Shown: one piece after another, positions 1-64,000 of the stretch
How positions within the stretch are numbered: the first letter of the stretch is position 1
Layout: the number at the start of each line of letters is the position of its first letter
DNA from: Minisyncoccota bacterium
GTDB lineage: Bacteria > Patescibacteriota > Minisyncoccia > Phycocordibacterales > UBA9973
Assembly (NCBI GenBank): GCA_031973235.1
Contig: DALYDM010000001.1
Location: 16,129-80,128 of the forward strand
DNA length: 64,000 nucleotides
Direction: 5' to 3'
Translations under genes and position numbers: made by a program
The notes under the pieces: model-generated
Databases searched by the model: none
What the model saw: only the letters and a program-made list of their open reading frames with translations
What the model was told of the DNA's origin: nothing

Positions 1-106
1 GCAAATCACGAACATGTCCGACTGATGCGCGGACAGTATATTTGCCATCGAGATATTTCTCGATGGTTTTTGCTTTTGATGGTGACTCGACGATGAGTAA
101 TTTCAT
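1..106 (-). CDS. topA: DNA topoisomerase I, N-terminal fragment (gene runs off window start)
   Basis: Reverse-strand translation from the ATG at 106 gives [35 protein letters not shown], the canonical TopA Toprim N-terminus; it lies downstream of dprA, the conserved dprA-topA arrangement. Confidence 0.85.
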
Positions 107-257
107 GATAGTAAAAAGTAATAAATGATTAGGAAATAGTGAAATAAATTTATGGCACGTGTGTATTTACAGTACCATATCGAACTGCAAATAATATGTG
201 AGTACTTGCAAGTAATACTATATATAGAATATTTTTGCAAATATCAGTTAAAGTTTA

Positions 258-1118
258 TTACATTATCTTTCTAATTTTTCCTAACGATTCAGAAATCAGC
301 CCTTTGATTTCAAGTAGGGAAATAATTGCATTTGCACTTGGTGCTGACATTTCCGACTGTGCAATAAGCTCATCTCGCGAAAGTGGTTCATCAAGAAGTG
401 AAAGAAGTTTCTTTTCATCCGGACTTGCATCTTCGAGTTCGGAAAATGTTTGCTGTGTTGGCACGAGTGGATCAATGAGTCCAAATGCATTCAATATATC
501 TTCCGCACAGGTGATAGGCGTAGCGCCAAGTTTGATAAATTTGTTCGTACCTTTTGATGTCTCAGAAAATATTGATCCCGGCACTGCAAATACATCACGA
601 TTGTAATCCACTGCCATACGTGCAGTGATGAGTGTGCCGGATTTCTCCTCAGCTTCGATGAGTATGACTGCTTGAGAAATTCCTGCCATGATTCTGTTTC
701 GCTGTGGAAAGCTCCATAGTGTTGCTCGAAAATCAGGTTCAAACTCAGAAATAAGACAACCACCTTTTCGCACTATCAAATCTGCAAGTCCGCGATTTGC
801 CGAGGGATAAAGCACTTTATCATCAAGTCCAGAACCTGGTATTGCGATTGTAGGAAGCCCTACTTCCATTGCAACCTTGTGAGCAATACTGTCTATGCCG
901 AGTGCGAGTCCGGATACAATACATATAGGATACCCTTTGAGTCCGCGAATTATCTTTTCGCACGCGTCTTTGCCGTAGCTCGTGTGTTTTCGTGAGCCAA
1001 CAACTGATACATATATATAGTCTTTTGGTGGGAGTTCGCCTCGAATATATAAATGGTCGGGAATTTGAGGAATTTCAAGAAGTGATTGAGGAAATTCATC
1101 GTGATGAAGAATACGCAT
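258..1118 (-). CDS. dprA: DNA processing protein DprA (Smf)
   Basis: 286 aa with a Rossmann-like DprA core (VVGSRKHTSYGKDA...GIDSIAHKVAMEVGLPTIAIPGSGLD...LISEFEPD) and a C-terminal winged-helix tail. Confidence 0.9.
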   Translation of the reverse strand: MRILHHDEFPQSLLEIPQIPDHLYIRGELPPKDYIYVSVVGSRKHTSYGKDACEKIIRGLKGYPICIVSGLALGIDSIAHKVAMEVGLPTIAIPGSGLDDKVLYPSANRGLADLIVRKGGCLISEFEPDFRATLWSFPQRNRIMAGISQAVILIEAEEKSGTLITARMAVDYNRDVFAVPGSIFSETSKGTNKFIKLGATPITCAEDILNAFGLIDPLVPTQQTFSELEDASPDEKKLLSLLDEPLSRDELIAQSEMSAPSANAIISLLEIKGLISESLGKIRKIM

Positions 1119-1249
1119 ATTTTAAGTGTATGACTCAAGTTTAAAAACAGAAAGTGGAAAGTTGATTAAAATTATTGTTGCTTTGAAAACAAGTATGAAT
1201 TTGCTACTATTGTTCTATTGCTAGTTACTAACTCCTAGCGCATACTTCC

Positions 1250-2515
1250 ATGTTGGACATAAAATTCATTCGAGAAAATAAAGAGATTATTGAAGCAGGT
1301 GCACAAAAAAAGCGCATGTCATTTGATGTTGCGAAGCTTATTGAAGTAGACGACAAACGAATGGGTCTTTTGAAAACTGTCGAAAATCTTCGTTTTGAGC
1401 AAAACAAAGCGTCGGTAGATCTTGGAGGTACTCTCACACCAGAAGCACGCGCAGCCTTAATTTCTGAAATGTCTGATCTTAAGGAAGATTTGAAAAAACT
1501 CGAAGAAGATCTTCGTGAGGTCATGCATGAATGGCAAGCGCTCATGCTTCAAGTTCCAAATGTTCCTGATATTTCTGTCCCAGAAGGTGAAAGTGATGAA
1601 GACAATCAAGAAGTGAAAACATGGGGAGAGAAGCCAGAATTTTCATTTGAACCAAAAGATCATGTTGAACTCATGACCGCACTAAAGATGGTGGACTTCG
1701 AACGTGGTACAAAAGTACACGGATTTCGCGGATATTTCTTGATGGGTGAAGGTGCACGTCTTTCAATGGCAATTTGGAATTACGCGATGGATTTTTGGTC
1801 ACAAAAAGGATTCACTCCAATTCTTCCTCCAATTCTTGATCGACGAGAAGCGTTTATGGGTTCAGGGTATCTTCCACAAGGAGAAGAAGATTTGTACGAA
1901 ACTCAAGATGGAGATTTTTTTGCTGGGACTGCTGAAGTTCCAATCATGGCATATCATTCAGATGAAGTAATGCCACTTTCTGATTTACCAAAAAAGTATC
2001 TTGGATTTTCTCCTTGCTATCGACGTGAAGCAGGAAGTCATTCAAAAGATGTCAAAGGTCTCATTCGCGTCCACGAATTCTACAAGCTCGAGCAAGTGGT
2101 ACTTTGCGAAGCATCACATACTGAAAGCGTGAAGCTCCATGAAGAAATAAACAGAAACACAGAGGAGTTTATTGAAAGTCTCGGTATTCCATATCATACA
2201 GTGGTGAACTGTGGTGGCGACCTCGGACTTGGACAGGTGAAAAAATACGATATAGAACTCTGGGTTCCAAAGGAAGGAAAGTATCGAGAAATTTCATCTG
2301 CGTCATATTTCCACGATTTCCAAACTCGTCGAAGTGGTATTCGCTACAAAGATGAAGAAGGAAAAATGCGTTTTGCTCACTCACTCAATTGTACAGCCAT
2401 TCCAACACCGCGAATTCTTGTGTCATTAGTTGAGAATTTCCAAAAGGAAGATGGTTCAATAGTAATTCCAGAAGTACTTCGTCCATATATGGGAGGAAAA
2501 GATTTGATTAAGTAA
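1250..2515 (+). CDS. serS: seryl-tRNA synthetase
   Basis: 421 aa with an N-terminal coiled-coil arm and class II aaRS core motifs (FxGYFLMGEGARL, CYRREAGSHSKD, GLIRVHEFYKLEQV). Confidence 0.93.
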   Translation: MLDIKFIRENKEIIEAGAQKKRMSFDVAKLIEVDDKRMGLLKTVENLRFEQNKASVDLGGTLTPEARAALISEMSDLKEDLKKLEEDLREVMHEWQALMLQVPNVPDISVPEGESDEDNQEVKTWGEKPEFSFEPKDHVELMTALKMVDFERGTKVHGFRGYFLMGEGARLSMAIWNYAMDFWSQKGFTPILPPILDRREAFMGSGYLPQGEEDLYETQDGDFFAGTAEVPIMAYHSDEVMPLSDLPKKYLGFSPCYRREAGSHSKDVKGLIRVHEFYKLEQVVLCEASHTESVKLHEEINRNTEEFIESLGIPYHTVVNCGGDLGLGQVKKYDIELWVPKEGKYREISSASYFHDFQTRRSGIRYKDEEGKMRFAHSLNCTAIPTPRILVSLVENFQKEDGSIVIPEVLRPYMGGKDLIK

Positions 2516-2581
2516 TTTCCATATTTGCTAGTATTGTTTTTGTGTCAGAAGTATACATTAAAAAATTAGTAGCTCATTTAT

Positions 2582-3472
2582 ATGCCTCCACAAGGAAGAA
2601 GACTTATGCGGGACGATCTTCGTCCGTCACATATCGTCCAAAGAAAACGCAAAAAAGCAAAGCGTGTGGCACTTGTTATTTCTTTGCTCGTGTGTCTTCT
2701 TGTGGGATCAATGGTATACATTTCCAGGCTTCAATCTCTCAAGATTTCTTCAGTAGAAGTTGTGGGAAATAAAGTTATAGATTCAGATGAAGTCAACGAT
2801 ATTGTCACCAAGACGTTGTCCGGAAATTATTTGTTCGTCTTCCCAAAAAACAATTTTCTAATTTATCCAAACAGAGAATTGCTTAATGTACTTGAAACAA
2901 CATTTCCACGTGCAGAGTACATCACAACAAGTTTGGAAAATCAGAAACTAATTATAGAAATGAAAGAACGCGGAGGAAGGTTTTTGTGGTGCGGAGAAAT
3001 CCCTACAGAAACACCAACCGAAGAAGAATGTTACTTTACTGATGGTAGAGGTTATATTTTTGATAAATCGCCGTATTTTTCTGACAATGTGTATTTGAAA
3101 ATATATGGAATAAGAGAATCAGGCAGTGAATCAATTGTCGGAAGTAAAATATTGTCTGAAGAAGCATTTTTGAAAGTAGTAAATCTTCGCGCAGTACTCT
3201 ATGAAAAAGGCGTACAATCCACCAGACTTTTTTTGAAACCAGACGGAGATTATGAATTTTATTTGGCGCACTCTTCTGATGAAGGAGTAACACGACCAAA
3301 GATTCTTTTTTCAAAAAATAGTGATTTTCTCACTATTGCCAACAATCTTATTTCAGCGCTTGAAAATGAACCACTCAAAACAGATTTCAAAGAAAAGTAT
3401 TCTTCGCTACTGTATCTTGATGCACGATTTGATAACAAAGTATTTTTTAAATTCAAAGAAACATCTCAATAA
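2582..3472 (+). CDS. cell division protein FtsQ/DivIB-like (POTRA domain)
   Basis: N-terminal TM anchor followed by a POTRA-like segment (ISSVEVVGNKVIDSDEV...LFVFPKNNFLIYPNRELLNVLETTFPRAEYITTSLENQKLIIEMKER). Confidence 0.55.
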   Translation: MPPQGRRLMRDDLRPSHIVQRKRKKAKRVALVISLLVCLLVGSMVYISRLQSLKISSVEVVGNKVIDSDEVNDIVTKTLSGNYLFVFPKNNFLIYPNRELLNVLETTFPRAEYITTSLENQKLIIEMKERGGRFLWCGEIPTETPTEEECYFTDGRGYIFDKSPYFSDNVYLKIYGIRESGSESIVGSKILSEEAFLKVVNLRAVLYEKGVQSTRLFLKPDGDYEFYLAHSSDEGVTRPKILFSKNSDFLTIANNLISALENEPLKTDFKEKYSSLLYLDARFDNKVFFKFKETSQ

Positions 3473-3477
3473 TATTC

Positions 3478-4563
3478 ATGTCTAATTTTTGGAAACAACT
3501 ACCAAAACCATTTTTTGCACTTGCACCGATGGCCGATGTCACAGACGCGGCTTTTCGACAAATCATCTGTAAATATTCTCGGCATGGACAAGAGGGTGGT
3601 GGCCCGGATGTGGTGTGGACAGAGTTTGTATCTGCGGATGGGCTAGTGTCACGTGGGCGAGAAGCGCTGATGAAAGATTTGATGTTTTCAGAAAATGAGA
3701 GACCAATTGTGGTACAACTTTTTTCTTCAAAGCCAGAAAATATGAAAGAAGCATCTCGAATATGTGCCGAGCTTGGATTTGATGGAATAGATATCAATAT
3801 GGGTTGCCCAGATCGTGCCATTGAGAAACAAGGTTGCGGTTCGGCGATGATCAAGACTCCTGAAGTTGCAGTGAAAATTATTCAAGCAGCAAAAGATGGC
3901 ATTGCTCTCGCAGGAAAAGATATTCCTGTGTCAGTGAAAACTCGTATTGGATACAATACAAATGAAATAGATACGTGGATTCCACTTTTACTTAAGCAAA
4001 ATATTTCAGCACTCACGATTCACGCACGAACGAGGAAGGAGATGTCAAAAGTTCCTGCACGATGGGAACATATTAAAGAGGTAGTTGATATCAGAAATAA
4101 ACTCGGTGTTGATACGGTGATTCTAGGCAATGGTGATGTGACTGATATTGGTGACGGACTTAAGAAAGCAAAAGAATCTGGTTGTGATGGTGTGATGATT
4201 GGACGAGCACTTTTCGGGAATCCATGGCTGTTTGATAGAAATAAAAGTGTGGTATCAAAGCCATCATCGTGGCATAGATTTATAACTTGGTTGCTACCAA
4301 AAGAATTGGCCAAGAAAATCGTGGGAGACAAACGTTATACTCAAATGGATGTCCCAATTCATGAAAGACTAAATGTTCTTGTGGAGCATTCCGAGCTTTT
4401 CGAAGAACTGCTTGGTGATGTGAAGCACTTTGCGATAATGAAAAAGCATTTCAAGGCGTATGTGCATGGATTTCGTGGATCAAAAGAACTTCGAGTCAAA
4501 TTGATGGAAGAGGGGAATACTGCCAGTGCAGTAAGGGGAATTGTGGAAAATGCAAAGGTTTAG
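3478..4563 (+). CDS. dus: tRNA-dihydrouridine synthase (Dus family)
   Basis: 361 aa with APMADVTDAAFRQI, VVQLFSSKPE and DGIDINMGCP motifs and TIM-barrel Dus catalytic residues. Confidence 0.9.
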   Translation: MSNFWKQLPKPFFALAPMADVTDAAFRQIICKYSRHGQEGGGPDVVWTEFVSADGLVSRGREALMKDLMFSENERPIVVQLFSSKPENMKEASRICAELGFDGIDINMGCPDRAIEKQGCGSAMIKTPEVAVKIIQAAKDGIALAGKDIPVSVKTRIGYNTNEIDTWIPLLLKQNISALTIHARTRKEMSKVPARWEHIKEVVDIRNKLGVDTVILGNGDVTDIGDGLKKAKESGCDGVMIGRALFGNPWLFDRNKSVVSKPSSWHRFITWLLPKELAKKIVGDKRYTQMDVPIHERLNVLVEHSELFEELLGDVKHFAIMKKHFKAYVHGFRGSKELRVKLMEEGNTASAVRGIVENAKV

Positions 4564-4581
4564 ATTTTAAATAATTTTTTT

Positions 4582-4674
4582 AATCCTCCGCATTTGGAAC
4601 ACGTATATTTGCCTGCTGGCAAATTACTATGCTCGGCTCGTCAGCCTTGCGCAATGTTCCAAATGCGGAGGATT
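4582..4674. repeat. 93-bp element with perfect 20-bp terminal inverted repeats (MITE-like or structured RNA)
   Basis: aatcctccgcatttggaaca (4582-4601) is exactly reverse-complemented at 4655-4674. The 53-nt loop holds two small hairpins (tttgcc-tgct-ggcaaa; ggct-cgtc-agcc). The tttggaacac(g/t)tatat motif recurs at 4695-4712. Confidence 0.5.
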
Positions 4675-4823
4675 CTGGTTTTTGGAAAACCACAAATAAA
4701 TTTAATCTTTCGTTTTGGAACACTTATATATTGTACTCAACGTTGAGCATGGTATACATTTGTGCGTTAGTGTGTTATGGTTAACCTGTTGGTCGCTTTT
4801 TTAAATTTTAAATTCAAACTACT

Positions 4824-4988
4824 ATGAACAATGACGATACAATCATCAAGACTGATGAAGCAACTGTAGAAGTACAAGCTACAGAAGAAGCGACAGTAAA
4901 AGCTGAAGAAGTTGCTGCAGAAGAAGCTGAAATGGCTTCTGAGGAAGCTACTACTGAAGGAGCAGAAGGGGAAGTTGAAGCTGAATAA
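4824..4988 (+). CDS. small highly acidic protein (54 aa; below ORF-track cutoff)
   Basis: ATG at 4824 gives MNNDDTIIKTDEATVEVQATEEATVKAEEVAAEEAEMASEEATTEGAEGEVEAE; a strong intrinsic terminator follows at 4999-5032. Confidence 0.4.
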   Translation: MNNDDTIIKTDEATVEVQATEEATVKAEEVAAEEAEMASEEATTEGAEGEVEAE

Positions 4989-4998
4989 GCTACAATTC

Positions 4999-5032
4999 AA
5001 AAGGGCGACGGCCATGGCCGTCGCCCTTTTGA
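4999..5032 (+). terminator. rho-independent terminator
   Basis: aaaagggcgacggcc-atg-gccgtcgccctttt: a perfect GC-rich hairpin followed by a T-run. Confidence 0.8.
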
Positions 5033-5074
5033 ATTTCTCATTTTCCAATATTTTCACTATGCTATAATGCACAC

Positions 5075-6112
5075 ATGTCAGAAATTTCACTCTATCGTAA
5101 ATATAGACCAAAGGATTTTGGAGAGGTTGTTGGACAAGATCATGTCGTATCAGTACTACAAGGTGCACTCAAGAAAGGTGCAGTAGGACATGCGTATCTT
5201 TTTGTAGGAACACGAGGAACAGGTAAGACTTCTGTCGCACGAATTTTCTCACGCGAACTCGGATGTGCACCAGAAGATATCTACGAACTCGATGCCGCTT
5301 CAAACAATGGAGTAGAAGATATTCGTGAACTCACCGAAGGTGTGCACTCGCTACCGTTTTCTTCAAAATACAAAGTGTATATTCTCGATGAAGTACACAT
5401 GCTTTCAAAGTCTGCTGCAAATGCATTTCTCAAAACTCTCGAAGAACCACCGAGGCATGTGATATTTATTCTCGCAACAACAGACCCAGAAAAACTCCCA
5501 GAGACAATCGTCTCACGCTGTCAGGTGTTTACATTCAAAAAGCCATCTGAAAATATTCTGAAAAATGTCGTGATAGATGTGGCAAAGAAAGAAGGCATTG
5601 CACTTGAGCCTGCGGGTGCAGAAATTGTGGCTATCGCTGGAGATGGATCATTTCGTGACACACTCGGTATTTTGCAAAAGGTACTCAATTATTCTACAGA
5701 CAAGAAAATTTCTGCTGATGAAATCGAGCGTGTGACAGGTGCGCCCAAGTCTACTTTGGTCAACGAATACATTCACGGACTTATATTGCGTGATTCTGAA
5801 AAATGTTTGAAAGCAGTACAAAGTGCAAAGAATGCTCAAGTCGACATGAAGCTTTATTTGAAACTCGTAATGCATACATTTCGCCAAGGTCTTCTCGTAC
5901 GATTTGCTCCAACGATGAAAAAAGAAATTGAAGAAGCACTTTCCGAAAGTGACAAAATTTTCCTTGAAGGAATAGCAAAAGAGAAGGAGGGTGTGCTCGC
6001 CTCAAAGACTCTTGTCACCATGCTTCGTGTGTATGAAGAATTCTCCGATGCATTCATCCCCACACTTCCACTCGAAATCCTTGCACTCAAAGTTGCAAAC
6101 AGAGAAGAATAA
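5075..6112 (+). CDS. dnaX: DNA polymerase III subunit gamma/tau (short form)
   Basis: 345 aa with YRPKDFGEVVGQDHV, Walker A GTRGTGKTS and the clamp-loader AAA+ core; truncated relative to E. coli tau. Confidence 0.9.
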   Translation: MSEISLYRKYRPKDFGEVVGQDHVVSVLQGALKKGAVGHAYLFVGTRGTGKTSVARIFSRELGCAPEDIYELDAASNNGVEDIRELTEGVHSLPFSSKYKVYILDEVHMLSKSAANAFLKTLEEPPRHVIFILATTDPEKLPETIVSRCQVFTFKKPSENILKNVVIDVAKKEGIALEPAGAEIVAIAGDGSFRDTLGILQKVLNYSTDKKISADEIERVTGAPKSTLVNEYIHGLILRDSEKCLKAVQSAKNAQVDMKLYLKLVMHTFRQGLLVRFAPTMKKEIEEALSESDKIFLEGIAKEKEGVLASKTLVTMLRVYEEFSDAFIPTLPLEILALKVANREE

Positions 6113-6113
6113 T

Positions 6114-6140
6114 AAAAGCCCGTATCCTCGGGCTTTTATT
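6114..6140 (+). terminator. rho-independent terminator
   Basis: aaaagcccg-tatcct-cgggctttt hairpin plus T-run directly after the dnaX stop. Confidence 0.75.
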
Positions 6141-6188
6141 TATGACTGGAAAAATTCCTAATTATTTGGTATAGTTTTCACGTGTTAT

Positions 6189-6259
6189 TGGGGTATCGTC
6201 TAATGGTAGGACAGAGGCCTTTGAAGCCTTTAATCGTGGTTCGAATCCATGTACCCCAG
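6189..6259 (+). tRNA. tRNA-Gln (anticodon TTG)
   Basis: tggggtatcgtctaatggtagg...gaggc-cTTTGaa-gcctt...ggttcgaatcc...taccccag gives a cloverleaf with a 7-nt anticodon loop reading UUG; the 5' end resembles bacterial tRNA-Gln; CCA is not encoded. Confidence 0.7.
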
Positions 6260-6377
6260 CAAAAATAAGAACTTGATTAAAAACTGTGTGTTTAGAATTT
6301 TAATTATTCCAGTACGACACTTTTAAATAGTAGACATAATGCTTGTTTTGTGATATAGTATTATAACAAATTTATAC

Positions 6378-7679
6378 ATGAAAAAGAAGTTTAAATTCGA
6401 TTCAATATCGTTTAGTAGTTTTCTCGCTGCAGCGGGATTTTTTATACTTTTTGAAATAATATTTTTCTATAAACTGGTTCAAATTTTTAATGTTGAGCAT
6501 TCAGGAATTGTAATTTCATATGTAATTTTATCTACCTTCTTTTTGCTTTCTCGACCAATTATCGCTCTTTTTTACAAAGACATACATAAAGGAATAGACA
6601 TAGAAGGCATAGAACTTCCTAAGGTTTCTTTTATAATTGCTGCCAAGAACGAGCAAGATTCTATCTATTCAACAATTAAAGCATGTATGGACTCAGAGTA
6701 TCCGGGTTCTTTTGAGTGTATTGTTGTAGATGATGGTTCAACTGATAATACTCTCTTGGAAATGAACAGAGCTAAGGCAGATTTTTCGACTCGCTCACAT
6801 CTGGTTAAGGTTATTTCATTTAAAGAAAACAAAGGAAAACGAGAGGGTATGACAGCAGGTTTTCTTGTTGCTAAAGGAGAAATTGTCGTGTTCGTTGATT
6901 CTGATAGTTTTGTTAAACCAAATGCACTCATGCATATAGTCGAACATTTTCTTGAAGATGCAACAATTGGGGCAATTTCTGGGAATACTCTTGTTGAAAA
7001 CCATGACACAAATATTCTCACAAAGATGCAATCAGCTCGATATGGTATTTCTTTTGATATTTTTAAATCATGTGAAAGTGTATTCGGTGCTGTTACTTGT
7101 TGCCCAGGATGTTTTTCTGCGTATCGTTATGATGTAGTTGCAGATATTTTGGAAGATTGGCGGAATCGAACAGTATTTGGAACAAAAAGTACTTTTGGTG
7201 ATGATCGAAGTCTTACAAATTTTGTACTTAAAAAGAAATGGAAGGTTCATTATTGTCGACACGCTCAAGCAACAACAATAGTTCCAGAAACATACAGCAA
7301 GTTTATTAAGCAGCAATTGCGATGGAAAAAATCTTGGATTCGAGAAGGGCTTTTTGGTGCAGCAGCGTTTATGTGGAGAAAACATCCACTTGCATCGATT
7401 GCATTCTATACAAATCTTATAATTCCTATTGTAGGTCCGTTTATTGTTTTGTATGGACTCTATGCAAAAATAATTCACGGTGAATGGATTGCGACACTGC
7501 TTTTTTGTCTTAGTGTTTCAATGATGAGTCTTGCGTATGGTTTGTATCACTACGCACAAACAAAGCACAAAGATTTCTTATACTCAATTCCGTTTACACT
7601 TTTCTATTCAGTAGTTTTAGTATGGCAAATGCCTTGGGCGATTATTAAACTTCGTGACAGTAAGTGGGGAACTCGTTAA
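6378..7679 (+). CDS. processive family-2 glycosyltransferase (PgaC/NodC/HasA-like polysaccharide synthase)
   Basis: 433 aa with N- and C-terminal TM helices, a GT2 core (VVDDGSTDNT, VFVDSDS) and the processive-synthase Q(Q)xRW motif (QQLRWKKSW). Confidence 0.8.
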   Translation: MKKKFKFDSISFSSFLAAAGFFILFEIIFFYKLVQIFNVEHSGIVISYVILSTFFLLSRPIIALFYKDIHKGIDIEGIELPKVSFIIAAKNEQDSIYSTIKACMDSEYPGSFECIVVDDGSTDNTLLEMNRAKADFSTRSHLVKVISFKENKGKREGMTAGFLVAKGEIVVFVDSDSFVKPNALMHIVEHFLEDATIGAISGNTLVENHDTNILTKMQSARYGISFDIFKSCESVFGAVTCCPGCFSAYRYDVVADILEDWRNRTVFGTKSTFGDDRSLTNFVLKKKWKVHYCRHAQATTIVPETYSKFIKQQLRWKKSWIREGLFGAAAFMWRKHPLASIAFYTNLIIPIVGPFIVLYGLYAKIIHGEWIATLLFCLSVSMMSLAYGLYHYAQTKHKDFLYSIPFTLFYSVVLVWQMPWAIIKLRDSKWGTR

Positions 7680-7696
7680 GATTTAGGACTATTTTT

Positions 7697-9223
7697 ATGA
7701 ATACAATTTTAAAATCTGTAATAATTACACTTATTGTCGTGAGTACTGGTTTGGGAATGTACTTTTTTTTCGGACAGAATGTAGCAAAAGAATTGGGTAA
7801 ATATCGTATCGGGTATGTAAATTATCGTATGCCTCAAAGCCTCGAACCTAAAGATGTGAGTATGCTCCCACCTGCCTCGTATGTACCGATACTTATGTAT
7901 CACGGTGTAATCAAAGTAAGTGATAATGATAATACTTCATATGGAAATTTTGTTGATGTGATGGAGTATTTAAAACGAGAGGGGTATCAAACTATATCAC
8001 TTGATGAGTACAATAAGTTTCGAATGGGAAATTTTGTGCTTCCACCAAAACCAATAATAATTACTTTTGATGATGGAAGAAAAGATAGTTATTATACAAC
8101 CGATGATGTATTTAATAAACTCGGATTTAAAGCAACAATTTTTGTTGCCACTGGACCAATGGTGGATGGCAATTCATTTTATTTAGACAAGAGCGAATTG
8201 AAGAAAATGTCCGAATCTGGTCGATGGGAAATAGAAGCGCATGGTCGGTATTCGCATAATAAAATAAAAATAAATAACTCGTCTACTTCTTCTGATTTAA
8301 ATGAAGGTAGATTTCTTACATCAAAGATGTATTTAGAAAATGAACAAAGATTAGAAACTGATGAAGAATTTATAAATAGAGTAAGAAATGACTATGTTGT
8401 TGGTAATCAAGATATAAAAAATATTATAGGTAAAGAGCCACGCTTTTTTGCAATTCCGCTTAATGACTACGGTGATTCGGATTTTGGTAATTTTCCTCAG
8501 GCGGTTGAAATAAATAACAATATTGCAAAAGAGTTATATAGCCTAGCGTTTATTCAAGGAAATGAATTTGATGATGTGACTGTTGTATTAGAATCACCAT
8601 ATAATGGTGTTGATACTGATCCGATGCGTATGCGAAGACTTGAAATGAAAAATATGTCATCAACGCAACTTGATAGCATTCTTACATCACGAATACCGTC
8701 TGAACCCGAGTTTGTACTTTCAGATATCACACTTAAACAAATTCCCAAAAAGCAAAGAATTTCGGGAGAGCTTACTACGCACGCTGAAGGATTTGAAATA
8801 AAGGCATCGGAACCAAATGGGAATGCATCATTTGAAGTAGGTGAACATTTTTGGAAGAATTATACTGTCTCAAGCACCTTTGATATTATCGAAGGTGACT
8901 CAGTCTATCTTTTTGCACGACATGAAAGTGAAAATTCATACTATGCGTGTGGTGTGTCTGGAAATACACTTTTTATAAGAAAGGTTATAAATGGTAATAC
9001 TTCATACCTTGCAACTGAGCATCTTGATTTTTCGATATATGAACAAAAGAATTTATTGTTAGATTTTGATTTGGTAGGTACAGATATTTCATGTATGCTG
9101 AATAATTCAATAACGGCGATTTCAAAAGATTCTGCAATCTCAATGGGTGATTCAGGTATGATTATATGGAGTGAGTCCAGTATTGCGCATAGTATTATTC
9201 ATGATTTTAGCGTAGTGAAATAG
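7697..9223 (+). CDS. membrane-anchored polysaccharide deacetylase (CE4/NodB) with an extra C-terminal beta-rich domain
   Basis: TM anchor, then a CE4 signature (VPILMYHGV...IITFDDGRKD...EIEAHG). The C-terminal ~150 aa are paralogous to the C-terminus of the next gene. Start is taken at the internal ATG 7697 (MNTILKSV), 18 nt after the upstream stop. Confidence 0.75.
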   Translation: MNTILKSVIITLIVVSTGLGMYFFFGQNVAKELGKYRIGYVNYRMPQSLEPKDVSMLPPASYVPILMYHGVIKVSDNDNTSYGNFVDVMEYLKREGYQTISLDEYNKFRMGNFVLPPKPIIITFDDGRKDSYYTTDDVFNKLGFKATIFVATGPMVDGNSFYLDKSELKKMSESGRWEIEAHGRYSHNKIKINNSSTSSDLNEGRFLTSKMYLENEQRLETDEEFINRVRNDYVVGNQDIKNIIGKEPRFFAIPLNDYGDSDFGNFPQAVEINNNIAKELYSLAFIQGNEFDDVTVVLESPYNGVDTDPMRMRRLEMKNMSSTQLDSILTSRIPSEPEFVLSDITLKQIPKKQRISGELTTHAEGFEIKASEPNGNASFEVGEHFWKNYTVSSTFDIIEGDSVYLFARHESENSYYACGVSGNTLFIRKVINGNTSYLATEHLDFSIYEQKNLLLDFDLVGTDISCMLNNSITAISKDSAISMGDSGMIIWSESSIAHSIIHDFSVVK

Positions 9224-9249
9224 TGGGAAATATATAGTACACTATAGGC

Positions 9250-10239
9250 ATGACAATTATAAAATCAATTGGAATTCTCGTAGCAGTTATAGTTGTGTTT
9301 CTTGTGGGCCAAAAAGCATTCGACGCATATTTTTCTTCAAGAAATCACAATAATGTTGTAGGAGTAATATCAGACAAAACAGGATCTCTTTCAGGTGATG
9401 ATGAGGGTGAGGGTGTATTCTTGAAAGGAAATTTCGGTGCTGAAATGGAAGATCTTTTGGCGGCTGTTTCTCGTTCAAGAAAAAATCAAACAAAAACTGG
9501 GACTAGTACAAAGGATTCATTTTCTACATCTCTAATCATAGATGAGTCAGGTTCAATTTCAGGAAGTACAAGTTCTCGATGGTGGGTTAATTCTGGTGGA
9601 CGATTTATAATTAATGGCTCAACAGCCAAGACAATTTTTGGTGATTTGCCCTCATCTGATAATTGGTACAAAGAGTATCTTTCTTCAAATCCACTAGATA
9701 CAGACAACGGTCTTCATCCTCAAAATATTTTTAGACTTGTTGAGCGTGAGTTTTGGAAAAATTTCTCACAGGAAGTGTATTTTAAAATAGTAAAATATAA
9801 TGTAAGTCAAAGTCCAAACAGGAATGCATCAAATGGAGTTTTGCTGTTTAATCGATATCAATCTGGTGATAGTCTTTACTATTCTGGAATTAGAGTTGAC
9901 GGAAACATTGTTGTTAAAAAGAAATTAAATGGAACATATTATACTCTTGGAACAATAAAACAATTTCCTGGAACATATTCAATTTCATCAAATCCAAATT
10001 TGCTCCCATTGAATCAATGGATAGGACTTAAAACTACAGTGAGAGATTTATCTGATGGCAGGATTGAAATAATTGTATATACCGATGTTACGAATTCAAA
10101 GCAGTGGGCAGAGTCACTTAAGGTATATGATGTTTCTGGTACAAACGGTTCAAATACCATTAGTACTCAGGGATATGCGGGAATACGAACAGATTTTATG
10201 GATGTTGAGTTTGACGATTACTCAATTTCATCACTTTAA
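9250..10239 (+). CDS. membrane-anchored secreted protein sharing a C-terminal domain with the upstream deacetylase
   Basis: N-terminal TM anchor; EFWKNFS / LYYSGIRVDGNIVVKKKLNGTYYTLG / AGIRTDFMDVEF align with HFWKNYT / SYYACGVSGNTLFIRKVINGNTSYLA / MIIWSESSIAHSIIHDF of the 7697-9223 ORF. Confidence 0.5.
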   Translation: MTIIKSIGILVAVIVVFLVGQKAFDAYFSSRNHNNVVGVISDKTGSLSGDDEGEGVFLKGNFGAEMEDLLAAVSRSRKNQTKTGTSTKDSFSTSLIIDESGSISGSTSSRWWVNSGGRFIINGSTAKTIFGDLPSSDNWYKEYLSSNPLDTDNGLHPQNIFRLVEREFWKNFSQEVYFKIVKYNVSQSPNRNASNGVLLFNRYQSGDSLYYSGIRVDGNIVVKKKLNGTYYTLGTIKQFPGTYSISSNPNLLPLNQWIGLKTTVRDLSDGRIEIIVYTDVTNSKQWAESLKVYDVSGTNGSNTISTQGYAGIRTDFMDVEFDDYSISSL

Positions 10240-10243
10240 TAAA

Positions 10244-10279
10244 AAACTCCTTAAGTGAAATTTCACTGAAGGAGTTTTG
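10244..10279. terminator. bidirectional rho-independent terminator
   Basis: aactccttaagtgaaa / tttcactgaaggagtt stem flanked by A-run and T-run, between convergent genes. Confidence 0.7.
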
Positions 10280-10284
10280 AGTGT

Positions 10285-10590
10285 TTAGATAAAGAACGTT
10301 AGTATCCAGCCGGTCGCGAGTATGGCAAGCGGTTCCAGTACAAACTTTACCAAGGCATTCTCAATGTTTTCAAGAAAACTTGCTGAATGATCAATCACCA
10401 CACTACCTCCACTTCTAGGCATGATTATTGCTATAATAAGCATCACACCTGATCCTGTTATTATTGTTAATTCAGGAAAGTGAAAAGTTGGGACAATGTA
10501 CCAATTCCAAAGTAAAGAGAAGATTTTTCCGTACCAGACTGTAGTTATCATTACATTGAGTAATGTTGCGATAATTGCTTTTGTTGACAT
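10285..10590 (-). CDS. small integral membrane protein (hypothetical)
   Basis: 101 aa with three predicted hydrophobic helices. Confidence 0.4.
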   Translation of the reverse strand: MSTKAIIATLLNVMITTVWYGKIFSLLWNWYIVPTFHFPELTIITGSGVMLIIAIIMPRSGGSVVIDHSASFLENIENALVKFVLEPLAILATGWILTFFI

Positions 10591-10765
10591 CGTTTAGGTT
10601 TTTAAATTTTTAAATATATTATCATAAAATAGAATTTTTGTCAAGTATGTTTATATCATAAAAAATACAGCGTTTTAGTTTCTCGCAAGTATGCATTATG
10701 ATCATCACGCGTGATAATCTACTTTTTCGCCAAAAGTCCCTATGTGTGGTACAGTGTGTTTCTAA

Positions 10766-12277
10766 ATGCAAAAGACAATCTCTGTCAAAAATATTGAATA
10801 CTCGGTCAATGAAAAGCCCATTTTGCAGGGCATTTCTTTTCGTTGTGCAGATGATGAGCGAATCTGTATATTCGGCGAAAACGGCGCAGGGAAGTCGACA
10901 CTCCTTAAGATTATTTGCGGTGAAGTAGAGCAAGATTCTGGAAGAATAGAAAAGCAAGGACATATCAGATTTGTATATGTACCACAAGAATTCGACCACT
11001 CATACTTCGAACTTTTGATAGAAGAATATATCAAAGAGAAAGCAGGTGAGACACTTTCAAAAAAAGTCCACAATATTGCAAAGGTTCTCGGATTTCATAT
11101 TGAAAAGCACAAAGATACAAAGTGTGGAAGACTCTCCGGAGGACAGCAAAAGATTCTTGCGCTCTCATGTGCGTTTGCGCTTGCACCGGACTTCTTGCTT
11201 CTCGACGAACCAGAAAACCATCTCGACATTGTAAGTCGTGTGGAACTCGTGCGACTTCTCGAAGAATTTCGTGGAGCGATTATTTTTATTTCTCACGATA
11301 GACTTCTCATTGATGGTGTTGCGACAAAAATTGGTGAAATAGTCCAAGGGAAAATTTATATTTCAGAAGGAGACTACGATGATTATATTCAGACTAAGGT
11401 TGAGCGAATTGCAGGACTACAACGTGAACATGATGTTCGTTCGAAGAGAATCAAGCAACTTTCTTCGGCGATTGTGATTCTCCAACAAAAAGCATTTCGA
11501 GGAAAAGAAGTCTCGGCATATAAGCGTGCAAAAGAAGAACTCGCACAACTCAAAAAAGAAGCAAAAGAAAACGGTAGACCAGACGAAGCACAAAACAAAA
11601 TTAAAATTGCGAGTACTGAGCAAGGTCTTCATGGAGGAAAATTGGTATTGAAAGTAGTAAAGGGAATGTTTGAATTTCCAGAACCAAAGAAAAGAATTTT
11701 TGATAATGTTGATTTGGAAATTCGCACAGGAGACAAAGTAGTACTACTTGGAAGAAATGGCTCAGGTAAATCTACATTTTTGAAGTGTCTCACAAGTGAA
11801 CTCACTCTCACGAAGGGCGAAGCGACTTTTGGAAACGGAATTACATACGCGTACTTTGATCAGCATGCACAATTTGACCCAGAATTAAGTGCGGTAGATA
11901 TTGTGTGTGAAAAACTCAACATGATAGACCAAGAAGCGCGTTCTGTTCTCGGTATGATGAAATTTGACACACCTCGGATGATTGCTCCTATTCGGAATCT
12001 CTCTGGTGGAGAGCGAATGAGACTTCGATTCGCGATTGTATTTGGTCAGCGACCAGACCTCATCATTCTCGATGAGCCTACAAACCATATCGATGAAGTA
12101 ACTTGGGAAATTCTCCTTGAAGCATGTAAGACGTCAAAAAGTACGATACTCCTCGTGAGTCACGACTATGAATTTATCGAAGCATTTGCTCCGAGTGTCT
12201 TTTGGGTGATTCACAATCAGGCTGTGGTGGCACGACACAAAGAACTCAACGAACTACTTGAAGAACTCAAATCATAG
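10766..12277 (+). CDS. ABC-F family ATPase (tandem ABC domains, no TMD)
   Basis: Two Walker A (GENGAGKST; GRNGSGKST), two ABC signatures (LSGGQQK; LSGGERMR) and two Walker B (LLLDEPENHLD; ILDEPTNHID) motifs, separated by a charged linker. Confidence 0.85.
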   Translation: MQKTISVKNIEYSVNEKPILQGISFRCADDERICIFGENGAGKSTLLKIICGEVEQDSGRIEKQGHIRFVYVPQEFDHSYFELLIEEYIKEKAGETLSKKVHNIAKVLGFHIEKHKDTKCGRLSGGQQKILALSCAFALAPDFLLLDEPENHLDIVSRVELVRLLEEFRGAIIFISHDRLLIDGVATKIGEIVQGKIYISEGDYDDYIQTKVERIAGLQREHDVRSKRIKQLSSAIVILQQKAFRGKEVSAYKRAKEELAQLKKEAKENGRPDEAQNKIKIASTEQGLHGGKLVLKVVKGMFEFPEPKKRIFDNVDLEIRTGDKVVLLGRNGSGKSTFLKCLTSELTLTKGEATFGNGITYAYFDQHAQFDPELSAVDIVCEKLNMIDQEARSVLGMMKFDTPRMIAPIRNLSGGERMRLRFAIVFGQRPDLIILDEPTNHIDEVTWEILLEACKTSKSTILLVSHDYEFIEAFAPSVFWVIHNQAVVARHKELNELLEELKS

Positions 12278-12316
12278 AAGATATGATGCATATCCACTTA
12301 GCTGTTTTGATATAAT

Positions 12317-12562
12317 TTGTGTATGTATTTTGTCTATATAGTGAAATGCAGTGATGACACACTTTATACTGGAATCACTACGAATCTAAAAAGGAGAATA
12401 ATGGAACACAACTCTCTCACAAAAGGAGCGAAATATACCAAAGCTCGCCAACCGGTGGTGCTTGTGTATTCAAAGAAATGCAAAAATCGTTCTGTTGCGT
12501 CGAAAGAAGAAGCAAGAATAAAAGGATTGAAGCGCTCGGAGAAGATGTCTATCTTTATATAA
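12317..12562 (+). CDS. GIY-YIG nuclease superfamily protein (UPF0213-like)
   Basis: 81 aa with FVYIVKCSDDTLYTGITTNLKRRIMEHN...KARQPVVLVYS, the GIY-YIG core. Confidence 0.75.
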   Translation: MCMYFVYIVKCSDDTLYTGITTNLKRRIMEHNSLTKGAKYTKARQPVVLVYSKKCKNRSVASKEEARIKGLKRSEKMSIFI

Positions 12563-12620
12563 ATGTATTCTTGCAAAAAAATGTACTGAGTGGAATAATT
12601 AAGGAAAACACTCATACTGT

Positions 12621-12998
12621 ATGGCTGCACCTCAGATTCTTACAGAAGAACATCACAGACGCCCGAAGTCTATAGGCGGGACAGATGCTCCTTCAAACAT
12701 CTCATTCGTTCCAGCAAAACTACATAAATGTTGGCACACGTTATTTGGTAATATGAATGCGTTTCAGATCAAAGATGAATTAAATCAATGGTTTGCTCCA
12801 AAAAGAAAAAGAGTTGTTTGTAAGTTTATAAATGGCTCTAAAGTTAGCATTCAAGGAGGTCAGCAAACAAAAAATAAGAACAAACGTCAAAAGGCGTTTG
12901 ATATGTTATTTAAAAACATGACTTTTTCTGAAGCGATCGATTATATCAATAGTGTGTGGCTCGATGGAAGTTATCACTTCTATATTCTGTCAAAATGA
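12621..12998 (+). CDS. HNH endonuclease-domain protein
   Basis: EEHHRRPKSIGGTDAPSNISFVPAKLHKCWH fits the HNH HH..P.S.GG.D..SN...H..H motif. Confidence 0.55.
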   Translation: MAAPQILTEEHHRRPKSIGGTDAPSNISFVPAKLHKCWHTLFGNMNAFQIKDELNQWFAPKRKRVVCKFINGSKVSIQGGQQTKNKNKRQKAFDMLFKNMTFSEAIDYINSVWLDGSYHFYILSK

Positions 12999-13110
12999 TT
13001 TTGTGGTTGGCATGTACATGTCAACCATTTTTTATTACCAATAGACTTGCTGGATAAATATTGAATTGTGTGCTATTATTTAGGCATTACCAAAAAGTAA
13101 AACATTAGAT

Positions 13111-13365
13111 ATGCCAACAGCAAACTCAGCATTTATGAAGCCAATGACTTTGAGTCCAGAACTCGAAGCAGTTATCGGAAAAGGGCCTATGCCACGAAGT
13201 GAAGTGGTCAAAGCGCTCTGGGTGTACATCAAGAAGCACAACCTTCAAGATCCAGCTAACAAGCGAAACATCAACGGTGATGAAGCGCTCACTAAAGTTT
13301 TCGGAGGAAAAAAGACTGTGACTATGTTCGAAATGACAAAACTCGTTTCAAAACATCTTTCATAA
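13111..13365 (+). CDS. SWIB/MDM2 domain protein
   Basis: 84 aa with LSPELEAVIGKGPMPRSEVVKALWVYIKKHNLQDPANKRNINGDEALTKVFG...TMFEMTKLVSKHL, the classic bacterial SWIB fold. Confidence 0.85.
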   Translation: MPTANSAFMKPMTLSPELEAVIGKGPMPRSEVVKALWVYIKKHNLQDPANKRNINGDEALTKVFGGKKTVTMFEMTKLVSKHLS

Positions 13366-13371
13366 ATAATA

Positions 13372-13402
13372 AAAAACGCACGACATGCTCGTGCGTTTTT
13401 TA
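13372..13402 (+). terminator. rho-independent terminator
   Basis: aaaaaacgcacgac-atg-ctcgtgcgtttttt. Confidence 0.8.
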
Positions 13403-13446
13403 TTTTCACATTTGTTTTTTGTAGTAATGAGTTACACTAAATATAT

Positions 13447-14472
13447 ATGAAGAAAATATTTTTTACTTTAATGCTCGTGTTCTTTCCATTCCTTCAGGCA
13501 TCTGCACATGTGAAGTGGTTTGTAGATAGTGATGCGATTGTTGAATCACAGCATGGAAGTACTGCGTTTTATTATCTTACAAGTAAGGAGGTTTTTGTGT
13601 GGTCGTTCATCACGATTGTTGTTGTAGGTATATTTGCCCTTATTGATAGACGCCTAAAAAGTCCACAATCTGTCGAACAATATGCAGCACGTCACAAAAA
13701 TACACTTGAAAGAATTGCTCAAGTAATGCTTGGTCTTTTCTTGGTAAGTGTAAGTCTCCTGTGGAAAATCGTTCTTATTCCTGAATTTCCAATTGATTCA
13801 CACTACATGCTTTTGCTGGGATCTGTGCAGATCATTGCAGGTACGTTGTTTATATTCAATCTTTATTCTCGACTTGGATCAATACTCCTTCTCGGACTTG
13901 TTGGATTGATGACATTTCATGTTGGATGGATTGCATTTTTTGAAAACATTATTTTGATTACACTCGCGATATTTTTCTACGTTCGTCATTCATCACCATC
14001 AAGCTTCGCATTTCGATTCAATGATCATGTACTGGAAATGGTAAGAATCGGAGTAGGTATATCATTGATCGTACTTGCGTTTACAGAAAAACTTATGTAT
14101 CCAGAGCTGAGCCTGTCGTTTCTTGATGTGCATCACTGGAATTTTATGCAACATTTTTTTGGTGTTGAATGGTTTTCAAATGAGCTTTTTGTTTTAAGTA
14201 CAGGATTTGCAGAAATGATTTTCGGGATACTGTTTATTTTTGGTTACATTACACGTATTACCACAGCATTAATCGCGTGTTTCTTTGCGATGTCAGTAGT
14301 AACAATGCTTGTACAGTTTAAACAATGGGAAGTGGAAGATTTGGTAGTGTATTCTGCGGCGGTGTTGCTTTTGTTTTTTGGAGCAGGTGCAACAAGATTC
14401 TTTCATAGAATTACAACAAAAGAATATATGAAGCAAAATGTTGGTGAATTATTTTTTAAGAAAGTATCGTAA
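13447..14472 (+). CDS. polytopic membrane protein with signal peptide (hypothetical)
   Basis: 341 aa with a signal-like N-terminus (MKKIFFTLMLVFFPFLQASA) and about 8 hydrophobic helices. Confidence 0.4.
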   Translation: MKKIFFTLMLVFFPFLQASAHVKWFVDSDAIVESQHGSTAFYYLTSKEVFVWSFITIVVVGIFALIDRRLKSPQSVEQYAARHKNTLERIAQVMLGLFLVSVSLLWKIVLIPEFPIDSHYMLLLGSVQIIAGTLFIFNLYSRLGSILLLGLVGLMTFHVGWIAFFENIILITLAIFFYVRHSSPSSFAFRFNDHVLEMVRIGVGISLIVLAFTEKLMYPELSLSFLDVHHWNFMQHFFGVEWFSNELFVLSTGFAEMIFGILFIFGYITRITTALIACFFAMSVVTMLVQFKQWEVEDLVVYSAAVLLLFFGAGATRFFHRITTKEYMKQNVGELFFKKVS

Positions 14473-14500
14473 TGTTTTGTAGCGTGATACACTTAACTTC

Positions 14501-15517
14501 ATGAAGGCAAAAGTAATTGAGAAAAATTTTTTCTACGCGTTTCTTGTACTCGTTTCAGTTATAGCTGGAATAATACTTTGGCCGTTTTTGTCAGTGATTG
14601 TTATCGGAGCATCTCTTGCGGTGGTATTTCACCCAGTGTATGTCCTTGTTGAAGAGAAAATCACACATGGTATACCGTGGCTTTCTGCACTCCTTACGAC
14701 ACTTCTTTTTCTTGTATTACTTGGAGTACCATTCTTTTTCATAGGTTCTTCAGTGTTTAGACAATCACAAGAAATGTATTCATCGATTACTTCAAATGGT
14801 GGGCCAAGTCCGTATATTGCACACATATCACAATCAATAAGTGAAGTATTACCCAACGGAATTTCTGTAGATGTTGCAAAAAAAATTGATGATATCGCAT
14901 CATTCTTGTCAGGTAGTGCATCAAAGATTTTTACATCTACGATTAGTACGTTGTTTTCCTTTTTGCTTGTTCTACTCTCACTATTCTATTTTCTCAAAGA
15001 TGGAAAACAGTGGAGAGATATGTTGATTGACTTGTCACCACTTCCAGATGAGTACGATGAAAAAATTCTTTACAAGCTTTCACGTGCAGTAAACGGAGTA
15101 ATGAAAGGGTACTTGCTGATCGCGCTTGTCCAAGGATTGTTGATGGGGATTGGGTTGTGGATTTTTGGTGTACCAAACCCAGCATTGTGGGGAGTGTTTG
15201 CCGGTGTTGCATCTATGGTGCCAAGTATCGGAACTGCACTTGTGGCAGTGCCCGCAATCCTCTATCTTCTTGTAACGGGTGACAGTACTGGAGCGGTTGG
15301 ATTTACAGCATGGGCGTTGATACTTGTTGGAACAATCGATAATTTTTTGAACCCAATCGTGGTCGCAAAGAATATTGATCTACATCCACTTATCATTTTG
15401 TTTGCAGTACTTGGTGGAATCTCGTTGATGGGAGCGGTGGGGATTCTCATTGGTCCACTTGTTGTATCACTTTTGTACACACTTCTTACTATTTATCGCG
15501 AACATTTCAAATCATAA
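14501..15517 (+). CDS. AI-2E family transporter (PerM/UPF0118)
   Basis: 338 aa with the family architecture and conserved C-terminal block (VQGLLMGIGLWIFGVPNPALWGV...NFLNPIVVAKNIDLHPL). Confidence 0.75.
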   Translation: MKAKVIEKNFFYAFLVLVSVIAGIILWPFLSVIVIGASLAVVFHPVYVLVEEKITHGIPWLSALLTTLLFLVLLGVPFFFIGSSVFRQSQEMYSSITSNGGPSPYIAHISQSISEVLPNGISVDVAKKIDDIASFLSGSASKIFTSTISTLFSFLLVLLSLFYFLKDGKQWRDMLIDLSPLPDEYDEKILYKLSRAVNGVMKGYLLIALVQGLLMGIGLWIFGVPNPALWGVFAGVASMVPSIGTALVAVPAILYLLVTGDSTGAVGFTAWALILVGTIDNFLNPIVVAKNIDLHPLIILFAVLGGISLMGAVGILIGPLVVSLLYTLLTIYREHFKS

Positions 15518-15518
15518 T

Positions 15519-15547
15519 AAAAACCTCGCATTTCATGCGAGGTTTTT
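15519..15547. terminator. bidirectional rho-independent terminator
   Basis: aaaaacctcgcatttcatgcgaggttttt between convergent genes. Confidence 0.8.
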
Positions 15548-15548
15548 A

Positions 15549-16025
15549 TTATGATTTTAGTGTACCTATTTTGTGAGAAGCGAGTTCTTTTTCTGGGCTT
15601 CGCTCTCCTCCGTGTTGGTCATCAAATGAGCTTGTGCCATCCTTTCCACAAAGTCGCTTTATTGCACCACTTCCGCCAGGGTGTTGATTTATAAATGAAG
15701 TGAGGTCGTATACATTACCACTTACGATTGTCCAACAGCTTGATGAAGAGTTGTGTGTTGCGACTTGTGCACTGGTGTATTCATTTGGGTTTGTTTTTGG
15801 TGGAGTTGAGGGTGTTGTTGGTTTTGGGGTTGTGGTAGGTGTGGTTTTTACTGGAGTGGTGGTTGTCGGTGAGGTTAATGTCTCTTTTGGTACAAGACTT
15901 GCAAGTGGTGGTTCATTCGCTACTGTCTTTTGTTCAGGTGCTTGTGAAGGTTGTTTGGTGGTTAGTAGGAATCCTGCATAAATAATAATAATGCTTATTG
16001 CTACAATTGGTACAATTTTTTTCAT
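15549..16025 (-). CDS. membrane-anchored cytochrome b5-like heme-binding domain protein with Thr/Pro-rich linker
   Basis: Signal-anchor, then a TTTPVKTTPTTTPKPTTPSTPPK linker, then a b5 core (CWTIVSGNVYDLTSFINQHPGG...FDDQHGGE) carrying both axial His positions. Confidence 0.65.
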   Translation of the reverse strand: MKKIVPIVAISIIIIYAGFLLTTKQPSQAPEQKTVANEPPLASLVPKETLTSPTTTTPVKTTPTTTPKPTTPSTPPKTNPNEYTSAQVATHNSSSSCWTIVSGNVYDLTSFINQHPGGSGAIKRLCGKDGTSSFDDQHGGERSPEKELASHKIGTLKS

Positions 16026-16123
16026 ATTGAAAGTATAGTACTTTTGAAAACTTAATCAAATGTGTGAGAATAATCGATTTTTGCACAGTCATATAGTCAA
16101 AAAGTTTTATATACTAGTAGTAT

Positions 16124-16780
16124 ATGGCGTTATCTAACACATTGAAACAATCACGACTCGATGAGCTCTCTGATGGAATTTTTGCAATTGTAATGACACT
16201 TCTCGTACTTGAGATAAGAATTCCGGAATTGCATGGAACACCAGACAATATTGACTTGATAGTTTCGCTTTTTCAAATAATTCCAAATTTGCTTAGTTAT
16301 CTACTTTCATTTGCGCTACTCTTTACATACTGGCGCGCACACCACTATGTGGTTTCTGTATATGCGAAAAATATCGATTCAAAACTTACAAATATCAATG
16401 CACTCTTCTTTTTCCTTATTGGATTAGTACCTTTTTCTAGTCAGTTGCTTGGACGTTATAGTGCTACTCAAGCTGCGGTAGTGTTGTTTGGGGTGCACAT
16501 GATATTGATTAGTTTGTGTATTTTGTGGATGAGGTCTTATGTGTTGAATGATCCCGCAATAAAAAATCCTCGCGTGAGTAAAAAGGAATTTCAAAATGGT
16601 ACACTCCGGACATTGTTGCCACTTTTTTCTGCGCTTGTTGCAATAGTGGTGAGTTTTTATAATATCAAAATATCACTAGCATTTTATACATTTGCAATAT
16701 TGTTTAATCTTTCACATACAAGTACTCATATTGTTCACACAGTGGTCGACAAGGCGCTTGGTCAAGAAGTTGAAAAATAA
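16124..16780 (+). CDS. DUF1211/TMEM175-like putative K+ channel
   Basis: RLDELSDGIFAIVMTLLVLEI matches the RxxxFSDGxxAxxxTLLVLE hallmark; 6 TM helices. Confidence 0.75.
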   Translation: MALSNTLKQSRLDELSDGIFAIVMTLLVLEIRIPELHGTPDNIDLIVSLFQIIPNLLSYLLSFALLFTYWRAHHYVVSVYAKNIDSKLTNINALFFFLIGLVPFSSQLLGRYSATQAAVVLFGVHMILISLCILWMRSYVLNDPAIKNPRVSKKEFQNGTLRTLLPLFSALVAIVVSFYNIKISLAFYTFAILFNLSHTSTHIVHTVVDKALGQEVEK

Positions 16781-16782
16781 TT

Positions 16783-17442
16783 ATGGATACTACACATTTT
16801 GATCTTTCAATAAAGTCATCTTCACTTAAAAATATCCCATTTGAGTTGTACCAAGTGTTTATGATTTTTGTTGTGCCGGTGACGTTGCTGTATTTTGGGA
16901 TTATACCCATAGAGTGGAGGTTTTTTGTACTTGCATTCTGTGCGCTTATGATTTATGGAATAATCCGAAAAGAAAAATGGAGTCTTGAGATGCTCGGTAT
17001 AAAAGAATTTCACACCGAAAAGGAACTCACTCCATATATCACTTTTGCATTGATGGGTATTTTTTTCATTATTGGCTTAGCAAAGATTCTTGGGATGCCT
17101 CCAAAGATTTCTACTGATAATGCACTTCACTTATTTTTACTTTTTATTCCTGTGTCTGCATTCCAACAATTTGCATATCAGGGTTTTCTTATGCCGATTC
17201 TCCACAGGGTGTATAGATCAAAGGTTAGAATTGTGTTTGTAAGTGCACTTTTGTTTACTTTTCTGCACATTATTTATCCAGACGCTGACGTAAATTTACC
17301 CTTGGCGTTTGTTGGTGGGATAGGTTTTTCGATGATGTATTTGCGTTACCCAAATCTCATTTTGATTTCAATTGTTCATGCGATATTTAATTTCACTGCG
17401 ATATTGTACGGTTTTTTTGTCATACCAAACTTATTAAAATAG
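16783..17442 (+). CDS. CPBP-family intramembrane protease-like (CAAX/Abi) membrane protein
   Basis: Polytopic, with FTFLH (FxxxH) and HAIFNF (HxxxN) motifs. The first EExxxR motif is degenerate (SAFQQFAYQGF), so catalytic competence is uncertain. Confidence 0.45.
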   Translation: MDTTHFDLSIKSSSLKNIPFELYQVFMIFVVPVTLLYFGIIPIEWRFFVLAFCALMIYGIIRKEKWSLEMLGIKEFHTEKELTPYITFALMGIFFIIGLAKILGMPPKISTDNALHLFLLFIPVSAFQQFAYQGFLMPILHRVYRSKVRIVFVSALLFTFLHIIYPDADVNLPLAFVGGIGFSMMYLRYPNLILISIVHAIFNFTAILYGFFVIPNLLK

Positions 17443-17459
17443 TATATACTTAACACATT

Positions 17460-17951
17460 ATGGGAATGGGAGAAATCGCACTATTGTTTGTTACATTTTT
17501 GCTTCTAGTTGGAAGTATGTTTATGACACTTATTCCAGCGCTTCCTGCGTTGCCGTTTATGTTTTTGATTGTGAGTGGGTATGCAATCGTGACAAAATTC
17601 ACCACTCTGTCAGCAGGGAACATGCTTATTCTTTTTGTCATAATGCTGGTCTCTTTATTGGTAGATATGCTTTCCGGAATTATTGGTGCAAAGTATGGTG
17701 GTGCAGGTAAAAAGTCATTGATATACGGATTTATTGGAATGCTTTTGGGTACAGTTATTATGCCGCCATTTGGTTCACTTTTTGGACTATTTGCAGGGGT
17801 GGTATTGTCGGAAATACTTGCATACAAGGACCACCACAAGGCTATTCGTGCCGCGACAGGTGCTGTGCTTGGAGTAGTGTTTGGAATCATGGTGAATTTT
17901 GCTCTCGCGTTTATTTTTATTGGAATGTTTGCATCGTTTCTTTATAAATAA
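17460..17951 (+). CDS. DUF456-like small membrane protein
   Basis: 163 aa, four helices, Gly-rich loops (GAKYGGAGKKS). Confidence 0.4.
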   Translation: MGMGEIALLFVTFLLLVGSMFMTLIPALPALPFMFLIVSGYAIVTKFTTLSAGNMLILFVIMLVSLLVDMLSGIIGAKYGGAGKKSLIYGFIGMLLGTVIMPPFGSLFGLFAGVVLSEILAYKDHHKAIRAATGAVLGVVFGIMVNFALAFIFIGMFASFLYK

Positions 17952-18006
17952 AAGTGGTGCATATGTGCTATACTATTAGTATTATTAGATACTAATCTAT
18001 ATTCTT

Positions 18007-18741
18007 ATGGAAACAGATACACGTTCGAAAGCATTGACGATATTCGGAATTATTCTTGGCGCAAGTATGATTGCAAGCGTGCTTATAGGAGCGGGTGTGT
18101 TCTATAAAATAAAATCATACGACAATGCTCTGTCTGTGACTGGTTCTGCAAAACGTGAAGTTACTTCAGATAAAGTGAAGTGGACTTCTAGTATTACTCG
18201 AACTGTTAAAATTTCTGGTCTAAAAAATGGCTACACACAAATGGCCAAAGACTTAGCTGATGTAAAAGCATTTTTTAAAGAAAAGGGAATTCCCGATGAG
18301 GCGATCACTATTTCTCCGGTGTTCATGAATGAAAACTGGCAACAATACGCAACCGCAGAAACAAAAGAATACAATCTTGTTCAAACATTTGAAATTCAGT
18401 CAGATGATGTTGTGAAGATTACTGATGTATCAAAGAATATTCAAACAGTTATCGACAAGGGAATAATTTTCCAAAGCAATTCTCCTGAATATTATTATTC
18501 AAAACTTCCAGAGATGCGTGTAGAGCTTTTGTCTGAAGCACTTGCTGATGCAAAGAATCGTGCAACAAAACTTGCTGAATCTACAGGAGGTAAGGTGGGT
18601 GCACTCAAATCTGCATCGTCGGGTGTGGTCCAAGTACTTACTCCAAACTCTACTGAAGTTTCGGATTATGGTTCATACGACACTTCAAAAATTCAAAAGG
18701 AAATCATGGTTACTGTCAAAGCATCATTTACTGTAAAATAA
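18007..18741 (+). CDS. SIMPL domain protein (DUF541, YggE-like)
   Basis: TM anchor then SVTGSAKREVTSDKV...ELLSEALADAKNRATKLAESTGGKVG, the SIMPL pattern. Confidence 0.7.
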   Translation: METDTRSKALTIFGIILGASMIASVLIGAGVFYKIKSYDNALSVTGSAKREVTSDKVKWTSSITRTVKISGLKNGYTQMAKDLADVKAFFKEKGIPDEAITISPVFMNENWQQYATAETKEYNLVQTFEIQSDDVVKITDVSKNIQTVIDKGIIFQSNSPEYYYSKLPEMRVELLSEALADAKNRATKLAESTGGKVGALKSASSGVVQVLTPNSTEVSDYGSYDTSKIQKEIMVTVKASFTVK

Positions 18742-18792
18742 TAATTCACACACCCGCACAACACTGTGCGGGTGTGGTGTTATAATTAACGT

Positions 18793-19677
18793 ATGAAAAA
18801 ATCACTAGTATTTATTTTAGCTGCATTGCTTTTCAGTGCTGGAACATTTGAAGTGCATGCAGATCAAGTTGGATTTCCAGAAAAATCGATTTGGTATTCA
18901 GACGATACATTTATAGTAGGTAATGTTGTCACTATTTATACACTTGTGGTGAATGGAGAATCTTCAACTCTTACTGGTACTGTGCGATTCTTCGATCGCG
19001 ATACTGTTTTGGGTGAAAAGAAAGTTACTATTGATAAAAATGATGCAAAAGTAGTATCTCTTGATTGGAAAGTGTCAGAAGGTGAACATCAATTTTCTGC
19101 GCAGTTTTCTCAGGTTTCCGCAATTGAAGCAGATGGAAAAAAGGTTAGCATTGTTCCAACTACACCAGCCACACAAAAAGATACAGTCTATGTGAAGAAA
19201 GCAATTGCAAAAGAAAACACATCCAATGCAAACGCACTCTCTGCACAAGCATCTTTGAATAAAGATTCAGTTGTTGGCGAAGTCTCTAAAGCAACGGATT
19301 TTATCAAAGAAAAGACACCGGATTCTGTAGAAGAGAAAATATCTTCGACAACAGCAAGTATTGAAACTTTGAGAGAGACATGGGAGGAGCAGTTTTTGGA
19401 AAAAAAGCAGAACGAACAAGACTCACTCAACGCATTAAATGAATTTTATGATGAGAGACTTAAGGCGAAAGAGGAAGCTGATCCAGACAATTTTGTGAAG
19501 CAATCATATGTAGATTCAAGTGGAGAAAATATTTTAAAAAAACCGATGCACTATGTACTAATATTTTTATATTCACTTATTGGATTTATTGTTGGGAATG
19601 CATTAATTTTCTACGGACTGCTGTTGTTGATTGTATTTTGGCTTGTCAGAGGGATTTGGCAAAAGATCAGAAATTAA
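18793..19677 (+). CDS. secreted protein with C-terminal TM anchor (hypothetical)
   Basis: Signal peptide MKKSLVFILAALLFSAGTFEVHA, a beta-rich N-domain, a charged coiled region and a C-terminal TM helix. Confidence 0.4.
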   Translation: MKKSLVFILAALLFSAGTFEVHADQVGFPEKSIWYSDDTFIVGNVVTIYTLVVNGESSTLTGTVRFFDRDTVLGEKKVTIDKNDAKVVSLDWKVSEGEHQFSAQFSQVSAIEADGKKVSIVPTTPATQKDTVYVKKAIAKENTSNANALSAQASLNKDSVVGEVSKATDFIKEKTPDSVEEKISSTTASIETLRETWEEQFLEKKQNEQDSLNALNEFYDERLKAKEEADPDNFVKQSYVDSSGENILKKPMHYVLIFLYSLIGFIVGNALIFYGLLLLIVFWLVRGIWQKIRN

Positions 19678-19709
19678 AAACGCCACCAGGTTGTCCTGGT
19701 GGCGTTTCT
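19676..19709. terminator. bidirectional rho-independent terminator
   Basis: aaaaacgccaccagg-ttgt-cctggtggcgtttct between convergent genes. Confidence 0.8.
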
Positions 19710-20572
19710 CATAAATGAGCTTTCAACATCGAACGTATACAACTACTTCGCAAACGTCTTACTGCCTTCTCTTTAATTTGCCTCACGCGTTCGGGTGTAA
19801 GTTTAATTTTTTCCCCGATTTCGTCGAGTGTCATAGGAGGATACTCGTTTAATCCGAAGAAATATCTTAACACTTCAGCTTCACGCTCGGTAAGTTTCTT
19901 CAGTGCTCTATTGATATCTGTTCTCCTGGATGCATTGACAAGATTGTATTCGGCTGGTGCTTCCGTATCATTCTGTAGAATATCGAGAAGTGTTGTTTCT
20001 TCGCCGTCAATTGTTGGCTTATCAAGAGAAACTGAGTTGTGGAATAATAGAATAATCGCGGATGCAATTTCACTGTTTGACAAGTTGGTCAATTCTTTAA
20101 GTTCCTCGAGTGTTGGCTCCCGTTCATATTTCTGTTCAATTTTCATCGATGCATTACTTATCTTGTTCATTGCACCTATTCGATTTTGAGGAATTTTTAC
20201 GATTCTTGCCTGTTCAGCAATAGCTTGCATGATTGATTGACGAATCCACCATACTGCGTACGAGATAAATTTGAATCCGCGTGTTTCGTCGAAGCGTTTC
20301 GCAGCTTTGATCAAGCCAAAATTTCCTTCATTGATTAAATCCGGTAGGCTCAATCCTTGATTTTGGTATTGCTTTGCAACCGATACCACAAATCTTAGAT
20401 TTGCACGTACGAGTTTCTCAAGTGCCTTTTGGTCCCCGTTACGAATACATACAGCAAGTCGAACTTCTTCTTCTGCTGAAATCAATTCTTCTTTTCCGAT
20501 ATCTTGTAAGTATCTTTCAAAACTTGCAGATTCTCGATTTGTAATCGATTTTGTTATTTTGAATTGTCTCAT
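19709..20572 (-). CDS. RNA polymerase sigma-70 family factor (compact RpoD-like, copy 1)
   Basis: 287 aa with regions 1.2-2 (RYLQDIGKEELISAEEE...[59 protein letters not shown]), region 3 and a region 4 HTH ([23 protein letters not shown]). Confidence 0.85.
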   Translation of the reverse strand: MRQFKITKSITNRESASFERYLQDIGKEELISAEEEVRLAVCIRNGDQKALEKLVRANLRFVVSVAKQYQNQGLSLPDLINEGNFGLIKAAKRFDETRGFKFISYAVWWIRQSIMQAIAEQARIVKIPQNRIGAMNKISNASMKIEQKYEREPTLEELKELTNLSNSEIASAIILLFHNSVSLDKPTIDGEETTLLDILQNDTEAPAEYNLVNASRRTDINRALKKLTEREAEVLRYFFGLNEYPPMTLDEIGEKIKLTPERVRQIKEKAVRRLRSSCIRSMLKAHL

Positions 20573-20665
20573 GTTTTTAGGTTCTATTTATTTCTAAAGT
20601 ACCATTATTTTATATTTTAGTCAAACACTGACTAAAATAAAGAATTTCGATTATAATAATGTGAT

Positions 20666-20947
20666 ATGACTTCACACTCAAAAAGAACACTTTCGACAAT
20701 TTTTCTTTTATTCTGTATATTTTTTCTATACTGGTATATTTATCTTGGATTAATTCTCATTGCGCTGTTTGTATTTAAAAAGTATTCAGAGGGAGTTTTG
20801 CTTGCGGTGGTGGCAGATCTATTATTTGGATACAAAGGAGGAAGTATTTTGGGATTTAGTTATTCAACAACTTTAATCGTAGGGAGTGTATTCGTGTTGA
20901 GCCTAGTGGTGCGAGATAAATTGCGATTTATTTATGATCATGCGTAG
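20666..20947 (+). CDS. small membrane protein upstream of PBP2 (possibly MreD-like)
   Basis: 93 aa, three helices. Placement before mrdA-like PBP2 is the only support for MreD. Confidence 0.3.
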   Translation: MTSHSKRTLSTIFLLFCIFFLYWYIYLGLILIALFVFKKYSEGVLLAVVADLLFGYKGGSILGFSYSTTLIVGSVFVLSLVVRDKLRFIYDHA

Positions 20948-22637
20948 GAGATTTAAAAAAAATAGATTTAATGCTGAGATCGAGCCAGACGAAATATTCA
21001 TGGACTCGCAAAATATTCCCGAATTCGATACTCAGCAATTTGAAGGTAGACTTGAAAAACCTATCGGTAAAGGTAGTGTTGTATTTTTAGGTGTTGTGTT
21101 TTTGATTATTGGTGTGGTGTTTACGTCTCGATTAATCGTACTTCAGCTCAACAAAGGAAAATTATACTTTGAGATTAGTGAGAAAAATAGTTTGAAATCA
21201 GAACCACTCTTTGCCGACCGGGGTGTGATTTATGACAGAAACGGAGTGGAGCTCGCATGGAATGTGATTCACGATAAGGGTGAGCAGTATTTGCTCAGAA
21301 GATACATTAATAGTCCAGGATTTGCGCACTTGCTTGGATATGTAAGTTATCCTGAGAAAGATAGTGATGGTCATTATTGGCAAAAAGAGTATATAGGTAA
21401 AGATGGTGTTGAAGATGAATACAATGACATTATTTCAGGTGTAAATGGTGCACGATTGTATGAGACAGATGCGCTCGGACACATAAAGACAGGTAGCGCA
21501 CTAAATTCACCAGTGCCTGGAACCAATCTAAATCTCACTGTGGATTCTCGAATTCAATCAAAGTTGTATGAAGCAATTGTCGGACTTGCCGAGCGAGCAG
21601 GATATAGAGGTGGTGCAGGTTTGATTATGGATATACAAACAGGAGAGTTGATTGCCATGACAAGTTATCCAGAATATGATCCAAATATTATCGCTGCAGG
21701 TGAGGACAAAGAGACAATTCAATCATATCTTTTAGATACAACAAAAAAACCATTTATAAACAGAGCGGTTTCTGGTGTGTATACTCCAGGGTCTATTGTT
21801 AAACCCTTTGTTGCAATTGGAGCGCTGCAAGAAGGAATTGTTGATCCAAATAAGAATTTTTATAGTTCTGGTGCGCTTGTTATTCCCAATCCATATCATC
21901 CTGAACTGAAGTCAGTATTTAAAGACTGGAAAGAAGGTGGGCATGGATATACTGACATGAGAAAAGGTCTTGCAGAGTCTGTTAACACATATTTTTACAT
22001 TATCAGTGGTGGATATCAGGATCAAAAAGGTATTGGAATTGCAAATATTGAAAAATATACTCGCATGTTTGGAATTGCATCAAAAACAGGAGTTGATGTT
22101 GAAGGTGAAAAAATTGGAAATATTCCAAGTGTTGAATGGAAGGCAAGCAAATTTCCGGGTGACCCGTGGAGACTTGGAGATACATATCATACAGCCATCG
22201 GTCAGTATGGATTTCAAGTTACACCAGTGCAAATGGTCCGCGCAGTCGCAGGAATAGCATCAAAAGGAAAGCTGGTCACCCCTCATGTTTACAAAGATGT
22301 CGATCCAGCAACTCTTTCTACTGAGACACTTTCAATAAACTCATCGAATTATGAAGTAATTCATGAAGGAATGCGCATGGTGGTCACATCTGGCACAGGA
22401 GGAGCATTAAATATTGGTGATGTTGAGATTGCTGCAAAGACTGGTACAGCACAGGTAGGACTGTCTAAGAGATCAATCAATTCATGGGTGATTGGATTCT
22501 TTCCGTATCAAAATCCACGATATGCATTCACTGTGTTGATGGAAAATTCACCGTCTTCAAATAAGGCTGGTGCTGCACAGGCGGTCGGTGAGCTTGCTCG
22601 CTGGATGGCTCTGTATACACCCGAATACTTCAAATAG
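20934..22637 (+). CDS. mrdA: penicillin-binding protein 2 (class B transpeptidase)
   Basis: 567 aa with a TM anchor, a PBP dimerisation domain, and SIVKP (SxxK), SVN (SxN) and KTGTAQ (KTG) active-site motifs. Confidence 0.85.
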   Translation: MIMRRRFKKNRFNAEIEPDEIFMDSQNIPEFDTQQFEGRLEKPIGKGSVVFLGVVFLIIGVVFTSRLIVLQLNKGKLYFEISEKNSLKSEPLFADRGVIYDRNGVELAWNVIHDKGEQYLLRRYINSPGFAHLLGYVSYPEKDSDGHYWQKEYIGKDGVEDEYNDIISGVNGARLYETDALGHIKTGSALNSPVPGTNLNLTVDSRIQSKLYEAIVGLAERAGYRGGAGLIMDIQTGELIAMTSYPEYDPNIIAAGEDKETIQSYLLDTTKKPFINRAVSGVYTPGSIVKPFVAIGALQEGIVDPNKNFYSSGALVIPNPYHPELKSVFKDWKEGGHGYTDMRKGLAESVNTYFYIISGGYQDQKGIGIANIEKYTRMFGIASKTGVDVEGEKIGNIPSVEWKASKFPGDPWRLGDTYHTAIGQYGFQVTPVQMVRAVAGIASKGKLVTPHVYKDVDPATLSTETLSINSSNYEVIHEGMRMVVTSGTGGALNIGDVEIAAKTGTAQVGLSKRSINSWVIGFFPYQNPRYAFTVLMENSPSSNKAGAAQAVGELARWMALYTPEYFK

Positions 22638-22678
22638 CTTCGTTGACCAGGGGTGTCAAATCGGGTATACTGTGGGTC

Positions 22679-23146
22679 ATGGATAAAGAAGCAACATACA
22701 TAACAGAAGAGAAGAAAATTGCCCTCGAACAGGAGCTTCTTGAACTCAAATCTGTAAAAAGAAAAGAAATCCTTGATGCACTCGAATATGCAAAATCACT
22801 CGGAGATTTGTCTGAAAACGCAGAATACCACCAAGCACGAGAAGAACAAGGAAAGCTCGAAGAACGAATTTCAAAGATTGAACACATCTTGAAACATTCA
22901 GTTGTAATGAAAAAACACCACAGTACAAATGTGGAAGTCGGATCGACTGTGAAAGTAAAGAAAGAAGGTTCAAAAGAAACACAGACATATCAAATCGTTG
23001 GACAAGAAGAAGCAGATACAGCAAACGGTAAAATTTCTCACAAGTCACCATTGGGTGAAGCACTCTTTGGTCACAAGAAAGGTGATACTGTTTCGTTTAC
23101 AACACCAAAAGCAACATTTAATTATACTATTATCGATATAGAATAA
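22679..23146 (+). CDS. greA: transcription elongation factor GreA
   Basis: ITEEKKIALEQELLELKSVKRKEILDALEYAKSLGDLSENAEYHQAREEQGKLEERI, then an FKBP-like C-domain; start at internal ATG 22679. Confidence 0.88.
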   Translation: MDKEATYITEEKKIALEQELLELKSVKRKEILDALEYAKSLGDLSENAEYHQAREEQGKLEERISKIEHILKHSVVMKKHHSTNVEVGSTVKVKKEGSKETQTYQIVGQEEADTANGKISHKSPLGEALFGHKKGDTVSFTTPKATFNYTIIDIE

Positions 23147-23223
23147 TTATTCGCAAAAGGTCTGCGCATCATGTGTAGGCCTTTTGACTTTCAACTTTTA
23201 TCTTTTTAATTTATACTTTTGTT

Positions 23224-24690
23224 ATGGCGTCACTAGAAGAACTTCGAGACATGCGTCTCAAGAAAATGAATTTATTAAAAGAGGCGGGTATGGAGGCATT
23301 TCCTTCATCTGTCCCAAAAACTCACTCACTTTCAGAAGTGAGAGGTTCATTCGAAAAATTAGAAAATGAGAAAACACAGATTTCTGTTGCGGGACGTATT
23401 ATGTCTGTGCGTGGGCAAGGAGCAATATTGTTTGTCCCACTGTATGACGGCACAGATACTTTTCAGCTTGTGTTTAAAAAGGATGATATGGATGAAAAAC
23501 TCTTTACTCTTTTTGTTGATGGAATAGATATCGGAGATTTTATTTCTGCAACAGGAACAGTGTTTGAGACTCAGCGTGGAGAAAAAAGCATACTCGTATC
23601 TACATGGATATTGGCTACGAAGTCACTCGCACCACTCCCAGAAAAGTGGCATGGAATCACTGATCCCGATGAACGCTTCAGAAAGAGATATCTTGATATA
23701 TTGATGAACCCAGAACTTCGAGAAATGTTTGAATTGAAAGCGAAATTTTGGGATGTTGTTCGGACATTCATGAAAGAAAAGGGGTTTACTGATGTAGAAA
23801 CTCCAACACTTGAAGTCACCACTGGCGGAGCTGAGGCAAGTCCTTTCAAGACACACCACAATGATTTTGATGTAGATGTGTTTTTGCGAATATCAGTCGG
23901 TGAGCTGTGGCAAAAGAGACTCATGGCAGCAGGTTTTGATAAAACATTTGAAATCGGAAGAGTGTATCGAAATGAAGGAACAAGTCCAGAGCATTTACAA
24001 GAATTCACCAACATGGAATTCTATTGGTCTTTTGCAAATTATGAAAATGGAATGGAGCTCGTAGAAGAACTCTATGAAAAGATTGCAAAAGAAGTATTTG
24101 GAAAAACAGAATTCACTACTCGAGGTCATACATTTGATTTTTCAAAGCGACCATGGCCGAGAGTTGACTATGTAGATGAGATAATCAAAATGACTGGAGT
24201 AGATGTGCTCACAGCGACAGAAGATGAGATGAAATCAAAACTCAAAGAGCTTGGTGTGGAATATTCAGGAGAAAATCGAGAAAGACTTACTGATACGCTT
24301 TGGAAGTATTGCCGAAAACATATTTCAGGTCCAGCATTTCTAGTGCATCATCCGGTGCTTGTGTCACCGCTTTCAAAAGTACTCAAATCAGATCCGCGAA
24401 AAACAGAGCGATTCCAGCCACTCATTGCAGGAAGTGAGGTGGGAAATGGATTCTCAGAGTTGAACGATCCAATCGATCAACGCGCACGATTTGAACTTCA
24501 ACAAAAGCTAATCGAACGAGGTGATGATGAAGCAATGATGCCCGAATGGGAATTTGTAGATATGCTTGAGCACGGAATGCCACCAACATGTGGATTTGGA
24601 TTTGGAGAAAGACTTTTTGCATTTCTTGTCGATAAACCACTTCGAGAAACACAACTCTTTCCACTCATGAGACCAAAACAAGAAGAATAA
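23224..24690 (+). CDS. lysS: lysyl-tRNA synthetase (class II)
   Basis: 488 aa with an OB anticodon-binding domain (GRIMSVRGQGAILFV) and class II motifs (FEIGRVYRNEGTSPEHLQEFTNMEFY; GFGFGERLF). Confidence 0.92.
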   Translation: MASLEELRDMRLKKMNLLKEAGMEAFPSSVPKTHSLSEVRGSFEKLENEKTQISVAGRIMSVRGQGAILFVPLYDGTDTFQLVFKKDDMDEKLFTLFVDGIDIGDFISATGTVFETQRGEKSILVSTWILATKSLAPLPEKWHGITDPDERFRKRYLDILMNPELREMFELKAKFWDVVRTFMKEKGFTDVETPTLEVTTGGAEASPFKTHHNDFDVDVFLRISVGELWQKRLMAAGFDKTFEIGRVYRNEGTSPEHLQEFTNMEFYWSFANYENGMELVEELYEKIAKEVFGKTEFTTRGHTFDFSKRPWPRVDYVDEIIKMTGVDVLTATEDEMKSKLKELGVEYSGENRERLTDTLWKYCRKHISGPAFLVHHPVLVSPLSKVLKSDPRKTERFQPLIAGSEVGNGFSELNDPIDQRARFELQQKLIERGDDEAMMPEWEFVDMLEHGMPPTCGFGFGERLFAFLVDKPLRETQLFPLMRPKQEE

Positions 24691-24720
24691 AAAATGCCCG
24701 CAATCGCGGGCTTTTTTTTG
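24689..24720 (+). terminator. rho-independent terminator
   Basis: aaaaaatgcccgc-aat-cgcgggcttttttttg. Confidence 0.8.
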
Positions 24721-24948
24721 TTACCATGCAGCAAAATTAGTATTTTTGAAACATGGAATGCCGTTTTCATCTAACGTGTAATTGAAATTGTTTTGAAAGT
24801 TTTCAATTTCCCTGTTCCGGGCTTCTCTTTCGGACTCATTTTGTGCTGTAAGTGACAAAGTGATTCCATTTGTTGTTGAAGGCTTTACAACCTCCCATTT
24901 CATCGCGTTAGGCAATAACAGTCCTGGTGGATACATTGTTTTTTTCAT
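24721..24948 (-). CDS. hypothetical small protein
   Basis: 75-aa ORF with no recognisable motifs. Confidence 0.25.
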   Translation of the reverse strand: MKKTMYPPGLLLPNAMKWEVVKPSTTNGITLSLTAQNESEREARNREIENFQNNFNYTLDENGIPCFKNTNFAAW

Positions 24949-25015
24949 GGGTTCGTTTTTCTATACAATACATCAAAAAAATAATAAGTAAAGCTTATAA
25001 AGATTTCCACAGTTA

Positions 25016-25082
25016 AAGTGGGATTTTTGTTTTGATTGTGGGATAAAGTGGGGTATACTTTATTCAAGTGGGATAAAGTGGT
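25016..25082 (+). promoter_or_regulatory. mraZ promoter with direct GTGGG repeats (candidate MraZ operator)
   Basis: GTGGG at 25018, 25038, 25048 and 25068, plus GTGG at 25078, with 10-bp periodicity (GTGGGATAAAGTGG twice). A TATACT -10 box lies at 25054-25059, about 50 bp upstream of mraZ. Confidence 0.6.
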
Positions 25083-25129
25083 AAATAAAAAATCTCACAA
25101 AAAACATTTATCAGATTACGGAATTCACT

Positions 25130-25564
25130 ATGCTTATCGGAGAGTACACACATACATTGGACGACAAAAATCGTTTGTCACTCCCGGCCAAATTTCGAAA
25201 AGAAATGGGGAAGACAGTTGTGGTGGCTCCAGGTCTTGATGGATGTATATCGATCTTTACAGAAAAAGAATGGCAACGTGTATCATCTAAGCTTTCTGAG
25301 TTTTCTACATTCAAGGCTGACAATCGAAGTTTTCAGCGCTTTATGTATGGACAAGCTACAGAAGTAGATGTTGATTCACTTGGACGAATCCTGGTTCCTG
25401 ATTTCTTGAAAGAACGCGCAAAGCTAACTTCAAAGACTGTGGTTATCGGAGTGCAAGATCATCTTGAAGTGTGGAACGACAAGATTTGGGCAAATTATAA
25501 AAAGTCAGTTGATAAAGAAGCAGACAGTTTGGCTGAAAAACTTGGTCATATTGGAGCAATGTAA
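25130..25564 (+). CDS. mraZ: transcriptional regulator MraZ
   Basis: 144 aa with duplicated MraZ/SpoVT-AbrB halves (LDDKNRLSLPAKFR...; VDSLGRILVPDFL...). Confidence 0.92.
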   Translation: MLIGEYTHTLDDKNRLSLPAKFRKEMGKTVVVAPGLDGCISIFTEKEWQRVSSKLSEFSTFKADNRSFQRFMYGQATEVDVDSLGRILVPDFLKERAKLTSKTVVIGVQDHLEVWNDKIWANYKKSVDKEADSLAEKLGHIGAM

Positions 25565-25567
25565 TAT

Positions 25568-26458
25568 ATGCATATTCCAGTATTACTTAAAGAAACAATT
25601 GATTTGCTTGATGTAAAACAAGGTGATGTCGTAGTGGATGCAACTCTTGGAGGTGGAGGACATAGTGAAGCATTGTGTTCACGATTTGGAAGAACAATCA
25701 CTCTTGTTGGAATCGACCGAGATGAAGATGCACTCGTGCGCTCAGAACCACGATTGATGTCGGCTGGATGTGATCCACATTTGGTTCACGGAAATTTCAA
25801 AGACGTAGAATCACTTTTCACTCGTATGCCGTTCACTCAGGCTGATAGAATCCTCTTTGATTTTGGCGTGAGTTCATTTCAAATCGATATATCAGAAAGA
25901 GGATTTTCATTTCAAAAGGATGAGCCATTGCTCATGACTATGAAAAAAAATCTCTCAGATGATGACGTGACTGCATATGATGTGGTGAACACATGGTCAC
26001 TCCAAAGCCTGACAGACATATTGAGAGGTTTTGGTGAAGAGAAGTACGCATATCGAATTGCAAAAGGAATTGTTGCACATCGTGATGAAAAGCCAATCAG
26101 GACAACCTTTGAACTTGTCGACATAATCAAGTCTTCAGTACCAAAAGCGTATGTTCATGGGAAAATTCATCCAGCGACACGAACTTTTCAGGCGATACGT
26201 ATTGCAGTCAACGGCGAGCTAGATGCAATCAAGGAAGGATTAGAAGGTGCATGGAATATTCTTTCATCACATGGACGAATCGCAGCCATCACATTTCATA
26301 GTCTTGAAGATAGAATTGTAAAGCACTATTTTCAGCATCTAGTCAAAGAACACAAAGCCATTCTCGTAAACAAAAAACCACTTATTCCAAGCGATGAGGA
26401 AATAAAATCAAATCCTCGCTCCCGAAGTTCAAAATTAAGAGTAATCGAAAAAGTATAA
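25568..26458 (+). CDS. rsmH: 16S rRNA (cytosine1402-N4)-methyltransferase RsmH (MraW)
   Basis: HIPVLLKETIDLL...VVDATLGGGGHSEAL...DFGVSSFQID motifs. Confidence 0.92.
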   Translation: MHIPVLLKETIDLLDVKQGDVVVDATLGGGGHSEALCSRFGRTITLVGIDRDEDALVRSEPRLMSAGCDPHLVHGNFKDVESLFTRMPFTQADRILFDFGVSSFQIDISERGFSFQKDEPLLMTMKKNLSDDDVTAYDVVNTWSLQSLTDILRGFGEEKYAYRIAKGIVAHRDEKPIRTTFELVDIIKSSVPKAYVHGKIHPATRTFQAIRIAVNGELDAIKEGLEGAWNILSSHGRIAAITFHSLEDRIVKHYFQHLVKEHKAILVNKKPLIPSDEEIKSNPRSRSSKLRVIEKV

Positions 26459-26462
26459 TCCA

Positions 26463-26801
26463 ATGTACACAACACATCCATCACAATCAAATATTTTTGG
26501 ACCAACACTCAACCAAAAGATTTTTAGAGTTGTGGTAGTTGTCTTTGCGTTACTTTGTGCACTGTATGCATATATTATCGGTACTATTACGTTCAACGTG
26601 GTCGCTAGAAACACCTTCACTGAAGAGAAAAACACCATCTCTTCTAAGATTGGAGAGCTTGAGGTTGAGTACCTTTCACTTTCCGGAAACGTGACCATGG
26701 ATGTCGCTCGAGCAGCGGGTTTTAGTGAGGCGTCAAATGTTCATTTTGTGAAGAAGGATACTGGTGTATCACGTGCAGCATTTTTGACAAATGAGCTCTA
26801 A
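26463..26801 (+). CDS. ftsL: cell division protein FtsL-like
   Basis: 112 aa, a single TM plus a coiled region, sitting between rsmH and ftsI. Confidence 0.55.
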   Translation: MYTTHPSQSNIFGPTLNQKIFRVVVVVFALLCALYAYIIGTITFNVVARNTFTEEKNTISSKIGELEVEYLSLSGNVTMDVARAAGFSEASNVHFVKKDTGVSRAAFLTNEL

Positions 26802-28506
26802 ATTTACATTTTCAAGAATCACAGGACTTTCGCTTTTACTGTGTCTTATTACAGGTTTGCTTGTGATAAGACTTTTTTATTTGCAGGTACTTAGAGGAGA
26901 TGAATATAGTGAAGAAGTAAGTAATAACTATTCTGTTGAGGAATTGTCAAAATTTGATCGAGGTACAATATATACAAAGAAGAAGGATGGTACACTCGTG
27001 AGTGCGGCTACAACTGTGTCAGGATACACTCTTGTTGTTGATAAAAATTCAATAAATCTCTCACCAGAGAAACTATTTGAAATTATTAAGTCAGCGATTC
27101 CCGATGCAGATAAGAATTTTTTCGATAAAAAGATGAATTCAAAAGGAAGATATATTGATGTGGCAAAGCATGTTACTCAGTCTCAATATGATATGCTAAA
27201 TGAGCAAAAGATTAACGGGATTGCATTTCGAAAGGATAAGTGGAGGTTTTATCCCGGATCAACTCTTGCAGCGCGTACAATTGGCTTTGTGGCATTCAAA
27301 GGGAATTCACTTGTGGGACGATATGGGGTGGAGAGATTTTACAACGAAACCCTAACGTTGAATAAAAATTCACTATACAGCAACTTTTTTACTGAGGTGT
27401 TTTCTACTTTGCATGATTCAGTATTCAAAGAAGACAGTATCGAAGGAGACATTGTCACGACAATCGAACCATCTGTTACTCAATATCTCGAATCTACACT
27501 TTCAAAAACAATTGATAAATACAGTGCAGATGGTGCAGGTGCAATAGTCATGAATCCAAAAACTGGCGAAATATATGCGATGTCGTATTTGCCAACGTTT
27601 GATTTGAATGATTTTTCTTCAGTACAAAATGTATCCACTTTCAATAATCCACTTGTCGAAAATGTGTATGAGTTTGGATCTATTGTGAAGCCGCTTGTGA
27701 TGGCAGCTGGGCTCGATATGAACGCAGTACGACCAGATACAACATATATAGACAAGGGTGAGCTTACAATCAATACTGAAAAGATTCACAACTTCGACAA
27801 AAAAGCTCGAGGAAAAGCAACAATGCAAGACGTGCTCAATCAATCTTTGAATACAGGTATGGTGTTTGTGATGCAACAAATGGGGAAAGATAATTTCAAG
27901 AAATACATGCTTGCGTATGGAATAGGAGAAAAAACTGGTATTGATTTGCCAGGTGAAGTTTCTGGAATCACTACGAACCTCAAAAGTACTCGTGAAATTG
28001 AATTCGCCAATGCGGCATTCGGTCAGGGTGTCGCTATGACGCCAGTGGAAATAATCCGAGCCTTTTCTACACTTGCAAATGGTGGTGTCCCTGTGACTCC
28101 ACGTGTGGGTTCAATGATCAAAACCAAAGATGGTGAGGAAGTAAAAATTGAACCAACATACGGCTCACAACTTATTGCACAAAAGACAGCAGATGATATA
28201 ACCAAAATGCTTGTGACCGTAGTTGACAAAGGTCTCGGAGCAGGACAATACAAGAACGAACATTATAGTGTAGCTGCGAAGACTGGGACTGCACAGATGG
28301 CAATGGAAAATGGGCGAGGGTACTACGAAGACAGATATCTTCACTCGCTCTTTGGCTACTATCCTGCGTACAATCCAAAGTTCTTGGTGTTGATGTATGT
28401 GGTAAATCCAAAAGGTGTACAATATGCAGCAACCACACTTGCAGAGCCATTTTTCGATCTTTCAAAGTACTTGCTTAGTTATTACGATGTTGCACCGGAT
28501 AGATAA
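26791..28506 (+). CDS. ftsI: penicillin-binding protein FtsI-like (class B PBP)
   Basis: 571 aa with a TM anchor and SIVKP, SLNTG and KTGTAQ motifs. Confidence 0.85.
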   Translation: MSSKFTFSRITGLSLLLCLITGLLVIRLFYLQVLRGDEYSEEVSNNYSVEELSKFDRGTIYTKKKDGTLVSAATTVSGYTLVVDKNSINLSPEKLFEIIKSAIPDADKNFFDKKMNSKGRYIDVAKHVTQSQYDMLNEQKINGIAFRKDKWRFYPGSTLAARTIGFVAFKGNSLVGRYGVERFYNETLTLNKNSLYSNFFTEVFSTLHDSVFKEDSIEGDIVTTIEPSVTQYLESTLSKTIDKYSADGAGAIVMNPKTGEIYAMSYLPTFDLNDFSSVQNVSTFNNPLVENVYEFGSIVKPLVMAAGLDMNAVRPDTTYIDKGELTINTEKIHNFDKKARGKATMQDVLNQSLNTGMVFVMQQMGKDNFKKYMLAYGIGEKTGIDLPGEVSGITTNLKSTREIEFANAAFGQGVAMTPVEIIRAFSTLANGGVPVTPRVGSMIKTKDGEEVKIEPTYGSQLIAQKTADDITKMLVTVVDKGLGAGQYKNEHYSVAAKTGTAQMAMENGRGYYEDRYLHSLFGYYPAYNPKFLVLMYVVNPKGVQYAATTLAEPFFDLSKYLLSYYDVAPDR

Positions 28507-29635
28507 AAATCAAATACGAAATACAAAAGCGATTATTTCTCTAGATGTTATTAAACAAAATGCATTACACATACGGAGAATATGTGGTGGATCTGTAAAA
28601 GTGTGTGCAATAATCAAAGCAAATGCATATGGACACGGAATGAAAGAAGTCGCGTTTGCACTAGAAAAAAGTGTGAACTATTTTGGTGTTGCATTGGTGT
28701 GTGAGGGGAGAATGTTGCGCGATTCGGGGATTGAAACACCAATTTTAGTATTGGGAGCTATTGGCTCAGATGAGATTGAAAGTGCGTTGCTTTCTGGACT
28801 CACTATTACAGTTCCTTCAATAGAAAAATTGAATGAAGTAAATCAAAAAGGAATTGCATTAGGAATACTTCCAAAGATTCACCTCAAGATTGATACAGGA
28901 ATGGGAAGAATCGGTGTGCAATGGAATCGAGTTGGTGAATTTTTAAGAACCACAAAAAGAATGAATGATGCAAAAACAATAAACAGTGAGGGAATATATT
29001 CTCATTTTGCGGACAGTATGGATGAGGAATATACAAAATTACAGTTTGAAAGATTTGAAAAAGTAATTGCTTCTGCAAAGGAAATAAATTTAAATTTTGA
29101 ATGTATACATATTAGCAGTTCGCGTTCAACATTTTTGTATCCAGAATATAGAATGACAATGGTTCGACCGGGTGTTGCATTGTATGGAATTGAGCCAGAG
29201 TCAACATCAAATATTCTTCCAAAAGAATTTATTCCTGCATTGAAGTGGGTAACACAAATCACATATTTTAAAGTATTAAAGTGCGGGGATTATGTTGGAT
29301 ACGGAAGAACATATCAAGTGAAAGAAGAATATGAACGAATAGTGACTCTTCCTGTCGGCTATGCAGACGGATTCCCAAGACGATTATCAAACAAAGGATT
29401 TGTGCTAATTCGGGGTAAGAAATATCCCGTAGTTGGAAGAGTGTGTATGGATCAATGTATGGTGTCGCTCGGCAAAGATGGCGAAGGGTATGTGGGTGAT
29501 GAAGTGGTATTGATTGGAAGTGATGGTGCTGCATCAATTTCAGTGGTTGATATTTCAAATTACATTGATACCACTCCACATGAGGTTACTGTGTGTATTT
29601 CCGAGAGAGTTCCGAGAGTGTTTGAGAATAAATAG
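28487..29635 (+). CDS. alr: alanine racemase
   Basis: PLP-lysine motif AIIKANAYGHG and a C-terminal beta domain. Start is taken at ATG 28487 (MLHRIDKN), overlapping the ftsI stop by 20 nt. Confidence 0.85.
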   Translation: MLHRIDKNQIRNTKAIISLDVIKQNALHIRRICGGSVKVCAIIKANAYGHGMKEVAFALEKSVNYFGVALVCEGRMLRDSGIETPILVLGAIGSDEIESALLSGLTITVPSIEKLNEVNQKGIALGILPKIHLKIDTGMGRIGVQWNRVGEFLRTTKRMNDAKTINSEGIYSHFADSMDEEYTKLQFERFEKVIASAKEINLNFECIHISSSRSTFLYPEYRMTMVRPGVALYGIEPESTSNILPKEFIPALKWVTQITYFKVLKCGDYVGYGRTYQVKEEYERIVTLPVGYADGFPRRLSNKGFVLIRGKKYPVVGRVCMDQCMVSLGKDGEGYVGDEVVLIGSDGAASISVVDISNYIDTTPHEVTVCISERVPRVFENK

Positions 29636-29730
29636 ATTAATGGGTGTAATTTATAATACTTTTGGTAATTGCAAAGTATTTCTTGAAAAAAAGTGATAAA
29701 TGATATATGGTGAGTACATCACTATATATT

Positions 29731-29805
29731 GGCCCTATCGTCTAACGGTTAGGACATCGCCTTCTCAAGGCGGTAATCAGGGTTCGATTCCCTGTAGGGT
29801 CACCA
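29731..29805 (+). tRNA. tRNA-Glu (anticodon CTC), CCA encoded
   Basis: ggccctatcgtctaacggttaggacatcgcc-tTCTCaa-ggcggtaatcagggttcgattccctgtagggtcacca parallels bacterial tRNA-Glu (gtcccct tcgtctagagg...ccgcc cTTTCac ggcgg...). Confidence 0.8.
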
Positions 29806-29831
29806 TCTCGTGCTAGCACGAGAAGCATACA

Positions 29832-29858
29832 AAAACAGCCCACTTTGGGCTGTTTTTG
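29832..29858 (+). terminator. rho-independent terminator after tRNA-Glu
   Basis: aaaaacagccc-actt-tgggctgttttt. Confidence 0.75.
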
Positions 29859-29873
29859 TGATAAAATCTAAAT

Positions 29874-30389
29874 ATGCAAGAAAAATTTCCTGAAATAAAA
29901 AAAGAATCAGTACAACATTATAGTATTGGACAAAAGATACGCTCTGAAAATCTAGACGGTTCGTTTTGCGAATCTGAAATAGTGAATATTATAGATTCAC
30001 AAAAAGTGATTACTGTATTAGGGTATAACTATGAAATTAAGTGTCCGATACCTATACTGATATTAGACAAGAAAATATCTGGAAATCTAGCAGCCTATCA
30101 CCCCGAGTTGAATGTTATATTTGCATACAATGACACCTCGCCAGAAGTCATGCACCATGAAATTATTCACTCACTAGAAATGACTAAACAGATTCCAGAA
30201 CAGCTCAATATTTTTTATAAAAAAGTACTAGAGGTATTACCTGATAATTCAAATTTGCAGCCAAATTTTAGAAAAAACATCCACGAATTCGTTGCAGATG
30301 CTTACTCAAAAAATGGGTTAATAGAGACCTTGAAAAACAAGGGCTTATACGATGAGTTTATAAATCTCACAAGATATATATTTCAATAG
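29874..30389 (+). CDS. hypothetical protein with HExxH motif (putative zinc metallopeptidase-like)
   Basis: 171 aa; MHHEIIHSLE is the only recognisable element. It is the first gene after tRNA-Glu. Confidence 0.3.
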   Translation: MQEKFPEIKKESVQHYSIGQKIRSENLDGSFCESEIVNIIDSQKVITVLGYNYEIKCPIPILILDKKISGNLAAYHPELNVIFAYNDTSPEVMHHEIIHSLEMTKQIPEQLNIFYKKVLEVLPDNSNLQPNFRKNIHEFVADAYSKNGLIETLKNKGLYDEFINLTRYIFQ

Positions 30390-30406
30390 TAAGTCAATTA
30401 CCCACT

Positions 30407-30482
30407 GCTCGAGAAGGGTCGTTGTGATATTATAAAAAAATATTAAATAACCTTACAGGGTAACGAATCGAAAAGTTCTATC
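30407..30482 (+). repeat. direct repeat copy A (~76 bp promoter-like element)
   Basis: gctcgagaagggtcgttgtgatattataaaaaaatattaaataaccttacagggtaacgaatcgaaaagttctatc is ~80% identical to copy B at 31755-31830. It contains a TGn-extended -10-like tgtgATATTAT. Extra ctcgagaa(c/g)g units sit at 30482 and 30510. Confidence 0.6.
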
Positions 30483-30564
30483 TCGAGAACGCTCACCTTT
30501 TAGAGAGCGCTCGAGAAGCGTTGAATAAAGTCTACGTTTGTTATGAAAATGTTATAATAAAATT

Positions 30565-31743
30565 ATGTCTGACGAAAACCCACAATCAACTACAGTAAAT
30601 CACGAACACTCGATTATTCCTTTTGAGTGGGCAATAAAGAAAGTTTTAGGACCAACTTTTGATAATCTTGGTCTTGATATTCGTGCTGGGTATGAAAAAA
30701 CAAAAGAGAAGATATTTAAATCAGCAGAAAAAAAACTTAAACCAAATCAAAATAGTGGTAAAGCAAACCTACGAATAGCTTGGGACATTGTCACGCAGGC
30801 GAGTTTTACAGAAAGTGAAATTGGAGCAGAATACTTTGGAGGAATTCTTGCTGCATCAAAAACAGAAGATGGACAAGATGATACTGGTATTTATTATTTA
30901 AACATCACAAAATCACTTTCATCAAAACAATTATATCTTCATTATCTTTTATATAAATCTTTAAATAATCTTTTTGTACGTACTGAATCACTACATAGCT
31001 TGAATGTAGGCATGGGTTCAGAAATAAGTGGTAAAAGAATTTATTTTTATACACTAGAACTTCTAGATCTTGGCGTTAACATTGATACTGATTTTACAGC
31101 TCTTTCAAATAAAGGTTTAATTGGTGATTTTTGGGAAGTAATAACAAAAAAGATAAAACACCCTCTCACAAATAAAGAAGTTGAAATTCCCTGTGCTGTA
31201 TTTACGCCTACAACCTTAGGAATTCAAATGCTCGCAATCGCACAAAATAAATTAAAAGAATATCGAGAATTTAGTAAATCAGATTTTGGTACAATCTTAG
31301 ATATAAAAATTCCTGAATTTTGTGCCTTTTCTGCCGAAGAATTGTTAAAGATTTCTATGACTTCTAATGTTCAAATAATTGAGATAGACAAACCAATCTC
31401 AGAAGTTTTTGAATTTACAATAAATCCTGATAATACTCCGAAATGGATTGAGAATATCGTAGAAGAGAAGGTAAACTCGTCTCCAATAACTGTGGGTACT
31501 GAGTATTCAAATACTAAGAACGGCATTGAATGGACTATTTACACTTGTACGAAATTTGAAAAAGATAAAAAGTTTGAACTTAAACAAAAAGACGATTTCT
31601 ATCACGTAGAGTATATTTATGAAAAAATTTCTGACACTCGAACAAAGCTAACTTATCATGAGTGGATGGAAAATGATTCTGTTCTTGTAGAGCCTTTCGA
31701 AATGAAAACGCTTGAAAGGCTTAAAAAAGTGCTTGAGGTCTAA
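30565..31743 (+). CDS. Abi-alpha (DUF4393)-like N-domain fused to an SRPBCC/AHSA1-like C-domain (candidate abortive-infection/defence protein)
   Basis: The N-terminus (KKVLGPTFDNLGLDIRAGYEKTKEKIF...LYLHYLLYKSL) resembles Abi_alpha. The C-terminus (ISEVFEFTINPDNTPKWIENIVEEKV...KLTYHEWMENDSVLVEPFEMKTLERLKKVLE) resembles the SRPBCC ligand-binding fold. Both assignments are by eye. Confidence 0.35.
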   Translation: MSDENPQSTTVNHEHSIIPFEWAIKKVLGPTFDNLGLDIRAGYEKTKEKIFKSAEKKLKPNQNSGKANLRIAWDIVTQASFTESEIGAEYFGGILAASKTEDGQDDTGIYYLNITKSLSSKQLYLHYLLYKSLNNLFVRTESLHSLNVGMGSEISGKRIYFYTLELLDLGVNIDTDFTALSNKGLIGDFWEVITKKIKHPLTNKEVEIPCAVFTPTTLGIQMLAIAQNKLKEYREFSKSDFGTILDIKIPEFCAFSAEELLKISMTSNVQIIEIDKPISEVFEFTINPDNTPKWIENIVEEKVNSSPITVGTEYSNTKNGIEWTIYTCTKFEKDKKFELKQKDDFYHVEYIYEKISDTRTKLTYHEWMENDSVLVEPFEMKTLERLKKVLEV

Positions 31744-31754
31744 AGTTTATAGAC

Positions 31755-31830
31755 GCTCGAGAAGGGTTGTGATGGTATAATAAAAAAGCCTTAAATAACC
31801 TTATGGGGTAATGAACCACGGGGTTCTATC
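31755..31830 (+). repeat. direct repeat copy B (~76 bp promoter-like element)
   Basis: gctcgagaagggttgtgatggtataataaaaaagccttaaataaccttatggggtaatgaaccacggggttctatc contains a TGG-TATAAT extended -10 and is followed by a ~300-nt ORF-free region. Confidence 0.6.
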
Positions 31831-32130
31831 ACAAAAAGGCTCACTAAGATAGAAAGTCCCACCTAAGTAGGATTTTCGAGTGCATGGTGAAGTCACAGAG
31901 ATTTTTTCCTGACTCTCGCCAAGAAAAAATGTGAGACGGGGTCGCAAGTGTTTACGCCCACAGAATATGCAATGCATATGAGTAGACTTTGTAACTTGTG
32001 ACCTCACAGAACAAGCATGCGAAGCATTCAGTAAATCAGTGAGGATAGTATTTGTGACCGATGGCGCAATAGCTTTTCTGATATACGGTCATAAGTAAAA
32101 AACCACTGGTTTATACCAGTGGCTAGATAA
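31831..32130. ncRNA. candidate structured non-coding RNA or gene remnant (ORF-free, relatively GC-enriched)
   Basis: No ORF longer than 68 aa; several internal complementary segments; preceded by promoter-like repeat B; ends at a bidirectional hairpin ccactggtttataccagtgg (32103-32122). Strand not determined. Confidence 0.3.
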
Positions 32131-32137
32131 TGTTTGT

Positions 32138-32488
32138 TTAAAATGAACTATTATCAACGCATCTTAAGTTCCTTACTAATTGTTCCAACTTACCCTTGTT
32201 GATTACTCCATTACAATACTGAACATTCAAAGTATCACCCAACTTTATTAAGTCTCTTTTGTCATCAATACGACCGATGTAAAGAATAGTTAGTTGAAAC
32301 AATTGTTTTGTCTCAGGATTATTAAATTCGTAATGTTCAAACTTGGCATCTTTTCTGTAACCAACCAAAATGGCTTTGGCGTCTTTAGGATTTCTACATT
32401 CTTTAGCCTTGTTGATTACTGAAACAAATTCTACTAGCAACGCAACACATATGATAGTTGCTACTACTACTTCTGTAACTTTTTTCAT
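32138..32488 (-). CDS. small secreted/anchored protein (hypothetical)
   Basis: 116 aa, N-terminal hydrophobic segment, Cys-containing; terminator hairpin at 32103-32122 followed by T-run on the minus strand. Confidence 0.35.
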   Translation of the reverse strand: MKKVTEVVVATIICVALLVEFVSVINKAKECRNPKDAKAILVGYRKDAKFEHYEFNNPETKQLFQLTILYIGRIDDKRDLIKLGDTLNVQYCNGVINKGKLEQLVRNLRCVDNSSF

Positions 32489-32606
32489 TTTATGTAAGTT
32501 AGTGTTTAATATAATATATCATACTAATCACAAAAGTCAAGTATCAAATTTAAATAAAATTACAAGGCAATCAAACACAAAGTTTTATCTCTAGAAGGCT
32601 CACATG

Positions 32607-32640
32607 GATCTATAAATTCCACTTCTGTGGGATTTATAGA
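32607..32640. promoter_or_regulatory. 34-bp near-perfect palindrome (candidate operator) in divergent intergenic region
   Basis: ATCTATAAATTCCAC-ttct-GTGGGATTTATAGAT. A consensus-like sigma-70 promoter TTGACA-N16-TATAAT follows at about 32721-32748. Confidence 0.45.
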
Positions 32641-32774
32641 TTAGGAGATGTGAAGTCAAAAGTATATTTTTTTACAGATACCTTAGCTCATGTTCCATTG
32701 ATACTTCCTCCGTATATAAGTTGACAAATAATATATATAGTATATAATGTATTAAACCTAAAAAATCTAAAATC

Positions 32775-33050
32775 ATGGTAATAGTTCTAATGCGCATTCT
32801 TGAACTCGCCTATGTAGTATTTGTTACTGCATTGAAAGCGACAGGCTTCATTCTTTGGACATTATTTTTTTTCGAATTGAATTGGAAAATAATGTACTTT
32901 AAAGAAAAAATCTATACGGCCACTAATTTAGAAAATGCACGCGTCGGTTATACTAAGTACTACTTAAATGGAATCGATTGGATAAATGAAAAAGAGATTC
33001 CAGAATCTAGAAAAGAATTCGAAGAGGAATTAGATTTTCCATTAAAGTGA
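32775..33050 (+). CDS. small membrane protein (hypothetical)
   Basis: 91 aa with two hydrophobic helices; strong terminator at 33056-33086 (aaaaaaaccgctg-taattc-agcggttttta). Confidence 0.35.
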   Translation: MVIVLMRILELAYVVFVTALKATGFILWTLFFFELNWKIMYFKEKIYTATNLENARVGYTKYYLNGIDWINEKEIPESRKEFEEELDFPLK

Positions 33051-33215
33051 GTCAGTAAAAAAACCGCTGTAATTCAGCGGTTTTTATTATTCAAAATAAT
33101 AATGAATTAATGTTTGCTATTTCCGGAATCCAAGTCTTTGGCTCAGGATTCAATAAAACCACACCTGTGGGACTTTTTTGGTTCTGTGTGATATTGTGTA
33201 GAAAAATCTACAAAA

Positions 33216-33644
33216 ATGAAAAAACATAAATATGACCCCGCACTGGTAGAGCGAATACTTGCGGATGATGATTATGTTCTTCATTTGTTCGTAGTTCACT
33301 ACCTCAAAACACACGACAAATTATATTTGCCTAAAAGACGCAAAAATGGCGACTATACTATGAAGTGCATACTTCATAAAGAAAGAACACCATCGTTTAG
33401 ATACTCGAGTAAAAGAGGCATATTTAAATGTTTTGGGTGTGGAAGTGGAGGTAACATTCTCACTCTAATCGGGAAGTACTTTGAGCTATCATTTATAGGT
33501 AGTATTAAAAGAGCATTGCAAATGAAGAGTGTCCCTAACCACATCGAAAGTGGAAATAGTCACAAAGTCGAGACAGGTCAATTAAAAATAATTTACCCGC
33601 CACATGCTGATCCATTGAGCGGTGACTACAATCTTCCATTTTAA
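33216..33644 (+). CDS. stand-alone DnaG/phage-primase CHC2 zinc-finger domain protein (primase fragment)
   Basis: CILHKERTPSFRYSSKRGIFKCFGCGSGGNILTLIGKY is the zf-CHC2 signature. No TOPRIM or helicase domain follows; terminator 33650-33686. Confidence 0.7.
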   Translation: MKKHKYDPALVERILADDDYVLHLFVVHYLKTHDKLYLPKRRKNGDYTMKCILHKERTPSFRYSSKRGIFKCFGCGSGGNILTLIGKYFELSFIGSIKRALQMKSVPNHIESGNSHKVETGQLKIIYPPHADPLSGDYNLPF

Positions 33645-33792
33645 ACACAAAAAAAGCCGGACTGTGCAATGCACGGGCCGGCTTTATAAATACTGCGAAT
33701 CTCTCAAAATGAGAGAACAGTACCAGAAGTATACTTTTCTGTGAGAAAAATACAACTTTATTTTCCTTTGAGTTTAGTGATACAATCTTAGT

Positions 33793-34626
33793 ATGTCTAT
33801 ATCTATTATCAAATCAACAGGAGAAGAGCAGTCGTTTAGTAAAAAGAAATTGTGCATGTCTCTCGAGCACGCTGGTGCACCAAAGAAGCTCGCAGATACG
33901 ATTTGTAAGCGAGTGGAAGAGCATATCAATCCTGGAGCATCCACAAGTAAGATTTATCGAGAAGCACTTCGATATTTGATCAAAGAGAATCGCGAGCTTG
34001 CAGCTCGATATAGTATTCGTCGTGGTGTAGCGGCTCTAGGTCCTGCTGGGTTTGTGTTTGAGCAATACGTCGAGGCAATCTTGCAAGCATATGGATTCAC
34101 CACAAAGAGAAATGTCATGATGAAAGGTGAATGTGTGACGCATGAAGTCGATGTGATGGCAATGAAAGACGGTGTGCATTATTTTCTTGAAATGAAATAC
34201 CACAATCAAGTGGGAATCCGTACACATATAAATACTGTGATGTATGCGTATGCTCGATTGCTTGATATTTCTGCTGGTCTTGCAAAAAAAGAAAAGGATA
34301 CACATGAACACAAAATGTGGCTTATCACAAATACCAAATTCACTGATACTTCAATCAAGTATGCAAATTGTAAAGATGTAATTTTGACCGGATGGGATTA
34401 TCCAGAAGGGAATAGTCTTGAAGATATGATTGCATACAAAAAGCTCTATCCTGTGACAGTGCTCCCTTCGATATCTGGCGCAATGCTTGAAGAACTCGCA
34501 AGAAAAAATATTATTCTCGCACAAGATTTGCTCCCATATACTCCCCACGCACTTTCGAAACTCCTTATGATAGATGAGTATCGTGCTCAGAAAATTGCTC
34601 GAGATGTGGTAATGCTTATGAAATAG
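33793..34626 (+). CDS. ATP-cone domain fused to Mrr-like (PD-(D/E)xK) restriction endonuclease domain
   Basis: N-terminal ATP-cone (IIKSTGEEQSFSKKKLCMSLEHAG...ADTICKRVEEHI...ASTSKIYREALRYLIKENRELAARY). C-terminal Mrr_cat-like core (FEQYVEAILQAYGF...HEVDVMAMKDGVHYFLEMKYH, with D...E.K). Confidence 0.65.
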   Translation: MSISIIKSTGEEQSFSKKKLCMSLEHAGAPKKLADTICKRVEEHINPGASTSKIYREALRYLIKENRELAARYSIRRGVAALGPAGFVFEQYVEAILQAYGFTTKRNVMMKGECVTHEVDVMAMKDGVHYFLEMKYHNQVGIRTHINTVMYAYARLLDISAGLAKKEKDTHEHKMWLITNTKFTDTSIKYANCKDVILTGWDYPEGNSLEDMIAYKKLYPVTVLPSISGAMLEELARKNIILAQDLLPYTPHALSKLLMIDEYRAQKIARDVVMLMK

Positions 34627-34687
34627 AGGTCGATTGACCTCTATTTTGTTTTGTTGTATTCTGTGGTCAAACTAAAACGAACCTTAT

Positions 34688-35278
34688 ATGACACAGAACA
34701 ATAAAATTAGAATAATTTCATTTCCTGAAATGATCGAAATGGAATCACTCATGGATCCCTCGCTGCTGCTTCTGGGTCCAGTGCTCGGATCAAATATGGA
34801 TATTCTCGAGTATGTGAAAACACATATTGAGAATACTTTGTCAGATATTAGGTTTCCAGAGAATAAGAAACTTAATATTGTCACTACTCGTTATCTTGGA
34901 GAAAATTTCAACGATATCAATGAAGCTGAGTACAACGAGTGGGTTACTACAATGATAGATGTGCATGTAAAGCGTGATCCCGGAAGAGTTGTCCTGGTTA
35001 TGATACCAAGAGGTGATGGAACTGTAGTAAATCCGATTCGTGGATATGCACGTCACACATCGTTTGAGCTTGGGTATCTCCTTGGTGTGAATGCGCGATT
35101 ATCGGTGTATATCGAGAATGGCTTTTGTGAATACAAATACTATTACCATACAATTATGGGTATTAAGCCAGGCTTACCGATTTGGGCTGATCCGCTCCAG
35201 GCAATTCAAGATGCCCTTATGATGGTATTAAAAACAGACAGGGTATCGGAAAATAGTGGCAACACTGTTACATTCTAA
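34688..35278 (+). CDS. nucleoside 2-deoxyribosyltransferase / DNPH1(Rcl)-like (SLOG-type Rossmannoid) protein
   Basis: N-terminal beta strand KIRIISFP. C-terminal TSFELGYLLGVNARLSVY matches the [GS]x(x)E[LM]GYA catalytic-Glu motif (GMELGYALSQGK in NDT; GVGYELGRAVA in DNPH1). Lies 62 bp downstream of the ATP-cone/Mrr gene on the same strand; terminator 35285-35311. Confidence 0.5.
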   Translation: MTQNNKIRIISFPEMIEMESLMDPSLLLLGPVLGSNMDILEYVKTHIENTLSDIRFPENKKLNIVTTRYLGENFNDINEAEYNEWVTTMIDVHVKRDPGRVVLVMIPRGDGTVVNPIRGYARHTSFELGYLLGVNARLSVYIENGFCEYKYYYHTIMGIKPGLPIWADPLQAIQDALMMVLKTDRVSENSGNTVTF

Positions 35279-35370
35279 TTATTGAATCCCCGCGTAACAT
35301 GCGGGGATTTTGTTTGACTCATTCTTAAAATGTGTTATTATGTATACAAACGTTCAAAATAAAGAAAAAA

Positions 35371-36234
35371 ATGCGTCAATTGAAAATTACCAACCAGTTC
35401 ACAATTAGAGAATCTGATTCACTTACAAAGTATCTGAGTGACATATCTAAAGAGCCGTTACTTACTGTCGAGAGAGAAATTGAACTCACTGTCCGTATCA
35501 AGCTAGGCGATAAACGCGCACTTAATGAACTTGTAAAATCAAATTTAAGATTTGTGGTTTCTGTGGCTAAGCAGTATCAAAATCAGGGCTTGATGCTCGG
35601 TGATTTGATAAACGAAGGGAATCTCGGACTCATAAAGGCTGCAAGTCGTTTCGACGAAACTCGTGGATTTAAATTCATTTCATACGCTGTGTGGTGGATA
35701 CGTCAATGTATTTTGCAAGCACTCGCCGAACAGTCACGAATTGTAAGGCTTCCGTTAAATCAAATCGGAATGATTAACAAGATCAATAAAGCTTTTAGTC
35801 GTTTGGAGCAAGAGTTCGAACGAGAGCCAACAGATGACGAACTTGCATCTTGTTTGGATGTGTCCATTGATGATATTAGCTCAATGTCAAATCAATCAGG
35901 ACGAATTGTGTCACTTGACAGTTCTTATGAGCCGGGCGGTGAAGCTATTATTGAAAGCATTGCTTGTCCTGATGCGGGCCCTTCTCATCCGAGTAATAAT
36001 CTTATTCATGAATCACTTCAACATGAGATCAGACGTTTGCTTGGGTCGTTGACTCCGAGACAGGCAGGTGTGATTAATTTGTACTTCGGGCTCGATGGTA
36101 AACCTCTCACATTAGAAGAAATTGGTGAACGATACGAACTCACCCGTGAGCGAGTGCGTCAAATAAAAGAAACAGCACTTAAAAAACTCAAGAGTGATAG
36201 TCGTTCGAGAGTACTCAAAGCATTTATGAATTAG
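35371..36234 (+). CDS. RNA polymerase sigma-70 family factor (compact RpoD-like, copy 2)
   Basis: Start at internal ATG 35371 ([22 protein letters not shown]...), parallel to copy 1 (MRQFKITKSITNRESASFERYL...). Region 2 is nearly identical ([50 protein letters not shown]); regions 3 and 4 diverge. Confidence 0.85.
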
Positions 36235-36250
36235 ACGTAAAAATGGTATC

Positions 36251-36277
36251 AAAACCCCCGCATTTGCGGGGGTTTTT
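36251..36277. terminator. bidirectional rho-independent terminator
   Basis: aaaacccccgc-attt-gcgggggttttt. Confidence 0.85.
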
Positions 36278-37331
36278 ATTCTTCATCTTGACTTGGTTTG
36301 TCTATCGAAAGTACTGTGAGTTCTGGTGATGCACCTGTGATCCTCATAACATCTTTGTCTATTTTTTTGAGCTCTTTATTTGCAAGGTTGTATTGATTGA
36401 CTGTGGTTCCGAGTGCATTGCCGAGTTTTGTATTGTATTCTTCGTATGCTTTAACATGTTTTCCGAGTTCTTCAACACGCTTCACGATTTCTTTCGCTGA
36501 CTCTTCAATTTGCATTGCTTTTAATCCTTGAAGTACAGTTTGAAGATATGCCAGAAATGAAGTAGGAGAGACGATGATGACTTTGTATTTGCCCGCAGCA
36601 CGCTGGATGAGGTTGTCTGTATCTTCAGTGATTGCACCGACTTTACCAATGAGGAGATCATAATATATCGCTTCGTGTGGAATAAACATAAATGCAAAAT
36701 CCATTGTATTTTCCGATGGTCTAATATACTTTGAAGTTTCGACGATACGATTCTTCAAGTCGTTTACAAAAAGTTTTTCTAAACGATCTTTTTCTGTTGG
36801 ATCAGTTGTTTCTGAGAGTCTGTTGTAGTTTTCCAAAGAAAATTTTGAATCAATTGGAATTATCTTGTCTTTTACGAACACTACCGCATCAACAATTTCG
36901 TTGTTTGAAAATGTGTATTGCATTTGAAATTGTCCAGGAGGAAGAACATTTTTGAGGAGTGTTTCAAGATAATATTCTCCTAGAATTCCACGCTGTTTTG
37001 GATTTTTCAAAATGTCTTGGAGGTTTTTGAGTTGATCAGCAAAAGACACAACTTGCTTGTTGGTCTCATCGAGTCGTACGAGTTTCTCGGTGATATCCCG
37101 AATAATTTTTTGTGATTCGCCAGATTGATAGCGAATAGATTCGTTGACTTGTTTGTGGGATTCACCAAGTTTTTGGTCGACGGTGCGAGTGAGAGTGTCG
37201 AATTGTTGCAAGAGAAGCTGCATTGCGCGGTCGTCTTGCACAACAGGCTTATTTTTACGAGAAATTACGACAATAAGTCCGATGCCAAGTCCAAGTACAA
37301 CGATAGATAGAATTATAAGTGCGATTTGCAT
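36276..37331 (-). CDS. rmuC: DNA recombination protein RmuC
   Basis: 351 aa with an N-terminal TM, a long coiled-coil and the RmuC C-domain (FMFIPHEAIYYDLL...VIIVSPTSFLAYLQTV). Confidence 0.8.
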   Translation of the reverse strand: MQIALIILSIVVLGLGIGLIVVISRKNKPVVQDDRAMQLLLQQFDTLTRTVDQKLGESHKQVNESIRYQSGESQKIIRDITEKLVRLDETNKQVVSFADQLKNLQDILKNPKQRGILGEYYLETLLKNVLPPGQFQMQYTFSNNEIVDAVVFVKDKIIPIDSKFSLENYNRLSETTDPTEKDRLEKLFVNDLKNRIVETSKYIRPSENTMDFAFMFIPHEAIYYDLLIGKVGAITEDTDNLIQRAAGKYKVIIVSPTSFLAYLQTVLQGLKAMQIEESAKEIVKRVEELGKHVKAYEEYNTKLGNALGTTVNQYNLANKELKKIDKDVMRITGASPELTVLSIDKPSQDEE

Positions 37332-37335
37332 AAGA

Positions 37336-38061
37336 TTATTGCTTTCCTAAATAATATTTTAACGTATAAATCCAATCTTCTTCGTCTGCCTCATTTTGCA
37401 TTTTTTGTTTGAGAAGCCAATCAAGATATCCTGAATCGATCTTCGCTACTTCTGAGACTTTTTTTCCAGTATGTTTTCCAAAGGTAAACATACTCATTAG
37501 TGACGGGCGTGAAGAAATCTCGAGCATTTGATTTAAAAGTTGATCTTCGTCATCTGTACCGAGTTCTTTTTTGAGTGCATCTTTGAGTCTCGGGAAAAGT
37601 TGTTCGAGTACAAGTACGTCACCAAGTGCGTCGTGAGCCTGTGCCTCAATTTCAATTTCTAAGTAATAACGGAGGTATTGGAGATTGTATCGAGGAATCT
37701 TGTCTTCCTTATCGAGATGTCGAGCAAGACGAAGTGTGCAAATAACATTTTTTGGTACTATTCTTTCTTTTTCAAACATACCCACATCAAATCGTGCATT
37801 GTGTGCGATAAAGATTGAATCTTCGTCTTCAAGAAGTTTTTTGACTGATGTGTATTCTGCACTTTCTTTGAATACTGGTTTGTCTGCAACCATTTTGTTG
37901 GTGATGTGAGTCACAGCACTTGCTTCTGGCGGAATCTTCTTTCCTGGATTGTAGAGTGCTTCAAAAACCGCATCATCGTATTTGTACGCAATTTGGCATA
38001 GTACATCATCGGGTCCATTGCCGGTAGTTTCGGTATCAATAAAAATAAATCTCTTGCTCAT
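37336..38061 (-). CDS. DnaQ-like 3'-5' exonuclease fused to C-terminal DUF3820-like domain
   Basis: Exo motif I FIFIDTETTG, then HNARFDVGMF and HDALGD (DEDDh). C-terminal FGKHTGKKVSEVAKIDSGYLDWLL. Start at ATG 38061 (MSKRFIFID). Confidence 0.7.
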   Translation of the reverse strand: MSKRFIFIDTETTGNGPDDVLCQIAYKYDDAVFEALYNPGKKIPPEASAVTHITNKMVADKPVFKESAEYTSVKKLLEDEDSIFIAHNARFDVGMFEKERIVPKNVICTLRLARHLDKEDKIPRYNLQYLRYYLEIEIEAQAHDALGDVLVLEQLFPRLKDALKKELGTDDEDQLLNQMLEISSRPSLMSMFTFGKHTGKKVSEVAKIDSGYLDWLLKQKMQNEADEEDWIYTLKYYLGKQ

Positions 38062-38137
38062 ATATATGAAGTATATAGTATTTTTATAAATAATGTACTG
38101 TTTAATTTTATTGAATCTAATGGTATAATCCTCGTAT

Positions 38138-38596
38138 ATGAACAATCTTCAAGACTCAATTTCACAGCAAATTAAGGATGCAATGATGGCAAAGGATCAA
38201 GTTCGACTTGATACACTTCGAAGTGTGAAGTCTGCCTTCACTAATGAACTCGTCGCAAAAGGTCGTAAACCCACAGAATCACTTTCTGATGAGGAATGTA
38301 TAGCGGTTATTACAAGGCTTGCAAAGCAACGAAAGGATTCAATTGAGCAATTCACAAACGGCGGACGACCAGAACTTGCAGCAGAAGAGAAGGCCCAGCT
38401 TGATGTTCTTTCGGCATTTCTTCCTCAGATGATGTCAAAAGAAGATGTGATGAATATCGCAATCGCAAAAAAATCAGAACTTGGCATTGAAGACAAATCT
38501 AAAGCAGGAATTCTTATGTCTAATCTGATGAAAGACCTCAAAGGTAAGGCTGACGGTACATTAGTAAAAGAAGTTGTTGATTCTCTATTTTCATAA
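38138..38596 (+). CDS. GatB/YqeY domain protein
   Basis: 152 aa; IKDAMMAKDQVRLDTLRSVKSAFTNE...LAKQRKDSIEQF pattern. Confidence 0.75.
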   Translation: MNNLQDSISQQIKDAMMAKDQVRLDTLRSVKSAFTNELVAKGRKPTESLSDEECIAVITRLAKQRKDSIEQFTNGGRPELAAEEKAQLDVLSAFLPQMMSKEDVMNIAIAKKSELGIEDKSKAGILMSNLMKDLKGKADGTLVKEVVDSLFS

Positions 38597-38599
38597 ACT

Positions 38600-38914
38600 A
38601 TGTTTGAAAAATTTTCACCTGAAGAAAATAATGATGATATTCAATTAAAGATTGACACGAACTCTGCTCAGCTTGAGTATGTTCAGAAAAGGCTTCTTGA
38701 GCGTGAAGAAGATGATCAAGAGCAGTCAAATCTCAATGATGAACAACGAGAAGCGTTGCGTAAGCTGCTTCTTGAAACTGGCCAAAAATTAAGTATGTAC
38801 AAACAATTTCAAGATTCAATAAACTCAAAATCACAAGAAGCAAAAGTGATAGAGATGAAACCTGATGAAGATATTGAAGACGAAGATCAAAATCGATTTA
38901 GAAAAGCAATCTAA
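38600..38914 (+). CDS. acidic coiled-coil protein (hypothetical)
   Basis: 104 aa, rich in D, E and Q. Confidence 0.3.
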   Translation: MFEKFSPEENNDDIQLKIDTNSAQLEYVQKRLLEREEDDQEQSNLNDEQREALRKLLLETGQKLSMYKQFQDSINSKSQEAKVIEMKPDEDIEDEDQNRFRKAI

Positions 38915-38938
38915 TTTATTATTAGCTTTTTAATTATT

Positions 38939-39283
38939 ATGAAAATTATTTTACATTGGCTCATTATCACAGGTGCAGTCCTCGCAACACCGTATGTGGT
39001 GGACGGCATTAGTGTGACATCTTTTGTTACCGCGCTTATTGTGGCGGCGATTTTGGGATTTATTAATACTATTATTAAACCAATTATTTCAATTCTCACA
39101 CTTCCACTCAATCTTCTAACGCTTGGGTTGTTTTCACTTGTCTTGAACGGACTTTTCTTTTGGCTTGTTGCAAGTGTGATCACAGGATTTAATGTGGATG
39201 GTTTCAAAGCTGCATTCCTCGGTGCAATCGTGGTGTCTGTTATCAACTGGCTGGGATCAAAGATTCTCAAAAAAGACGACTAA
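38939..39283 (+). CDS. DUF360 / phage-holin-4-like small membrane protein
   Basis: 114 aa, four helices, FWLVASVITGFNVDGF matches the DUF360 core. Confidence 0.55.
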   Translation: MKIILHWLIITGAVLATPYVVDGISVTSFVTALIVAAILGFINTIIKPIISILTLPLNLLTLGLFSLVLNGLFFWLVASVITGFNVDGFKAAFLGAIVVSVINWLGSKILKKDD

Positions 39284-40185
39284 TGTTTGGATTTAAAAAA
39301 AAGACAATTGCTGTTCATGATGGAGGCTTTCATACTGATGATGTATTTGCGTGTGCGACATTGGCACTTTATTTCGATATCAATGGAATTTCATACAGAA
39401 TAATCCGAACACGAGATGAGAAGATTATTAACGAGGGTGATATTGTTGTTGATGTCGGAAGTGTGTATGACCCAAAGAATGGTAGATTTGACCATCATCA
39501 AAAAGAAGGAGCCGGAATTCGAGAAAATGGAATTCCATTTGCATCATTTGGACTTGTGTGGATGGAGTATGGAAAGAAAATTGTAACTTCAAATGAAGCA
39601 TGGAAAAGAATTGATGAAAAACTCGTGCAACCAATCGATGCAGGAGACAATGGTGTGTCTACGTTTGAACTCACTTCATTTGGTGTGAGACCATATTTAA
39701 TTTCTGATGTGATCGGATTATTTACATCGAACTTCAATGAACCAGAAGAAATCAATGAGATAAATTTTCTCGAGATGGTGAATTTTGCAAAAAAAGTTCT
39801 TGCACGGGAAATTAAGAATACTACTGAATTTTTCGAATCAATATCAAAGGTTGAAAAAATATACCAAGATACATCTGATAAAAGAATTATTGTGATGTCT
39901 GAAAGTTTGCCGTGGAAAGAAGTCATGCAATCACACATTGAGCCAATTTTTGTAGTATATCCACGTAGTGATGGAAATTGGGGTATCCATGGAGTAAAAA
40001 AAGAAAAAGTTGGCTTTGAAATACGAAAAGAATTTCCAAAAGAATGGTCAGGATTGCGTGATGAAGAACTTTCAAAAATTTCAGGCATTAGTGACGCAGT
40101 GTTTTGTCATAAAGCATGTTTTCTTTGTGTGGTTAAATCAAAAGAATCTGCAATTAAAATTGCTCAAATTGCATTAGCTCAATAA
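39283..40185 (+). CDS. MYG1/UPF0160 family metal-dependent hydrolase
   Basis: HDGGFHTDDVFACATL...DIVVDVGSVYDPKNGRFDHHQ. Confidence 0.7.
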   Translation: MFGFKKKTIAVHDGGFHTDDVFACATLALYFDINGISYRIIRTRDEKIINEGDIVVDVGSVYDPKNGRFDHHQKEGAGIRENGIPFASFGLVWMEYGKKIVTSNEAWKRIDEKLVQPIDAGDNGVSTFELTSFGVRPYLISDVIGLFTSNFNEPEEINEINFLEMVNFAKKVLAREIKNTTEFFESISKVEKIYQDTSDKRIIVMSESLPWKEVMQSHIEPIFVVYPRSDGNWGIHGVKKEKVGFEIRKEFPKEWSGLRDEELSKISGISDAVFCHKACFLCVVKSKESAIKIAQIALAQ

Positions 40186-40257
40186 TTTACATAATAGGAA
40201 AAAGTGTTTTAATGTGCTAGTATTCAATAACTTAATTAATATTTAAATACTAAATTC

Positions 40258-41271
40258 ATGGCTTTCGTAGACGAACTAACTATATATGCAGAAGCAGGCG
40301 CTGGGGGAAACGGCGTTGTTCGTTGGCGTCAGGAAAAATTTATACCAAAAGGAGGGCCAGCTGGAGGAAACGGTGGCCGAGGAGGGGATGTGTTTGTGGA
40401 AGCAGTTCGGGATATTTATATTCTTGCCAAGTACAAAGGTAACAACAAATTTCATGCAGAACGTGGTGAAGACGGACGTGGATCAAGTGAGCATGGAGCA
40501 AATGGTGACGATGTGGTAATTCAGCTACCAATAGGTTCTGTGATTACAAACAAGGAAACAGGTCGTGTCGTGCGACTCGACAACGAAGGCGAGAAAATAC
40601 AGATTCTTCGCGGAGGTTCTGGTGGATATGGAAATGAACATTTCAAGTCTTCAATCAATGTCTCACCTCAAGAGCAAAAAGATGGAAGAGAGGGAGATAA
40701 AGGTGAATTTAGAGTTGAGCTTGAACTTTTTGCTGATGTAGGACTCGTGGGGCTACCAAATGCAGGGAAGTCATCACTGCTCAATTCGCTTACAAATGCT
40801 AAGGCGAAAGTCGGCGACTATGCCTTTACCACACTTGATCCAAACCTTGGAGCATTTTATGGATATGTGATTGCAGACATTCCGGGAATTATTGAAGGTG
40901 CATCAGAAGGCAAAGGACTTGGAACAAAATTCCTTCGTCATATCAAACGCACAAAAATGCTCGCTCATCTTATTTCGTTTGAAAATGAAGACATGCTAGG
41001 TATGTACAAACAAATTCGTAAAGAACTCAAAAACTATGGAAATGGTTTGGATGAAAAAGATGAAGTGATTGTTCTCACAAAAACAGATGTTACTGAGGAG
41101 AAAAATATCTCGAAAGTTAAAAAAGAATTTGAAAAATTGGGCAAGCCAGTTTTCACACTCTCGCTTTTTGATGATCAATCTATCAAATCTTTCCAAGACG
41201 AACTTGTCAAAATTCTAAGAGAAAAAGAAGAAAAGGAAAAAGCAGAAAAAGAAAATACCGAAGCTGAATAA
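40258..41271 (+). CDS. obg: GTPase Obg/CgtA
   Basis: Gly-rich Obg fold (GGNGGRGGDV...GGSGGYGN) plus GTPase motifs G1 GLPNAGKSS, DIPG and TKTD. Confidence 0.92.
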   Translation: MAFVDELTIYAEAGAGGNGVVRWRQEKFIPKGGPAGGNGGRGGDVFVEAVRDIYILAKYKGNNKFHAERGEDGRGSSEHGANGDDVVIQLPIGSVITNKETGRVVRLDNEGEKIQILRGGSGGYGNEHFKSSINVSPQEQKDGREGDKGEFRVELELFADVGLVGLPNAGKSSLLNSLTNAKAKVGDYAFTTLDPNLGAFYGYVIADIPGIIEGASEGKGLGTKFLRHIKRTKMLAHLISFENEDMLGMYKQIRKELKNYGNGLDEKDEVIVLTKTDVTEEKNISKVKKEFEKLGKPVFTLSLFDDQSIKSFQDELVKILREKEEKEKAEKENTEAE

Positions 41272-41292
41272 TCAGCTTCGGTGGGGTTAAAT

Positions 41293-41673
41293 TTATCGCT
41301 TATGGAAGCGTGGTTTTGTTACTATGAAATTTACCCATCCTTTTGAAACATTAAGTTCGTAAGTGGATATCACTTTCGTTATGGATTCGTTGAAGTGAAG
41401 TTTGGATTGTGATCGGATGCAGTGTCGGTCAATTGTGTACAGTTCGTTGTAAAAATCAGTAATTTGACCCTTGTTTCGAAGTGTAGTGAGAGCTTCTGCA
41501 ATTATAGGATATCCCAGCACTGTGGTTTCTCGTATGAGCGATCCATTTTTCTCGCATGTATACTTTTTAAGTAAAAGTGACAATGCGCTATTGGGTTTTG
41601 TTTTTCTGATTTTACCCAAATAGTCTCGGTATGTGTACTGTGTCACATCATGTGCAATATTTATTTTTTTCAT
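41293..41673 (-). CDS. hypothetical protein
   Basis: 126-aa ORF with no motifs. Confidence 0.3.
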   Translation of the reverse strand: MKKINIAHDVTQYTYRDYLGKIRKTKPNSALSLLLKKYTCEKNGSLIRETTVLGYPIIAEALTTLRNKGQITDFYNELYTIDRHCIRSQSKLHFNESITKVISTYELNVSKGWVNFIVTKPRFHKR

Positions 41674-41727
41674 AGTAATAGTTTTTTACACCTTACTATT
41701 TCACTAAGTTGCTGTCAAATATCAAAA

Positions 41728-41759
41728 ATAGAGAGCCGGTGAAGGCTCTCTCTGTGTTT
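41728..41759 (-). terminator. rho-independent terminator (minus strand)
   Basis: agagagcc-ggtgaa-ggctctct; its reverse complement is followed by a T-run. Confidence 0.65.
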
Positions 41760-41763
41760 TATT

Positions 41764-42096
41764 TCAAGGGCATATTTGCCTAGAAATATTTTTTGATAGT
41801 ACGGTTGGGATAACAGCAAAAATTGCAGTTAGATATATTACTGAAACTATTTTTATCACCAGTTCGATACTCCACTTATCAAATTGATGTGGGTTCAAAT
41901 TTAGAAGATAAGTGAATGCAATAGTAACTATTGCAAAAGAGAATGTTGCCGTTCTTTTATCACTTCCGCTGAGGTTGATGAGTGATGAAAGAATTAACAT
42001 TGCACCAGGCACGAACGATTCGATCTGGTTGTCGATAATGGATATGGCAATAATTGCCACTCCGGCTACTGCGAGTAATACAAGGATGTTTTTCAT
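41764..42096 (-). CDS. small membrane protein (hypothetical)
   Basis: 110 aa, three helices. Confidence 0.35.
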   Translation of the reverse strand: MKNILVLLAVAGVAIIAISIIDNQIESFVPGAMLILSSLINLSGSDKRTATFSFAIVTIAFTYLLNLNPHQFDKWSIELVIKIVSVIYLTAIFAVIPTVLSKNISRQICP

Positions 42097-42189
42097 ATGA
42101 AGACCTTTTGATTTAAAAATATAATATCATAAATTTAACTATTAGTCAAGAATAGAAAAAAGCCTTAATTTGCTATACTCAAACCATTC

Positions 42190-43605
42190 ATGGAAAATAA
42201 ATACTATCCAACAATCGGCCTTGAAGTCCACGCAGAAATGAGCACTCGCTCAAAGATGTTTTGTGGATGTAAGAATGACCCAAACGAAGAGCGACCAAAC
42301 GTAAATATTTGTCCTGTGTGTATGGCACATCCAGGAACTCTTCCTGTGATCAATAAGCAGGCAGTTGAAAACGTCATCAAGGTAGGGCTTTCTTTTGGTG
42401 CGAATATTGCAACAGACTTCACAGAATTTGATAGAAAAAATTATTTCTATCCAGATATTCCAAAAGGGTATCAGATTTCTCAATACAAATTTCCAATCGT
42501 CTCAGGTGGTACACTCGCGGGAGTTGATATCACACGAGTACACCTCGAAGAAGATACTGGGAATAGCAAGCATGACCGTGGAAATTATTCGCTCGTGGAT
42601 TACAACCGTGCAGGTGTGCCACTCATGGAGCTTGTGACCGAACCTGTGATTCATAGTGCAGAGCAGGCGGCGCGTTTTGGACGAGAACTTCAACTTCTTC
42701 TTCAGTATCTTGGTGTGTCAGAAGCAAACATGGAAAAAGGTGAAATGCGCGTGGAAGCAAATATTTCTTTGTCTGATAATCCAGATAAATTTGGAACAAA
42801 AGTAGAAGTCAAAAACCTCAATTCATTTCGAAGTGTTGAGCGTGCAATAAAATACGAACTCGCTCGAATGCAAGACTTGTATGAAGCAGGACGTCAAAAT
42901 GAAATTGTCCAGGAAACTCGCGGATGGGATGAATCAAAGCAGGTTACATTTTCACAAAGAAAAAAAGAAGATAGTCATGACTATCGATATTTCCCAGATC
43001 CAGATTTGCCAAAGCTAGTTCTCAAAGAAGTGTTTGATATTGAGAAATTAAGAAGTGAACTCCCTGAGCTACCTGAAGCAAAGCGAGCAAGATATGCAAA
43101 TGAATTTGGAATCAAAGCAGAGGATATCGAGACTTTTGTAAATGATGTAATACTCGGAAAATGGTTTGAGCAAGTTGCAGAAATTCTCGGTGATAAAGAG
43201 AAGATTAAAATCGCATCAAATTACACAACTTCAGACTTATTGGGGTTGATGAAAAATGATACAGAAGCAAAAATTCCAAATGAAAATGCATTTGCGGAAC
43301 TGATTTCAATGCTCGCTGATGGCACTATGTCGTCACGTGGTGCAAAAGATATTCTTGCCGTGCTCACTAAAGAAGACATCTCACCTTTGAAGTATGCAGA
43401 AGAACACGACATGCTTCAGAAAAACGACGAAGGAGCACTCAAAGAAATAGCGCAAAAGATTATTGATGCAAATCCTGCAGTTGTGGCTACCTATAAGAGC
43501 GGAAAAGAAAATGCACTTATGTCGCTTGTCGGACAGATAATGAAAGAGACGAAGGGAAGTGCGAATCCTCAAATTGTGCAAAAGATATTGAAAGAATTGA
43601 TATAA
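42190..43605 (+). CDS. gatB: Asp/Glu-tRNA amidotransferase subunit B
   Basis: YPTIGLEVHAEMST.SKMFCGC...NICPVCMAHPGTLP and a GatB/YqeY C-terminus. Confidence 0.92.
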   Translation: MENKYYPTIGLEVHAEMSTRSKMFCGCKNDPNEERPNVNICPVCMAHPGTLPVINKQAVENVIKVGLSFGANIATDFTEFDRKNYFYPDIPKGYQISQYKFPIVSGGTLAGVDITRVHLEEDTGNSKHDRGNYSLVDYNRAGVPLMELVTEPVIHSAEQAARFGRELQLLLQYLGVSEANMEKGEMRVEANISLSDNPDKFGTKVEVKNLNSFRSVERAIKYELARMQDLYEAGRQNEIVQETRGWDESKQVTFSQRKKEDSHDYRYFPDPDLPKLVLKEVFDIEKLRSELPELPEAKRARYANEFGIKAEDIETFVNDVILGKWFEQVAEILGDKEKIKIASNYTTSDLLGLMKNDTEAKIPNENAFAELISMLADGTMSSRGAKDILAVLTKEDISPLKYAEEHDMLQKNDEGALKEIAQKIIDANPAVVATYKSGKENALMSLVGQIMKETKGSANPQIVQKILKELI

Positions 43606-43658
43606 ATAAAAAGCCCCTATTTTGGGCGCTTTTTATTATTTTGCTACAATATATTCAT

Positions 43659-44723
43659 ATGAAAACAATCAAAGTAGCAATCAATGGATTTGGTCGAATA
43701 GGAAGAGCGTTTTTAAAAATTGCGTGGGAACGTCCAGAAATTGAAATTGTAGCAATCAATGACCTTGGCTCTATCGAAAGCCTCGCATATCTTTTGCGTC
43801 ATGACACTGTATATCGAAATTGGCATCACAAAGTAGAGGTACATGGTGCATCAACAGATCCAAGCAATCCAGAAAGTGCAGAGCACTATCTCGTTATTGA
43901 TGGGAAAAAAGTACGTTTTGTTTCTGAAAAAGATTCTACAAAGCTTCCATGGAAAGCACTTGATATTGATGTGGTAGTAGAATCAACTGGACTCTTCACT
44001 GCATTTGATAAGGCAAAGTTTCATCTTGATCAGGGTGCGAAGAAGGTGGTGATTTCTGCACCAGCAAAGGGAAGTGACGGAAGTGTGGCTGGTGAGACAA
44101 TTCTTCTTGGTGTAAATGAAGACAAGTTTGGTACTTGTGACATCACTTCAAATGCATCATGTACAACAAATGCTGCATCACCACTGATTGCGATTCTACA
44201 TGAAGCTCTTGGAATCGAAAAAGCTATTTTGAATACTGTACACGGATACACTGCATCTCAAGCACTTGTTGATGGTCCAAGTAAAAAGGATTTGAGAGAA
44301 GGTCGTGCTGCTGCACAAAACATTGTGCCATCTTCAACAGGTGCAGCGATTGCTGTGACGAAAGCATTTCCGGAACTCACGGGACTATTTGATGGAATTT
44401 CAATTCGTGTTCCTGTTCCTGCTGGTTCGATTGTCGATATCACTTTTATTTCAAAGCGTGCAACTACTGCCGAAGAAGTGAATGCAATTTTGCGTACTGC
44501 AGCCAAGAATCCTCGATGGGAAAAGCTGTTCGCTGTCACAGATGAACCTCTTGTATCAAGCGACATACTCGGCAACTCTCATGCATCAATTGCTGATCTT
44601 GAAATGACTCGTGTCGTGGGTGGGAATTTGGTGAAAGTTATGGGTTGGTATGATAATGAAATGGGGTATACGTATACACTAGTAGACCACGTAATAAAAA
44701 CTGGAAGAAAAATTAATAATTAA
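43659..44723 (+). CDS. gapA: glyceraldehyde-3-phosphate dehydrogenase
   Basis: NAD-binding INGFGRIGR and catalytic SNASCTTN; start at ATG 43659 (MKTIKVAINGFGRIGR). Confidence 0.92.
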   Translation: MKTIKVAINGFGRIGRAFLKIAWERPEIEIVAINDLGSIESLAYLLRHDTVYRNWHHKVEVHGASTDPSNPESAEHYLVIDGKKVRFVSEKDSTKLPWKALDIDVVVESTGLFTAFDKAKFHLDQGAKKVVISAPAKGSDGSVAGETILLGVNEDKFGTCDITSNASCTTNAASPLIAILHEALGIEKAILNTVHGYTASQALVDGPSKKDLREGRAAAQNIVPSSTGAAIAVTKAFPELTGLFDGISIRVPVPAGSIVDITFISKRATTAEEVNAILRTAAKNPRWEKLFAVTDEPLVSSDILGNSHASIADLEMTRVVGGNLVKVMGWYDNEMGYTYTLVDHVIKTGRKINN

Positions 44724-44736
44724 TTTACTAACCACT

Positions 44737-44910
44737 ATGACTCTCATTGTAAAAGTTTTATCAACTATAGGCGCACTAGTATTCGTCATTGCAGGTGTCA
44801 CAGGGAAAATGCTACCATTTGGAGATTTTCTCCAGCATGGTGCATTGTTGAGAATCTTTGAAGTATTACTAGGCATGGTATTACTTTATAATGTTTCAAG
44901 ATTAAAATGA
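44737..44910 (+). CDS. small membrane protein (57 aa; below ORF-track cutoff)
   Basis: MTLIVKVLSTIGALVFVIAGVTGKMLPFGDFLQHGALLRIFEVLLGMVLLYNVSRLK lies between gapA and its duplicated 3' end. Confidence 0.3.
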   Translation: MTLIVKVLSTIGALVFVIAGVTGKMLPFGDFLQHGALLRIFEVLLGMVLLYNVSRLK

Positions 44911-44921
44911 CATGATATCGC

Positions 44922-44987
44922 AGTGAGAAAGGGTATACGTATACACTCGTGGATCATATGATTAAGACAGGGAACACAGTTAGGTAA
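44922..44987 (+). pseudogene. duplicated fragment of the gapA 3' end
   Basis: gggtatacgtatacactcgtggatcatatgattaagac... (GYTYTLVDHMIKTG) matches gggtatacgtatacactagtagaccacgtaataaaaac (GYTYTLVDHVIKTG) at the end of gapA, ~230 bp upstream. Confidence 0.6.
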
Positions 44988-45159
44988 CAAAACCAAATAT
45001 TTCGAGAAAAAGCTCTAAATTTAGGGCTTTTTATATTACTATTGACATTTATGCAAAAAGTTTTAGAATAAACATAAATAGTCCTTTCGAAATTTTTGAT
45101 TGGTGACCGGAGATTCAATACAATAATGGAATTTGTGGTAACCAATTAAAACAAAAAAA

Positions 45160-45498
45160 ATGAAAAATATAAATGAAATCCTCAAAATCATGAAAGGATT
45201 TGAGGCACTAAGTAATTTTAGCTTGAAAAAGGAAGTTACTTTTGAACAGGGTAATGGATCAATAAAGAATATACCGGTCATTGTTAGTCCTGGTGCGGTA
45301 TTTCGTGAAATCTTTGAAGACAGAACCCATGAATCATTTTCTTTCACTCCTTATGGAATAATCTCTCCTGGCGAGAAAATTATTTTATCAAAGGAAGAAA
45401 TCATATATTTGTTGAACAAAGAGCAGATAAAAATTATATCTTTTGATACAAACGGCATCCTGCTACATGGGTGCTGCTTTTTTATTTTTACTCGTTGA
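45160..45498 (+). CDS. hypothetical small protein
   Basis: 112 aa, no motifs. Confidence 0.3.
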   Translation: MKNINEILKIMKGFEALSNFSLKKEVTFEQGNGSIKNIPVIVSPGAVFREIFEDRTHESFSFTPYGIISPGEKIILSKEEIIYLLNKEQIKIISFDTNGILLHGCCFFIFTR

Positions 45499-45601
45499 TA
45501 TATAAACCTCTTCTTGGTAGACTAAAGGTAGGTGAGCCTACGTATCTTTATGTAGAATCTTGGAGTTTTAGTGAATTAGCAAATTAATAAATAAAATTTT
45601 T

Positions 45602-45952
45602 ATGGACAGCATGAATGAATCCAAAATCGATACCAACTTGAGACAAGCAGAGAATTCACCTAGTTTCTGGGAAGCATGGAAAGGAACAGCAGAAGGAGCT
45701 CTGGCTCATCTGGCAGAAGATATCTATGCCTATGAAGCAGAAAACAATGCATTCGGAAAAGGTATTGCGATAAATTATGGTGATAAAAATTTCTGGTATT
45801 CTCCAAGTGAAAAAGCATTATTTAATTCTGGAAACACTCGAATAACTTCTGAAGATATGAGAAGTATCGGGGATACTGTAATGCCAGAACAAATCAATCG
45901 ATTAATAGAACAAGCGTTACGCAATCTGGAGAAAAATGATGTAGTATCATAA
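45602..45952 (+). CDS. hypothetical small protein
   Basis: 116 aa, no motifs. Confidence 0.3.
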   Translation: MDSMNESKIDTNLRQAENSPSFWEAWKGTAEGALAHLAEDIYAYEAENNAFGKGIAINYGDKNFWYSPSEKALFNSGNTRITSEDMRSIGDTVMPEQINRLIEQALRNLEKNDVVS

Positions 45953-45977
45953 CTAATCAGCGTATACGTATGTACTT

Positions 45978-46268
45978 TTGGATTATGTTGTAAAAATAGA
46001 AATACAATTTAGTGCTATGGAAAACAACAATTTAATTGAAAATCAAATTGCATGGAATGTAACTGCCCAGAATATTTGGAATGAGTTTATTGGTGGAGGT
46101 AATGCACAACCGCTAGAAAATCAAGATGAAAGCCAGTATGTTGTAGAGAAACTCACATATCTTATGGAGCACAACGCAGAAAAGTACAGAGATATAGAAG
46201 GAATTGAAATCTATAAAAATATTACGAACTATATTCAAGACTTAAAAAATCTTCACAATCTCTCATAA
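45978..46268 (+). CDS. hypothetical small protein
   Basis: 96 aa, no motifs. Confidence 0.3.
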   Translation: MDYVVKIEIQFSAMENNNLIENQIAWNVTAQNIWNEFIGGGNAQPLENQDESQYVVEKLTYLMEHNAEKYRDIEGIEIYKNITNYIQDLKNLHNLS

Positions 46269-46311
46269 ATGCTAATTTTGGGAGATTTTTGTTTTGGGGT
46301 AGAATATACAC

Positions 46312-46575
46312 ATGGAACAAATGCCTCCAAATGAAAAACCTCGAAAAAGAAACGGATATGAATATACAGATTTTGATCTTGAAGAGTTCAAGAACCTAAA
46401 AACTGGATTGCAGATTGAGTTCATACGAGATGGTCATGTATTGAATGGAATAATTACTGATATTATCTCAATAAATGATATCAAGGTTTCAACCGGAGAA
46501 ACAAACGAAACGTATTCGTATGGAGTTACAACAACTCTGGCATTCGAAGATATTAAATATATAGGAAAGGAATAA
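46312..46575 (+). CDS. hypothetical small protein
   Basis: 87 aa, no motifs; stop abuts the rpiB start. Confidence 0.3.
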   Translation: MEQMPPNEKPRKRNGYEYTDFDLEEFKNLKTGLQIEFIRDGHVLNGIITDIISINDIKVSTGETNETYSYGVTTTLAFEDIKYIGKE

Positions 46576-46577
46576 TT

Positions 46578-47018
46578 ATGAAAATTTATCTCGGTACAGA
46601 TCATGCAGGTTTTGACCTCAAAGAAAAAGTAAAAGACCAACTCATTCTCGATGGATATGAGGTTGTTGATCTTGGTGCGAGTACTCTTGATATGGATGAT
46701 GATTATCCCGATTTTATTCGTCCAGTAGCTGAAGCAGTGTCAGGAGATTTTGAAGCGAAAGGAATTATTTTTGGAGCAAGTGGGCAAGGAGAAGCAATTG
46801 TCGCGAACCGTGTGGCAAAAGTCCGAGCGGTAGTTTACTATGGAGGAAATATCGACATCATCCGTCTTTCACGCGAACACAATGATGCAAATATTCTTTC
46901 TCTTGGCGCACGCATGATGCCCGAAGATGAAGCACTTTACTCAATCAAAATGTGGCTCGAGACTCCGTTCACAGAAGAAGAACGACATGTTCGCAGACTT
47001 GGAAAGATTGATATGTAA
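46578..47018 (+). CDS. rpiB: ribose-5-phosphate isomerase B
   Basis: KIYLGTDHAGFDLKE...GIIFGASGQGEAIVANRV...LGAR. Confidence 0.9.
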   Translation: MKIYLGTDHAGFDLKEKVKDQLILDGYEVVDLGASTLDMDDDYPDFIRPVAEAVSGDFEAKGIIFGASGQGEAIVANRVAKVRAVVYYGGNIDIIRLSREHNDANILSLGARMMPEDEALYSIKMWLETPFTEEERHVRRLGKIDM

Positions 47019-47046
47019 TCAACACCCCGTTAATTTGAATAACACA

Positions 47047-47727
47047 ATGGAAATCATACCAGCAATAATGCCACAATCACTATACGAAATAGAGCAAAAA
47101 GTCACACCAATGGTGGGGCGGGTTGATACTATTCAGCTTGATATTATGGATGGTGTATTTACGAAGCGTTCTACTTGGCCGTACATTGCAGAGGATGCAT
47201 CATTTGATGCGATAGAAAACGAAGAAGAAGGAATGCCATTTTGGGACAAGGTAAATTATGAGCTTGATCTCATGATTTCAAATCCTGAAGAAAAGTTTCT
47301 CCGCCTCGTACAGATTGGTCCTTCAAGAATCATTTTTCATATTGAATCACTTTCAAATCCTGTCGCTTTTTTTGAATCCCTTGATCAATACTACAAAGAT
47401 ACAATTGAGTTTGGTATCGCACTCAATACTACAACAGACATAAGTAGTGTATTTCCGCTCATTGACGCAGGTCATGTGAAATTTGTTCAATGTATGGGAA
47501 TTGAAAAAATAGGTTATCAAGGGAATCCTTTTGACGAAAGAGTGTTTGATTATATTTCTGCACTTAGAGAAAAATACAAAGAACTTACAATCTCTGTCGA
47601 TGGATCAGTAAATCAAGATACCGCATGGAGACTTCTTGATGCAGGAGTGGATAGACTCGTCATTGGTTCAGCAATTTACAATTCTGATAATCCGATTGGT
47701 GAACTTGATTTCTTCAAATCACTTTAG
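47047..47727 (+). CDS. rpe: ribulose-phosphate 3-epimerase
   Basis: IIPAIMP...LDIMDGVFT...FHIES...VDGSVN...VIGSAIY; start at internal ATG 47047. Confidence 0.85.
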   Translation: MEIIPAIMPQSLYEIEQKVTPMVGRVDTIQLDIMDGVFTKRSTWPYIAEDASFDAIENEEEGMPFWDKVNYELDLMISNPEEKFLRLVQIGPSRIIFHIESLSNPVAFFESLDQYYKDTIEFGIALNTTTDISSVFPLIDAGHVKFVQCMGIEKIGYQGNPFDERVFDYISALREKYKELTISVDGSVNQDTAWRLLDAGVDRLVIGSAIYNSDNPIGELDFFKSL

Positions 47728-47762
47728 ATTTTTTTAAAGTGTGCGATAATAATTATATAGTT

Positions 47763-48632
47763 ATGTCGACACTTACAGATTCAAAAATAATTGAACTTCG
47801 AAAAACTGCGAATGATATTCGTGAGTCTATTATTTCTATGCTTGTAGAAGCGGGAAGTGGTCATACTGCTGGCCCACTAGGTATGGCTGACATATTTGCG
47901 TTGCTTTATTTTCATATTCTTCGCCATGATCCAAAGAATCCTACATGGGCAGAACGCGATCGACTAGTACTTTCAAATGGACATATTTGTCCTGTGATGT
48001 ATGCGACCATGGCCCATGCAGGATATATTCCGATTGAAGAATTAAAGACATTAAGAAAATTTGGTTCACGACTTCAAGGTCATCCACATAGAGAATTCAT
48101 GACATGGCTTGAGACAAGCTCAGGACCACTTGGTTCAGGACTTTCACAGGCAGTAGGAATGGCACTTGCAATACGTATAGATGAAGGTCTTCAGTCTGAC
48201 AAGTATGTGTACTGTATGCTTGGTGACGGAGAGCTTGATGAAGGAAACAATTGGGAAGCGATCATGCTGGGAGGTAAAGAAAAACTGCGAAATGTCATCG
48301 CAATCATTGATAGAAATAATATTCAAATCGATGGCTATACCGAAAACATAATGCCACTCGAGTCACTCAAAGAAAAATGGGAAGCATTCAACTGGCATGT
48401 ACAGGAAGTAGATGGACACAACTTTGAAGCAGTGAATACCGCGATAATGCAAGCAAAGGCAGTTTTTGAAAAGCCGTCAGTGATTATCGCCCGAACAATT
48501 CCCGGAAAAGGCGTGAGAGAATTTGAAAGAGATTATACATGGCACGGAAAGCCTCCAAACAAAGAGGAAGCCGAAATGGCACTTAAAGAATTAAGAACTT
48601 TAGGCGGACAGATTATTAGTGAACATCAATAA
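47763..48632 (+). CDS. tkt: transketolase, N-terminal (TPP-binding) subunit
   Basis: GSGHTAGPLGMADIF...SNGHICPVMYA...GPLGSGLSQAVGMA...GDGELDEGNNWEA. Confidence 0.88.
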   Translation: MSTLTDSKIIELRKTANDIRESIISMLVEAGSGHTAGPLGMADIFALLYFHILRHDPKNPTWAERDRLVLSNGHICPVMYATMAHAGYIPIEELKTLRKFGSRLQGHPHREFMTWLETSSGPLGSGLSQAVGMALAIRIDEGLQSDKYVYCMLGDGELDEGNNWEAIMLGGKEKLRNVIAIIDRNNIQIDGYTENIMPLESLKEKWEAFNWHVQEVDGHNFEAVNTAIMQAKAVFEKPSVIIARTIPGKGVREFERDYTWHGKPPNKEEAEMALKELRTLGGQIISEHQ

Positions 48633-48639
48633 CAATTTT

Positions 48640-48864
48640 ATGGAAATTAAAAAGGGAATTTATAAGCACTCAAAAACAGGTAATTTATACAAAGTGCATT
48701 TTGTCGCAAAACATTCAGAGACTCTTGAGGACATGGTTGTGTACGAGTGTCTCTATGAAAATGAAAAATCAAAGTTTTGGGTACGCCCAGTTTCAATGTT
48801 TTTGGAATTAGTAACAATAAATGAAGTTGAAGTTCCACGCTTTCAATTTCAAAGTGAAGAATAA
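48640..48864 (+). CDS. DUF1653 domain protein
   Basis: GIYKHSKTGNLYKVHFVAKHSETLEDMVVYECLYENEKSKFWVRPVSMF; sits between the tkt N- and C-subunit genes. Confidence 0.6.
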   Translation: MEIKKGIYKHSKTGNLYKVHFVAKHSETLEDMVVYECLYENEKSKFWVRPVSMFLELVTINEVEVPRFQFQSEE

Positions 48865-48866
48865 TT

Positions 48867-49061
48867 ATGAAAAGTTTTGTTGTAACAATATTAATACTCG
48901 CAATCGTTGCAGGGCTATATTATTTCATTCAATCTGCAAAGAATGATGTTGTTGATGCTGATATGCAATTTGCATGCAACGAAAAACTTGCAACAATGCG
49001 TTTTGCGAGTGAAGAAGCACGAGATACATTTTATCAAAATTGTTTGAAAGGAATTAACTAA
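48867..49061 (+). CDS. small membrane-anchored protein (hypothetical)
   Basis: 64 aa, N-terminal TM. Confidence 0.3.
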   Translation: MKSFVVTILILAIVAGLYYFIQSAKNDVVDADMQFACNEKLATMRFASEEARDTFYQNCLKGIN

Positions 49062-49067
49062 GTCTTC

Positions 49068-50069
49068 ATGCTCAACCCCGAACTTAAACTCAATACTCAA
49101 GTATTCAACACAGATGTTGAACAAGTACCCATTCGAAAAGGTTTCGGACAAGGGCTTTTGAAGGCGGGTGAACAAGACAAAGGTATTGTCGCACTATGTG
49201 CTGACCTTACTGAATCTACACAAATGCATTTTTTTAAAGAGAGGTTTCCGGAGCGATTTATCGAAATTGGTGTTGCTGAGCAAAACCTCGTGACAGTCGC
49301 AAGTGGAATGGCTGCAATGGGTAAGTATCCATTTGTTTCGTCGTATGCAATGTTTTCTCCAGGAAGAAACTGGGAGCAAATCCGTACGACTATTTGTTAC
49401 AACGATAGAGGTGTGGTAATCGTAGGCAGTCATGCTGGAATATCTGTGGGGCCAGACGGTGGAACGCACCAGGCAATCGAAGATATCGCACTTATGCGAG
49501 TGCTTCCAAATATGATTGTGCTTTCGCCATGCGACGCCATAGAAGCAAAGAAGGCTACACTCGCGCTTGCTCAAATAAAAAAGCCTGCCTACCTACGACT
49601 TGCCCGCGAGAAAACTCCAATCATCACCACTGAAGAAACTCCGTTTGAAATTGGAAAAGGAAATATTGTATGGCAACCAGAACATGGAATCGCACAGGTC
49701 GGAATCATTGTTACTGGCGCGTTAACACACAAAGCTTTACTTGTTGCAAAAGAAATCGAAGCGAATGGAATTAAAATAAAAATTTTAAATATTCATACAA
49801 TAAAGCCACTTGATAAAGATGCAGTAGAAAAACTCGCACGCGAAACACATGCACTTGTCACGGTAGAAGAACATCAAATCATAGGCGGACTTGGAAGTGC
49901 TGTTGCGGAACATCTTGCAAGTGTATATCCTGTGCCGATTGAATTTGTCGGAGTGAAAGATAAGTTTGGACAATCAGGAACACCTGGCGAACTAATAGAG
50001 TATTACGAGATGGGAGAGAAAAACATTAAGGAAGCTATTGAAAAGGTTTTGAAAAGGAAAGTAAATTAA
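49068..50069 (+). CDS. tkt: transketolase, C-terminal subunit
   Basis: FIEIGVAEQNLV...HAGISVGPDGGTHQAIEDIALMRVLPNM. Confidence 0.88.
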   Translation: MLNPELKLNTQVFNTDVEQVPIRKGFGQGLLKAGEQDKGIVALCADLTESTQMHFFKERFPERFIEIGVAEQNLVTVASGMAAMGKYPFVSSYAMFSPGRNWEQIRTTICYNDRGVVIVGSHAGISVGPDGGTHQAIEDIALMRVLPNMIVLSPCDAIEAKKATLALAQIKKPAYLRLAREKTPIITTEETPFEIGKGNIVWQPEHGIAQVGIIVTGALTHKALLVAKEIEANGIKIKILNIHTIKPLDKDAVEKLARETHALVTVEEHQIIGGLGSAVAEHLASVYPVPIEFVGVKDKFGQSGTPGELIEYYEMGEKNIKEAIEKVLKRKVN

Positions 50070-50088
50070 TTAATTCTCAATACATTTG

Positions 50089-50118
50089 ACTACCACAAGT
50101 AAGTGGTAGTTTTGACAT
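50089..50118 (+). terminator. rho-independent terminator
   Basis: ctaccac-aagtaa-gtggtag followed by ttttgacatttt. Confidence 0.7.
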
Positions 50119-50157
50119 TTTGAAATAATACATGTATTATTTCAAAAAAAACGTAAC

Positions 50158-50793
50158 ATGACACAAGAAAATGCCCACACAGAAAATCAGTTTGAAGTTG
50201 AGAAAAAACTTCAACTAACCATGATTCAGTCAGTAAAACTTATTGAAAGTTTCGATTTGATTAAGCAAATCCAATTATCAGATACGTACTGGAAAGATAG
50301 CGGACTACATCTTCCACTGCGTGATCGGTGGCTTAGAAAAAGAGGAGATAACTGGGAACTGAAGAACCCAGTATCAAGTTTTGACGCAACCACAAGAACC
50401 ACTGATAAGTATAATGAAATTACCGACACTGAAGATATCAAGCAAATCCTTGGTGTGATGGGTGTTTCAGGTGATTTTGAGCAAGATTTAAGAGAGTTTG
50501 AATATTCTCCTTGGTTTACAATTTCTTCTGTAAGAAACATCTGCAACTCGAAAAGATTTCCAGGTATTACAATTGTTCACGATGTAACAGATTTTGACTA
50601 TGTTATCTGGGAAGTTGAAAAATGCGTAGAGAAGCAGGAAGATGTGTCTGCTGCTGAAGATGAAATTATCAAATTTATTTCCAATAAAGGAATCACACTT
50701 CAGGGATATGTTCGCGGGAAGGTCCATGAGTACTTGTATCGATATAAAAACGAAGAATTTCAAGAACTTGCACGTGCAGGTATTATGAAATAA
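50158..50793 (+). CDS. CYTH-domain protein (class IV adenylyl cyclase / triphosphatase fold)
   Basis: N-terminal FEVEKK is the ExExK CYTH signature; 211 aa; terminator 50796-50824 (aaaacgccggtactgccggcgtttttt). Confidence 0.5.
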   Translation: MTQENAHTENQFEVEKKLQLTMIQSVKLIESFDLIKQIQLSDTYWKDSGLHLPLRDRWLRKRGDNWELKNPVSSFDATTRTTDKYNEITDTEDIKQILGVMGVSGDFEQDLREFEYSPWFTISSVRNICNSKRFPGITIVHDVTDFDYVIWEVEKCVEKQEDVSAAEDEIIKFISNKGITLQGYVRGKVHEYLYRYKNEEFQELARAGIMK

Positions 50794-50820
50794 GCAAAAC
50801 GCCGGTACTGCCGGCGTTTT

Positions 50821-51273
50821 TTAATTTTCTCGAGGGGATTCACTCAAAATAATTTTTCTCTCCAATTTTTCATTTGAATCAAGCAGCTGACTTCTTAGGT
50901 AGTGAATTTCATTGTAATGATCAATATAACTTTGGTCGTTTTTTCTGTCTGAACGTTCTGCAAAAGCTAATTTTTCATCTAGATTGTCTCTGTTGTGTCC
51001 ATATTGATTTATTAATTCTGATTCAATCTCTGAAATTCTTCTATTGTTGAGTTCTATATTTTGTCTGATTTTGATTTTATTAAATTCTGAAATTCCTTCC
51101 ATTTGTCCTGCTTGGGCAGAATTCTTGTTGTCCTCATTTATAAGTGCAGCGTTAAATTTTGCATTTTCACGTTCAATTTCATTGTATGCAAAACCAGCAT
51201 TAATATTATCTTTAAAAATTTTCTCTTCTTCATTTTCTGATGCTGGTTTTGGAATAAATTCAGGTGTTAACAT
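50821..51273 (-). CDS. hypothetical protein
   Basis: Start chosen at MLTPEF to avoid overlap with the downstream pfkB-family gene; no motifs. Confidence 0.3.
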   Translation of the reverse strand: MLTPEFIPKPASENEEEKIFKDNINAGFAYNEIERENAKFNAALINEDNKNSAQAGQMEGISEFNKIKIRQNIELNNRRISEIESELINQYGHNRDNLDEKLAFAERSDRKNDQSYIDHYNEIHYLRSQLLDSNEKLERKIILSESPREN

Positions 51274-51280
51274 ATATGTA

Positions 51281-52297
51281 TTATGCGAGTTGCTTAATCT
51301 TATAATTTTCAGGCGCTTTTGAAAGAAATTCTTCAAGTTTTGCGCGAGGTAAAAGTCCTTTTTGTGCTCCTACGTATTGCACGACAGACATCGAATTGAT
51401 CGGTGCCCAACGTAGGGCTTCCTCAAGTGATTTTCCAAGTGCAAGTGCAGATACTATTGTTGACGCATATGCGTCTCCTGCGCCTGTGCGCTCAAAAGGT
51501 GTATGTGGGTAGACAGGCATAAACCACGCATGTACTCCATCATGAGCATATGCGCCATTGATACCATCAGTGAGTACTACTTTTTTTGGACCAAGTGCCA
51601 TAAGTGCTTTCATGAGTTCAAGTGGTTCACGTGATTCAACTTTCAAAATTCTTTGCGCTTCTTCAACATTGCAGAAAAATATTTCTGTACATTCATAAAC
51701 AGGCTTAAGTGCATCGACTCCAAGCTTCATTTGAAAAGTTCCTGGCTGAAATGCGAGTTTTGTTTCTGGGTGAGCTTTGACGAAGTCTGCAATCACTTTA
51801 TGAAAATCTTTTGAGTTTTCTCCCATCGAGGTAAGATAAATCCATTTTGGTGCAACAAAGTTTTTTGGAAGAGAATAGGGAAATGGTGCATGTTTGACCA
51901 AAATTGTACGCTCAACATCATACCAAAGTACATAGTGATAGTTTGTTGGATAGTCATTGTTTGTTGACATGTAGTCGATTGAAACATTGTTCTTTGCAAG
52001 TTCATCTAGACATTCTTTACCGTTTTGATCATTTCCAACAGTAGAGAGAAGTGCTGAAGAAAGACCAAGACGAGACGCGCTCACGGCTGCATTTGCACAA
52101 TTTCCAACTGCTTTGACTACCTCAACTGATTCGAAAGGAACTTTATCTCCAAATCGAACACAAAGCTCGCAATCTTCTTGATTGATTTTGCAGTGAACAT
52201 TTGCATCTTTGAGTTTGATAAATGCATCTGTGACAATATCACCGATGGCAACCATGTCATATTTTTTGTTTGAAGAAAATAAATTAAATAGACTCAT
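51281..52297 (-). CDS. PfkB-family carbohydrate/nucleoside kinase
   Basis: N-terminal VAIGDIVTD, an NxxE region and the C-terminal TGAGDAYAST PfkB signature. Confidence 0.8.
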   Translation of the reverse strand: MSLFNLFSSNKKYDMVAIGDIVTDAFIKLKDANVHCKINQEDCELCVRFGDKVPFESVEVVKAVGNCANAAVSASRLGLSSALLSTVGNDQNGKECLDELAKNNVSIDYMSTNNDYPTNYHYVLWYDVERTILVKHAPFPYSLPKNFVAPKWIYLTSMGENSKDFHKVIADFVKAHPETKLAFQPGTFQMKLGVDALKPVYECTEIFFCNVEEAQRILKVESREPLELMKALMALGPKKVVLTDGINGAYAHDGVHAWFMPVYPHTPFERTGAGDAYASTIVSALALGKSLEEALRWAPINSMSVVQYVGAQKGLLPRAKLEEFLSKAPENYKIKQLA

Positions 52298-52397
52298 AGA
52301 AAGTGATTATCTTGACTAAGTGCTCGAAAAGTTTCGAGACGAAAAACTCACATGTTTTTCACATTGATTGTACCATAGTTTGATATACTAAAACTAT

Positions 52398-53267
52398 ATG
52401 AAAACATTGAGAGATTATATTTCAGATTTTGGTAAAGATGGACGAGCGATTGGGCATTTTAATATTTCTAGCCTTGATGCACTGTGGGGAATTTTTAATG
52501 CAGCACGGAGTTTTGACTTGCCTGTGATCATTGGCGTATCTGAAGGTGAAGAGGATTTTGTGGGAACTGAACAAGCAGTGGCATTGGTCAGAAGTCTAAG
52601 AGAAACATACAACTATCCTATTTTCTTGAACGCTGATCATCACTACAGTTTTGAGCGAGTTAAAAAGGCGATTGATGCAGGATTCGATGCGGTTATTGTT
52701 GACGCGGTCAAGCTTCCGTTGGATGAGAATATTGCACTTACAAAAAAGTGTGTAGAGTATGCTCGTGAAGTTTCAAAAAATACTGGACGAGATATTTTGG
52801 TTGAAGCAGAACTTGGATTCATAGGTCAGTCGTCAAAAATTCTCGATGAAATTCCTGATGGTGTTAGTGAAGAGAGCATGACAACTCCAGAGGATGCAAA
52901 AGCTTTTGTAGAAGCAACAGGTGTAGATTTACTCGCGCCATCGGTTGGTAATGTTCACGGAATGGTTCGTGGTGGCAACCCAAGACTTCACCCAGAGAGG
53001 GTCAAAGCTATTCGCGATGCGTGTGGGGTACCTCTTGTGCTTCATGGTGGATCAGGAACAATGAATGAAGATTTTGTTGAATGTATTAAAAATGGTATTG
53101 ATATCGTGCACATTAATACTGAAATCCGTGTTGCGTACCGCGACGCAGTGAAGAAATCATTTATAGAAAATCCGGATGAAGTTGCACCGTATAAATTTCT
53201 CAAACCTGGAATGCTTGCAGTGCAGAAGGTTGTTGAAGAAAGAATTAAATTATTTGCACGTAATTAA
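52398..53267 (+). CDS. fba: class II fructose-bisphosphate aldolase
   Basis: AIGHFN...DHH...EAELGFIGQ...GNVHG...LHGGSG. Confidence 0.88.
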   Translation: MKTLRDYISDFGKDGRAIGHFNISSLDALWGIFNAARSFDLPVIIGVSEGEEDFVGTEQAVALVRSLRETYNYPIFLNADHHYSFERVKKAIDAGFDAVIVDAVKLPLDENIALTKKCVEYAREVSKNTGRDILVEAELGFIGQSSKILDEIPDGVSEESMTTPEDAKAFVEATGVDLLAPSVGNVHGMVRGGNPRLHPERVKAIRDACGVPLVLHGGSGTMNEDFVECIKNGIDIVHINTEIRVAYRDAVKKSFIENPDEVAPYKFLKPGMLAVQKVVEERIKLFARN

Positions 53268-53286
53268 TTAATATAATTCCAATTTC

Positions 53287-55026
53287 ATGATTGATTTCAA
53301 AAAAGACCTTTCGTTTATAAAAGGTGAAGTGGATGTATCCTCGGCAACAAAAGATGCGTATTCACATGACGCAAGTGTTTTTGAAATCCGACCACAAGTA
53401 GTAGTGTTCCCAAAAGACAAAGAAGATATCTCAAATCTCGTAAAATGGGTCAATGATCACAAAAAAGAAGATCCAACTCTTTCAATCACAATGCGAGCAG
53501 CAGGTACATGTATGTCTGGTGGATCGATCAATGATTCAATCATTGTCGACACGACAAAGTTTATGAATCAGGTTGTATCAATTCGTAAATCTTTACCGTT
53601 CACTATTCTTCCGCATTTTTATGGTGCAAAAGAAGTGGTGTGTACAGGTGAGGCGATAGTACAGCCTGGTGTGATGTATCGTGATTTTGAAAAACAAGCA
53701 GAACAAGCCGGTCTTCTTTTGCCATGTTATACCGCATCAAAATCCATCAATGCGCTCGGTGGAATGGTAGGAAATAATTCTGGTGGAGAGCTCACACTTC
53801 GATATGGAAAAATGGAAGATTATGTCACTGAGTTAAAAGTGATATTGAAAGATGGTCATGAATATACAGTGAGACCACTTACTCGTCGTGAACTTTATTC
53901 AAAGATTGCACAAGTTGATTTTGAAGGTCAGCTATATAAAACTATTTATAATTTGATTAAAGATAATGAGTCACTAATACGTGCTGCAAAACCAAGAGTT
54001 TCAAAAAATGCCGCAGGGTATAATCTTTGGAATGCACTTAAAATGGACGCACAAGGTGAGGATGTGTTTGATCTCTCTCAAATACTCATTGGTGCTCAAG
54101 GCACCCTCGGACTTGTAACAGAGATGAAGCTCGCGCTCGTCGAACCAAGAAAAGCTTCGTCGCTTGTTGTAATCATGATGAACTCACTCGACAATCTTGG
54201 TGAGCTGGTTCATGAAATCTCGAAGACACATCCAGAAAGTATTGAATCATATGATGACAAGACTTTTAAACTCGCGATGAAATTTTTTAAAGATTTCGTA
54301 AAGTCAAAAGGATTTTGGGGGACATTCAAATTTGCAACACAGTTTGTACCAGAATTTTTCATGATGATTACAGGGGGAGTTCCAAAACTCATACTTCTTG
54401 TTGAATACTGGGCAGATTCAGAAATCAATGCGAAAAGGCGAAGTGCTGAATTACTTCCACTCATAAATAAATTCGGCCATACAGTGCGAGTAACCGAAGA
54501 TGAAACCGAGGCAAAAAAATATTGGGATATGCGTCGAGATAGTTTTGCACTTCTTCGCAAGCATGTACAAGGCAAACGTACTGCGCCATTTATTGATGAT
54601 ATTATTGTTCGCCCAGAATTTCTTCCTGAGTTTTTACCAAAGCTCAATGAATTGTTCAAAGAGTATCCAGAGCTTATTTATACGATTGCTGGACATGCTG
54701 GAAATGGAAATTTCCACATAATTCCACTAATGGATTTCAACAATCCAAAAACATCAGAAATAATTTTGGATCTCTCAGAAAAAGTATACGATTTGGTAAT
54801 TAAATACGAAGGTTCAATAGACGCAGAGCATAATGACGGGATTATCCGCACACCGTTTTTGACACAAATGTTTGGTGAGCAGGTGGTAGAACTTTTCAAG
54901 ATTACAAAACAAACATTTGACCCACAAAATATTTTTAATCCAAAAAAGAAAGTCGGTGCGACAAAAGAAGATATTAAGAAATATCTCATAAAGCCGGATC
55001 ATCCGAGCCAAGTTCACTCAAGTTAG
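53287..55026 (+). CDS. FAD-binding oxidoreductase (FAD_binding_4; GlcD/AGPS-like)
   Basis: 579 aa with an N-terminal FAD-binding PCMH domain (RAAGTCMSGGSINDSIIVD) and a C-terminal FAD-oxidase domain. Confidence 0.65.
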   Translation: MIDFKKDLSFIKGEVDVSSATKDAYSHDASVFEIRPQVVVFPKDKEDISNLVKWVNDHKKEDPTLSITMRAAGTCMSGGSINDSIIVDTTKFMNQVVSIRKSLPFTILPHFYGAKEVVCTGEAIVQPGVMYRDFEKQAEQAGLLLPCYTASKSINALGGMVGNNSGGELTLRYGKMEDYVTELKVILKDGHEYTVRPLTRRELYSKIAQVDFEGQLYKTIYNLIKDNESLIRAAKPRVSKNAAGYNLWNALKMDAQGEDVFDLSQILIGAQGTLGLVTEMKLALVEPRKASSLVVIMMNSLDNLGELVHEISKTHPESIESYDDKTFKLAMKFFKDFVKSKGFWGTFKFATQFVPEFFMMITGGVPKLILLVEYWADSEINAKRRSAELLPLINKFGHTVRVTEDETEAKKYWDMRRDSFALLRKHVQGKRTAPFIDDIIVRPEFLPEFLPKLNELFKEYPELIYTIAGHAGNGNFHIIPLMDFNNPKTSEIILDLSEKVYDLVIKYEGSIDAEHNDGIIRTPFLTQMFGEQVVELFKITKQTFDPQNIFNPKKKVGATKEDIKKYLIKPDHPSQVHSS

Positions 55027-55119
55027 GCATTTTAACTGTAGGGATGTACTTAATCACGTAAGTGAAATATTGCTACTTGACTTTTTTGCATTTATTGCTA
55101 TAATATTAAAAAATAGAAT

Positions 55120-55380
55120 ATGAGAAAACTGTGTTTAATATTGATTGTAGCGCTATTGGGGTCTTGCACTGAGAATAAACGCGCTAAATACTATGGAGGA
55201 AATGCAAAAATTAGTCTTCCAAAAGGAAAAAAATTAGTAAATATTACATGGAAAGATGAACAGTTGTGGTACTTAACTCGAACAATGCTAAGCACTGAGC
55301 AACCTGATACACTCTACTTTCAAGTGGAAAGCAGCTTAGGTTTGGTTGAAGGGACTGTTATTCTATATGAAAGTAAATAG
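55120..55380 (+). CDS. small lipoprotein
   Basis: Signal peptide with lipobox LLGSC; 86 aa; terminator 55391-55417. Confidence 0.5.
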   Translation: MRKLCLILIVALLGSCTENKRAKYYGGNAKISLPKGKKLVNITWKDEQLWYLTRTMLSTEQPDTLYFQVESSLGLVEGTVILYESK

Positions 55381-55433
55381 TTTGTGATTCAAAGAGGCTT
55401 TACAAAGCCTCTTTTTTGTATATAATGTTGTTT

Positions 55434-56075
55434 ATGTTTACACTAAATGCAGAAAAACGAGAGAAGAACGAATCTCTCCAAAATATTCGAAAAACAGGGA
55501 AGATTCCGGCGGTTTTTTATGGTAACAACAAACCTACGACTTCCATCTCTGTTCCAAGTAAAGAATTTATTAAAATATGGAATGAAGCAGGAGAATCTTC
55601 GACAATAAGTCTTAAAACTTCTGAAGGTGTGCTCGATGTTCTTATTCAAGAAATTCAAAAGGATCCAGTAACAGGAGTACCTGTACATGCAGACTTTATT
55701 GTAGTTGACATGAACAAAGAAATCGAAGTTTCAGTAGGACTGGAATTCACAGGTGAATCACCTGCAGAAAAAGGTGGACGTGGTGTGCTTGTAAAAGCAC
55801 TTCATGAAGTGCACGTAAAAGCGCTTCCAAAAGACCTTCCTCACACTATTGAAGTCGATTTGTCATCACTTGAAAATGTTGATGATCACATTACTCTCAA
55901 GGACATCAAACTTCCAAAAGGAGTTGTACTTGTAGGAGAAATGGATGAAGTTGTCGCATCTGTGACACACATCAAAGAAGAAAAAGAAGAAGAAACACCT
56001 GCAGTTGACCTCTCATCAATCGAAGTTGAAAAGAAAGGTAAACAAGAAGAAGAATCAGCAGAAGCAGCAGAGTAG
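55434..56075 (+). CDS. rplY: 50S ribosomal protein L25 (Ctc form)
   Basis: LNAEKREKNESLQNIRKTGKIPAVFYG... plus an acidic C-terminal extension. Confidence 0.85.
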   Translation: MFTLNAEKREKNESLQNIRKTGKIPAVFYGNNKPTTSISVPSKEFIKIWNEAGESSTISLKTSEGVLDVLIQEIQKDPVTGVPVHADFIVVDMNKEIEVSVGLEFTGESPAEKGGRGVLVKALHEVHVKALPKDLPHTIEVDLSSLENVDDHITLKDIKLPKGVVLVGEMDEVVASVTHIKEEKEEETPAVDLSSIEVEKKGKQEEESAEAAE

Positions 56076-56139
56076 GCAACTACTCTGTTTTTCTTTTGGT
56101 GGAATATGTGGTCACAGATACTTTTGATTTGCGTTATAT

Positions 56140-57519
56140 TTGATACAATACAAATATATGGCCATTTCAATTATGACCCGATTTAAGTATTTTATACTTC
56201 CGATAATTGTGCTCTCTTTCATTCTTCCAAGTGTGTTTCTTCATGCACAAGAAAGTCCTGAAGAAAGACGCTCGAGACTTGAAGCTGAACTTGCACAGTA
56301 TGAAAAGGAAATTGCTGAGAAAGAAAAAATTCTCGCAGAACAAAAACAACAAACCGGCTCACTTCAAAGAGACGTGAGTATTCTCACAAATCAAATTGAA
56401 CAAGCAAAACTCAAAATAAAAGCGCGTACAATTTCAATAACCAAGATTAATTCAGAAATTGGCAAAAAGAATCAAAAGATTGAAACACTTGAAGAAAGAA
56501 TGACTCGTCAAAAGGAGTCACTTGCGCAACTTATTCGTAAAACTGATGAAATAGATGATTCGAATGTTGTACATCTAATACTATCAAGTGAAGAAATTTC
56601 AGAATTTTATGGCGATGTGGATACGTTTGCGTCAATTAAGCAATCAGTCAAATCTTCTGTTGATGAAATCAAAACTGTAAAGACAGAAACTCTTGAAGAA
56701 AAGAAAGGATTAGAGAAAAAGCAAGATGAAGAACTTGATGCTAAAGCAGAGCTCGAATCCGCAAAAAAGAAAGTAGAAGTAAGTGAAGCAGAAAAGAAGA
56801 AACTTGTTTCAGTGAGTAAGGGTAAAGAAAAGGAGTACGAGCAAATATTGAAAGAGCGACGAGCGAAAGCAGCTCAAATCCGTGCAGCGCTCTTCTCTGT
56901 GCGTGACTCTGCGGCGATTCCTTTCGGTAAGGCACTTGAGTATGCACTTGAAGCAGAGCAAAAAACTGGAGTGCGACCTGCATTTTTGCTTGCAATTTTG
57001 ACTCAAGAGTCTAATCTCGGGCAAAATACTGGTTCATGTTATCTATCAGATCCAGTGACAGGTGCTGGAACTTCTGTGAGGTCTGGGAATGCTCTAGCTA
57101 AGGTAATGAAGCCAGATCGTGACGTGGCACACTTTCTTTCAATAACCAAAGCAGTAGGGCGCGATCCATACAAGACACTTATTTCTTGTCCGCAATCAAT
57201 CGGCTGGGGAGGGGCTATGGGACCTGCTCAGTTCATCCCTTCAACATGGATGCTCTACAACACTAGACTCAAGGCATCGCTTGGTACATCGGCACCAGAC
57301 CCTTGGAATCCTGAACACGCCTTCATGGCATCTGCGACGTATCTAGCTGATCTTGGTGCGAATGCAAAAACATTTACTGCAGAGAGAACTGCAGCATGTC
57401 GATACTACTCTGGAAAGGCATGTACCGCACTGGCTCAAGCGATGACATACGGAAACTCAGTAATGGGTAAGGCAAAGAACATCCAAGAGAATCAAATTGA
57501 CCCTCTTGAAGGCCTATAA
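56140..57519 (+). CDS. secreted coiled-coil protein with C-terminal lytic transglycosylase-like (SLT_2/MltB-like) domain
   Basis: Signal peptide, a ~250-aa coiled-coil, then AILTQESNLGQ...GAMGPAQFIPSTW; the start could be one of several in-frame ATGs. Confidence 0.55.
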   Translation: MIQYKYMAISIMTRFKYFILPIIVLSFILPSVFLHAQESPEERRSRLEAELAQYEKEIAEKEKILAEQKQQTGSLQRDVSILTNQIEQAKLKIKARTISITKINSEIGKKNQKIETLEERMTRQKESLAQLIRKTDEIDDSNVVHLILSSEEISEFYGDVDTFASIKQSVKSSVDEIKTVKTETLEEKKGLEKKQDEELDAKAELESAKKKVEVSEAEKKKLVSVSKGKEKEYEQILKERRAKAAQIRAALFSVRDSAAIPFGKALEYALEAEQKTGVRPAFLLAILTQESNLGQNTGSCYLSDPVTGAGTSVRSGNALAKVMKPDRDVAHFLSITKAVGRDPYKTLISCPQSIGWGGAMGPAQFIPSTWMLYNTRLKASLGTSAPDPWNPEHAFMASATYLADLGANAKTFTAERTAACRYYSGKACTALAQAMTYGNSVMGKAKNIQENQIDPLEGL

Positions 57520-57589
57520 AATATAGAGAAATTAACGCAATTTTGTACTTGCATATAGGCTGAAAATGTAGTATTATAACCTCACAATT

Positions 57590-57808
57590 ATGAAAAAAGA
57601 CATTCACCCAACTTATAATATTAAATCAGAAGCCGCATGTGCATGTGGTCAGAAATTTGCTGTTGGATCAACAAAAGATACTCTCTCTGTTGAAATCTGC
57701 AGTCAATGTCATCCGTTTTATACAGGAAACGACAAAGTACTTGATAATGCAGGACGTGTAGAACGATTCAAAAGATTGTCATCTTCAGCAAAAAAGACAA
57801 AGAAGTAA
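57590..57808 (+). CDS. rpmE: 50S ribosomal protein L31
   Basis: MKKDIHPTY...CACG...[10 protein letters not shown]. Confidence 0.92.
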
Positions 57809-57865
57809 ATTCAAGATCACTCTGTATGATTCTCTAAGAAATTTGGAGATAGTACAGGGTGATTT

Positions 57866-58867
57866 TTGTTTGGTATACTAGTGACACATAATCATATGAT
57901 TGATATTCAAGAATTAAAAAAGAATCATAAGACATCATATCTCGCGGAAATGTACGAGCGACTTTGTGCTTCTGAAGAAGAAACATTGAAAATGATTGAA
58001 ATAGATCCTGCCATGAAGGAACTTGCTGAAGAAGAGCTTTCATCGACAAGAATACAAAAAGAAGCTATTGAAAAACAAATCAATGACATATTAAACGCAG
58101 AAAAAGAAGAAGAGGAGTTTCCAAATGAAGTGGTTCTTGAAGTTCGAGCTGGTGCAGGTGGCGATGAAGCGTCATTGTTTGCATGGCAACTTGCTGAAAT
58201 GTACAGAATGTATTCAGAGCAAAAAGGATGGGTGTGTTCAACTATCCATGAATCACTTTCTGAAGTTGGAGGATACAAAGAAGTTGCAATCGAAATTCGA
58301 GGAAGAGATGTGTACAAGGAACTTCGTTTTGAAACAGGTGTGCACAGAGTTCAGCGAGTTCCAGCAACAGAAAAAAATGGAAGAATTCATACCTCAACTG
58401 CTTCAGTCGCAGTACTTCCAATAAGAAAAAAATCAAAAATTGAAATTAATCCTGCTGACTTGGAAATGGAGTATTCAAGGTCAGGTGGCGCTGGAGGTCA
58501 AAACGTGAATAAAGTTGAAACAGCAGTACGCTTGATTCACAAGCCAACAGGTATAGATGTTCGTTCAACATCAGAGAGAACACAGCTTAAAAATCGTGAG
58601 AAAGCGATGTCGATTTTGATTTCTAAGCTTGAACAGTTGAAAGAAGAGGAAGAAGCAAAAAAGTACTCAGGAGACAGAAAAGCACAGATTGGAACAGCGG
58701 ACCGTTCGGAGAAAATTCGTACATATAACTTTCCGCAAGACCGTGTGACCGACCACAGAATACGACAATCATGGTCAAATTTGCCGGGAATTCTCGCTGG
58801 GAATATAGGTAAAATCATAGAGAGAATTATGACGGGTGAAGTGGGCGATGAGGCAGACGAAGACTAG
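57866..58867 (+). CDS. prfA: peptide chain release factor 1
   Basis: PAT tripeptide (RVPATE), GGQ motif ([25 protein letters not shown]) and domain 3/4 architecture. Confidence 0.9.
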
Positions 58868-59001
58868 TGTTGCTAATTAGTAACAACTGTGCCATACTGT
58901 GCATGTAGTTACCAAACGTTCTCGTATCTCGCGTGTGTGTGGATACTGTGCGGTGTGGGATTACACTTATAAGTTACGCCGTATAGGCATTCACACGAGT
59001 T

Positions 59002-59262
59002 ATGTCAACAAAGCTCTATGTAGGGGGATTCCCTTACTCAACAACAGAAGAAGACCTCAAGTCTCACTTCTCATCTATTGGATCAGTAGATTCAGTAGCT
59101 ATTATCAAGGACAAGATGACAGGCCGATCAAAAGGTTTTGGATTCGTAGAAATGACTGATGAAGCAGCAGCAAATGATGCTATCAATCAATTCAATGGTA
59201 AAGATTTCGGTGGACGAACACTTACAGTGAACGTTGCACGACCTCTCGAACCACGACGATAG
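59002..59262 (+). CDS. RRM-type RNA-binding protein
   Basis: RNP-2 LYVGGF and RNP-1 KGFGFVEM; terminator 59273-59299. Confidence 0.85.
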   Translation: MSTKLYVGGFPYSTTEEDLKSHFSSIGSVDSVAIIKDKMTGRSKGFGFVEMTDEAAANDAINQFNGKDFGGRTLTVNVARPLEPRR

Positions 59263-59448
59263 TCCTCGTAGAGAAAGCCCGCGAAAGCGGGTTTTTTCTA
59301 TGGATTTTTTTATAATAATATGGTAAAGTCAAATTTGTTACATTTGTAGCAAACGCACGAATAACCGAACTCCCTTTGAGTACAAAGGATAAAGTCCGAG
59401 CATTCGTAGAAAAAGTGTGCAGTGGCAAATGTAATGACAAAACAATAT

Positions 59449-59521
59449 GCGCGCATAGCTCAGCTGGTAGAGCATTCGACTGATACTCGAAAGGTCCTAG
59501 GTTCGACCCCTAGTGCGCGCA
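59449..59521 (+). tRNA. tRNA-Ile (anticodon GAT)
   Basis: gcgcgca-ta-gctcagctggtagagc-a-ttcga-cTGATAc-tcgaa-aggtc-ctaggttcgacccctag-tgcgcgc-a, with a perfectly paired acceptor stem; terminator 59530-59557. Confidence 0.8.
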
Positions 59522-59558
59522 CAAATAAGAAAACCACCTTACGGGGTGGTTTTTTGGA

Positions 59559-59912
59559 TCATGCAACATTTGTGTAAGAAATTATACTACCGGTGCGTGA
59601 TCGTGAATCAAAATATAACTGACAGGCTGAATCAAAAGAGTTATCATTTGAATTAAATGTGTACCCATTGATTAGCCAACGCTCGTGTGAGCCGTCTTCA
59701 GTTGTAATTCCTTGTGTTGTGAACGGAAAGCATATTTCGCGTCCATCCTCACATTTTACCTTGAATTCAATTCTTTCTCCTTTTTTGAACAGTGAGTTCA
59801 TTAGGTCGAATTTGGAAGGACCCGCAATAATCGCAAGACCACTTCTGAATGGGTAAAATCCTTTGTTTGCCATAACGACAGTATTTAGTTTTTTAAAGAA
59901 TCTTGAGAACAT
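59559..59912 (-). CDS. hypothetical protein
   Basis: 117 aa, no motifs; lies directly after tRNA-Ile on the opposite strand. Confidence 0.3.
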   Translation of the reverse strand: MFSRFFKKLNTVVMANKGFYPFRSGLAIIAGPSKFDLMNSLFKKGERIEFKVKCEDGREICFPFTTQGITTEDGSHERWLINGYTFNSNDNSFDSACQLYFDSRSRTGSIISYTNVA

Positions 59913-60023
59913 ACGATTTCTCGGGTACGTTGCTGGAATAACTCCAAACTTGATTATATATTAGCATACATTATATATTTTGTCAATACTGACTTAAAAC
60001 CATAATTTTCATATAGTACACAC

Positions 60024-60914
60024 ATGCAAAATGAATATCTCATACTTCTTTTTTATAAATACACGCACATCGAAAATCCGGCAGAAGAAATGGCGGTACA
60101 GAAATCTGTATGTGAGGTACTAGGATTGAAAGGGCGCACTATTGTGGCAAAGGAGGGTATCAATGTCACTCTTGAAGGCACAAAAGAAAATGCCGAGAAA
60201 TATGTAGAGTGGATGAAGTCACGAAGGCAATTCAAAAATATTCATTGGAAGAAAAGTGTAGGTACAGGAAATGCGTTTCCTCGTCTGTCGGTAAAAGTTC
60301 GAAAAGAAATTGTATCACTTCATCTTGGTGATGAAGAGGACATAAATCCAAACGAACTCACAGGTGTACACCTTGCTCCAGACCAGCTTCGCAAATGGTA
60401 TGAAGAAGGAAAAGAATTTCACATTGTGGATATGAGAAATGACTACGAACTTGAAGTAGGTAAATTTGAAAATACCATTTTTCCTGGACTTGAAAATTTT
60501 CGCGACTTACGTGAGAAAGTAAAAGAGCTTGATCACTTGAAAGACAAGCCGGTACTTACTGTATGTACCGGCGGAGTACGCTGTGAGAAAGCGTCTGGAT
60601 TTTTGAAAAAAGAAGGATTCAAAGATGTGTATCAACTTGACGGTGGGATTGTTTCGTACATGGAAAAATATCCCGGAAAAGACTTCAAAGGAAGTTTATA
60701 TGTGTTTGATGGAAGGGTGGTGATGAATTTCGACGATCCAGATAAACACGAAATAATAGGGAAGTGTTATCGATGTTCTGTGCCTTCTGAGCGATATGTG
60801 AACTGTCAAAATCTCGCGTGTCATAAACACGTAATTTTGTGTGAAGGTTGTGAAGCGAAGGATGGACATTTTTGTAGTGAAAATTGTATGCACAGTTTTA
60901 CTTGTGCAAAATAA
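60024..60914 (+). CDS. trhO: rhodanese-domain tRNA U34 hydroxylase TrhO (UPF0176/YceA)
   Basis: UPF0176 N-domain, rhodanese Cys loop CTGGVRCEK and a Cys-rich C-terminus. Confidence 0.8.
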   Translation: MQNEYLILLFYKYTHIENPAEEMAVQKSVCEVLGLKGRTIVAKEGINVTLEGTKENAEKYVEWMKSRRQFKNIHWKKSVGTGNAFPRLSVKVRKEIVSLHLGDEEDINPNELTGVHLAPDQLRKWYEEGKEFHIVDMRNDYELEVGKFENTIFPGLENFRDLREKVKELDHLKDKPVLTVCTGGVRCEKASGFLKKEGFKDVYQLDGGIVSYMEKYPGKDFKGSLYVFDGRVVMNFDDPDKHEIIGKCYRCSVPSERYVNCQNLACHKHVILCEGCEAKDGHFCSENCMHSFTCAK

Positions 60915-60945
60915 TATATTAGGTGTACACTTTGGGTAAATCAAA

Positions 60946-61482
60946 ATGTCCTTCGTTATGGAAAAGAAATCAAAGCAGGAATTCCCGCACCAAGAACTTC
61001 ACGAGTTTTTAAATCTCTTATTTAGTTGTGAGCTAAATAAGCCTAAAGATTACTACTATGATTTTGATGAATCACCTTCGCTTTACTTGAGCTTAAATTC
61101 AAGAAATTACACAAACGAGAATGAGAAAAATGACTACTCGCAACAACTGAGAAGACTCTATCTAAATACAATAGAAGGAGACTTGAAGTATTCATTGCGA
61201 GGTTTGCATGTATGTTGTAATCCTAAGCTAAATAAGTATGTATTTTTGCATACATCGCATATATCTCACGGAATCGAGCGCAGGGTGGAGTGTATATATT
61301 CTGAATTTGGTGTTGATTCTTATTTTCAATACTATTTACCTGAGGAAAGAGCACATGAGGTCCTTTTTCAAAGAGACAGAAAGTACATTGATACGTTTAA
61401 CTTTTTTTCTACTAACGTACACAATGATTTCTTACTTGATATACCATTTTTCGCAATTAAAGGAATCATCGTTTCAAAATAA
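60946..61482 (+). CDS. hypothetical protein
   Basis: 178 aa; terminator 61485-61514. Confidence 0.3.
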   Translation: MSFVMEKKSKQEFPHQELHEFLNLLFSCELNKPKDYYYDFDESPSLYLSLNSRNYTNENEKNDYSQQLRRLYLNTIEGDLKYSLRGLHVCCNPKLNKYVFLHTSHISHGIERRVECIYSEFGVDSYFQYYLPEERAHEVLFQRDRKYIDTFNFFSTNVHNDFLLDIPFFAIKGIIVSK

Positions 61483-61532
61483 TGAATACCCGCTTTTTTG
61501 CGGGTTTTTTATTTGTCTAAAACACGAAAATA

Positions 61533-62234
61533 ATGCATACTCACGATATGAATACGCACGGAACTCTCTATGTCCTCGCAACACCGATAGGAAATCTCGG
61601 TGATATTACTCTTCGTGCTATTGAGACATTGAAAAAGGCTGATATTGTGCTTTGTGAGGATACTCGAGTTACGGGCAAGCTTCTTTCTCATCTTGGAATA
61701 AAAAAGCCAATGAAAAGCTATACCTCTCATTCAAGTGAAAAACTTCACACTGAGATCGTGGAGTCACTGAAACATGAGCTAAATGTCGTACTTGTTTCAG
61801 ATGCTGGAACACCATGCATTTCGGACCCTGGTGTGCTTTTGGTCAGAAAAGTTCGTGAAGAAGCACCAGAGGTGTCTATTGTCGCAATTCCGGGTCCCAG
61901 TGCCTTGGTATCAGCACTTTCTATTTCAGGAATTTCTGCCTCAGAATTTACGTTTTTGGGCTTTTTACCACACAAGAAGGGTCGGGAGACAGCACTTCGG
62001 AATCTTGCAGAAATAGCTCACCCTGTGGTGATGTATGAATCTACGCATAGAATAGTCAAATTGCTAGGTGAACTCGATAAGTGGGTTGGGAATCGAAAAA
62101 TCGGCATAGCAAAAGAAATCACAAAAATGCATGAAGGATATTTTTATGGTACACCCGAAGAGCTGCTTTCTTTTTTTAACGATCACAAAGACAAAACGAA
62201 AGGTGAGTTTGTTGTTATTGTAGATAGTAAGTAA
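61533..62234 (+). CDS. rsmI: 16S rRNA 2'-O-ribose C1402 methyltransferase RsmI
   Basis: LYVLATPIGNLGDITLRAIETLKKADIVLCEDTR... of the tetrapyrrole-methylase fold. Confidence 0.88.
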   Translation: MHTHDMNTHGTLYVLATPIGNLGDITLRAIETLKKADIVLCEDTRVTGKLLSHLGIKKPMKSYTSHSSEKLHTEIVESLKHELNVVLVSDAGTPCISDPGVLLVRKVREEAPEVSIVAIPGPSALVSALSISGISASEFTFLGFLPHKKGRETALRNLAEIAHPVVMYESTHRIVKLLGELDKWVGNRKIGIAKEITKMHEGYFYGTPEELLSFFNDHKDKTKGEFVVIVDSK

Positions 62235-62327
62235 TTCACATTTTAGAAATTTGCTTTAAAATGTGATAAAATTACTGCAATTGAGTAATGTGAGATTTTA
62301 ACCACTAATGTATACTATTATCTATTT

Positions 62328-62819
62328 ATGATGAAAGAAAAAACACTTTTTGTTCTGGGAATATGGATATTTTGTTTGCCATATTTAGGGTTTCCAGTAT
62401 TTTGGAAAAATCTTCTCTTTGTTGTAACAGGACTCTTTGTGTGTATGATTGCGTATTTGATGTATCGACACAAAAAAGTGTTGCTGAAAATTATAGAAGG
62501 AGGTGATGACGACATCAATCCAAGTTCAAATTCAGACAAAAACTCACATTCAACAGGTCACACCTTTGAAGAAACTCAAGAGAAAATTGTATTCAAATCA
62601 GAATATAATCCAGCTGAAGATGCTGAGACTCCCAAGGTTTCTCCATACTCTGCCTCACAATCACACTTTAAAACTTTTTATGAAGAAAAATCTGGTCCTC
62701 TAATTCATCGAGTTGGTTCTGTTGACCAAGTGGATACAGTTCGTCCACGCATTCGTGCCGTACGAAAGAAAAAGAGCACATCAAGTGAGACAATTTCTAC
62801 TGGGTCATTTTCTGAATAA
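62328..62819 (+). CDS. membrane protein with disordered C-terminus (hypothetical)
   Basis: Two N-terminal helices and a Ser/Lys-rich tail. Confidence 0.3.
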   Translation: MMKEKTLFVLGIWIFCLPYLGFPVFWKNLLFVVTGLFVCMIAYLMYRHKKVLLKIIEGGDDDINPSSNSDKNSHSTGHTFEETQEKIVFKSEYNPAEDAETPKVSPYSASQSHFKTFYEEKSGPLIHRVGSVDQVDTVRPRIRAVRKKKSTSSETISTGSFSE

Positions 62820-62825
62820 AATACT

Positions 62826-64000
62826 ATGAAAACCCTTATCACATTTATTGCAATTCCTCTTGTTGTGGTACTGGGTTATTTTGCATTATCGCACATCACA
62901 GAGGAGTCATATTCTGCTTCTGATGCACAATCCGCACAAGTACTCGGGGGTGTAGAAGAAAATAATCTTCCTGAGATTGTGCCCGAGGAACAAGAGCCAG
63001 AATTTGTGGTAACTCACATAAAAACACCAGAGCCAGTGAAGGCTCTGTATATGACAAGCTGGGTAGCAAGTACTCCTTCTATGGCAAAGAAGGTTATTGA
63101 TTTGGTTGATACAACTGAAGCAAATGCACTTGTGATTGATATAAAGGATTACACTGGGAATGTCTCATTTGTTAGCGGTGATGAAAGACTTACAGAGACA
63201 GGAGTAGAGGTAAACAGAATTAAAAATATTAAGCAATTTATAGATGAATTGCACAAAAAGAATATTTATGTCATTGGAAGAATTGCAGTTTTCCAAGACC
63301 CACATTTGGTAAAACACCGTCCGGAACTTGCAGTGAAGACTGCCTCAAACAAGGATGTGGTATGGAAGGATAGAAAGGGTATTACCTGGCTTGATGCCGG
63401 TTCGGAGGAAGTGTGGAAATACGCAGTCCTTATTGGTGAGATCTCATATTCAGTTGGTTTTGATGAGATCAATTATGATTATATTCGTTTTCCATCTGAT
63501 GGAAATATGAAGGATATATATTTTCCTGTGAGTGATGGAAAACCAAAACCTGAAGTTTTAAAATCTTTCTTTTCATATCTTAATGACACTATTCGCAAAG
63601 AAGGTATTCCTATCTCTGCAGACTTGTTTGGAATGGTTACTACAAATACCGATGATTTGAATATTGGTCAAGTACTCGAGAATACACTTCCGTATGTTGA
63701 TTTTGTATCACCAATGGTGTATCCGTCACATTTTCCTCCTACATGGAATGGTCTCAAGAATCCCGCTGCAAATCCGTACGATGTGATTCATTATTCGATG
63801 GGTAAGGCAGTCGAAAGAGCAAAAGCTATGGGAGAAAATCCACTCAAGCTTAGACCATGGCTGCAAGACTTTAACCTAGGAGCAACTTATACAAAAGAAA
63901 TGGTGCGAGATCAAATTAAGGCTACATATGATGTTGGTCTGACATCATGGATGATGTGGGATCCTGCAAATACATACACAGCAGGCAGTCTATTGAGCGA
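62826..64000 (+). CDS. DUF4015-like putative glycoside hydrolase (TIM-barrel), 3'-partial (no stop in window; not in ORF track)
   Basis: ATG at 62826 opens a frame with no stop to the window end. It has a signal/TM N-terminus and VGFDEINYDYIRFP, a GHL-family signature. Confidence 0.55.
   Translation, partial: MKTLITFIAIPLVVVLGYFALSHITEESYSASDAQSAQVLGGVEENNLPEIVPEEQEPEFVVTHIKTPEPVKALYMTSWVASTPSMAKKVIDLVDTTEANALVIDIKDYTGNVSFVSGDERLTETGVEVNRIKNIKQFIDELHKKNIYVIGRIAVFQDPHLVKHRPELAVKTASNKDVVWKDRKGITWLDAGSEEVWKYAVLIGEISYSVGFDEINYDYIRFPSDGNMKDIYFPVSDGKPKPEVLKSFFSYLNDTIRKEGIPISADLFGMVTTNTDDLNIGQVLENTLPYVDFVSPMVYPSHFPPTWNGLKNPAANPYDVIHYSMGKAVERAKAMGENPLKLRPWLQDFNLGATYTKEMVRDQIKATYDVGLTSWMMWDPANTYTAGSLLS

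What the first reader, a model, noticed from the sequence alone, without database searches (positions are those of the whole stretch)
30407..31830. Abi-alpha-like/SRPBCC fusion gene bracketed by ~76-bp direct repeats carrying extended -10 promoters
The 392-aa ORF appears to join an Abi-alpha (DUF4393)-like N-domain to a small-molecule-binding SRPBCC-like C-domain, a combination I have not seen described. The gene is flanked by two ~80% identical copies of a promoter-containing element (TGn-ATATTAT / TGG-TATAAT). These look like recombination or cassette-shuffling boundaries, or a duplicated regulatory leader. Extra ctcgagaa(c/g)g units in the upstream copy may be a regulator-binding iteration.
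Basis: partly seen in the sequence, partly recalled or inferred. Interest (0 to 1): 0.6.

Follow-up and report, generated by a model that had tools for sequence, protein, structure and literature searches.

The report
Mobile defence-gene cassette at tRNA-Glu
A probable anti-phage gene sits as one unit in a row of small mobile gene cassettes next to a tRNA gene, and the repeats on either side of it belong to a widespread 91-base boundary element of Patescibacteria that I could not find described.

Summary
ORF 30565-31743 (392 aa) is real. It is flanked by two 90-nt direct repeats (30407-30496 and 31755-31844, 77% identical), and a partial third copy lies at 32552-32603.

The repeats are not a local duplication. 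They belong to a 91-nt family ("W") with 99 distinct full-length copies in about 90 metagenomic contigs. Copies lie in same-orientation arrays about 0.9 kb apart, separating one- or two-gene accessory or defence cassettes. A tRNA-Glu lies upstream on the same strand in every locus that has one (17 of 17). A large serine recombinase sits in a fixed position in 11 loci.

The same Abi cassette occurs in three genomes, each time inserted directly after a different ...TCAC(C) end: two tRNA-Glu genes and, in the window, W1.

W carries a conserved core, C(T/A)CGAGAAGG, at both of its ends, and a third copy lies in a ~22-nt trailer after W. W also carries an extended -10 signature and a tRNA-like 3' end.

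Best reading: W plus the trailer are the attachment-site ends of small integrative elements that accrete at tRNA-Glu. The mechanism is inferred, not shown. No Rfam family or paper matched.

The parts
29731..29805 (+). tRNA-Glu(CTC), the anchor of the array. Its 3' end is ...GTAGGGTCACCA.
   Evidence: ARAGORN and Rfam. In all 17 related loci that carry a tRNA-Glu, it lies upstream of W on the same strand.
29806..29828 (+). 'Trailer' TCTCGTGCTAGCACGAGAAGCAT, directly after the tRNA. It contains the core GCACGAGAAG and is the proposed left end (P' arm) of an integrated element. A bidirectional terminator follows at 29829-29859.
   Evidence: Sequence. The same trailer type follows about 12 of 19 distinct tRNA-Glu genes, one tRNA-Arg that also ends in GGGGTCACC, and about a third of W copies. 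It never follows other tRNAs.
29874..30389 (+). 171-aa ORF of unknown function: the first cassette of the array.
   Evidence: ORF list. No Pfam, PADLOC or PHROGs family. Not homologous to the neighbours of the Abi gene in other genomes.
30407..30496 (+). W1, a full-length copy of the 91-nt W element. Core1 GCTCGAGAAGGGTC is at 30407-30420, the extended -10 TGATATTAT at 30425-30433, core2 CTCGAGAACGCTC at 30482-30494, and the tRNA-like end GCTCAC(C) at 30491-30497.
   Evidence: E = 1e-21. It starts 17 nt after the stop of the 171-aa ORF. Its nearest relatives are copies in other contigs, at 86%.
30497..30521 (+). Trailer CTTTTAGAGAGCGCTCGAGAAGCGT with the core GCTCGAGAAG at 30509-30518: the left end of the Abi cassette.
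   Evidence: The sequence shared with L001/L010 starts at 30493. There the identical trailer follows a genuine tRNA-Glu(TTC).
30550..30558 (+). The gene's own extended -10 box, TGTTATAAT, 6 nt before the ATG. The mRNA is therefore probably leaderless.
   Evidence: Sequence. The same arrangement is conserved upstream of homologs in L001, L004, L007 and L011.
30565..31743 (+). 392-aa gene. Residues ~20-262 form an Abi-alpha-like domain and residues ~265-392 an SRPBCC (helix-grip) domain.
31755..31844 (+). W2, a full-length W copy 11 nt after the stop codon. Core1 is at 31755-31768 and the extended -10 TGGTATAAT at 31773-31781. Core2 is degenerate (CACAAAAAGGCTC), and the copy ends in GCTCAC.
   Evidence: E = 7e-19. 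Homology with L001/L010 and L004 ends inside its first 10-30 nt.
31845..32100 (+). 'Y', a conserved structured non-coding stretch after W2 that carries GTGACC motifs. A bidirectional terminator follows at 32101-32124.
   Evidence: RNA fold z = -3.77, with 0 of 200 shuffles as stable. nhmmer similarity to L018 1791-1961, L099 and L046, always after a tRNA-Glu or a W. No Rfam hit. Terminator.
32138..32488 (-). 116-aa ORF of unknown function: a cassette gene in the opposite orientation.
   Evidence: No significant family hit. In arrays, 11 of 56 cassette genes are on the opposite strand.
32552..32603 (+). W3, a partial W copy (model positions 40-91) in the same orientation. It ends in ...GTTTTATCTCTAGAAGGCTCAC.
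   Evidence: nhmmer E = 4e-6; sequence.

Best explanation
The window holds a short array of small integrated gene cassettes anchored at the 3' end of tRNA-Glu in a Patescibacteria (CPR) genome. The 392-aa gene is one cassette.

Each cassette starts with a ~22-nt 'trailer' (...GCTAG-CWCGAGAAG-CRT) and ends with a 91-nt W element. W consists of core1 C(T/A)CGAGAAGGGTC, an outward-facing extended -10 promoter, about 45 conserved nt, core2 CTCGAGAAGGCTC, and a tRNA-like end, CAC(C).

Joined together, W plus trailer would form the attachment site (attP) of a circular element. Integration occurs immediately 3' of a ...GGTCAC(C) end, which can be a tRNA-Glu or the tRNA-mimicking end of a W already in place. 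Cassettes therefore pile up in one orientation.

The likely catalyst is a large serine recombinase. It is absent from the window but is found in a fixed position in 11 related loci, so here it would act in trans.

The cargo protein is most likely an abortive-infection-type anti-phage effector (Abi-alpha-like domain) fused to a small-molecule-binding SRPBCC sensor domain.

Shown: the anatomy, the family, the arrays, the insertion points and the domain folds. Inferred: the recombination chemistry, the recombinase assignment, promoter activity and the defence function.
For: 1. Family. A 3' motif scan found 87 metagenomic stretches. About 75 of 81 unique hits also carry the 5' core about 60 nt upstream, which was not part of the query. 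HMM searches give 138 hits in 92 sources, of which 99 are distinct full-length copies.

2. Arrays. 33 loci have more than one copy and none has mixed orientation. Median spacing is 925 nt. Copies are intergenic and separate one- or two-gene units, with 45 genes on the same strand and 11 on the opposite strand. W starts a median of 24 nt after the preceding stop codon.

3. Anchor. tRNA-Glu lies upstream on the same strand in 17 of 17 loci. The trailer follows only ends of the type ...GGTCAC(C): about 12 of 19 tRNA-Glu genes, one tRNA-Arg, and W copies.

4. One cassette, three insertion points. Window GCTCACC|TTTTAGAG... (after W1), L001/L010 GGTCACC|TTTTAGAG... (after tRNA-Glu TTC) and L004 AGTCAC|TATTAT... 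(after tRNA-Glu CTC). The flanking genes are unrelated. The shared DNA is only 30493-31785 and 30538-31765.

5. Homology breakpoints between loci fall within 30 nt of a W in 31% of cases, against 3% at random. L075 and L095 share flanks at 96% identity but differ by a ~3.9-kb block of cassettes, and the distal junction lies exactly at GGGGTCAC. In L018 an insert after tRNA-Glu is bounded by an exact 12-nt repeat of the tRNA 3' end.

6. W copies within one array are no more alike (72%) than copies in different loci (68%), and the two subtypes are mixed within arrays. Copies therefore arrive independently.

7. Closely related large serine recombinases (Resolvase + Recombinase + Zn_ribbon_recom) occur in 11 W loci. 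In all 11 the gene lies upstream of W on the opposite strand, and between tRNA-Glu and W wherever the tRNA is visible. One also sits next to the 64%-identical fusion homolog in L007.

8. The L004 stub GACGAGAAGGCTCAC equals a W collapsed between core1 and core2.

9. Cargo is accessory or defence-like: methyltransferases, GNAT, HD, APH, Ser/Thr kinase, mad2/3/6, PD-T7-1/5, PDC-M34, and another Abi-alpha homolog.

10. Protein evidence. Abi-alpha is a proven abortive-infection gene (PMC6356687). Homologs lie in defence islands or next to Mrr-type nucleases.
Against: No recombinase is encoded in the window, so any mobility here needs a trans-acting enzyme.

No excised circle or empty/filled pair at single-cassette resolution was observed.

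The W after the Abi gene differs strongly between the window and L001 (about 62% identity beyond the first 30 nt) although the gene is 88% identical. The simple rule 'each cassette keeps its own W' therefore needs extra exchange within W.

Known large serine recombinases use ~50-bp sites with a 2-bp crossover. They do not normally create long repeats or need three iterated motifs.

The similarity of the W 3' end to the tRNA 3' end is modest and not Glu-specific: 13.5 of 22 positions, against 5-14 for other tRNAs. It was not significant in a local-alignment test.

The very high conservation of core1 and of the promoter pattern suggests an additional regulatory or RNA role.

The family was ascertained through its 3' motif, so conservation there is inflated.

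Confidence: 0.55

Rival explanations
1. W is primarily a small RNA gene or tRNA-like module with its own extended -10 promoter, a ~55-nt conserved transcript ending in a tRNA-like ...CUCACC(A), and a downstream terminator. Arrays arise because such modules, like tRNA genes, serve as integration targets. This reading is partly compatible with the best explanation.
For: The TGnTAnnnT signature is present in register. 'W-trailer-terminator' parallels 'tRNA-Glu-trailer-terminator', and many W copies are followed directly by intrinsic terminators. The consensus 3' half can form a hairpin: 81% of cells pair, against 30-53% in slid controls. Mean MFE z is -1.25 on the + strand and -0.67 on the - strand. 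Pair 83-90 switches C-G to U-A.
Against: RNAalifold finds no consensus pairs in 77 sequences. Covariation is no better than column shuffles (128 of 500). The mutual-information signal is explained by two subfamilies. There is no Rfam hit, including the tRNA model at E <= 10. Core1, the best-conserved block, lies upstream of the putative start site. The tight coupling to the preceding stop codon and the breakpoint data are not explained by this reading.
Confidence: 0.2
2. W is the attC-like site of an integron-type gene-capture platform, with an as yet unseen integrase acting on folded single strands.
For: Same-orientation arrays of mostly single-ORF cassettes of about 0.9 kb. The repeat sits directly after the stop codon. 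The cargo is diverse and accessory (GNAT, methyltransferases, DUFs). Repeats within an array are heterogeneous, as in mobile integrons.
Against: There is no palindromic hairpin organisation and no R''/R' boxes (RYYYAAC/GTTRRRY) in W. phmmer found no tyrosine recombinase in any of about 90 loci or in the window. The arrays start at a tRNA gene, not at intI/attI. The Abi cassette has its own promoter.
Confidence: 0.08
3. W is a non-autonomous selfish repeat (MITE-like) or a regulatory box of a regulon: a shared promoter/operator bound by one regulator through the CWCGAGAAG motif. On this reading it happens to sit between accessory genes and plays no part in their mobility.
For: The 10-nt motif is iterated three times per unit, and one copy overlaps the promoter region. 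The L004 stub resembles an empty site, or a W deleted between its terminal direct repeats.
Against: There are no terminal inverted repeats and no variable target-site duplications. Orientation is strictly uniform relative to tRNA-Glu, even where cassette genes are on the other strand. W sits at the 3' end of genes rather than at a fixed distance upstream of starts: 24 nt after the stop against about 100 nt before the next start, the latter variable. Breakpoints cluster at W.
Confidence: 0.12
4. The two copies are a local duplication of a regulatory leader or promoter in this genome.
For: Two copies 1348 nt apart, both carrying promoter-like boxes.
Against: W1 is 86% identical to copies in unrelated contigs (L072, L044) but only 77% identical to W2. 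Ninety-nine distinct copies exist elsewhere. In L001/L004 a genuine tRNA-Glu occupies the position of W1.
Confidence: 0.03

Closest known systems
Abi-alpha (EF2833, Pfam PF14337/DUF4393) of Enterococcus faecalis V583 prophage 6
   Same: The N-domain is about 260 aa, the size of the single-domain protein. It belongs to a family of which 42 of 66 sampled members hit PF14337. It is carried on mobile or defence-island DNA.
   Different: The query itself does not reach any PF14337, PADLOC or PHROGs threshold. It carries an extra C-terminal SRPBCC domain. The host is a CPR bacterium, not a Firmicute. No phenotype is known. The mechanism of Abi-alpha itself is unknown; it causes premature lysis (PMC6356687).
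SRPBCC / Bet v 1 / START superfamily (e.g. SMU.440 3ijt, AHSA1-like proteins, polyketide ARO/CYC, PYR/PYL receptors)
   Different: It is fused to an Abi-alpha-like domain. Among the 150 best hits of the exhaustive search, only the fusion's own cluster representative spans both domains. The ligand is unknown and the pocket was not analysed.
Genomic islands and integrative elements at tRNA genes, including tandem accretion of integrative and cis-mobilisable elements (from my own knowledge of the ICE/CIME and tRNA-island literature)
   Same: Insertion directly at the 3' end of a tRNA gene. Repeats at the element boundaries resemble the tRNA 3' end. Several elements are stacked in one orientation. 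The integrase sits at the tRNA-proximal end in autonomous members. Content varies between related strains.
   Different: The units are tiny, usually one gene of about 0.9 kb. The boundary module is a conserved 91-nt element with an internal promoter and three iterated 10-nt motifs, not a simple copy of the tRNA end. The associated recombinase is a large serine recombinase, not the usual tyrosine integrase. The hosts are Patescibacteria.
Integron cassette arrays and attC sites (e.g. Vibrio cholerae repeats)
   Same: The picture is historically similar: genes flanked by ~100-nt imperfect direct repeats that turn out to be cassette boundaries. Same-orientation arrays with diverse accessory cargo.
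   Different: There is no hairpin-forming palindromic attC architecture, no IntI and no attI/Pc platform. The anchor is a tRNA gene.
Large serine recombinase (phage-type integrase) systems such as phiC31 and Bxb1 (from my own knowledge)
   Same: Domain architecture Resolvase + Recombinase + Zn_ribbon_recom, about 430 aa, placed at one end of the inserted DNA.
   Different: The target is next to a tRNA 3' end. The candidate site is much longer and more repetitive than classical ~50-bp attP/attB sites. The assignment is by association only.

Membership tests
Abi_alpha (PF14337) | Match to the family HMM at or above its threshold | tested here: not met
   The query has no PF14337 hit at E <= 1. 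Transitive support only: 42 of 66 homologs hit at E <= 0.01, best 3.5e-7.
Abi_alpha (PF14337) | Single domain of about 210-280 aa, encoded on prophages or defence islands | tested here: met
   The N-domain is about 260 aa, and most relatives are stand-alone proteins of 250-270 aa. Contexts include Mrr, MORC-like ATPase, GmrSD, a methylase and a serine recombinase.
Abi_alpha (PF14337) | Abortive-infection phenotype (premature lysis on phage infection) | not testable with these tools
   Known only for EF2833 (PMC6356687).
SRPBCC (Polyketide_cyc2 PF10604 and relatives) | HMM match above the curated cut-off | tested here: not met
   21.3 bits against a cut-off of 27.4, E = 3.4e-4. All 6 fusion homologs hit at E <= 0.01, best 6.4e-7.
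SRPBCC (Polyketide_cyc2 PF10604 and relatives) | Helix-grip fold: antiparallel sheet wrapped around a long C-terminal helix | tested here: met
Integron (attC / IntI) | attC: an imperfect palindrome with R''/L''-L'/R' boxes that folds as a hairpin | tested here: not met
   RNAalifold gives 0 pairs on 77 copies. No RYYYAAC/GTTRRRY ends appear in the column profile.
Integron (attC / IntI) | An adjacent tyrosine integron-integrase | tested here: not met
This is a weak test.
Integron (attC / IntI) | Same-orientation array of short, mostly single-ORF cassettes | tested here: met
tRNA-targeting integrative elements (tandem accretion) | Insertion at the 3' end of a specific tRNA gene, with the tRNA intact | tested here: met
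   17 of 17 loci have tRNA-Glu upstream on the same strand. The cassette starts right after ...GGTCAC(C) in L001, L004 and other loci.
tRNA-targeting integrative elements (tandem accretion) | The distal boundary carries a direct repeat of the tRNA 3' end | tested here: inconclusive
   There is an exact 12-nt repeat in L018 and a GGGGTCAC junction in L075/L095. The W 3' end matches the tRNA-Glu 3' end at only 13.5 of 22 positions, which is not Glu-specific. The window has no exact distal repeat.
tRNA-targeting integrative elements (tandem accretion) | An integrase gene at one end of the element | tested here: inconclusive
   A large serine recombinase sits in the expected place in 11 related loci and in L007. 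None is present in the window.
Structured non-coding RNA (any Rfam family, including tRNA) | Covariance-model match or covariation-supported structure | tested here: not met
   No Rfam hit for W at E <= 10. The covariation test is equal to shuffles.
Sigma-70 extended -10 promoter | TGnTAnnnT conserved at the key positions only | tested here: met
   T20 78%, G21 74%, T23 85%, A24 74%, T28 81%, with positions 25-27 variable. The full pattern is in register in 52 of 99 copies against 3.4% background. Activity was not tested.

The most novel reading that the evidence does not exclude
W arrays are a distinct, integron-like gene-capture and expression platform of Patescibacteria. Single-gene cassettes, each ending in a 91-nt attachment module that mimics a tRNA 3' end and carries its own promoter, are captured one after another next to tRNA-Glu. 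A large serine recombinase acts in trans, and cassettes are exchanged between genomes. This would give these tiny-genome symbionts a compact, swappable pool of defence and accessory genes.
Probability: 0.3. Interest if true: 0.8.

Novelty: new variant of a known kind. Interest (0 to 1): 0.62.

Why it matters
Patescibacteria (CPR) have very small genomes, and little is known about how they acquire and exchange accessory and anti-phage genes.

A conserved, easily recognised 91-nt boundary element would be a practical handle. It marks one-gene cassettes stacked at tRNA-Glu in about 90 independent contigs. It could be used to find the variable gene pool of these organisms in metagenomes, much as attC sites are used for integrons. 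It would also point to a candidate serine-recombinase system with a defined, testable pair of sites.

The cargo examined here joins a poorly understood abortive-infection domain to a ligand-binding SRPBCC domain. That suggests a sensor-effector layout which could help to work out how Abi-alpha proteins are triggered.

Tried and rejected
1. W as a decayed tRNA. Smith-Waterman against tRNA-Glu was not better than shuffles. The Rfam tRNA model gave no hit at E <= 10. Fixed-register identity is modest and not Glu-specific. I kept only the weaker description 'tRNA-like 3' end'.

2. W as a structured RNA. A 3-sequence alifold was weak. The 77-sequence alifold gave 0 pairs. MI/APC found only subfamily linkage. 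An explicit hairpin test equalled the shuffles.

3. Known RNA families. There were none for W or for the downstream Y stretch.

4. Viral contigs. The W motif was absent.

5. Split-gene idea. The 131-aa ORF after the N-only homolog in L015 is not related to the C-domain.

6. Direct family hits for the query in PADLOC and PHROGs: none. A profile search of PDB sequences also found none.

8. Literature. No paper contains the motif, and none covers integron/attC in Patescibacteria beyond resistome surveys.

9. A distal exact repeat of the tRNA end in the window: none.

10. W next to more distant N-only homologs: none in L105-L107.

11. Organism names by exact look-up: none. Taxonomy was inferred from LysRS relatives instead.
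Full report
**Observation**

The ORF at 30565-31743 (+) encodes 392 aa. The repeat finder reports a 90-nt direct repeat, 30407-30496 vs 31755-31844, at 77% ungapped identity. A 25-nt degenerate core of the repeat occurs exactly twice in the 64-kb window, against none in 100 shuffles. Each copy contains an extended -10-like box: TGATATTAT at 30425-30433 and TGGTATAAT at 31773-31781. CTCGAGAA occurs four times between 30408 and 31763.

A tRNA-Glu(CTC) lies just upstream at 29731-29805. GC content falls from about 0.38 to 0.31-0.34 between 30 and 33 kb. The repeat is a little longer than reported, and a partial third copy in the same orientation lies at 32552-32603.

**The protein**

Pfam gives the query only a sub-threshold SRPBCC hit: PF10604, residues 272-384, E = 3.4e-4, 21.3 bits against a cut-off of 27.4. 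It gives no Abi_alpha hit. PADLOC and PHROGs give nothing for the query.

Of 123 homolog clusters, nearly all are proteins of 250-270 aa that cover only the N-terminal two-thirds of the query. Six are full length (P0001-P0005, P0007). When 66 aligned homologs were scanned individually, 42 hit PF14337 (Abi_alpha, best 3.5e-7), and all six full-length proteins hit PF10604 (best 6.4e-7).

An exhaustive HMMER search of 1.84 billion representatives finds 1292 relatives. Among the 150 best, only the fusion's own cluster representative spans both domains. The C-domain alone is 40-52% identical to many stand-alone proteins of about 130 aa, one of which lies in an ordinary chromosomal context.

Abi-alpha (EF2833) is an experimentally shown abortive-infection protein of unknown mechanism (PMC6356687). 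N-only homologs lie beside Mrr nucleases, a MORC-like ATPase, and GmrSD plus a methylase. The 46%-identical fusion homolog lies directly after an Mrr_cat protein on a Rep-bearing contig. The 64%-identical homolog lies near a large serine recombinase.

The domain reading is therefore right in substance. The Abi-alpha assignment is transitive, and the defence role is inferred.

**The gene is mobile**

Proteins 93%, 90%, 81% and 64% identical to the query sit among entirely different neighbours: FtsZ/TrxB, GDSL lipase/DnaK, MFS/EamA, and a recombinase.

The only DNA the window shares with L001/L010 is 30493-31785, and with L004 it is 30538-31765. No neighbouring protein is homologous. In L001/L010 and in L004 the gene is immediately preceded by a genuine tRNA-Glu (TTC and CTC respectively), at the place where the window has repeat copy 1.

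The junctions read GGTCACC|TTTTAGAGAGCGCTCGAGAAGC (L001), AGTCAC|TATTATATGCTGACACGGGAAGTG (L004) and GCTCACC|TTTTAGAGAGCGCTCGAGAAGC (window, after W1). One cassette therefore sits directly after three different ...TCAC(C) ends.

**The repeat is a widespread family**

A local HMM built from three copies found a second copy in L001 and the third copy in the window. One scan of the metagenome collection with the 3' motif GTTYTATCTNNNGAASGCTCAC returned 87 stretches. About 75 of 81 unique hits also carry the 5' block GC(T/A)CGAGAAGGGTC about 60 nt upstream, which was not part of the query, so they are homologous copies and not chance matches.

An HMM built from 77 copies gives 138 hits in 92 sources, of which 99 are distinct full-length copies. 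I call the element W.

The column profile shows the following blocks:
- Core1, C(T/A)CGAGAAGGGT, at 92% conservation or more.
- T20 G21. T23 A24... T28 at 74-85%, with the intervening positions free. This is the signature of an extended -10 promoter. It is present in register in 52 of 99 copies, against 3.4% of random 30-nt windows.
- An A-rich variable stretch.
- CCTTAYRGGGYAAYGAA.
- A short possible hairpin, GAAYC-N4-5-GGTTC.
- TAT, then core2 CTCGAGAAGGCTC, then AC.

Two subtypes exist: 3' TCTCGAGAAGGCTCAC and 3' TCTGCTGAACGCTCAC.

LysRS relatives place the window's organism in the Patescibacteria, near Candidatus Pacebacteria. Rfam has no family matching W. Full-text searches found neither the motif nor any description of such arrays.

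**Architecture**

Thirty-three loci carry two to five copies, never in mixed orientation. Median spacing is 925 nt. Copies are intergenic and separate one or two genes, with 45 genes on the W strand and 11 on the other strand. W begins a median of 24 nt after the preceding stop codon, and half of all copies begin within 0-19 nt. The distance from W to the next start codon is longer and more variable, at about 100 nt.

In all 17 loci where a tRNA-Glu is visible, it lies upstream of W on the same strand.

About a third of W copies are followed by a 'trailer' of the form C(A/T)N4-6 G(T/A)GCTAG-C(A/T)CGAG(A/T)AG-C(A/G)T. Most of the others are followed by an intrinsic terminator. The same trailer follows about 12 of 19 distinct tRNA-Glu genes, including the window's (29806-29828), and one tRNA-Arg whose 3' end is also GGGGTCACC. 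It follows no other tRNA.

The cargo proteins are diverse accessory or defence-type functions: methyltransferases, GNAT, HD, APH, MsrAB, a Ser/Thr kinase, mad2/3/6, PD-T7-1/5, PDC-M34, DUF4238, and one N-only Abi-alpha homolog.

**Evidence that W marks recombination boundaries**

- Internal homology breakpoints between loci fall within 30 nt of a W in 31% of cases, against 3% for random positions.
- A cassette (orf190 plus its W) is shared by L089, where it lies between two W copies, and L018, where it lies after tRNA-Glu.
- L075 and L095 share flanks at 96% identity but differ by a ~3.9-kb block of three cassettes. Homology resumes exactly at GGGGTCAC.
- In L018 a ~210-nt insert after tRNA-Glu is bounded by an exact 12-nt repeat of the tRNA 3' end, followed by a trailer.
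- L004 has, in place of W, the stub GACGAGAAGGCTCAC. This is what a W would look like after deletion between core1 and core2.
- Copies in one array are barely more alike (72%) than copies in different loci (68%). W1 is 86% identical to copies in L072 and L044 but only 77% identical to W2. Arrays mix the two subtypes. This excludes a local duplication and indicates independent arrival.

**Candidate recombinase**

Among the genes flanking the arrays, one recurrent family is a large serine recombinase (Resolvase + Recombinase + Zn_ribbon_recom, about 430 aa). Close relatives occur in 11 distinct W loci, and another sits in L007 next to the 64% fusion homolog. In all 11 loci the gene lies upstream of W on the opposite strand. 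Where the tRNA is visible (L069, L079, L046), it lies between tRNA-Glu and W.

The window itself encodes no recombinase. Its island also holds a truncated DnaG zinc-ribbon ORF and an ATP-cone/Mrr_cat protein.

**Model**

W plus trailer would be the joined ends (attP) of small integrative elements. The trailer is the left end and W is the right end. Integration takes place immediately 3' of a ...GGTCAC(C) end, either a tRNA-Glu or the mimicking end of a resident W. Elements therefore accrete in one orientation.

In the window the order is:
- tRNA-Glu
- trailer, terminator, 171-aa ORF, W1
- trailer, promoter, Abi-SRPBCC gene, W2
- Y, terminator, 116-aa ORF on the minus strand, partial W3

The three iterated CWCGAGAAG motifs are candidate protein-binding sites. 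The internal promoter would read outward across the junction.

What is shown is the anatomy, the family, the array rules, the insertion points and the association with the recombinase. What is inferred is the chemistry and the enzyme.

**Points against the model**

- There is no integrase in the window.
- No circular junction was seen.
- The W after the Abi gene differs between the window and L001 (about 62% identity) far more than the gene does (88%), so exchange within W must also occur.
- Classical serine-integrase sites are short and leave no long repeats.
- The resemblance of the W 3' end to tRNA-Glu is modest and not specific.

**RNA alternative**

The promoter signature, the parallel between 'tRNA-trailer-terminator' and 'W-trailer-terminator', a consensus hairpin (81% of cells paired, against 30-53% when slid) and a mean fold z of -1.25 all keep open the idea that W is also a small transcribed module.

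However, RNAalifold finds no consensus pairs. Covariation equals the shuffle control (128 of 500). The strongest mutual information reflects the two subtypes. I rate this as a partly compatible rival.

**Comparison and novelty**

The closest known kinds are tRNA-targeted genomic islands with tandem accretion, and integron cassette arrays. W fails the attC and IntI features. It meets the positional features of tRNA-island accretion. It differs from both in several ways:
- the unit is very small,
- the boundary module is conserved, promoter-bearing and motif-iterated,
- the associated recombinase is of the serine type,
- the host is a Patescibacterium.

I therefore class it as a new variant of a known kind. 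The protein fusion itself is a rare new domain combination of two known families.

Noticed in passing
window 31845-32100 (+); also L018 1791-1961, L099 743-630 (-), L046 172-53 (-): A conserved non-coding 'Y' stretch follows W2, and in relatives it follows a tRNA-Glu or a W. It folds much better than shuffles (z = -3.77) and carries GTGACC...GGTCAC inverted motifs. Relatives carry a conserved hairpin, GCGAGCAAACTGCTTTGCTCGC. In L018 it is bounded by an exact 12-nt repeat of the tRNA-Glu 3' end. No Rfam family matches. It may be a second undescribed RNA or att-associated element.
   Followed up: partly
window 30550-30567; L001 ~3985-4003; L004 ~3985-4003; L007, L011 upstream regions: The Abi gene starts 6-7 nt after an extended -10 box (TGTTATAAT) with no room for a Shine-Dalgarno sequence. 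The same arrangement is seen in four other loci, which suggests a leaderless mRNA.
   Followed up: partly
L044 (tRNA-Arg GCG, W-oriented 1236-1309): A tRNA-Arg whose 3' end is GGGGTCACC, like tRNA-Glu, is also followed by the trailer TTTTAGAGAGTTAATTCGAGCACTCGAGAAGCGT. This suggests that the target is the ...GGTCACC end rather than tRNA-Glu as such.
   Followed up: partly
L095 4180-4458 (-) and L051 388-666 (-): Three W copies lie in direct tandem with no gene between them (82-106 nt start to start, partly overlapping). They look like empty docking sites or collapsed cassettes.
   Followed up: no
L004 5185-5200: Downstream of the 90%-identical Abi gene, W is replaced by the 15-nt stub GACGAGAAGGCTCAC. 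This equals core1 joined to the last 5 nt of W, as if the body had been deleted between the two core repeats.
   Followed up: partly
L015 627-1424 (P0006), L108 2501-2896 (P0288): An 86%-identical N-only version (265 aa) of the protein exists, so the SRPBCC domain was gained or lost recently. It lies after a Ser_hydrolase gene. A stand-alone SRPBCC 52% identical to the C-domain also lies two genes after a Ser_hydrolase gene, which hints at where the fusion may have arisen.
   Followed up: partly
L008 2213-4607 / L009: The 46%-identical fusion homolog follows a 393-aa Mrr_cat protein by only 19 nt, on a contig that also encodes a Rep protein. This may be a two-gene defence module on a plasmid or virus.
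   Followed up: no
window 33216-33644 and 33793-34626: Two ORFs lie just beyond the W array. One is a 142-aa ORF consisting only of a DnaG-type CHC2 zinc ribbon (a phage-primase-like fragment). The other is an ATP-cone + Mrr_cat + AF1548-like_C protein. They are consistent with remnants of a mobile element or defence island. The housekeeping sigma-70 gene follows at 35332.
   Followed up: partly
L038, L064, L079, L024, L019 flanks of W arrays: Other recurrent neighbours of W arrays are an S24 LexA/CI-like repressor, a ParB-like N6/N4 DNA methylase, an SMODS nucleotidyltransferase, DUF4268 and NOV_C proteins. This is the gene content of a prophage or integrative element.
   Followed up: partly

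What the first reader, a model, noticed from the sequence alone, without database searches (positions are those of the whole stretch)
33793..35311. Two-gene module: ATP-cone + Mrr-like nuclease followed by an NDT/DNPH1-like protein (candidate undescribed defence or nucleotide-surveillance system)
The first gene fuses an ATP-cone, the (d)ATP-sensing allosteric domain of ribonucleotide reductases and NrdR, to a PD-(D/E)xK Mrr-type restriction endonuclease core. The second gene, 62 bp downstream on the same strand, has the catalytic-glutamate motif of the nucleoside 2-deoxyribosyltransferase / 2'-deoxynucleoside 5'-phosphate N-hydrolase family (SFELGYLLG). Mrr-type nucleases restrict modified DNA, and DNPH1-type enzymes hydrolyse unusual dNMPs such as hm-dUMP. 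A nucleotide-sensing nuclease paired with a deoxynucleotide-cleaving enzyme, inside a tRNA-adjacent island, looks like an anti-phage module that senses or depletes (modified) deoxynucleotides. I know of no named system with this composition.
Basis: partly seen in the sequence, partly recalled or inferred. Interest (0 to 1): 0.82.

Follow-up and report, generated by a model that had tools for sequence, protein, structure and literature searches.

The report
Conserved ATP-cone nuclease beside NDT-fold gene
The two genes are real and their predicted folds hold up, but they are separately transcribed chromosomal neighbours in a tiny-genome (Paceibacteria/CPR) bacterium, most likely involved in nucleic-acid and nucleotide turnover, and not a mobile anti-phage system.

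Summary
Both ORFs exist as described: A at 33793-34626 (277 aa) and B at 34688-35278 (196 aa).

**Gene A.** It has an ATP-cone, a PD-(D/E)xK core and an AF1548-like C-terminal domain. It matches PDB 1Y88 at E=2e-33, and the catalytic D120/E133/K135 are invariant.

**The defence reading is not supported.**
- A is a widespread gene under strong purifying selection: at least 575 species genomes, mostly CPR, 96% identical between genomes whose synonymous sites are saturated.
- Its neighbours differ between lineages and are mostly housekeeping genes.
- B occurs only in one narrow clade, always inside the same conserved block (PBP…A-B-sigma70-RmuC-ExoX). That block lies outside the variable tRNA-adjacent stretch.
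- A terminator and a conserved promoter separate A from B.
- Neither gene gives a meaningful PADLOC match or any phage match.

**A possible metabolic link.** Elsewhere A sits beside LOG nucleotide nucleosidases. In Bacteroidota and Chlamydiota it heads a β-CASP RNase / AMP-phosphorylase-like / PRPP-synthetase cluster. This suggests nucleotide turnover.

**Verdict.** New members of known kinds; modest interest.

The parts
33778..33786 (+). Extended -10 promoter of gene A (TGATACAAT). It ends 6 nt before the ATG, which implies a leaderless or near-leaderless mRNA.
   Evidence: TGnTAnnAT is invariant in 7 related loci; sequence read.
33793..34626 (+). Gene A, 277 aa: an ATP-cone / PD-(D/E)xK nuclease / AF1548-like C-terminal domain protein.
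   Evidence: ORF; Pfam; PDB 1Y88 E=2e-33; 361 homologues at E<=1e-3, the 120 listed being 50-97% identical.
33802..34023 (+). ATP-cone domain of A (residues 4-77). K7, G10, F15 and K19 are invariant.
   Evidence: PF03477 E=3.3e-5 in this protein; 17 of 17 homologues hit, best E=7.2e-8.
34051..34386 (+). PD-(D/E)xK (Mrr_cat/AF1548) nuclease core of A (residues 87-198). E90, D120, E133 and K135 are invariant.
   Evidence: PF04471 is above its gathering score. In the alignment to 1Y88 these residues correspond to AF1548 D38/E51/K53, the residues predicted as catalytic in PMC1821046.
34447..34602 (+). AF1548-like C-terminal helical domain of A (residues 219-270).
   Evidence: PF22357 E=2.9e-4 here; 17 of 17 homologues hit, best E=9.7e-12. 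The 1Y88 alignment runs to residue 256.
34618..34649 (+). Intrinsic terminator of A: a 14-bp hairpin that overlaps the stop codon, followed by a U-run.
   Evidence: Terminator scan. Folding energy -17 kcal/mol, z=-5.8. The equivalent L001 hairpin keeps its pairing with a changed base pair.
34634..34662 (+). Promoter of gene B: TTGACC, 17 nt, TATTCT. The -35 hexamer lies in the 3' arm of A's terminator hairpin.
   Evidence: Promoter scan. TTGAC and TAnnnT are invariant in 8 loci, including loci whose B protein is only about 20% identical.
34688..35278 (+). Gene B, 196 aa: a clade-restricted, fast-evolving protein with a nucleoside 2-deoxyribosyltransferase-like (flavodoxin-like) fold.
35060..35086 (+). 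SFELGYLLG motif of B (residues 125-133). T124, E127 and L128 are invariant. Glu127 is the candidate catalytic residue.
   Evidence: Family alignment. The best hhalign local match places TSFELGY on NDT GLGMELGY, so E127 aligns with E98; this is weak (P=0.04).
35284..35310 (+). Intrinsic terminator of B: a 12-bp G+C-rich hairpin followed by a U-run.
   Evidence: Folding energy -18.3 kcal/mol, z=-5.4; sequence read.
35314..35341 (+). Promoter of the downstream sigma-70 gene: TTGACT, 16 nt, TG-TATTAT. The real start of that gene is probably the ATG at 35371.
   Evidence: Promoter scan. Gene lengths in relatives are 286-291 aa.

Best explanation
A and B are two separately transcribed chromosomal genes of a Paceibacteria (CPR/Patescibacteria) bacterium. 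They are not a mobile defence operon.

**Gene A.** It is the local orthologue of a widespread single-gene family related to AF1548.
- An N-terminal ATP-cone is inferred to bind ATP or dATP, as it does in ribonucleotide reductases and NrdR.
- The ATP-cone is proposed to gate a Mg-dependent PD-(D/E)xK nuclease core (E90, D120, E133, K135).
- A C-terminal helical domain follows the nuclease core. Its role is not known; nucleic-acid binding would be a guess.

**Gene B.** It is a lineage-specific, rapidly evolving protein with the nucleoside deoxyribosyltransferase fold.
- Its invariant Glu127 is inferred to attack or activate cleavage of an N-glycosidic bond in a (deoxy)nucleoside or nucleotide.

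**Most likely shared theme: nucleic-acid and nucleotide turnover or salvage in a reduced genome.** A would release nucleotides when the adenylate or dATP signal permits. B, like the LOG-type nucleosidases next to A in other CPR lineages, would process nucleosides or nucleotides into base plus sugar phosphate, or exchange bases.

**Shown:** the ORFs, domains, fold, conserved residues, transcription signals, phyletic pattern and synteny.

**Inferred:** nucleotide binding, nuclease substrate, B's chemistry and any coupling between A and B.
For: **A's architecture and active site**
- Domains. Match to 1Y88 at E=2e-33. Invariant D120/E133/K135.

**A behaves like a core gene**
- It is found in at least 575 species genomes: mostly CPR, but also Aenigmatarchaeota, Nitrospinaceae and Bacteroidota.
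- Between the window and L001 it is 96% identical (pN=0.037) although synonymous sites are saturated. This is as constrained as RmuC and more constrained than AspRS or PBP.
- In 70 non-redundant lineages the downstream gene varies: PDDEXK_1 in 12, RsmI-type methylase in 6, HAD in 4, NTP-transferase in 3, then CysRS, RpiB, P-type ATPase and others.

**B's fold and distribution**
- E127 is invariant.
- No B-family member was found outside the A-B-sigma70-RmuC-ExoX-YqeY block, and A is immediately upstream wherever the contig extends that far.

**Separate transcription units**
- A has its own invariant extended -10 element.
- A terminator and a conserved promoter lie between A and B.
- B has its own terminator.

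**Nucleotide theme**
- On a Pontibacter plasmid and a Criblamydia plasmid, A heads the same cluster: β-CASP RNase-like protein, archaeal-type thymidine/AMP-phosphorylase family protein, PRPP synthetase-like protein.
- Parts of that cluster lie next to A in three Bacteroidota MAGs and one CPR MAG.
- A LOG/TIGR00730 gene lies next to A in 5 non-redundant CPR lineages, in three different arrangements.
- An NDT is central to purine salvage in reduced-genome Borrelia (PMC2764106, listed; title and abstract only were read).
Against: - No biochemical data exist for either family, so substrates are unknown.
- Most A lineages have no nucleotide-metabolism neighbour.
- Separate promoters and terminators, and very different evolutionary rates (B's pN is about 6 times A's), argue against tight coupling of A and B. 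The adjacency may simply be inherited synteny.
- Local neighbours RmuC and ExoX, and the Cas4-like nucleases beside A elsewhere, fit a DNA repair or recombination role for A equally well.
Confidence: 0.45

Rival explanations
1. A is a housekeeping DNA repair, recombination or structure-specific nuclease (Hjc/Mrr-like) regulated by the adenylate pool. B is functionally unrelated to it. On this reading the adjacency is inherited synteny only.
For: - One source (IMG) names a member of A's 90%-identity cluster 'Holliday junction resolvase', and there is a weak Hjc hit (E=0.03).
- Local neighbours are RmuC and an ExoX-type exonuclease.
- In 12 of 70 non-redundant CPR lineages the next gene is a Cas4/RecB-like PDDEXK_1 nuclease.
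- A is under strong purifying selection.
- A and B are separate transcription units.
- B is absent from 68 of 70 A lineages.
Against: - This reading does not explain the cross-phylum cluster with the β-CASP RNase, AMP-phosphorylase-like and PRPP-synthetase-like genes.
- It does not explain the repeated LOG adjacency.
- RmuC and ExoX are on the opposite strand.
- The synteny with Cas4-like genes may reflect a single clade.
Confidence: 0.3
2. One reading: A+B is an undescribed two-gene anti-phage system. The ATP-cone senses (deoxy)nucleotide changes during infection and licenses the nuclease. The NDT/DNPH1-like partner depletes or destroys (modified) deoxynucleotides.
For: - Both folds are used in immunity: PD-(D/E)xK nucleases are common effectors, and NDT-like effectors occur in retrons (own knowledge; papers listed).
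- B evolves fast (65%, 61%, about 36% and about 20% identity across genomes whose A proteins are 74-97% identical).
- The slot just upstream of A is variable between relatives.
- No B-family member was found away from A.
- No named system has this composition in PADLOC-DB v2.
Against: - A is widespread, highly constrained and usually without any B-like partner.
- The pair never appears as a transferable unit outside one clade with identical flanks.
- A terminator and a promoter lie between the two genes.
- There is no integrase, phage gene or known defence gene nearby.
- Neither gene is found in 50,697 phage records or 2.9 million viral contigs.
- A is on only 2 of 72,556 plasmids, both times inside a metabolic cluster.
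- B's dN/dS is about 0.1, which gives no evidence of positive selection. dS is saturated, so this ratio is approximate.
Confidence: 0.12

Closest known systems
AF1548 of Archaeoglobus fulgidus (PDB 1Y88; Pfam PF04471 Mrr_cat + PF22357 AF1548-like_C)
   Same: - Residues 89-256 of A align to it at E=2e-33.
- It has the same PD-(D/E)xK core with D/E/K at equivalent positions, and the same C-terminal domain.
   Different: - The crystallised chain (199 aa) aligns only to residues 89-256 of A; A has an additional N-terminal ATP-cone.
- AF1548 has never been characterised biochemically. Its 'restriction endonuclease' label is a prediction (PMC1821046).
ATP-cone regulatory domains of ribonucleotide reductase and NrdR (PF03477)
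   Same: The N-terminal roughly 75 residues match the ATP-cone profile. The K-x-x-G…F…K signature is invariant in the family.
   Different: - Here the domain is fused to a nuclease rather than to a reductase or a zinc-ribbon repressor.
- This protein scores just below the Pfam gathering score.
- A profile search of the PDB did not retrieve RNR or NrdR cones.
- Ligand binding is untested.
Mrr-type (Type IV) modification-dependent restriction enzymes
   Same: They share the Mrr_cat PD-(D/E)xK catalytic core.
   Different: - A has no Mrr_N or winged-helix modification-reader domain; its N-terminus is an ATP-cone.
- A is conserved and core-like rather than patchy and island-borne.
BDI_0649 of Parabacteroides distasonis (PDB 4MCJ, 'putative nucleoside deoxyribosyltransferase'), YtoQ (8OF6), and canonical NDT/PTD/DNPH1/MilB enzymes
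   Same: - All have a Glu-Leu-Gly(-Tyr) motif at the start of the helix after the central strand. The best hhalign match puts B's E127 on NDT's nucleophile E98.
   Different: - There is no detectable sequence-profile membership.
- The other NDT residues (Tyr7, Asp72, Asp92) and the DNPH1 phosphate-binding residues are not recognisably conserved.
- B has about 24 extra N-terminal residues and a β-hairpin insertion (109-113).
- 4MCJ itself has no demonstrated activity.
LOG / PpnN-type nucleotide 5'-monophosphate nucleosidases (PF03641, TIGR00730)
   Same: - They are Rossmann-like nucleotide N-glycosidases, so functionally analogous to what is inferred for B.
- They lie next to A homologues in 5 other CPR lineages.
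   Different: - No sequence similarity to B is detectable.
Retron-Eco1 (Ec86) NDT-like effector and other NDT/TIR/SLOG domains in defence systems
   Same: They use the same broad fold class for a nucleotide-targeting effector (own knowledge).
   Different: - There is no reverse transcriptase, ncRNA, sensor or other partner here.
- There is no PADLOC match.
- The gene sits in a chromosomal core context.

Membership tests
AF1548-type ATP-cone nuclease (PF03477 + PF04471 + PF22357 architecture) | N-terminal ATP-cone domain | tested here: met
   E=3.3e-5 and 24.8 bits in this protein (gathering score 25.8). All 17 aligned homologues hit, best E=7.2e-8. RefSeq names the homologues 'ATP cone domain-containing protein'.
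AF1548-type ATP-cone nuclease (PF03477 + PF04471 + PF22357 architecture) | PD-(D/E)xK core with the D…(D/E)xK catalytic residues | tested here: met
   Mrr_cat scores 23.6 bits against a gathering score of 21. D120, E133 and K135 are invariant and align to AF1548 D38/E51/K53.
AF1548-type ATP-cone nuclease (PF03477 + PF04471 + PF22357 architecture) | AF1548-like C-terminal helical domain | tested here: met
   PF22357 E=2.9e-4 here; 17 of 17 homologues hit; the 1Y88 alignment extends through it.
AF1548-type ATP-cone nuclease (PF03477 + PF04471 + PF22357 architecture) | Nucleotide-regulated nuclease activity | not testable with these tools
   No biochemical report on the ATP-cone nuclease family turned up in the paper searches; needs enzymology.
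Mrr / Type IV modification-dependent restriction enzyme | N-terminal modified-DNA reader (Mrr_N / winged helix) plus Mrr_cat | tested here: not met
   Only the catalytic core matches. The N-terminus is an ATP-cone and no Mrr_N hit was found.
Mrr / Type IV modification-dependent restriction enzyme | Patchy, horizontally mobile distribution in defence islands | tested here: not met
   The gene lies in conserved synteny, is under strong purifying selection and has housekeeping neighbours. It has no phage hits and only 2 plasmid hits.
Nucleoside 2-deoxyribosyltransferase / DNPH1 superfamily | Flavodoxin-like α/β fold of the NDT type | tested here: met
   [not shown]
Nucleoside 2-deoxyribosyltransferase / DNPH1 superfamily | Match to an NDT sequence profile (any Pfam NDT family, e.g. 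PF05014 or PF15891) | tested here: not met
   None of the 8 family members gives an NDT-family hit even at E<=10. The comparison with human DNPH1 by hhalign is not significant.
Nucleoside 2-deoxyribosyltransferase / DNPH1 superfamily | Catalytic Glu in the E-x-G motif after the central β-strand (NDT Glu98, DNPH1 Glu104) | tested here: inconclusive
   E127 is invariant and lies in helix 121-133, after strand 100-106. The top hhalign local match aligns it to E98, but only at P=0.04. No 3-D superposition was available.
Nucleoside 2-deoxyribosyltransferase / DNPH1 superfamily | Remaining active-site residues (NDT Tyr7/Asp72/Asp92, or DNPH1 phosphate-binding Ser) | tested here: inconclusive
   These residues could not be aligned. 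The β1 motif reads LLLGP rather than the IYFGAG of L. leichmannii NDT. The family invariants are H93, G99, P107, T124, E127, L128, Y151 and I173.
Known or candidate anti-phage defence system (PADLOC-DB v2 criteria) | Profile match of the components to a catalogued system | tested here: not met
   A gives only an 18.6-bit match of its nuclease core to CARF_PDDEXK. B gives nothing credible.
Known or candidate anti-phage defence system (PADLOC-DB v2 criteria) | The two genes co-occur as a unit across unrelated genomes | tested here: not met
   A B-type partner is present in 2 of 70 non-redundant A lineages, all in one clade with identical flanking genes. No B relative is found elsewhere.
Known or candidate anti-phage defence system (PADLOC-DB v2 criteria) | Operon organisation and a defence-island or mobile-element context | tested here: not met
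   A terminator and a promoter lie between the genes. Flanks are mraZ-rsmH-ftsL-PBP-Alr on one side and sigma70-RmuC-ExoX-YqeY on the other. There are no integrase or phage hits.

The most novel reading that the evidence does not exclude
The AF1548-type ATP-cone nuclease may be an energy- or (d)ATP-gated nuclease for scavenging nucleic acids. It would act as the entry point of an unrecognised nucleic-acid catabolic and salvage module in reduced-genome symbionts (CPR, DPANN).

On this reading it repeatedly recruits nucleotide N-glycosidases: the new NDT-fold family B here, and LOG-type enzymes elsewhere. In Bacteroidota and Chlamydiota it travels as an operon with a β-CASP RNase, an AMP-phosphorylase-like enzyme and a PRPP-synthetase-like enzyme.
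Probability: 0.25. Interest if true: 0.6.

Novelty: new member of a known kind. Interest (0 to 1): 0.3.

Why it matters
As a defence-system lead it does not hold up, so it should not be prioritised for phage-challenge screening.

Two things remain of modest value.
- **A well-defined uncharacterised nuclease family.** The ATP-cone-gated PD-(D/E)xK nuclease is strongly conserved across CPR bacteria and some archaea. Its genomic contexts suggest a role in nucleic-acid or nucleotide turnover, which is central to how these auxotrophic episymbionts live.
- **A new, very small sequence family with the NDT fold.** It is invisible to profile searches. It shows how structure prediction can assign folds to CPR orphan genes.

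Tried and rejected
**Searches for B that found nothing useful**
- Pfam, NCBIfam, PADLOC, PHROGs and PDB-sequence searches gave no credible hit.
- The first AF2 run, on a 3-sequence alignment, gave an unusable model (pLDDT 42.6). Adding five more divergent members fixed it.
- An exhaustive HMMER search of 1.84 billion representatives, plus a profile search of 5.8 billion proteins, found only about 9 clusters.
- hhalign of the B family against human DNPH1 was not significant. Against a small NDT/PTD/DNPH1 alignment it gave only a weak motif match.
- The afdb50 fold library was unavailable.

**Ideas considered and dropped**
- I considered that the stand-alone DnaG zinc-ribbon, B and rpoD might be a disrupted dnaG-rpoD operon, with B as a TOPRIM remnant. 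I rejected this because B's fold is NDT-like, not TOPRIM.
- I considered a riboswitch or other RNA element in the conserved 61-nt spacer. Rfam found nothing, and the conservation is explained by a terminator plus a promoter.

**Other negative results**
- No further B relatives lie next to other A homologues.
- No A or B relatives were found in phage or viral collections.
- Literature searches found no experimental study of the ATP-cone nuclease family, of 4MCJ, or of this pairing.
- A profile search of the PDB with the A family did not retrieve RNR or NrdR ATP-cones.
Full report
**1. What is in the sequence.**

ORF listing confirms two same-strand genes: A at 33793-34626 (277 aa) and B at 34688-35278 (196 aa). 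They are 61 nt apart.

Three tRNAs lie in the window. The nearest, tRNA-Glu at 29731-29805, is 4 kb upstream. G+C content dips to 0.31-0.34 only between 30 and 33 kb, not over A and B (0.37-0.40).

**2. Gene A.**

- Pfam gives ATP-cone (residues 4-77, E=3.3e-5, 24.8 bits against a gathering score of 25.8). It also gives Mrr_cat (87-198, 23.6 bits against 21) and AF1548-like_C (219-270).
- All 17 diverse homologues that I aligned hit all three domains.
- Residues 89-256 align to the crystal structure of AF1548 (1Y88) at E=2e-33.
- The family alignment shows E90, D120, E133 and K135 invariant. The last three correspond to D38/E51/K53 of AF1548. Those were predicted as catalytic residues when the protein was first linked to restriction-endonuclease folds (PMC1821046).
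- In the ATP-cone, K7, G10, F15 and K19 are invariant.
- The architecture is therefore real. It is already catalogued: sources name it 'restriction endonuclease', 'ATP cone domain-containing protein' or 'Holliday junction resolvase'.
- I found no experimental work on it.

**3. Gene B.**

- No sequence profile library recognises it.
- It is extremely rare. Searches of about 5.8 billion and 1.84 billion proteins recover only about 9 clusters.
- With an 8-sequence alignment, AlphaFold2 gives a confident model (pLDDT 78, pTM 0.80). The model alternates β and α elements in the flavodoxin-like order.
- Foldseek against the PDB returns six chains of 4MCJ, a 'putative nucleoside deoxyribosyltransferase', at E=5e-6 to 3e-5. 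Nothing else scores below 1e-3.
- In BFVD the named matches include phage 'nucleoside 2-deoxyribosyltransferase-like' proteins.
- The family invariants are H93, G99, P107, T124, E127, L128, Y151 and I173.
- I checked my recalled sequences of human DNPH1 and L. leichmannii NDT against the PDB. They matched DNPH1 entries (a near-exact alignment to 8QHR) and 1F8X (157/157).
- hhalign of the B family against these sequences is statistically weak. Its best local match puts TSFELGY on GLGMELGY, so E127 aligns with the NDT nucleophile E98.
Sequence-profile membership fails, and the rest of the NDT/DNPH1 active site is not recognisable.

**4. Is it an operon?**

No. Each gene carries its own signals.

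- A is preceded by an extended -10 element (TGATACAAT, 33778-33786) that ends 6 nt before the ATG. TGnTAnnAT is invariant in seven related loci, which suggests a leaderless mRNA.
- A's stop codon sits inside a 14-bp hairpin (34618-34649; -17 kcal/mol, z=-5.8) followed by a U-run. L001 keeps the pairing with a changed base pair.
- The 3' arm of that hairpin holds TTGACC. Seventeen nt later comes TATTCT (34634-34662). TTGAC and TAnnnT are invariant in all eight loci aligned, including loci whose B proteins are only about 20% identical.
- B ends with its own G+C-rich terminator (35284-35310; -18.3 kcal/mol, z=-5.4).
- The sigma-70 gene that follows has its own TTGACT-16-TATTAT promoter.
- Rfam finds no RNA family in the region.

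**5. Is it in an island, and do the genes co-occur elsewhere?**

- No B-family member was found outside the block A-B-sigma70-RmuC(-)-ExoX(-)-YqeY, and A is immediately upstream wherever the contig reaches that far. Where contigs are long enough, mraZ-rsmH-ftsL-PBP lies upstream.
- In the window the same flanks are present. PBP is at 26791-28506, followed by alanine racemase, tRNA-Glu, four orphan ORFs and a stand-alone DnaG-type zinc-ribbon gene before A.
- The orphan ORFs have no match in the four relatives with comparable upstream sequence and have no phage, integrase or defence matches.
- The variable stretch therefore lies upstream of A. A and B themselves are in conserved synteny.
- The A family occurs in at least 575 species-level genomes. 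These are mostly Paceibacteria and other CPR, but also Aenigmatarchaeota, Nitrospinaceae and Bacteroidota.
- I collapsed the fetched loci to 70 lineages (less than 85% identity between A proteins). The downstream gene is a Cas4-like PDDEXK_1 nuclease in 12, an RsmI-type methylase in 6, a HAD phosphatase in 4 and an NTP-transferase in 3. Otherwise it is an assortment of housekeeping genes. A B-type gene is downstream in 2.
- An HMM of the B family finds nothing else in any of these loci.
- Neither gene occurs in 50,697 phage records or 2.9 million viral contigs.
- A occurs on only two of 72,556 plasmids.

**6. Evolutionary rates.**

I compared the window with L001. Synonymous sites are saturated for every gene (pS 0.6-0.8, except MraZ at 0.32).

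| Gene | Amino-acid identity | pN |
|---|---|---|
| A | 96% | 0.037 |
| RmuC | 94% | 0.041 |
| AspRS | 90% | 0.071 |
| PBP | 88% | 0.077 |
| B | 65% | 0.217 |
| Zn-ribbon | 66% | 0.240 |
| sigma-70 | about 52% | 0.356 |

- Across genomes whose A proteins are 92-97% identical, B ranges from 36% to 65% identity. In the lineage with A at 74%, B is about 20% identical.
- A's 90%-identity cluster has 23 members. B's has one.
- A is therefore one of the most constrained genes in the neighbourhood.
- B is a real coding gene: it has conserved motifs, a confident fold and dN/dS of about 0.1. It nonetheless evolves about six times faster than A at non-synonymous sites.
- This asymmetry fits a core gene next to a lineage-specific accessory gene better than it fits a co-adapted pair.

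**7. Clues to function from other contexts.**

- On a Pontibacter actiniarum plasmid and a Criblamydia sequanensis plasmid, which belong to two different phyla, the A homologue heads the same cluster. The cluster contains:
  - a β-CASP/RMMBL RNase-like metallo-hydrolase;
  - an archaeal-type thymidine/AMP-phosphorylase family protein (NF003338 at 668 bits; AMP_phos at 480 bits, below its cutoff of 535);
  - a PRPP-synthetase-like protein.
- In Criblamydia this cluster is embedded among phosphoketolase, glycogen phosphorylase and acetate kinase genes.
- Parts of the cluster lie near A in three Bacteroidota MAGs and one CPR MAG.
- In CPR, a LOG/TIGR00730 gene lies next to A in five non-redundant lineages, in three different arrangements. 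This family includes nucleotide 5'-monophosphate nucleosidases.
- Together with B's NDT-like fold, this gives a recurring nucleotide-processing theme around A.
- NDTs are salvage enzymes in other reduced-genome bacteria, for example Borrelia bb0426 (PMC2764106; I read only the title and abstract).
- This evidence is contextual and partly confounded by shared ancestry. Most A lineages show no such neighbour.

**8. Interpretation.**

- Best-supported reading (about 0.45): A and B are independent transcription units in a chromosomal core region. A is a conserved, probably (d)ATP-gated nuclease. B is a lineage-specific nucleoside or nucleotide N-glycosidase/transferase. Any link between them is metabolic, through nucleic-acid and nucleotide turnover.
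- Close rival (about 0.3): A is a repair or recombination nuclease, given RmuC, ExoX and Cas4-like neighbours and the Hjc-like annotation, and B is unrelated to it.
- Defence-module reading (about 0.12): it keeps some support from B's rapid evolution, the adjacent variable slot and the use of both folds in known immune systems. It fails every contextual test applied here.
- The remaining probability covers functions not considered.

**9. Novelty and score.**

- A is a member of a known, catalogued but uncharacterised family.
- B founds a small new sequence family within a known fold.
- The pair is not a demonstrated system.
- Classification: 'new member of a known kind'. Interest: 0.3.
- The most novel reading still open is that the ATP-cone nuclease family is the gated entry point of a nucleic-acid scavenging pathway in CPR/DPANN-type symbionts (probability about 0.25).

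Noticed in passing
L099 1972-6597 (Pontibacter actiniarum plasmid NZ_CP021236) and L100 5001-9608 (Criblamydia sequanensis plasmid NZ_LK031773); also L082, L083, L085, L056: Homologues of gene A head a conserved four-gene cluster in two different phyla. The order is ATP-cone nuclease, β-CASP/RMMBL RNase-like hydrolase, archaeal-type thymidine/AMP-phosphorylase family protein, PRPP-synthetase-like protein. Parts of the cluster recur next to A in Bacteroidota MAGs. I found no paper describing it.
   Followed up: partly
L010 5830-6534, L053 3288-4001, L041 3086-3847(-), L057 3266-3946(-), L059 3268-4017(-): A LOG/TIGR00730 (Lysine_decarbox/SLOG) gene lies directly next to the A homologue in five non-redundant CPR lineages. 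It appears in three different arrangements, which is more than chance adjacency would suggest.
   Followed up: partly
window 28507-33215 (compare L001 5756-5976, L007 3353-5000, L101 2219-4000): The slot between the PBP gene and gene A carries different cargo in each close relative. In the window it holds alanine racemase, tRNA-Glu and four orphan low-GC ORFs (29874-33050) with no database matches, followed by a stand-alone DnaG-type zinc-ribbon gene at 33216-33644. Elsewhere it holds a Vpar_1526-family gene or an AAA_33 kinase-like gene.
   Followed up: partly
window 35371-36234 (+): The sigma-70 gene downstream of B diverges far faster than its flanks: 52% identity to L001 against about 90% for neighbouring genes. 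The divergence is also non-monotonic, at 65% to the more distant L007. This suggests allelic replacement or an alternative, rapidly evolving sigma factor. Its true start is probably the ATG at 35371, not the GTG at 35332.
   Followed up: partly
window 33216-33644 (+): A 142-aa protein consists only of a DnaG-type CHC2 zinc ribbon, with no primase or TOPRIM domain. It is present in some relatives (66-70% identical) and absent in others. It has its own strong terminator within 33653-33685 (-22 kcal/mol).
   Followed up: partly
window 33778-33795 and 34618-34662: Gene A appears to be leaderless: an invariant extended -10 element ends 6 nt before the ATG. The -35 hexamer of B's promoter is embedded in the 3' arm of A's terminator hairpin, an unusually compact terminator-promoter overlap.
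   Followed up: yes
L060, L066, L067, L071, L072, L075-L078, L084, L089, L092-L094 (A at about 4000-4830): In 12-14 CPR lineages the order is MnmA (tRNA 2-thiouridylase), A, then a Cas4/RecB-like PDDEXK_1 nuclease, often with overlapping or near-abutting genes. Pairwise A identity among these lineages goes down to about 41%.
   Followed up: partly
window 33793-34626 (gene A residues 21, 38, 114, 193): Cys21 and Cys38 (inside the ATP-cone) are invariant, and Cys114 and Cys193 nearly so, across the family. This could be a metal-binding or redox-sensitive site that is not part of the canonical ATP-cone.
   Followed up: no
window 37336-38145 (-): The ExoX-like ORF as listed (269 aa, TTG start) is about 28 aa longer than its orthologues (240-242 aa). 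The real start is probably near 38061.
   Followed up: no

Follow-up and report, generated by a model that had tools for sequence, protein, structure and literature searches.

The 3' end of gapA is a probable recurrent landing site of phage-type integrating DNA in CPR bacteria

Integrating DNA of the phage type has inserted repeatedly at the 3' end of gapA, the gene for glyceraldehyde-3-phosphate dehydrogenase (GAPDH), in a group of CPR bacteria, the Paceibacteria, with each landing supplying the gene with a new end and leaving small cargo genes behind. This emerges from the gapA-rpiB interval of a 64-kb stretch of DNA (the window, by which we mean the whole stretch analysed) and from the corresponding loci of related genomes, designated below by L numbers. 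In the light of the combined evidence we consider it probable that the gapA 3' end is an attB for tyrosine-integrase elements and that the small-gene islet in the window consists of stacked cassettes devoid of integrases. The mechanism follows the familiar integrase/CIME scheme; what would be new is the gapA site and the CPR hosts. Literature searches, with incomplete coverage, recovered no report of a gapA attachment site, nor of prophage att sites in Patescibacteria.

In the window gapA is intact and acts as the attachment-site gene of the locus (Table 1). Its C-terminal end reads ...WYDNEMGYTYTLVDHVIKTGRKINN followed by the stop codon, and the last ~75 nt of the gene occur twice more downstream, once well-kept (44913-44987) and once decayed (45942-46001). 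Copy 2 reads in frame as GYTYTLVDHMIKTGNTVR and a stop (44931-44987), with its left arm taken from 44913. Copies 1 and 2 have an exact 17-nt block in common (44664-44680 = 44931-44947), and their identity over the 14 codons for GYTYTLVDHVIKTG is 76% (10 differences in 42 nt), eight of the nine altered codons being synonymous. In a window-wide scan comparing the C-terminus of each ORF with its surroundings this pair scored 80 against a background maximum of 43, while the 16-mer GGTATACGTATACACT gave six matches with three or fewer mismatches versus 0.17 expected. The exact block, the identity over 42 nt and the scan score confirm the repeated gapA end on which the original prediction was built. 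The distance of 230 bp given there was approximate (267 bp from start to start, and 207 nt from the gapA stop codon to the start of copy 2); the 57-aa ORF said to lie between the copies and four further ORFs before rpiB (112, 116, 83 and 87 aa) are indeed present. The three copies of the gapA end in the 64-kb window are co-oriented and found at gapA only, and no tRNA was found near the gapA-rpiB region.

Table 1. Features of the gapA-rpiB interval (window coordinates; a slash marks the left boundary of a gapA-end copy)
Feature	Coordinates	Strand	Evidence or remark
gapA (GAPDH), intact	43659-44723	+	Pfam Gp_dh_N 7e-33, Gp_dh_C 9e-52
Native left half (TGG TAT GAT AAT GAA ATG) and 17-nt core GGGTATACGTATACACT	44646-44680	+	Core at 44664-44680
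Imported replacement tail of gapA (LVDHVIKTGRKINN, stop)	44681-44723	+	Tail pattern common to ORF57-bearing L271 and L275
ORF57, 57 aa, cargo of newest cassette	44737-44910	+	Two predicted transmembrane segments, judged by eye
Left arm of copy 2, element-derived (AAAATGACA/TGA TAT CGC AGT GAG AAA GGG)	44904-44933	+	Junction motif shared with phage att sites
Displaced earlier gapA tail (YTYTLVDHMIKTGNTVR, stop), attR-type right half	44934-44987	+	nhmmer E = 5e-11
Hairpin and T-run (AAAAAGCTCTAAATTTAGGGCTTTTT)	45007-45032	+	Predicted 11-bp stem, fold of 44904-45040, z = -2.6
ORF112 module	45042-45498	+	Promoter-like TTGACA-16-TAGAAT 45042-45069; ORF112 45160-45498 (112 aa); terminator-like hairpin 45453-45476
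ORF116, 116 aa, cargo of older single-gene cassette	45602-45952	+	Recurs in other genomes
Copy 3: left arm AAAATGATG/TAG TAT CAT AAC and decayed tail (AYTYVLLDYVVKIE)	45934-46001	+	Overlaps ORF116 stop codon
ORF83, 83 aa from ATG (listed 96 aa from TTG start)	46017-46268	+	35%-identical homolog directly after gapA in L003
Ancestral spacer part: terminator remnant, promoter-like TTGGGA-16-TAGAAT (46278-46305), ORF87	46275-46575	+	Collinear with L002 and L001
ORF87, 87 aa	46312-46575	+	Homologs in L002/L001 (50%/75% identical) form the sole gene of the gapA-rpiB spacer
rpiB	46578-47018	+	Pfam LacAB_rpiB 1.7e-38; conserved right flank of hotspot

The third copy, a decayed AYTYVLLDYVVKIE directly 3' of ORF116, was absent from the original prediction. 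Taken alone it is weak (nhmmer E = 0.56; peptide score 45 versus a background of 43); its position relative to ORF116 is the same as in L270 and L269. When the orthologous copy of L270 was slid along both strands of the window, three of 127,858 positions reached at least 42 of 72 nt, and these were copies 1-3.

Comparison of the copies revealed that they are hybrids: the left part (WYDNEMG) is degenerate, while the right part (YTYTLVDHVIKTG through to the stop codon) is kept at the protein level and changes mainly synonymously, with the break falling at GGGTATACGTATACACT. Among nine well-kept copies the right half displays 51 identical, 53 synonymous and 13 non-synonymous codons, versus 18, 14 and 31 respectively in the left half. 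With respect to L001 and L002, the closest relatives, the left half of the window gapA is 95-100% identical and its current tail 69-73%; the left arm of copy 2 attains only 57-62% identity to their left halves, and the right half of copy 2 is 92% identical to the L002 gapA tail by blastn (0.82-0.90 to L001/L002 in a separate comparison). This pattern, a native-looking displaced copy and an imported-looking current tail, is also seen in L037 (0.86 versus 0.59 against L035), L026 and L067. The tail form G-R-K/T-I-N-N-stop co-occurs with ORF57 in the window, L271 and L275 and is not found in L001/L002, which end in KTI-stop. Between the window and L271 the identity is 0.84 for ORF57 at the nucleotide level and 0.79 for the tail, versus 0.70 for the gapA body and 0.67 for the right half of copy 2. 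Judging from the sequences, ORF57 and the present gapA tail arrived together; the stop codon of ORF57 sits within the left arm of copy 2. The 17-nt core, the sole exact block common to copies 1 and 2, contains a perfect 12-nt palindrome, GTATACGTATAC; its third codon positions differ among relatives, and TAYAC is invariant in 20 of 20 aligned sites, including the integrase-adjacent ones. The crossover region would accordingly correspond to 44646-44680, a placement based on short segments of 21-54 nt. The hairpin behind copy 2 is probably the terminator that accompanied the displaced tail; in L001/L002 a terminator likewise lies directly 3' of gapA.

The gapA to rpiB synteny (gatB-gapA-...-rpiB-rpe-tkt) is kept in ~140 related Paceibacteria loci. 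Across 114 unique loci the spacer between the two genes ranges from 0 to 4789 bp, with mostly unrelated contents and ORFs that are mostly singletons; in 15 of them rpiB follows 0-8 nt after gapA. Extra copies of the gapA end are present in ~20 loci, from ~20 MAGs and contigs of different studies, always on the + strand and within the spacer. Most cassette loci have one intact ORF that takes up exactly the interval from the tail stop codon to the left arm: in most loci with a secondary copy its start lies 0-19 nt past the stop and its end inside the left arm or a few nt short of it, which is not what would be expected of random deletion remnants. The left-arm variant TGGTATCGTAAY is combined with unrelated ORFs in the window, L271, L270 and L046, as is the variant TGGTAYAATAAC in L006, L040, L067 and L085, and genomes with no more than 77-84% GapA identity also contain the ORF116 and ORF57 cassettes. 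In L270, L046 and L032 the primary and secondary tails have rare residues in common and differ at synonymous sites, a pattern that calls either for donors of the same clade or for ongoing selection acting on the displaced copy. A metagenome scan recovered no relative closer than 88% and no isogenic empty site for the cassettes of the window, and an exact look-up of the window GapA protein found no record.

In L265, L272 and L276 a PF00589 tyrosine integrase is encoded ~0.4-0.5 kb before an att copy, and the three integrases are 64-79% identical to each other. In L265 the sequence aca/TGGTATGATAACGAAATGGGGTATACG... lies 370 nt beyond the Phage_integrase gene (E = 4e-21) and is itself succeeded by rpiB. 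L272 displays the order integrase, attR copy, ORF57 homolog, copy, rpiB; L271 is 97% identical to it, carries the same ORF57 cassette, and has gapA in place of the integrase, thereby representing the empty site to the occupied site of L272. In L276 the integrase shares 79% identity with its L272 counterpart and is separated from gapA by ~37 kb; the contig is the one that also contains the prophage left end L251. After the integrase gene come an att copy and then a second, related prophage. Prophages with terminase, portal and HK97-type capsid genes begin directly after gapA in L074, L061, L144, L254, L251, L253 and L262, and L054 retains a true prophage remnant at the site. The junction TGACA/TGGTAY is common to the phage att sites of L272 and L276 and to cassettes in L086, L121, L133, L019 and L269, while the L265 site shares only ACA/TGGTAY. 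In the 64-kb window neither a tyrosine-recombinase motif search, the sole match of which was a transketolase, nor tblastn with the L265 and L272 integrases detected an integrase. No similarity was found between cassette interiors and the prophages, and the exact cassette-type left-arm pattern had no match in viral contigs.

These observations bear out the central proposal of the original prediction, namely that an element integrated at the gapA 3' end with a replacement copy: the displaced right half is closer to the tails of relatives (0.90 versus 0.73), the present tail travels with ORF57 in distant genomes, and integrase-bearing prophages join gapA-end copies with the same left boundary. 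Of the single insertion envisaged there the integration stands and the singularity does not, as at least two or three nested events are needed and no integrase is left in the window. Similarly, the four downstream genes had been called orphans, which holds for ORF112 only (no homolog but itself in 5.8 billion proteins); ORF116, ORF83 and ORF87 have same-locus homologs in relatives. ORF57 homologs form five protein clusters in 5.8 billion sequences, and each one looked up is the immediate downstream neighbour of gapA or, in L272, of the attR copy. ORF116 homologs form ten clusters, 67-100% identical; the gene directly adjoins the end of gapA in L267, L269 and L270, and in L270 and L269 a gapA-end copy comes next. 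Its AF2 model (pLDDT 72) had no structural match at E <= 0.001 in PDB or BFVD, and no Pfam or PHROG match of the five small ORFs exceeded chance level. Relative to L002, the window-specific DNA spans 44724-46274, a segment missing from both L002 and L001.

We propose that the gapA 3' end would serve as attB for tyrosine-integrase elements of Paceibacteria, tailed temperate phages among them, whose attP would carry a look-alike of the gene's final ~75 nt. A crossover at or close to the core GGGTAYAC, with the overlap region predicted within GGGTAYACNTAYAC, would join the native gene to the element-borne tail, so that GapA stays intact, and would push the former tail downstream behind a degenerate, element-derived left arm. 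Repeated gapA-proximal integration, together with loss or absence of integrase genes, could then stack small cassettes between gapA and rpiB. In the window the newest cassette would comprise the current tail, ORF57 and the left arm (44681-44933); behind it would follow the displaced tail and its terminator, ORF112 as a self-contained unit, the older ORF116 cassette with its decayed gapA copy, ORF83, and the ancestral ORF87-rpiB unit. One doubtful elaboration is that the cassettes are mini mobile units (gapA tail, one ORF and left arm) lacking a recombinase of their own, which phage integrases might insert, stack and exchange in trans; were this so, CPR bacteria would possess a functionally integron-like capture site with a coding sequence as its attachment sequence.

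Other processes might generate comparable arrays. Circularised fragments bearing a piece of the gapA 3' end could enter by a single RecA-dependent (Campbell-type) homologous crossover with no dedicated integrase; homology of 70-90 nt, a native-to-imported switch within the longest identical block and a window free of integrases would suit this, but the left boundary is fixed at (TG)ACA/TGGTAY in independent cassettes with unrelated ORFs and is the same ~0.4-0.5 kb past the integrase genes of L265, L272 and L276. Since random fragments would give random boundaries, this constancy argues against RecA-type insertion, which we regard as decidedly unlikely. A dedicated integron-like system, in which an integrase acting in trans captures and shuffles promoterless single ORFs at gapA, each with a gapA-end site, would account for the one co-oriented ORF fitting between tail stop and left arm in most loci with a secondary copy, for identical left arms beside unrelated ORFs, and for the recurrence of the ORF116 and ORF57 cassettes in divergent hosts. 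We consider it unlikely, given that neither a resident integrase nor an attI-like arrangement lies beside the array, the sites lack attC-like folding, the arrays are short (one or two detectable sites), and the high coding density of CPR genomes could alone trim non-coding DNA.

A role of the repeat as functional RNA or as a regulatory element (structured 3' UTR, processing site or attenuator), duplicated for expression control, is highly improbable despite the perfect palindrome of the core and the terminator hairpin after copy 2. There was no Rfam match above chance (mir-315, E = 0.18, is at chance level), the predicted folds of copies 1 and 3 do not surpass those of shuffled sequence, and the terminator hairpin lying downstream is the probable source of the z = -2.6 for the copy 2 region. 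The variation is codon-like, with 53 synonymous versus 13 non-synonymous codons in the right half, and extends to the third codon positions of the core. The conserved structured 3' UTR that the original prediction had itself named as the competing outcome fails in the relatives too, where the duplicates flank unrelated ORFs, vary in a codon-like manner and fold no better than shuffled. An assembly artefact or local tandem duplication, a concern with a metagenome-derived genome, is scarcely credible: the same array was recovered independently in two assemblies from separate sequencing runs (L081, L082), which argues against an artefact, analogous structures come from ~20 MAGs and contigs of different studies, and the copies differ at 24% of positions with unrelated DNA between them.

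Integration by phage-type tyrosine integrases, the reading we prefer, has a close counterpart in Streptococcus, where CIMEs and microCIMEs are stacked with ICEs and IMEs at the 3' ends of fda, rpmG and rpsI (ICESt1/ICESt3 family; PMC7563491). As in those, the target of the tyrosine integrase is the 3' end of a housekeeping gene (fda is glycolytic, like gapA), att direct repeats flank the elements, and derivatives without integrase carry few or no cargo genes, with the ~100-nt insert of L037 being comparable to a microCIME. The ORFs between copies have no Pfam or PHROG family or integrase motif, and accretion is seen in L272, where a complete element lies in tandem beside a resident cassette, and in the two related tandem prophages of L276. 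Unlike the streptococcal elements, which are conjugative, the complete elements here are tailed prophages, their hosts are CPR bacteria, and the cassettes are much smaller (0.27-1.7 kb, usually one ORF) and tightly packed. For a CIME, origin by deletion from a complete element is expected; the cassettes here showed no similarity to the prophages, and L054 carries a true prophage remnant at the gapA site.

Gene-end replacement is also known from phage 21 and e14 in the icd gene of E. coli. There attP carries an alternative 3' end of the metabolic gene; upon integration the enzyme remains intact and the displaced native icd 3' fragment, differing mainly synonymously, comes to lie at the far end. 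The gapA locus likewise displays a replacement gene end, a displaced native end and mainly synonymous differences: direct repeats of the gene end (copy 1, 44646-44723, and copy 2) flank the insert, GapA is full length with an imported end, and both empty and occupied sites exist (L271/L272; L001/L002 without 44724-46274; rpiB abutting gapA in 15 loci). A recombinase gene beside the att site is absent from the window and present in L265, L272 and L276. Unlike the gapA cassettes, phage 21 and e14 are single elements with their own integrase and form no arrays of small cassettes. Like integron gene cassettes, those at gapA are co-oriented, mostly promoterless single ORFs with a recombination site after each, and the better-preserved site lies nearer gapA in the window and L032, which would fit proximal insertion. 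In contrast to integrons, there is no intI/attI/Pc platform, no integrase was detected in the window, and the array begins inside gapA. The sites duplicate coding sequence and are not structured attC hairpins, and the arrays are very short.

Mobile elements of CPR/Patescibacteria are poorly charted, and the present analysis provides a concrete attachment site (gapA 3' end, core GGGTAYAC) with a matching tyrosine-integrase family, a ~37-kb tailed prophage family, and a hypervariable gapA-rpiB hotspot spanning ~140 loci. The hotspot explains how some of the small, lineage-specific 'hypothetical' genes of these reduced genomes originated, and the gapA site offers a marker for prophages and strain-variable cargo in MAGs. 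Such an integrase/attB pair could also be tried for site-specific insertion in hosts that now have almost no genetic tools.

Some minor observations concern the remaining candidates. A very decayed fourth copy before ORF116 (45535-45590) looked plausible by eye and was rejected as no better than shuffled sequence against the L270, L269 and L267 junctions; the copy expected in front of ORF116 was thus undetectable. A supposed copy before ORF87 was likewise rejected, being a terminator/promoter region homologous to that of L001/L002. The viral contigs recovered with the L074 methyltransferase as query were 80 unrelated phages, an uninformative result. A weaker tblastn match to ORF57 in L017 is placed just before rpiB.

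Among the C-termini of all ORFs in the window, only that of gapA is echoed downstream (score 80; background maximum 43), and a 16-mer search with the gapA end recovered 6 matches where 0.17 were expected, placing the repeat far above chance. The end of the gene itself (copy 1, with last codons ...WYDNEMGYTYTLVDHVIKTGRKINN and stop) and the well-kept copy 2 have an exact 17-nt block (GGGTATACGTATACACT) in common, and eight of their nine differing codons are synonymous; the duplication of the gapA 3' end put forward in the original prediction is thus borne out. The identical gapA-rpiB array occurs in two independent Logan assemblies which, together with similar copies in other loci, exclude an assembly artefact. 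The decayed copy 3 is a weak match on its own merits; the orthologous copy of the related locus L270 reaches at least 42 of 72 nt at 3 of 127,858 positions in the window, one of which is copy 3. The window is low in GC (37.5%) and is best matched by MAGs that carry the label Paceibacterota, Nomurabacteria or 'Saccharibacteria'; its host is a Paceibacteria/Nomurabacteria-type CPR bacterium. The GatB C-terminal peptide (43540-43605) has a weak echo (score 41) at 38525-38590, ~3.6 kb upstream, which is probably a YqeY/GatB-like domain protein and not a scar.

The copies begin at the Trp codon of WYDNE, with (TG)ACA just before, and are hybrids. Across nine well-kept copies compared with the resident gene, the right half (YT...KTG) has 51 identical, 53 synonymous and 13 non-synonymous codons, as against 18, 14 and 31 for the left half (WYDNEMG). 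Wherever there are close relatives, their gapA tails resemble the displaced right half more than they do the resident tail: 0.90 versus 0.73 for the window against L002 (92% by blastn for the displaced half), 0.86 versus 0.59 for L037 against L035 (with an identical tail, GSK-stop), and likewise in L026 and L067. The left halves display the opposite trend, which indicates a switch within the core GGGTAYAC... and hence that the present gapA tail was imported. The predicted replacement of the gapA end by the insertion is accordingly supported. The unusual tail of the window, GRKINN-stop, reappears as GRTINN-stop in L271 and L275, where ORF57 directly follows gapA; the closest relatives, L001 and L002 (GapA 94% and 92% identical), end in KTI-stop and lack ORF57. 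Identities between the window and L271 (gapA body 0.70, tail 0.79, ORF57 0.84, right half of copy 2 0.67) form the pattern that would be expected had tail, ORF57 and left arm travelled together.

The order gatB-gapA...rpiB-rpe-tkt is kept in 80 genome and 80 metagenome loci. In the 114 unique loci the gapA-rpiB spacer is 0-4789 bp long, with rpiB starting at most 8 nt after the gapA stop in 15, and in an all-against-all comparison its ORFs are for the most part singletons. Profile searches recovered extra gapA-end copies in L006, L026, L032 (two), L033, L037, L046, L067, L075, L079, L085, L086, L091, L121 and L133, and they are also present in L269-L272; all lie on the gapA strand within this spacer. 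From one locus to the next, the ORFs enclosed by a primary and a secondary copy show no relationship, and these are thus independent insertions at gapA. By eye, spacers of L019 (1135-1683), L020/L024/L026/L112 (first ORF), L023 and L156 carry recognisable cargo, of Fic/DOC-like (HPFxxGNGR motif), MazG-like pyrophosphatase and cysteine-synthase-like types, and 18 loci have dapF on the opposite strand. In 63 related loci (e.g. L003, L032, L075), the first ORF, if at most 25 nt after the gapA stop, starts with Met-Glu (ATGGAA) in 26 (41%), against 13% for long ORFs of the same loci; ORF83 (46017) and ORF87 (46312) of the window are listed as examples beside these. This excess may reflect a translational-coupling preference or a piece of a conserved cassette 5' end.

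Prophages start directly 3' of gapA in L074, L061, L144, L254/L163, L251, L253 and L262, and encode an AAA ATPase, RusA, ParB-methylase, terminase, portal and HK97-type capsid; ~280 nt of the left end of such a prophage remains in L054. In the latter a fragment resembling, by eye, an IS3-type transposase OrfA (spacer offsets 250-510 after gapA) adjoins the truncated end; thus, other mobile DNA also gathers here. The right end of the L265 prophage has tail and lysis genes, then a tyrosine integrase (PF00589, E = 4e-21); 370 nt further, ...ttaca/TGGTATGATAACGAAATGGGGTATACG... runs to a stop codon, followed by a 129-aa gene and rpiB. A homolog of ORF57 (P0013, 81% identical) was found in two near-identical strains. 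In L271 the order is gapA, ORF57, copy, 118 aa, 60 aa, rpiB; in L272 it is integrase, 83-aa ORF, ...gctgACA/TGGTACGACAAC...RTINN-stop, and then ORF57, copy, 118 aa, 60 aa, rpiB. Their homology (97%) starts exactly at CA/TGGTAC. The two are an empty/occupied pair, and L272 shows tandem integration of a complete element beside the resident ORF57 cassette. In L276 an integrase is followed by cagctgACA/TGGTACAGCAATGAACTAGGGTACACATACACC...AGRLV-stop and the left end of another, related prophage (65-78% nt identity). IMGVR_UViG_3300025323_000513 (L276 7100-13134 plus L251) therefore holds two distinct prophages in tandem at gapA, the first ~37 kb long, with integrase and hybrid att site between them; this integrase shares 79% identity with the L272 one, and ~37 kb separate it from the gapA end on the contig that also bears prophage L251. 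From the L276 junction it is evident that a gapA-end mimic, its left half degenerate (WYSNEL), forms part of the phage site itself. The integrases of L265, L272 and L276 are 64-79% identical pairwise; neither the window nor the other loci yielded a homolog. The imported gapA tail of L251 (1-230) extends ~25 residues beyond the usual GapA end (...HVIAAASYLLPEEEGRQMRINAGIWTNGRDGQK and stop); integration thus lengthened the enzyme.

A structured RNA, in the form of a conserved 3' UTR, was the alternative that the original prediction itself had named; when tested it was not supported, the variation among copies being codon-like. Purely homologous, Campbell-type insertion may account for individual cassettes, but leaves unexplained the fixed (TG)ACA/TGG boundary that cassettes have in common with the integrase-adjacent sites. 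Most cassettes hold one intact ORF, which begins 0-19 nt downstream of the tail stop and terminates within the left arm, filling the space between; this argues against simple deletion debris. Because of these single ORFs, and of left-arm variants common to cassettes with unrelated ORFs, they may be dedicated mini-cassettes mobilised in trans. By structure, the window's islet fits a putative integrase-less att-flanked element: it has flanking repeats and an intact gapA with an imported end, while relatives provide empty sites and tandem accretion (L272). No recombinase is resident in the window, a motif scan of its 64 kb being negative.

We read the islet as a stack of layers (Table), whose order of events we infer; DNA specific to the window relative to L002 spans 44724-46274. 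The predicted 57-aa ORF, with two apparent transmembrane segments by eye, and four further ORFs are all present. Of the four, said to be orphans, ORF112 is a true one, with no homologs in the protein search, but ORF116, ORF83 and ORF87 have homologs at the same locus in relatives. Those of ORF116 directly follow gapA in L267, L269 and L270, and in the last two a gapA-end copy comes next, as in the window. An Rfam mir-315 match in the ORF112 leader (45083-45162; E = 0.18, with a score well short of the gathering threshold) is taken to be chance.

Table. Features of the gapA-rpiB region of the window, with the layers as read here
Feature	Position	Strand	Remarks
gapA	43659-44723	+	Pfam
Layer 1: current tail, ORF57, left arm	44681-44933	+	
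Copy 2, in-frame repeat of gapA end	44931-44987	+	GYTYTLVDHMIKTGNTVR and stop
Layer 2: displaced tail, then terminator hairpin	44934-44987, 45007-45032	+	
Layer 3: self-contained ORF112 unit			near-consensus promoter, terminator
Layer 4: ORF116			family of ten clusters
Layer 5: copy 3, decayed gapA end	45942-46001	+	AYTYVLLDYVVKIE; abuts ORF116 stop codon
Layer 6: ORF83			homolog directly after gapA in L003
Layer 7: ancestral terminator remnant, promoter, ORF87-rpiB			common to L001/L002
rpiB	46578-47018	+	Pfam

Among described systems, the nearest are the ICE/IME/CIME/microCIME arrays of Streptococcus, located at the fda, rpmG and rpsI 3' ends (PMC7563491). Literature searches, incomplete in coverage, found no report of integration at the gapA end; the kind of event is already known, the site itself being without a report found. 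Phage 21/e14 at icd is likewise a close case. The phage family seen at gapA also occurs in L244 (1-2300) and L246 (1-3100), after a CAP/SCP-like gene near rpmA (AAA ATPase 91-94% identical), which suggests a change of attachment site within the family. Between rpe and tkt, L271 (5946-6380) has an Imm44-domain gene that L272 lacks; conversely, L272 (3235-3597) has a 23S_rRNA_IVP (four-helix bundle) gene between rpiB and rpe that L271 lacks, and a gene of the latter family follows attR in L265.
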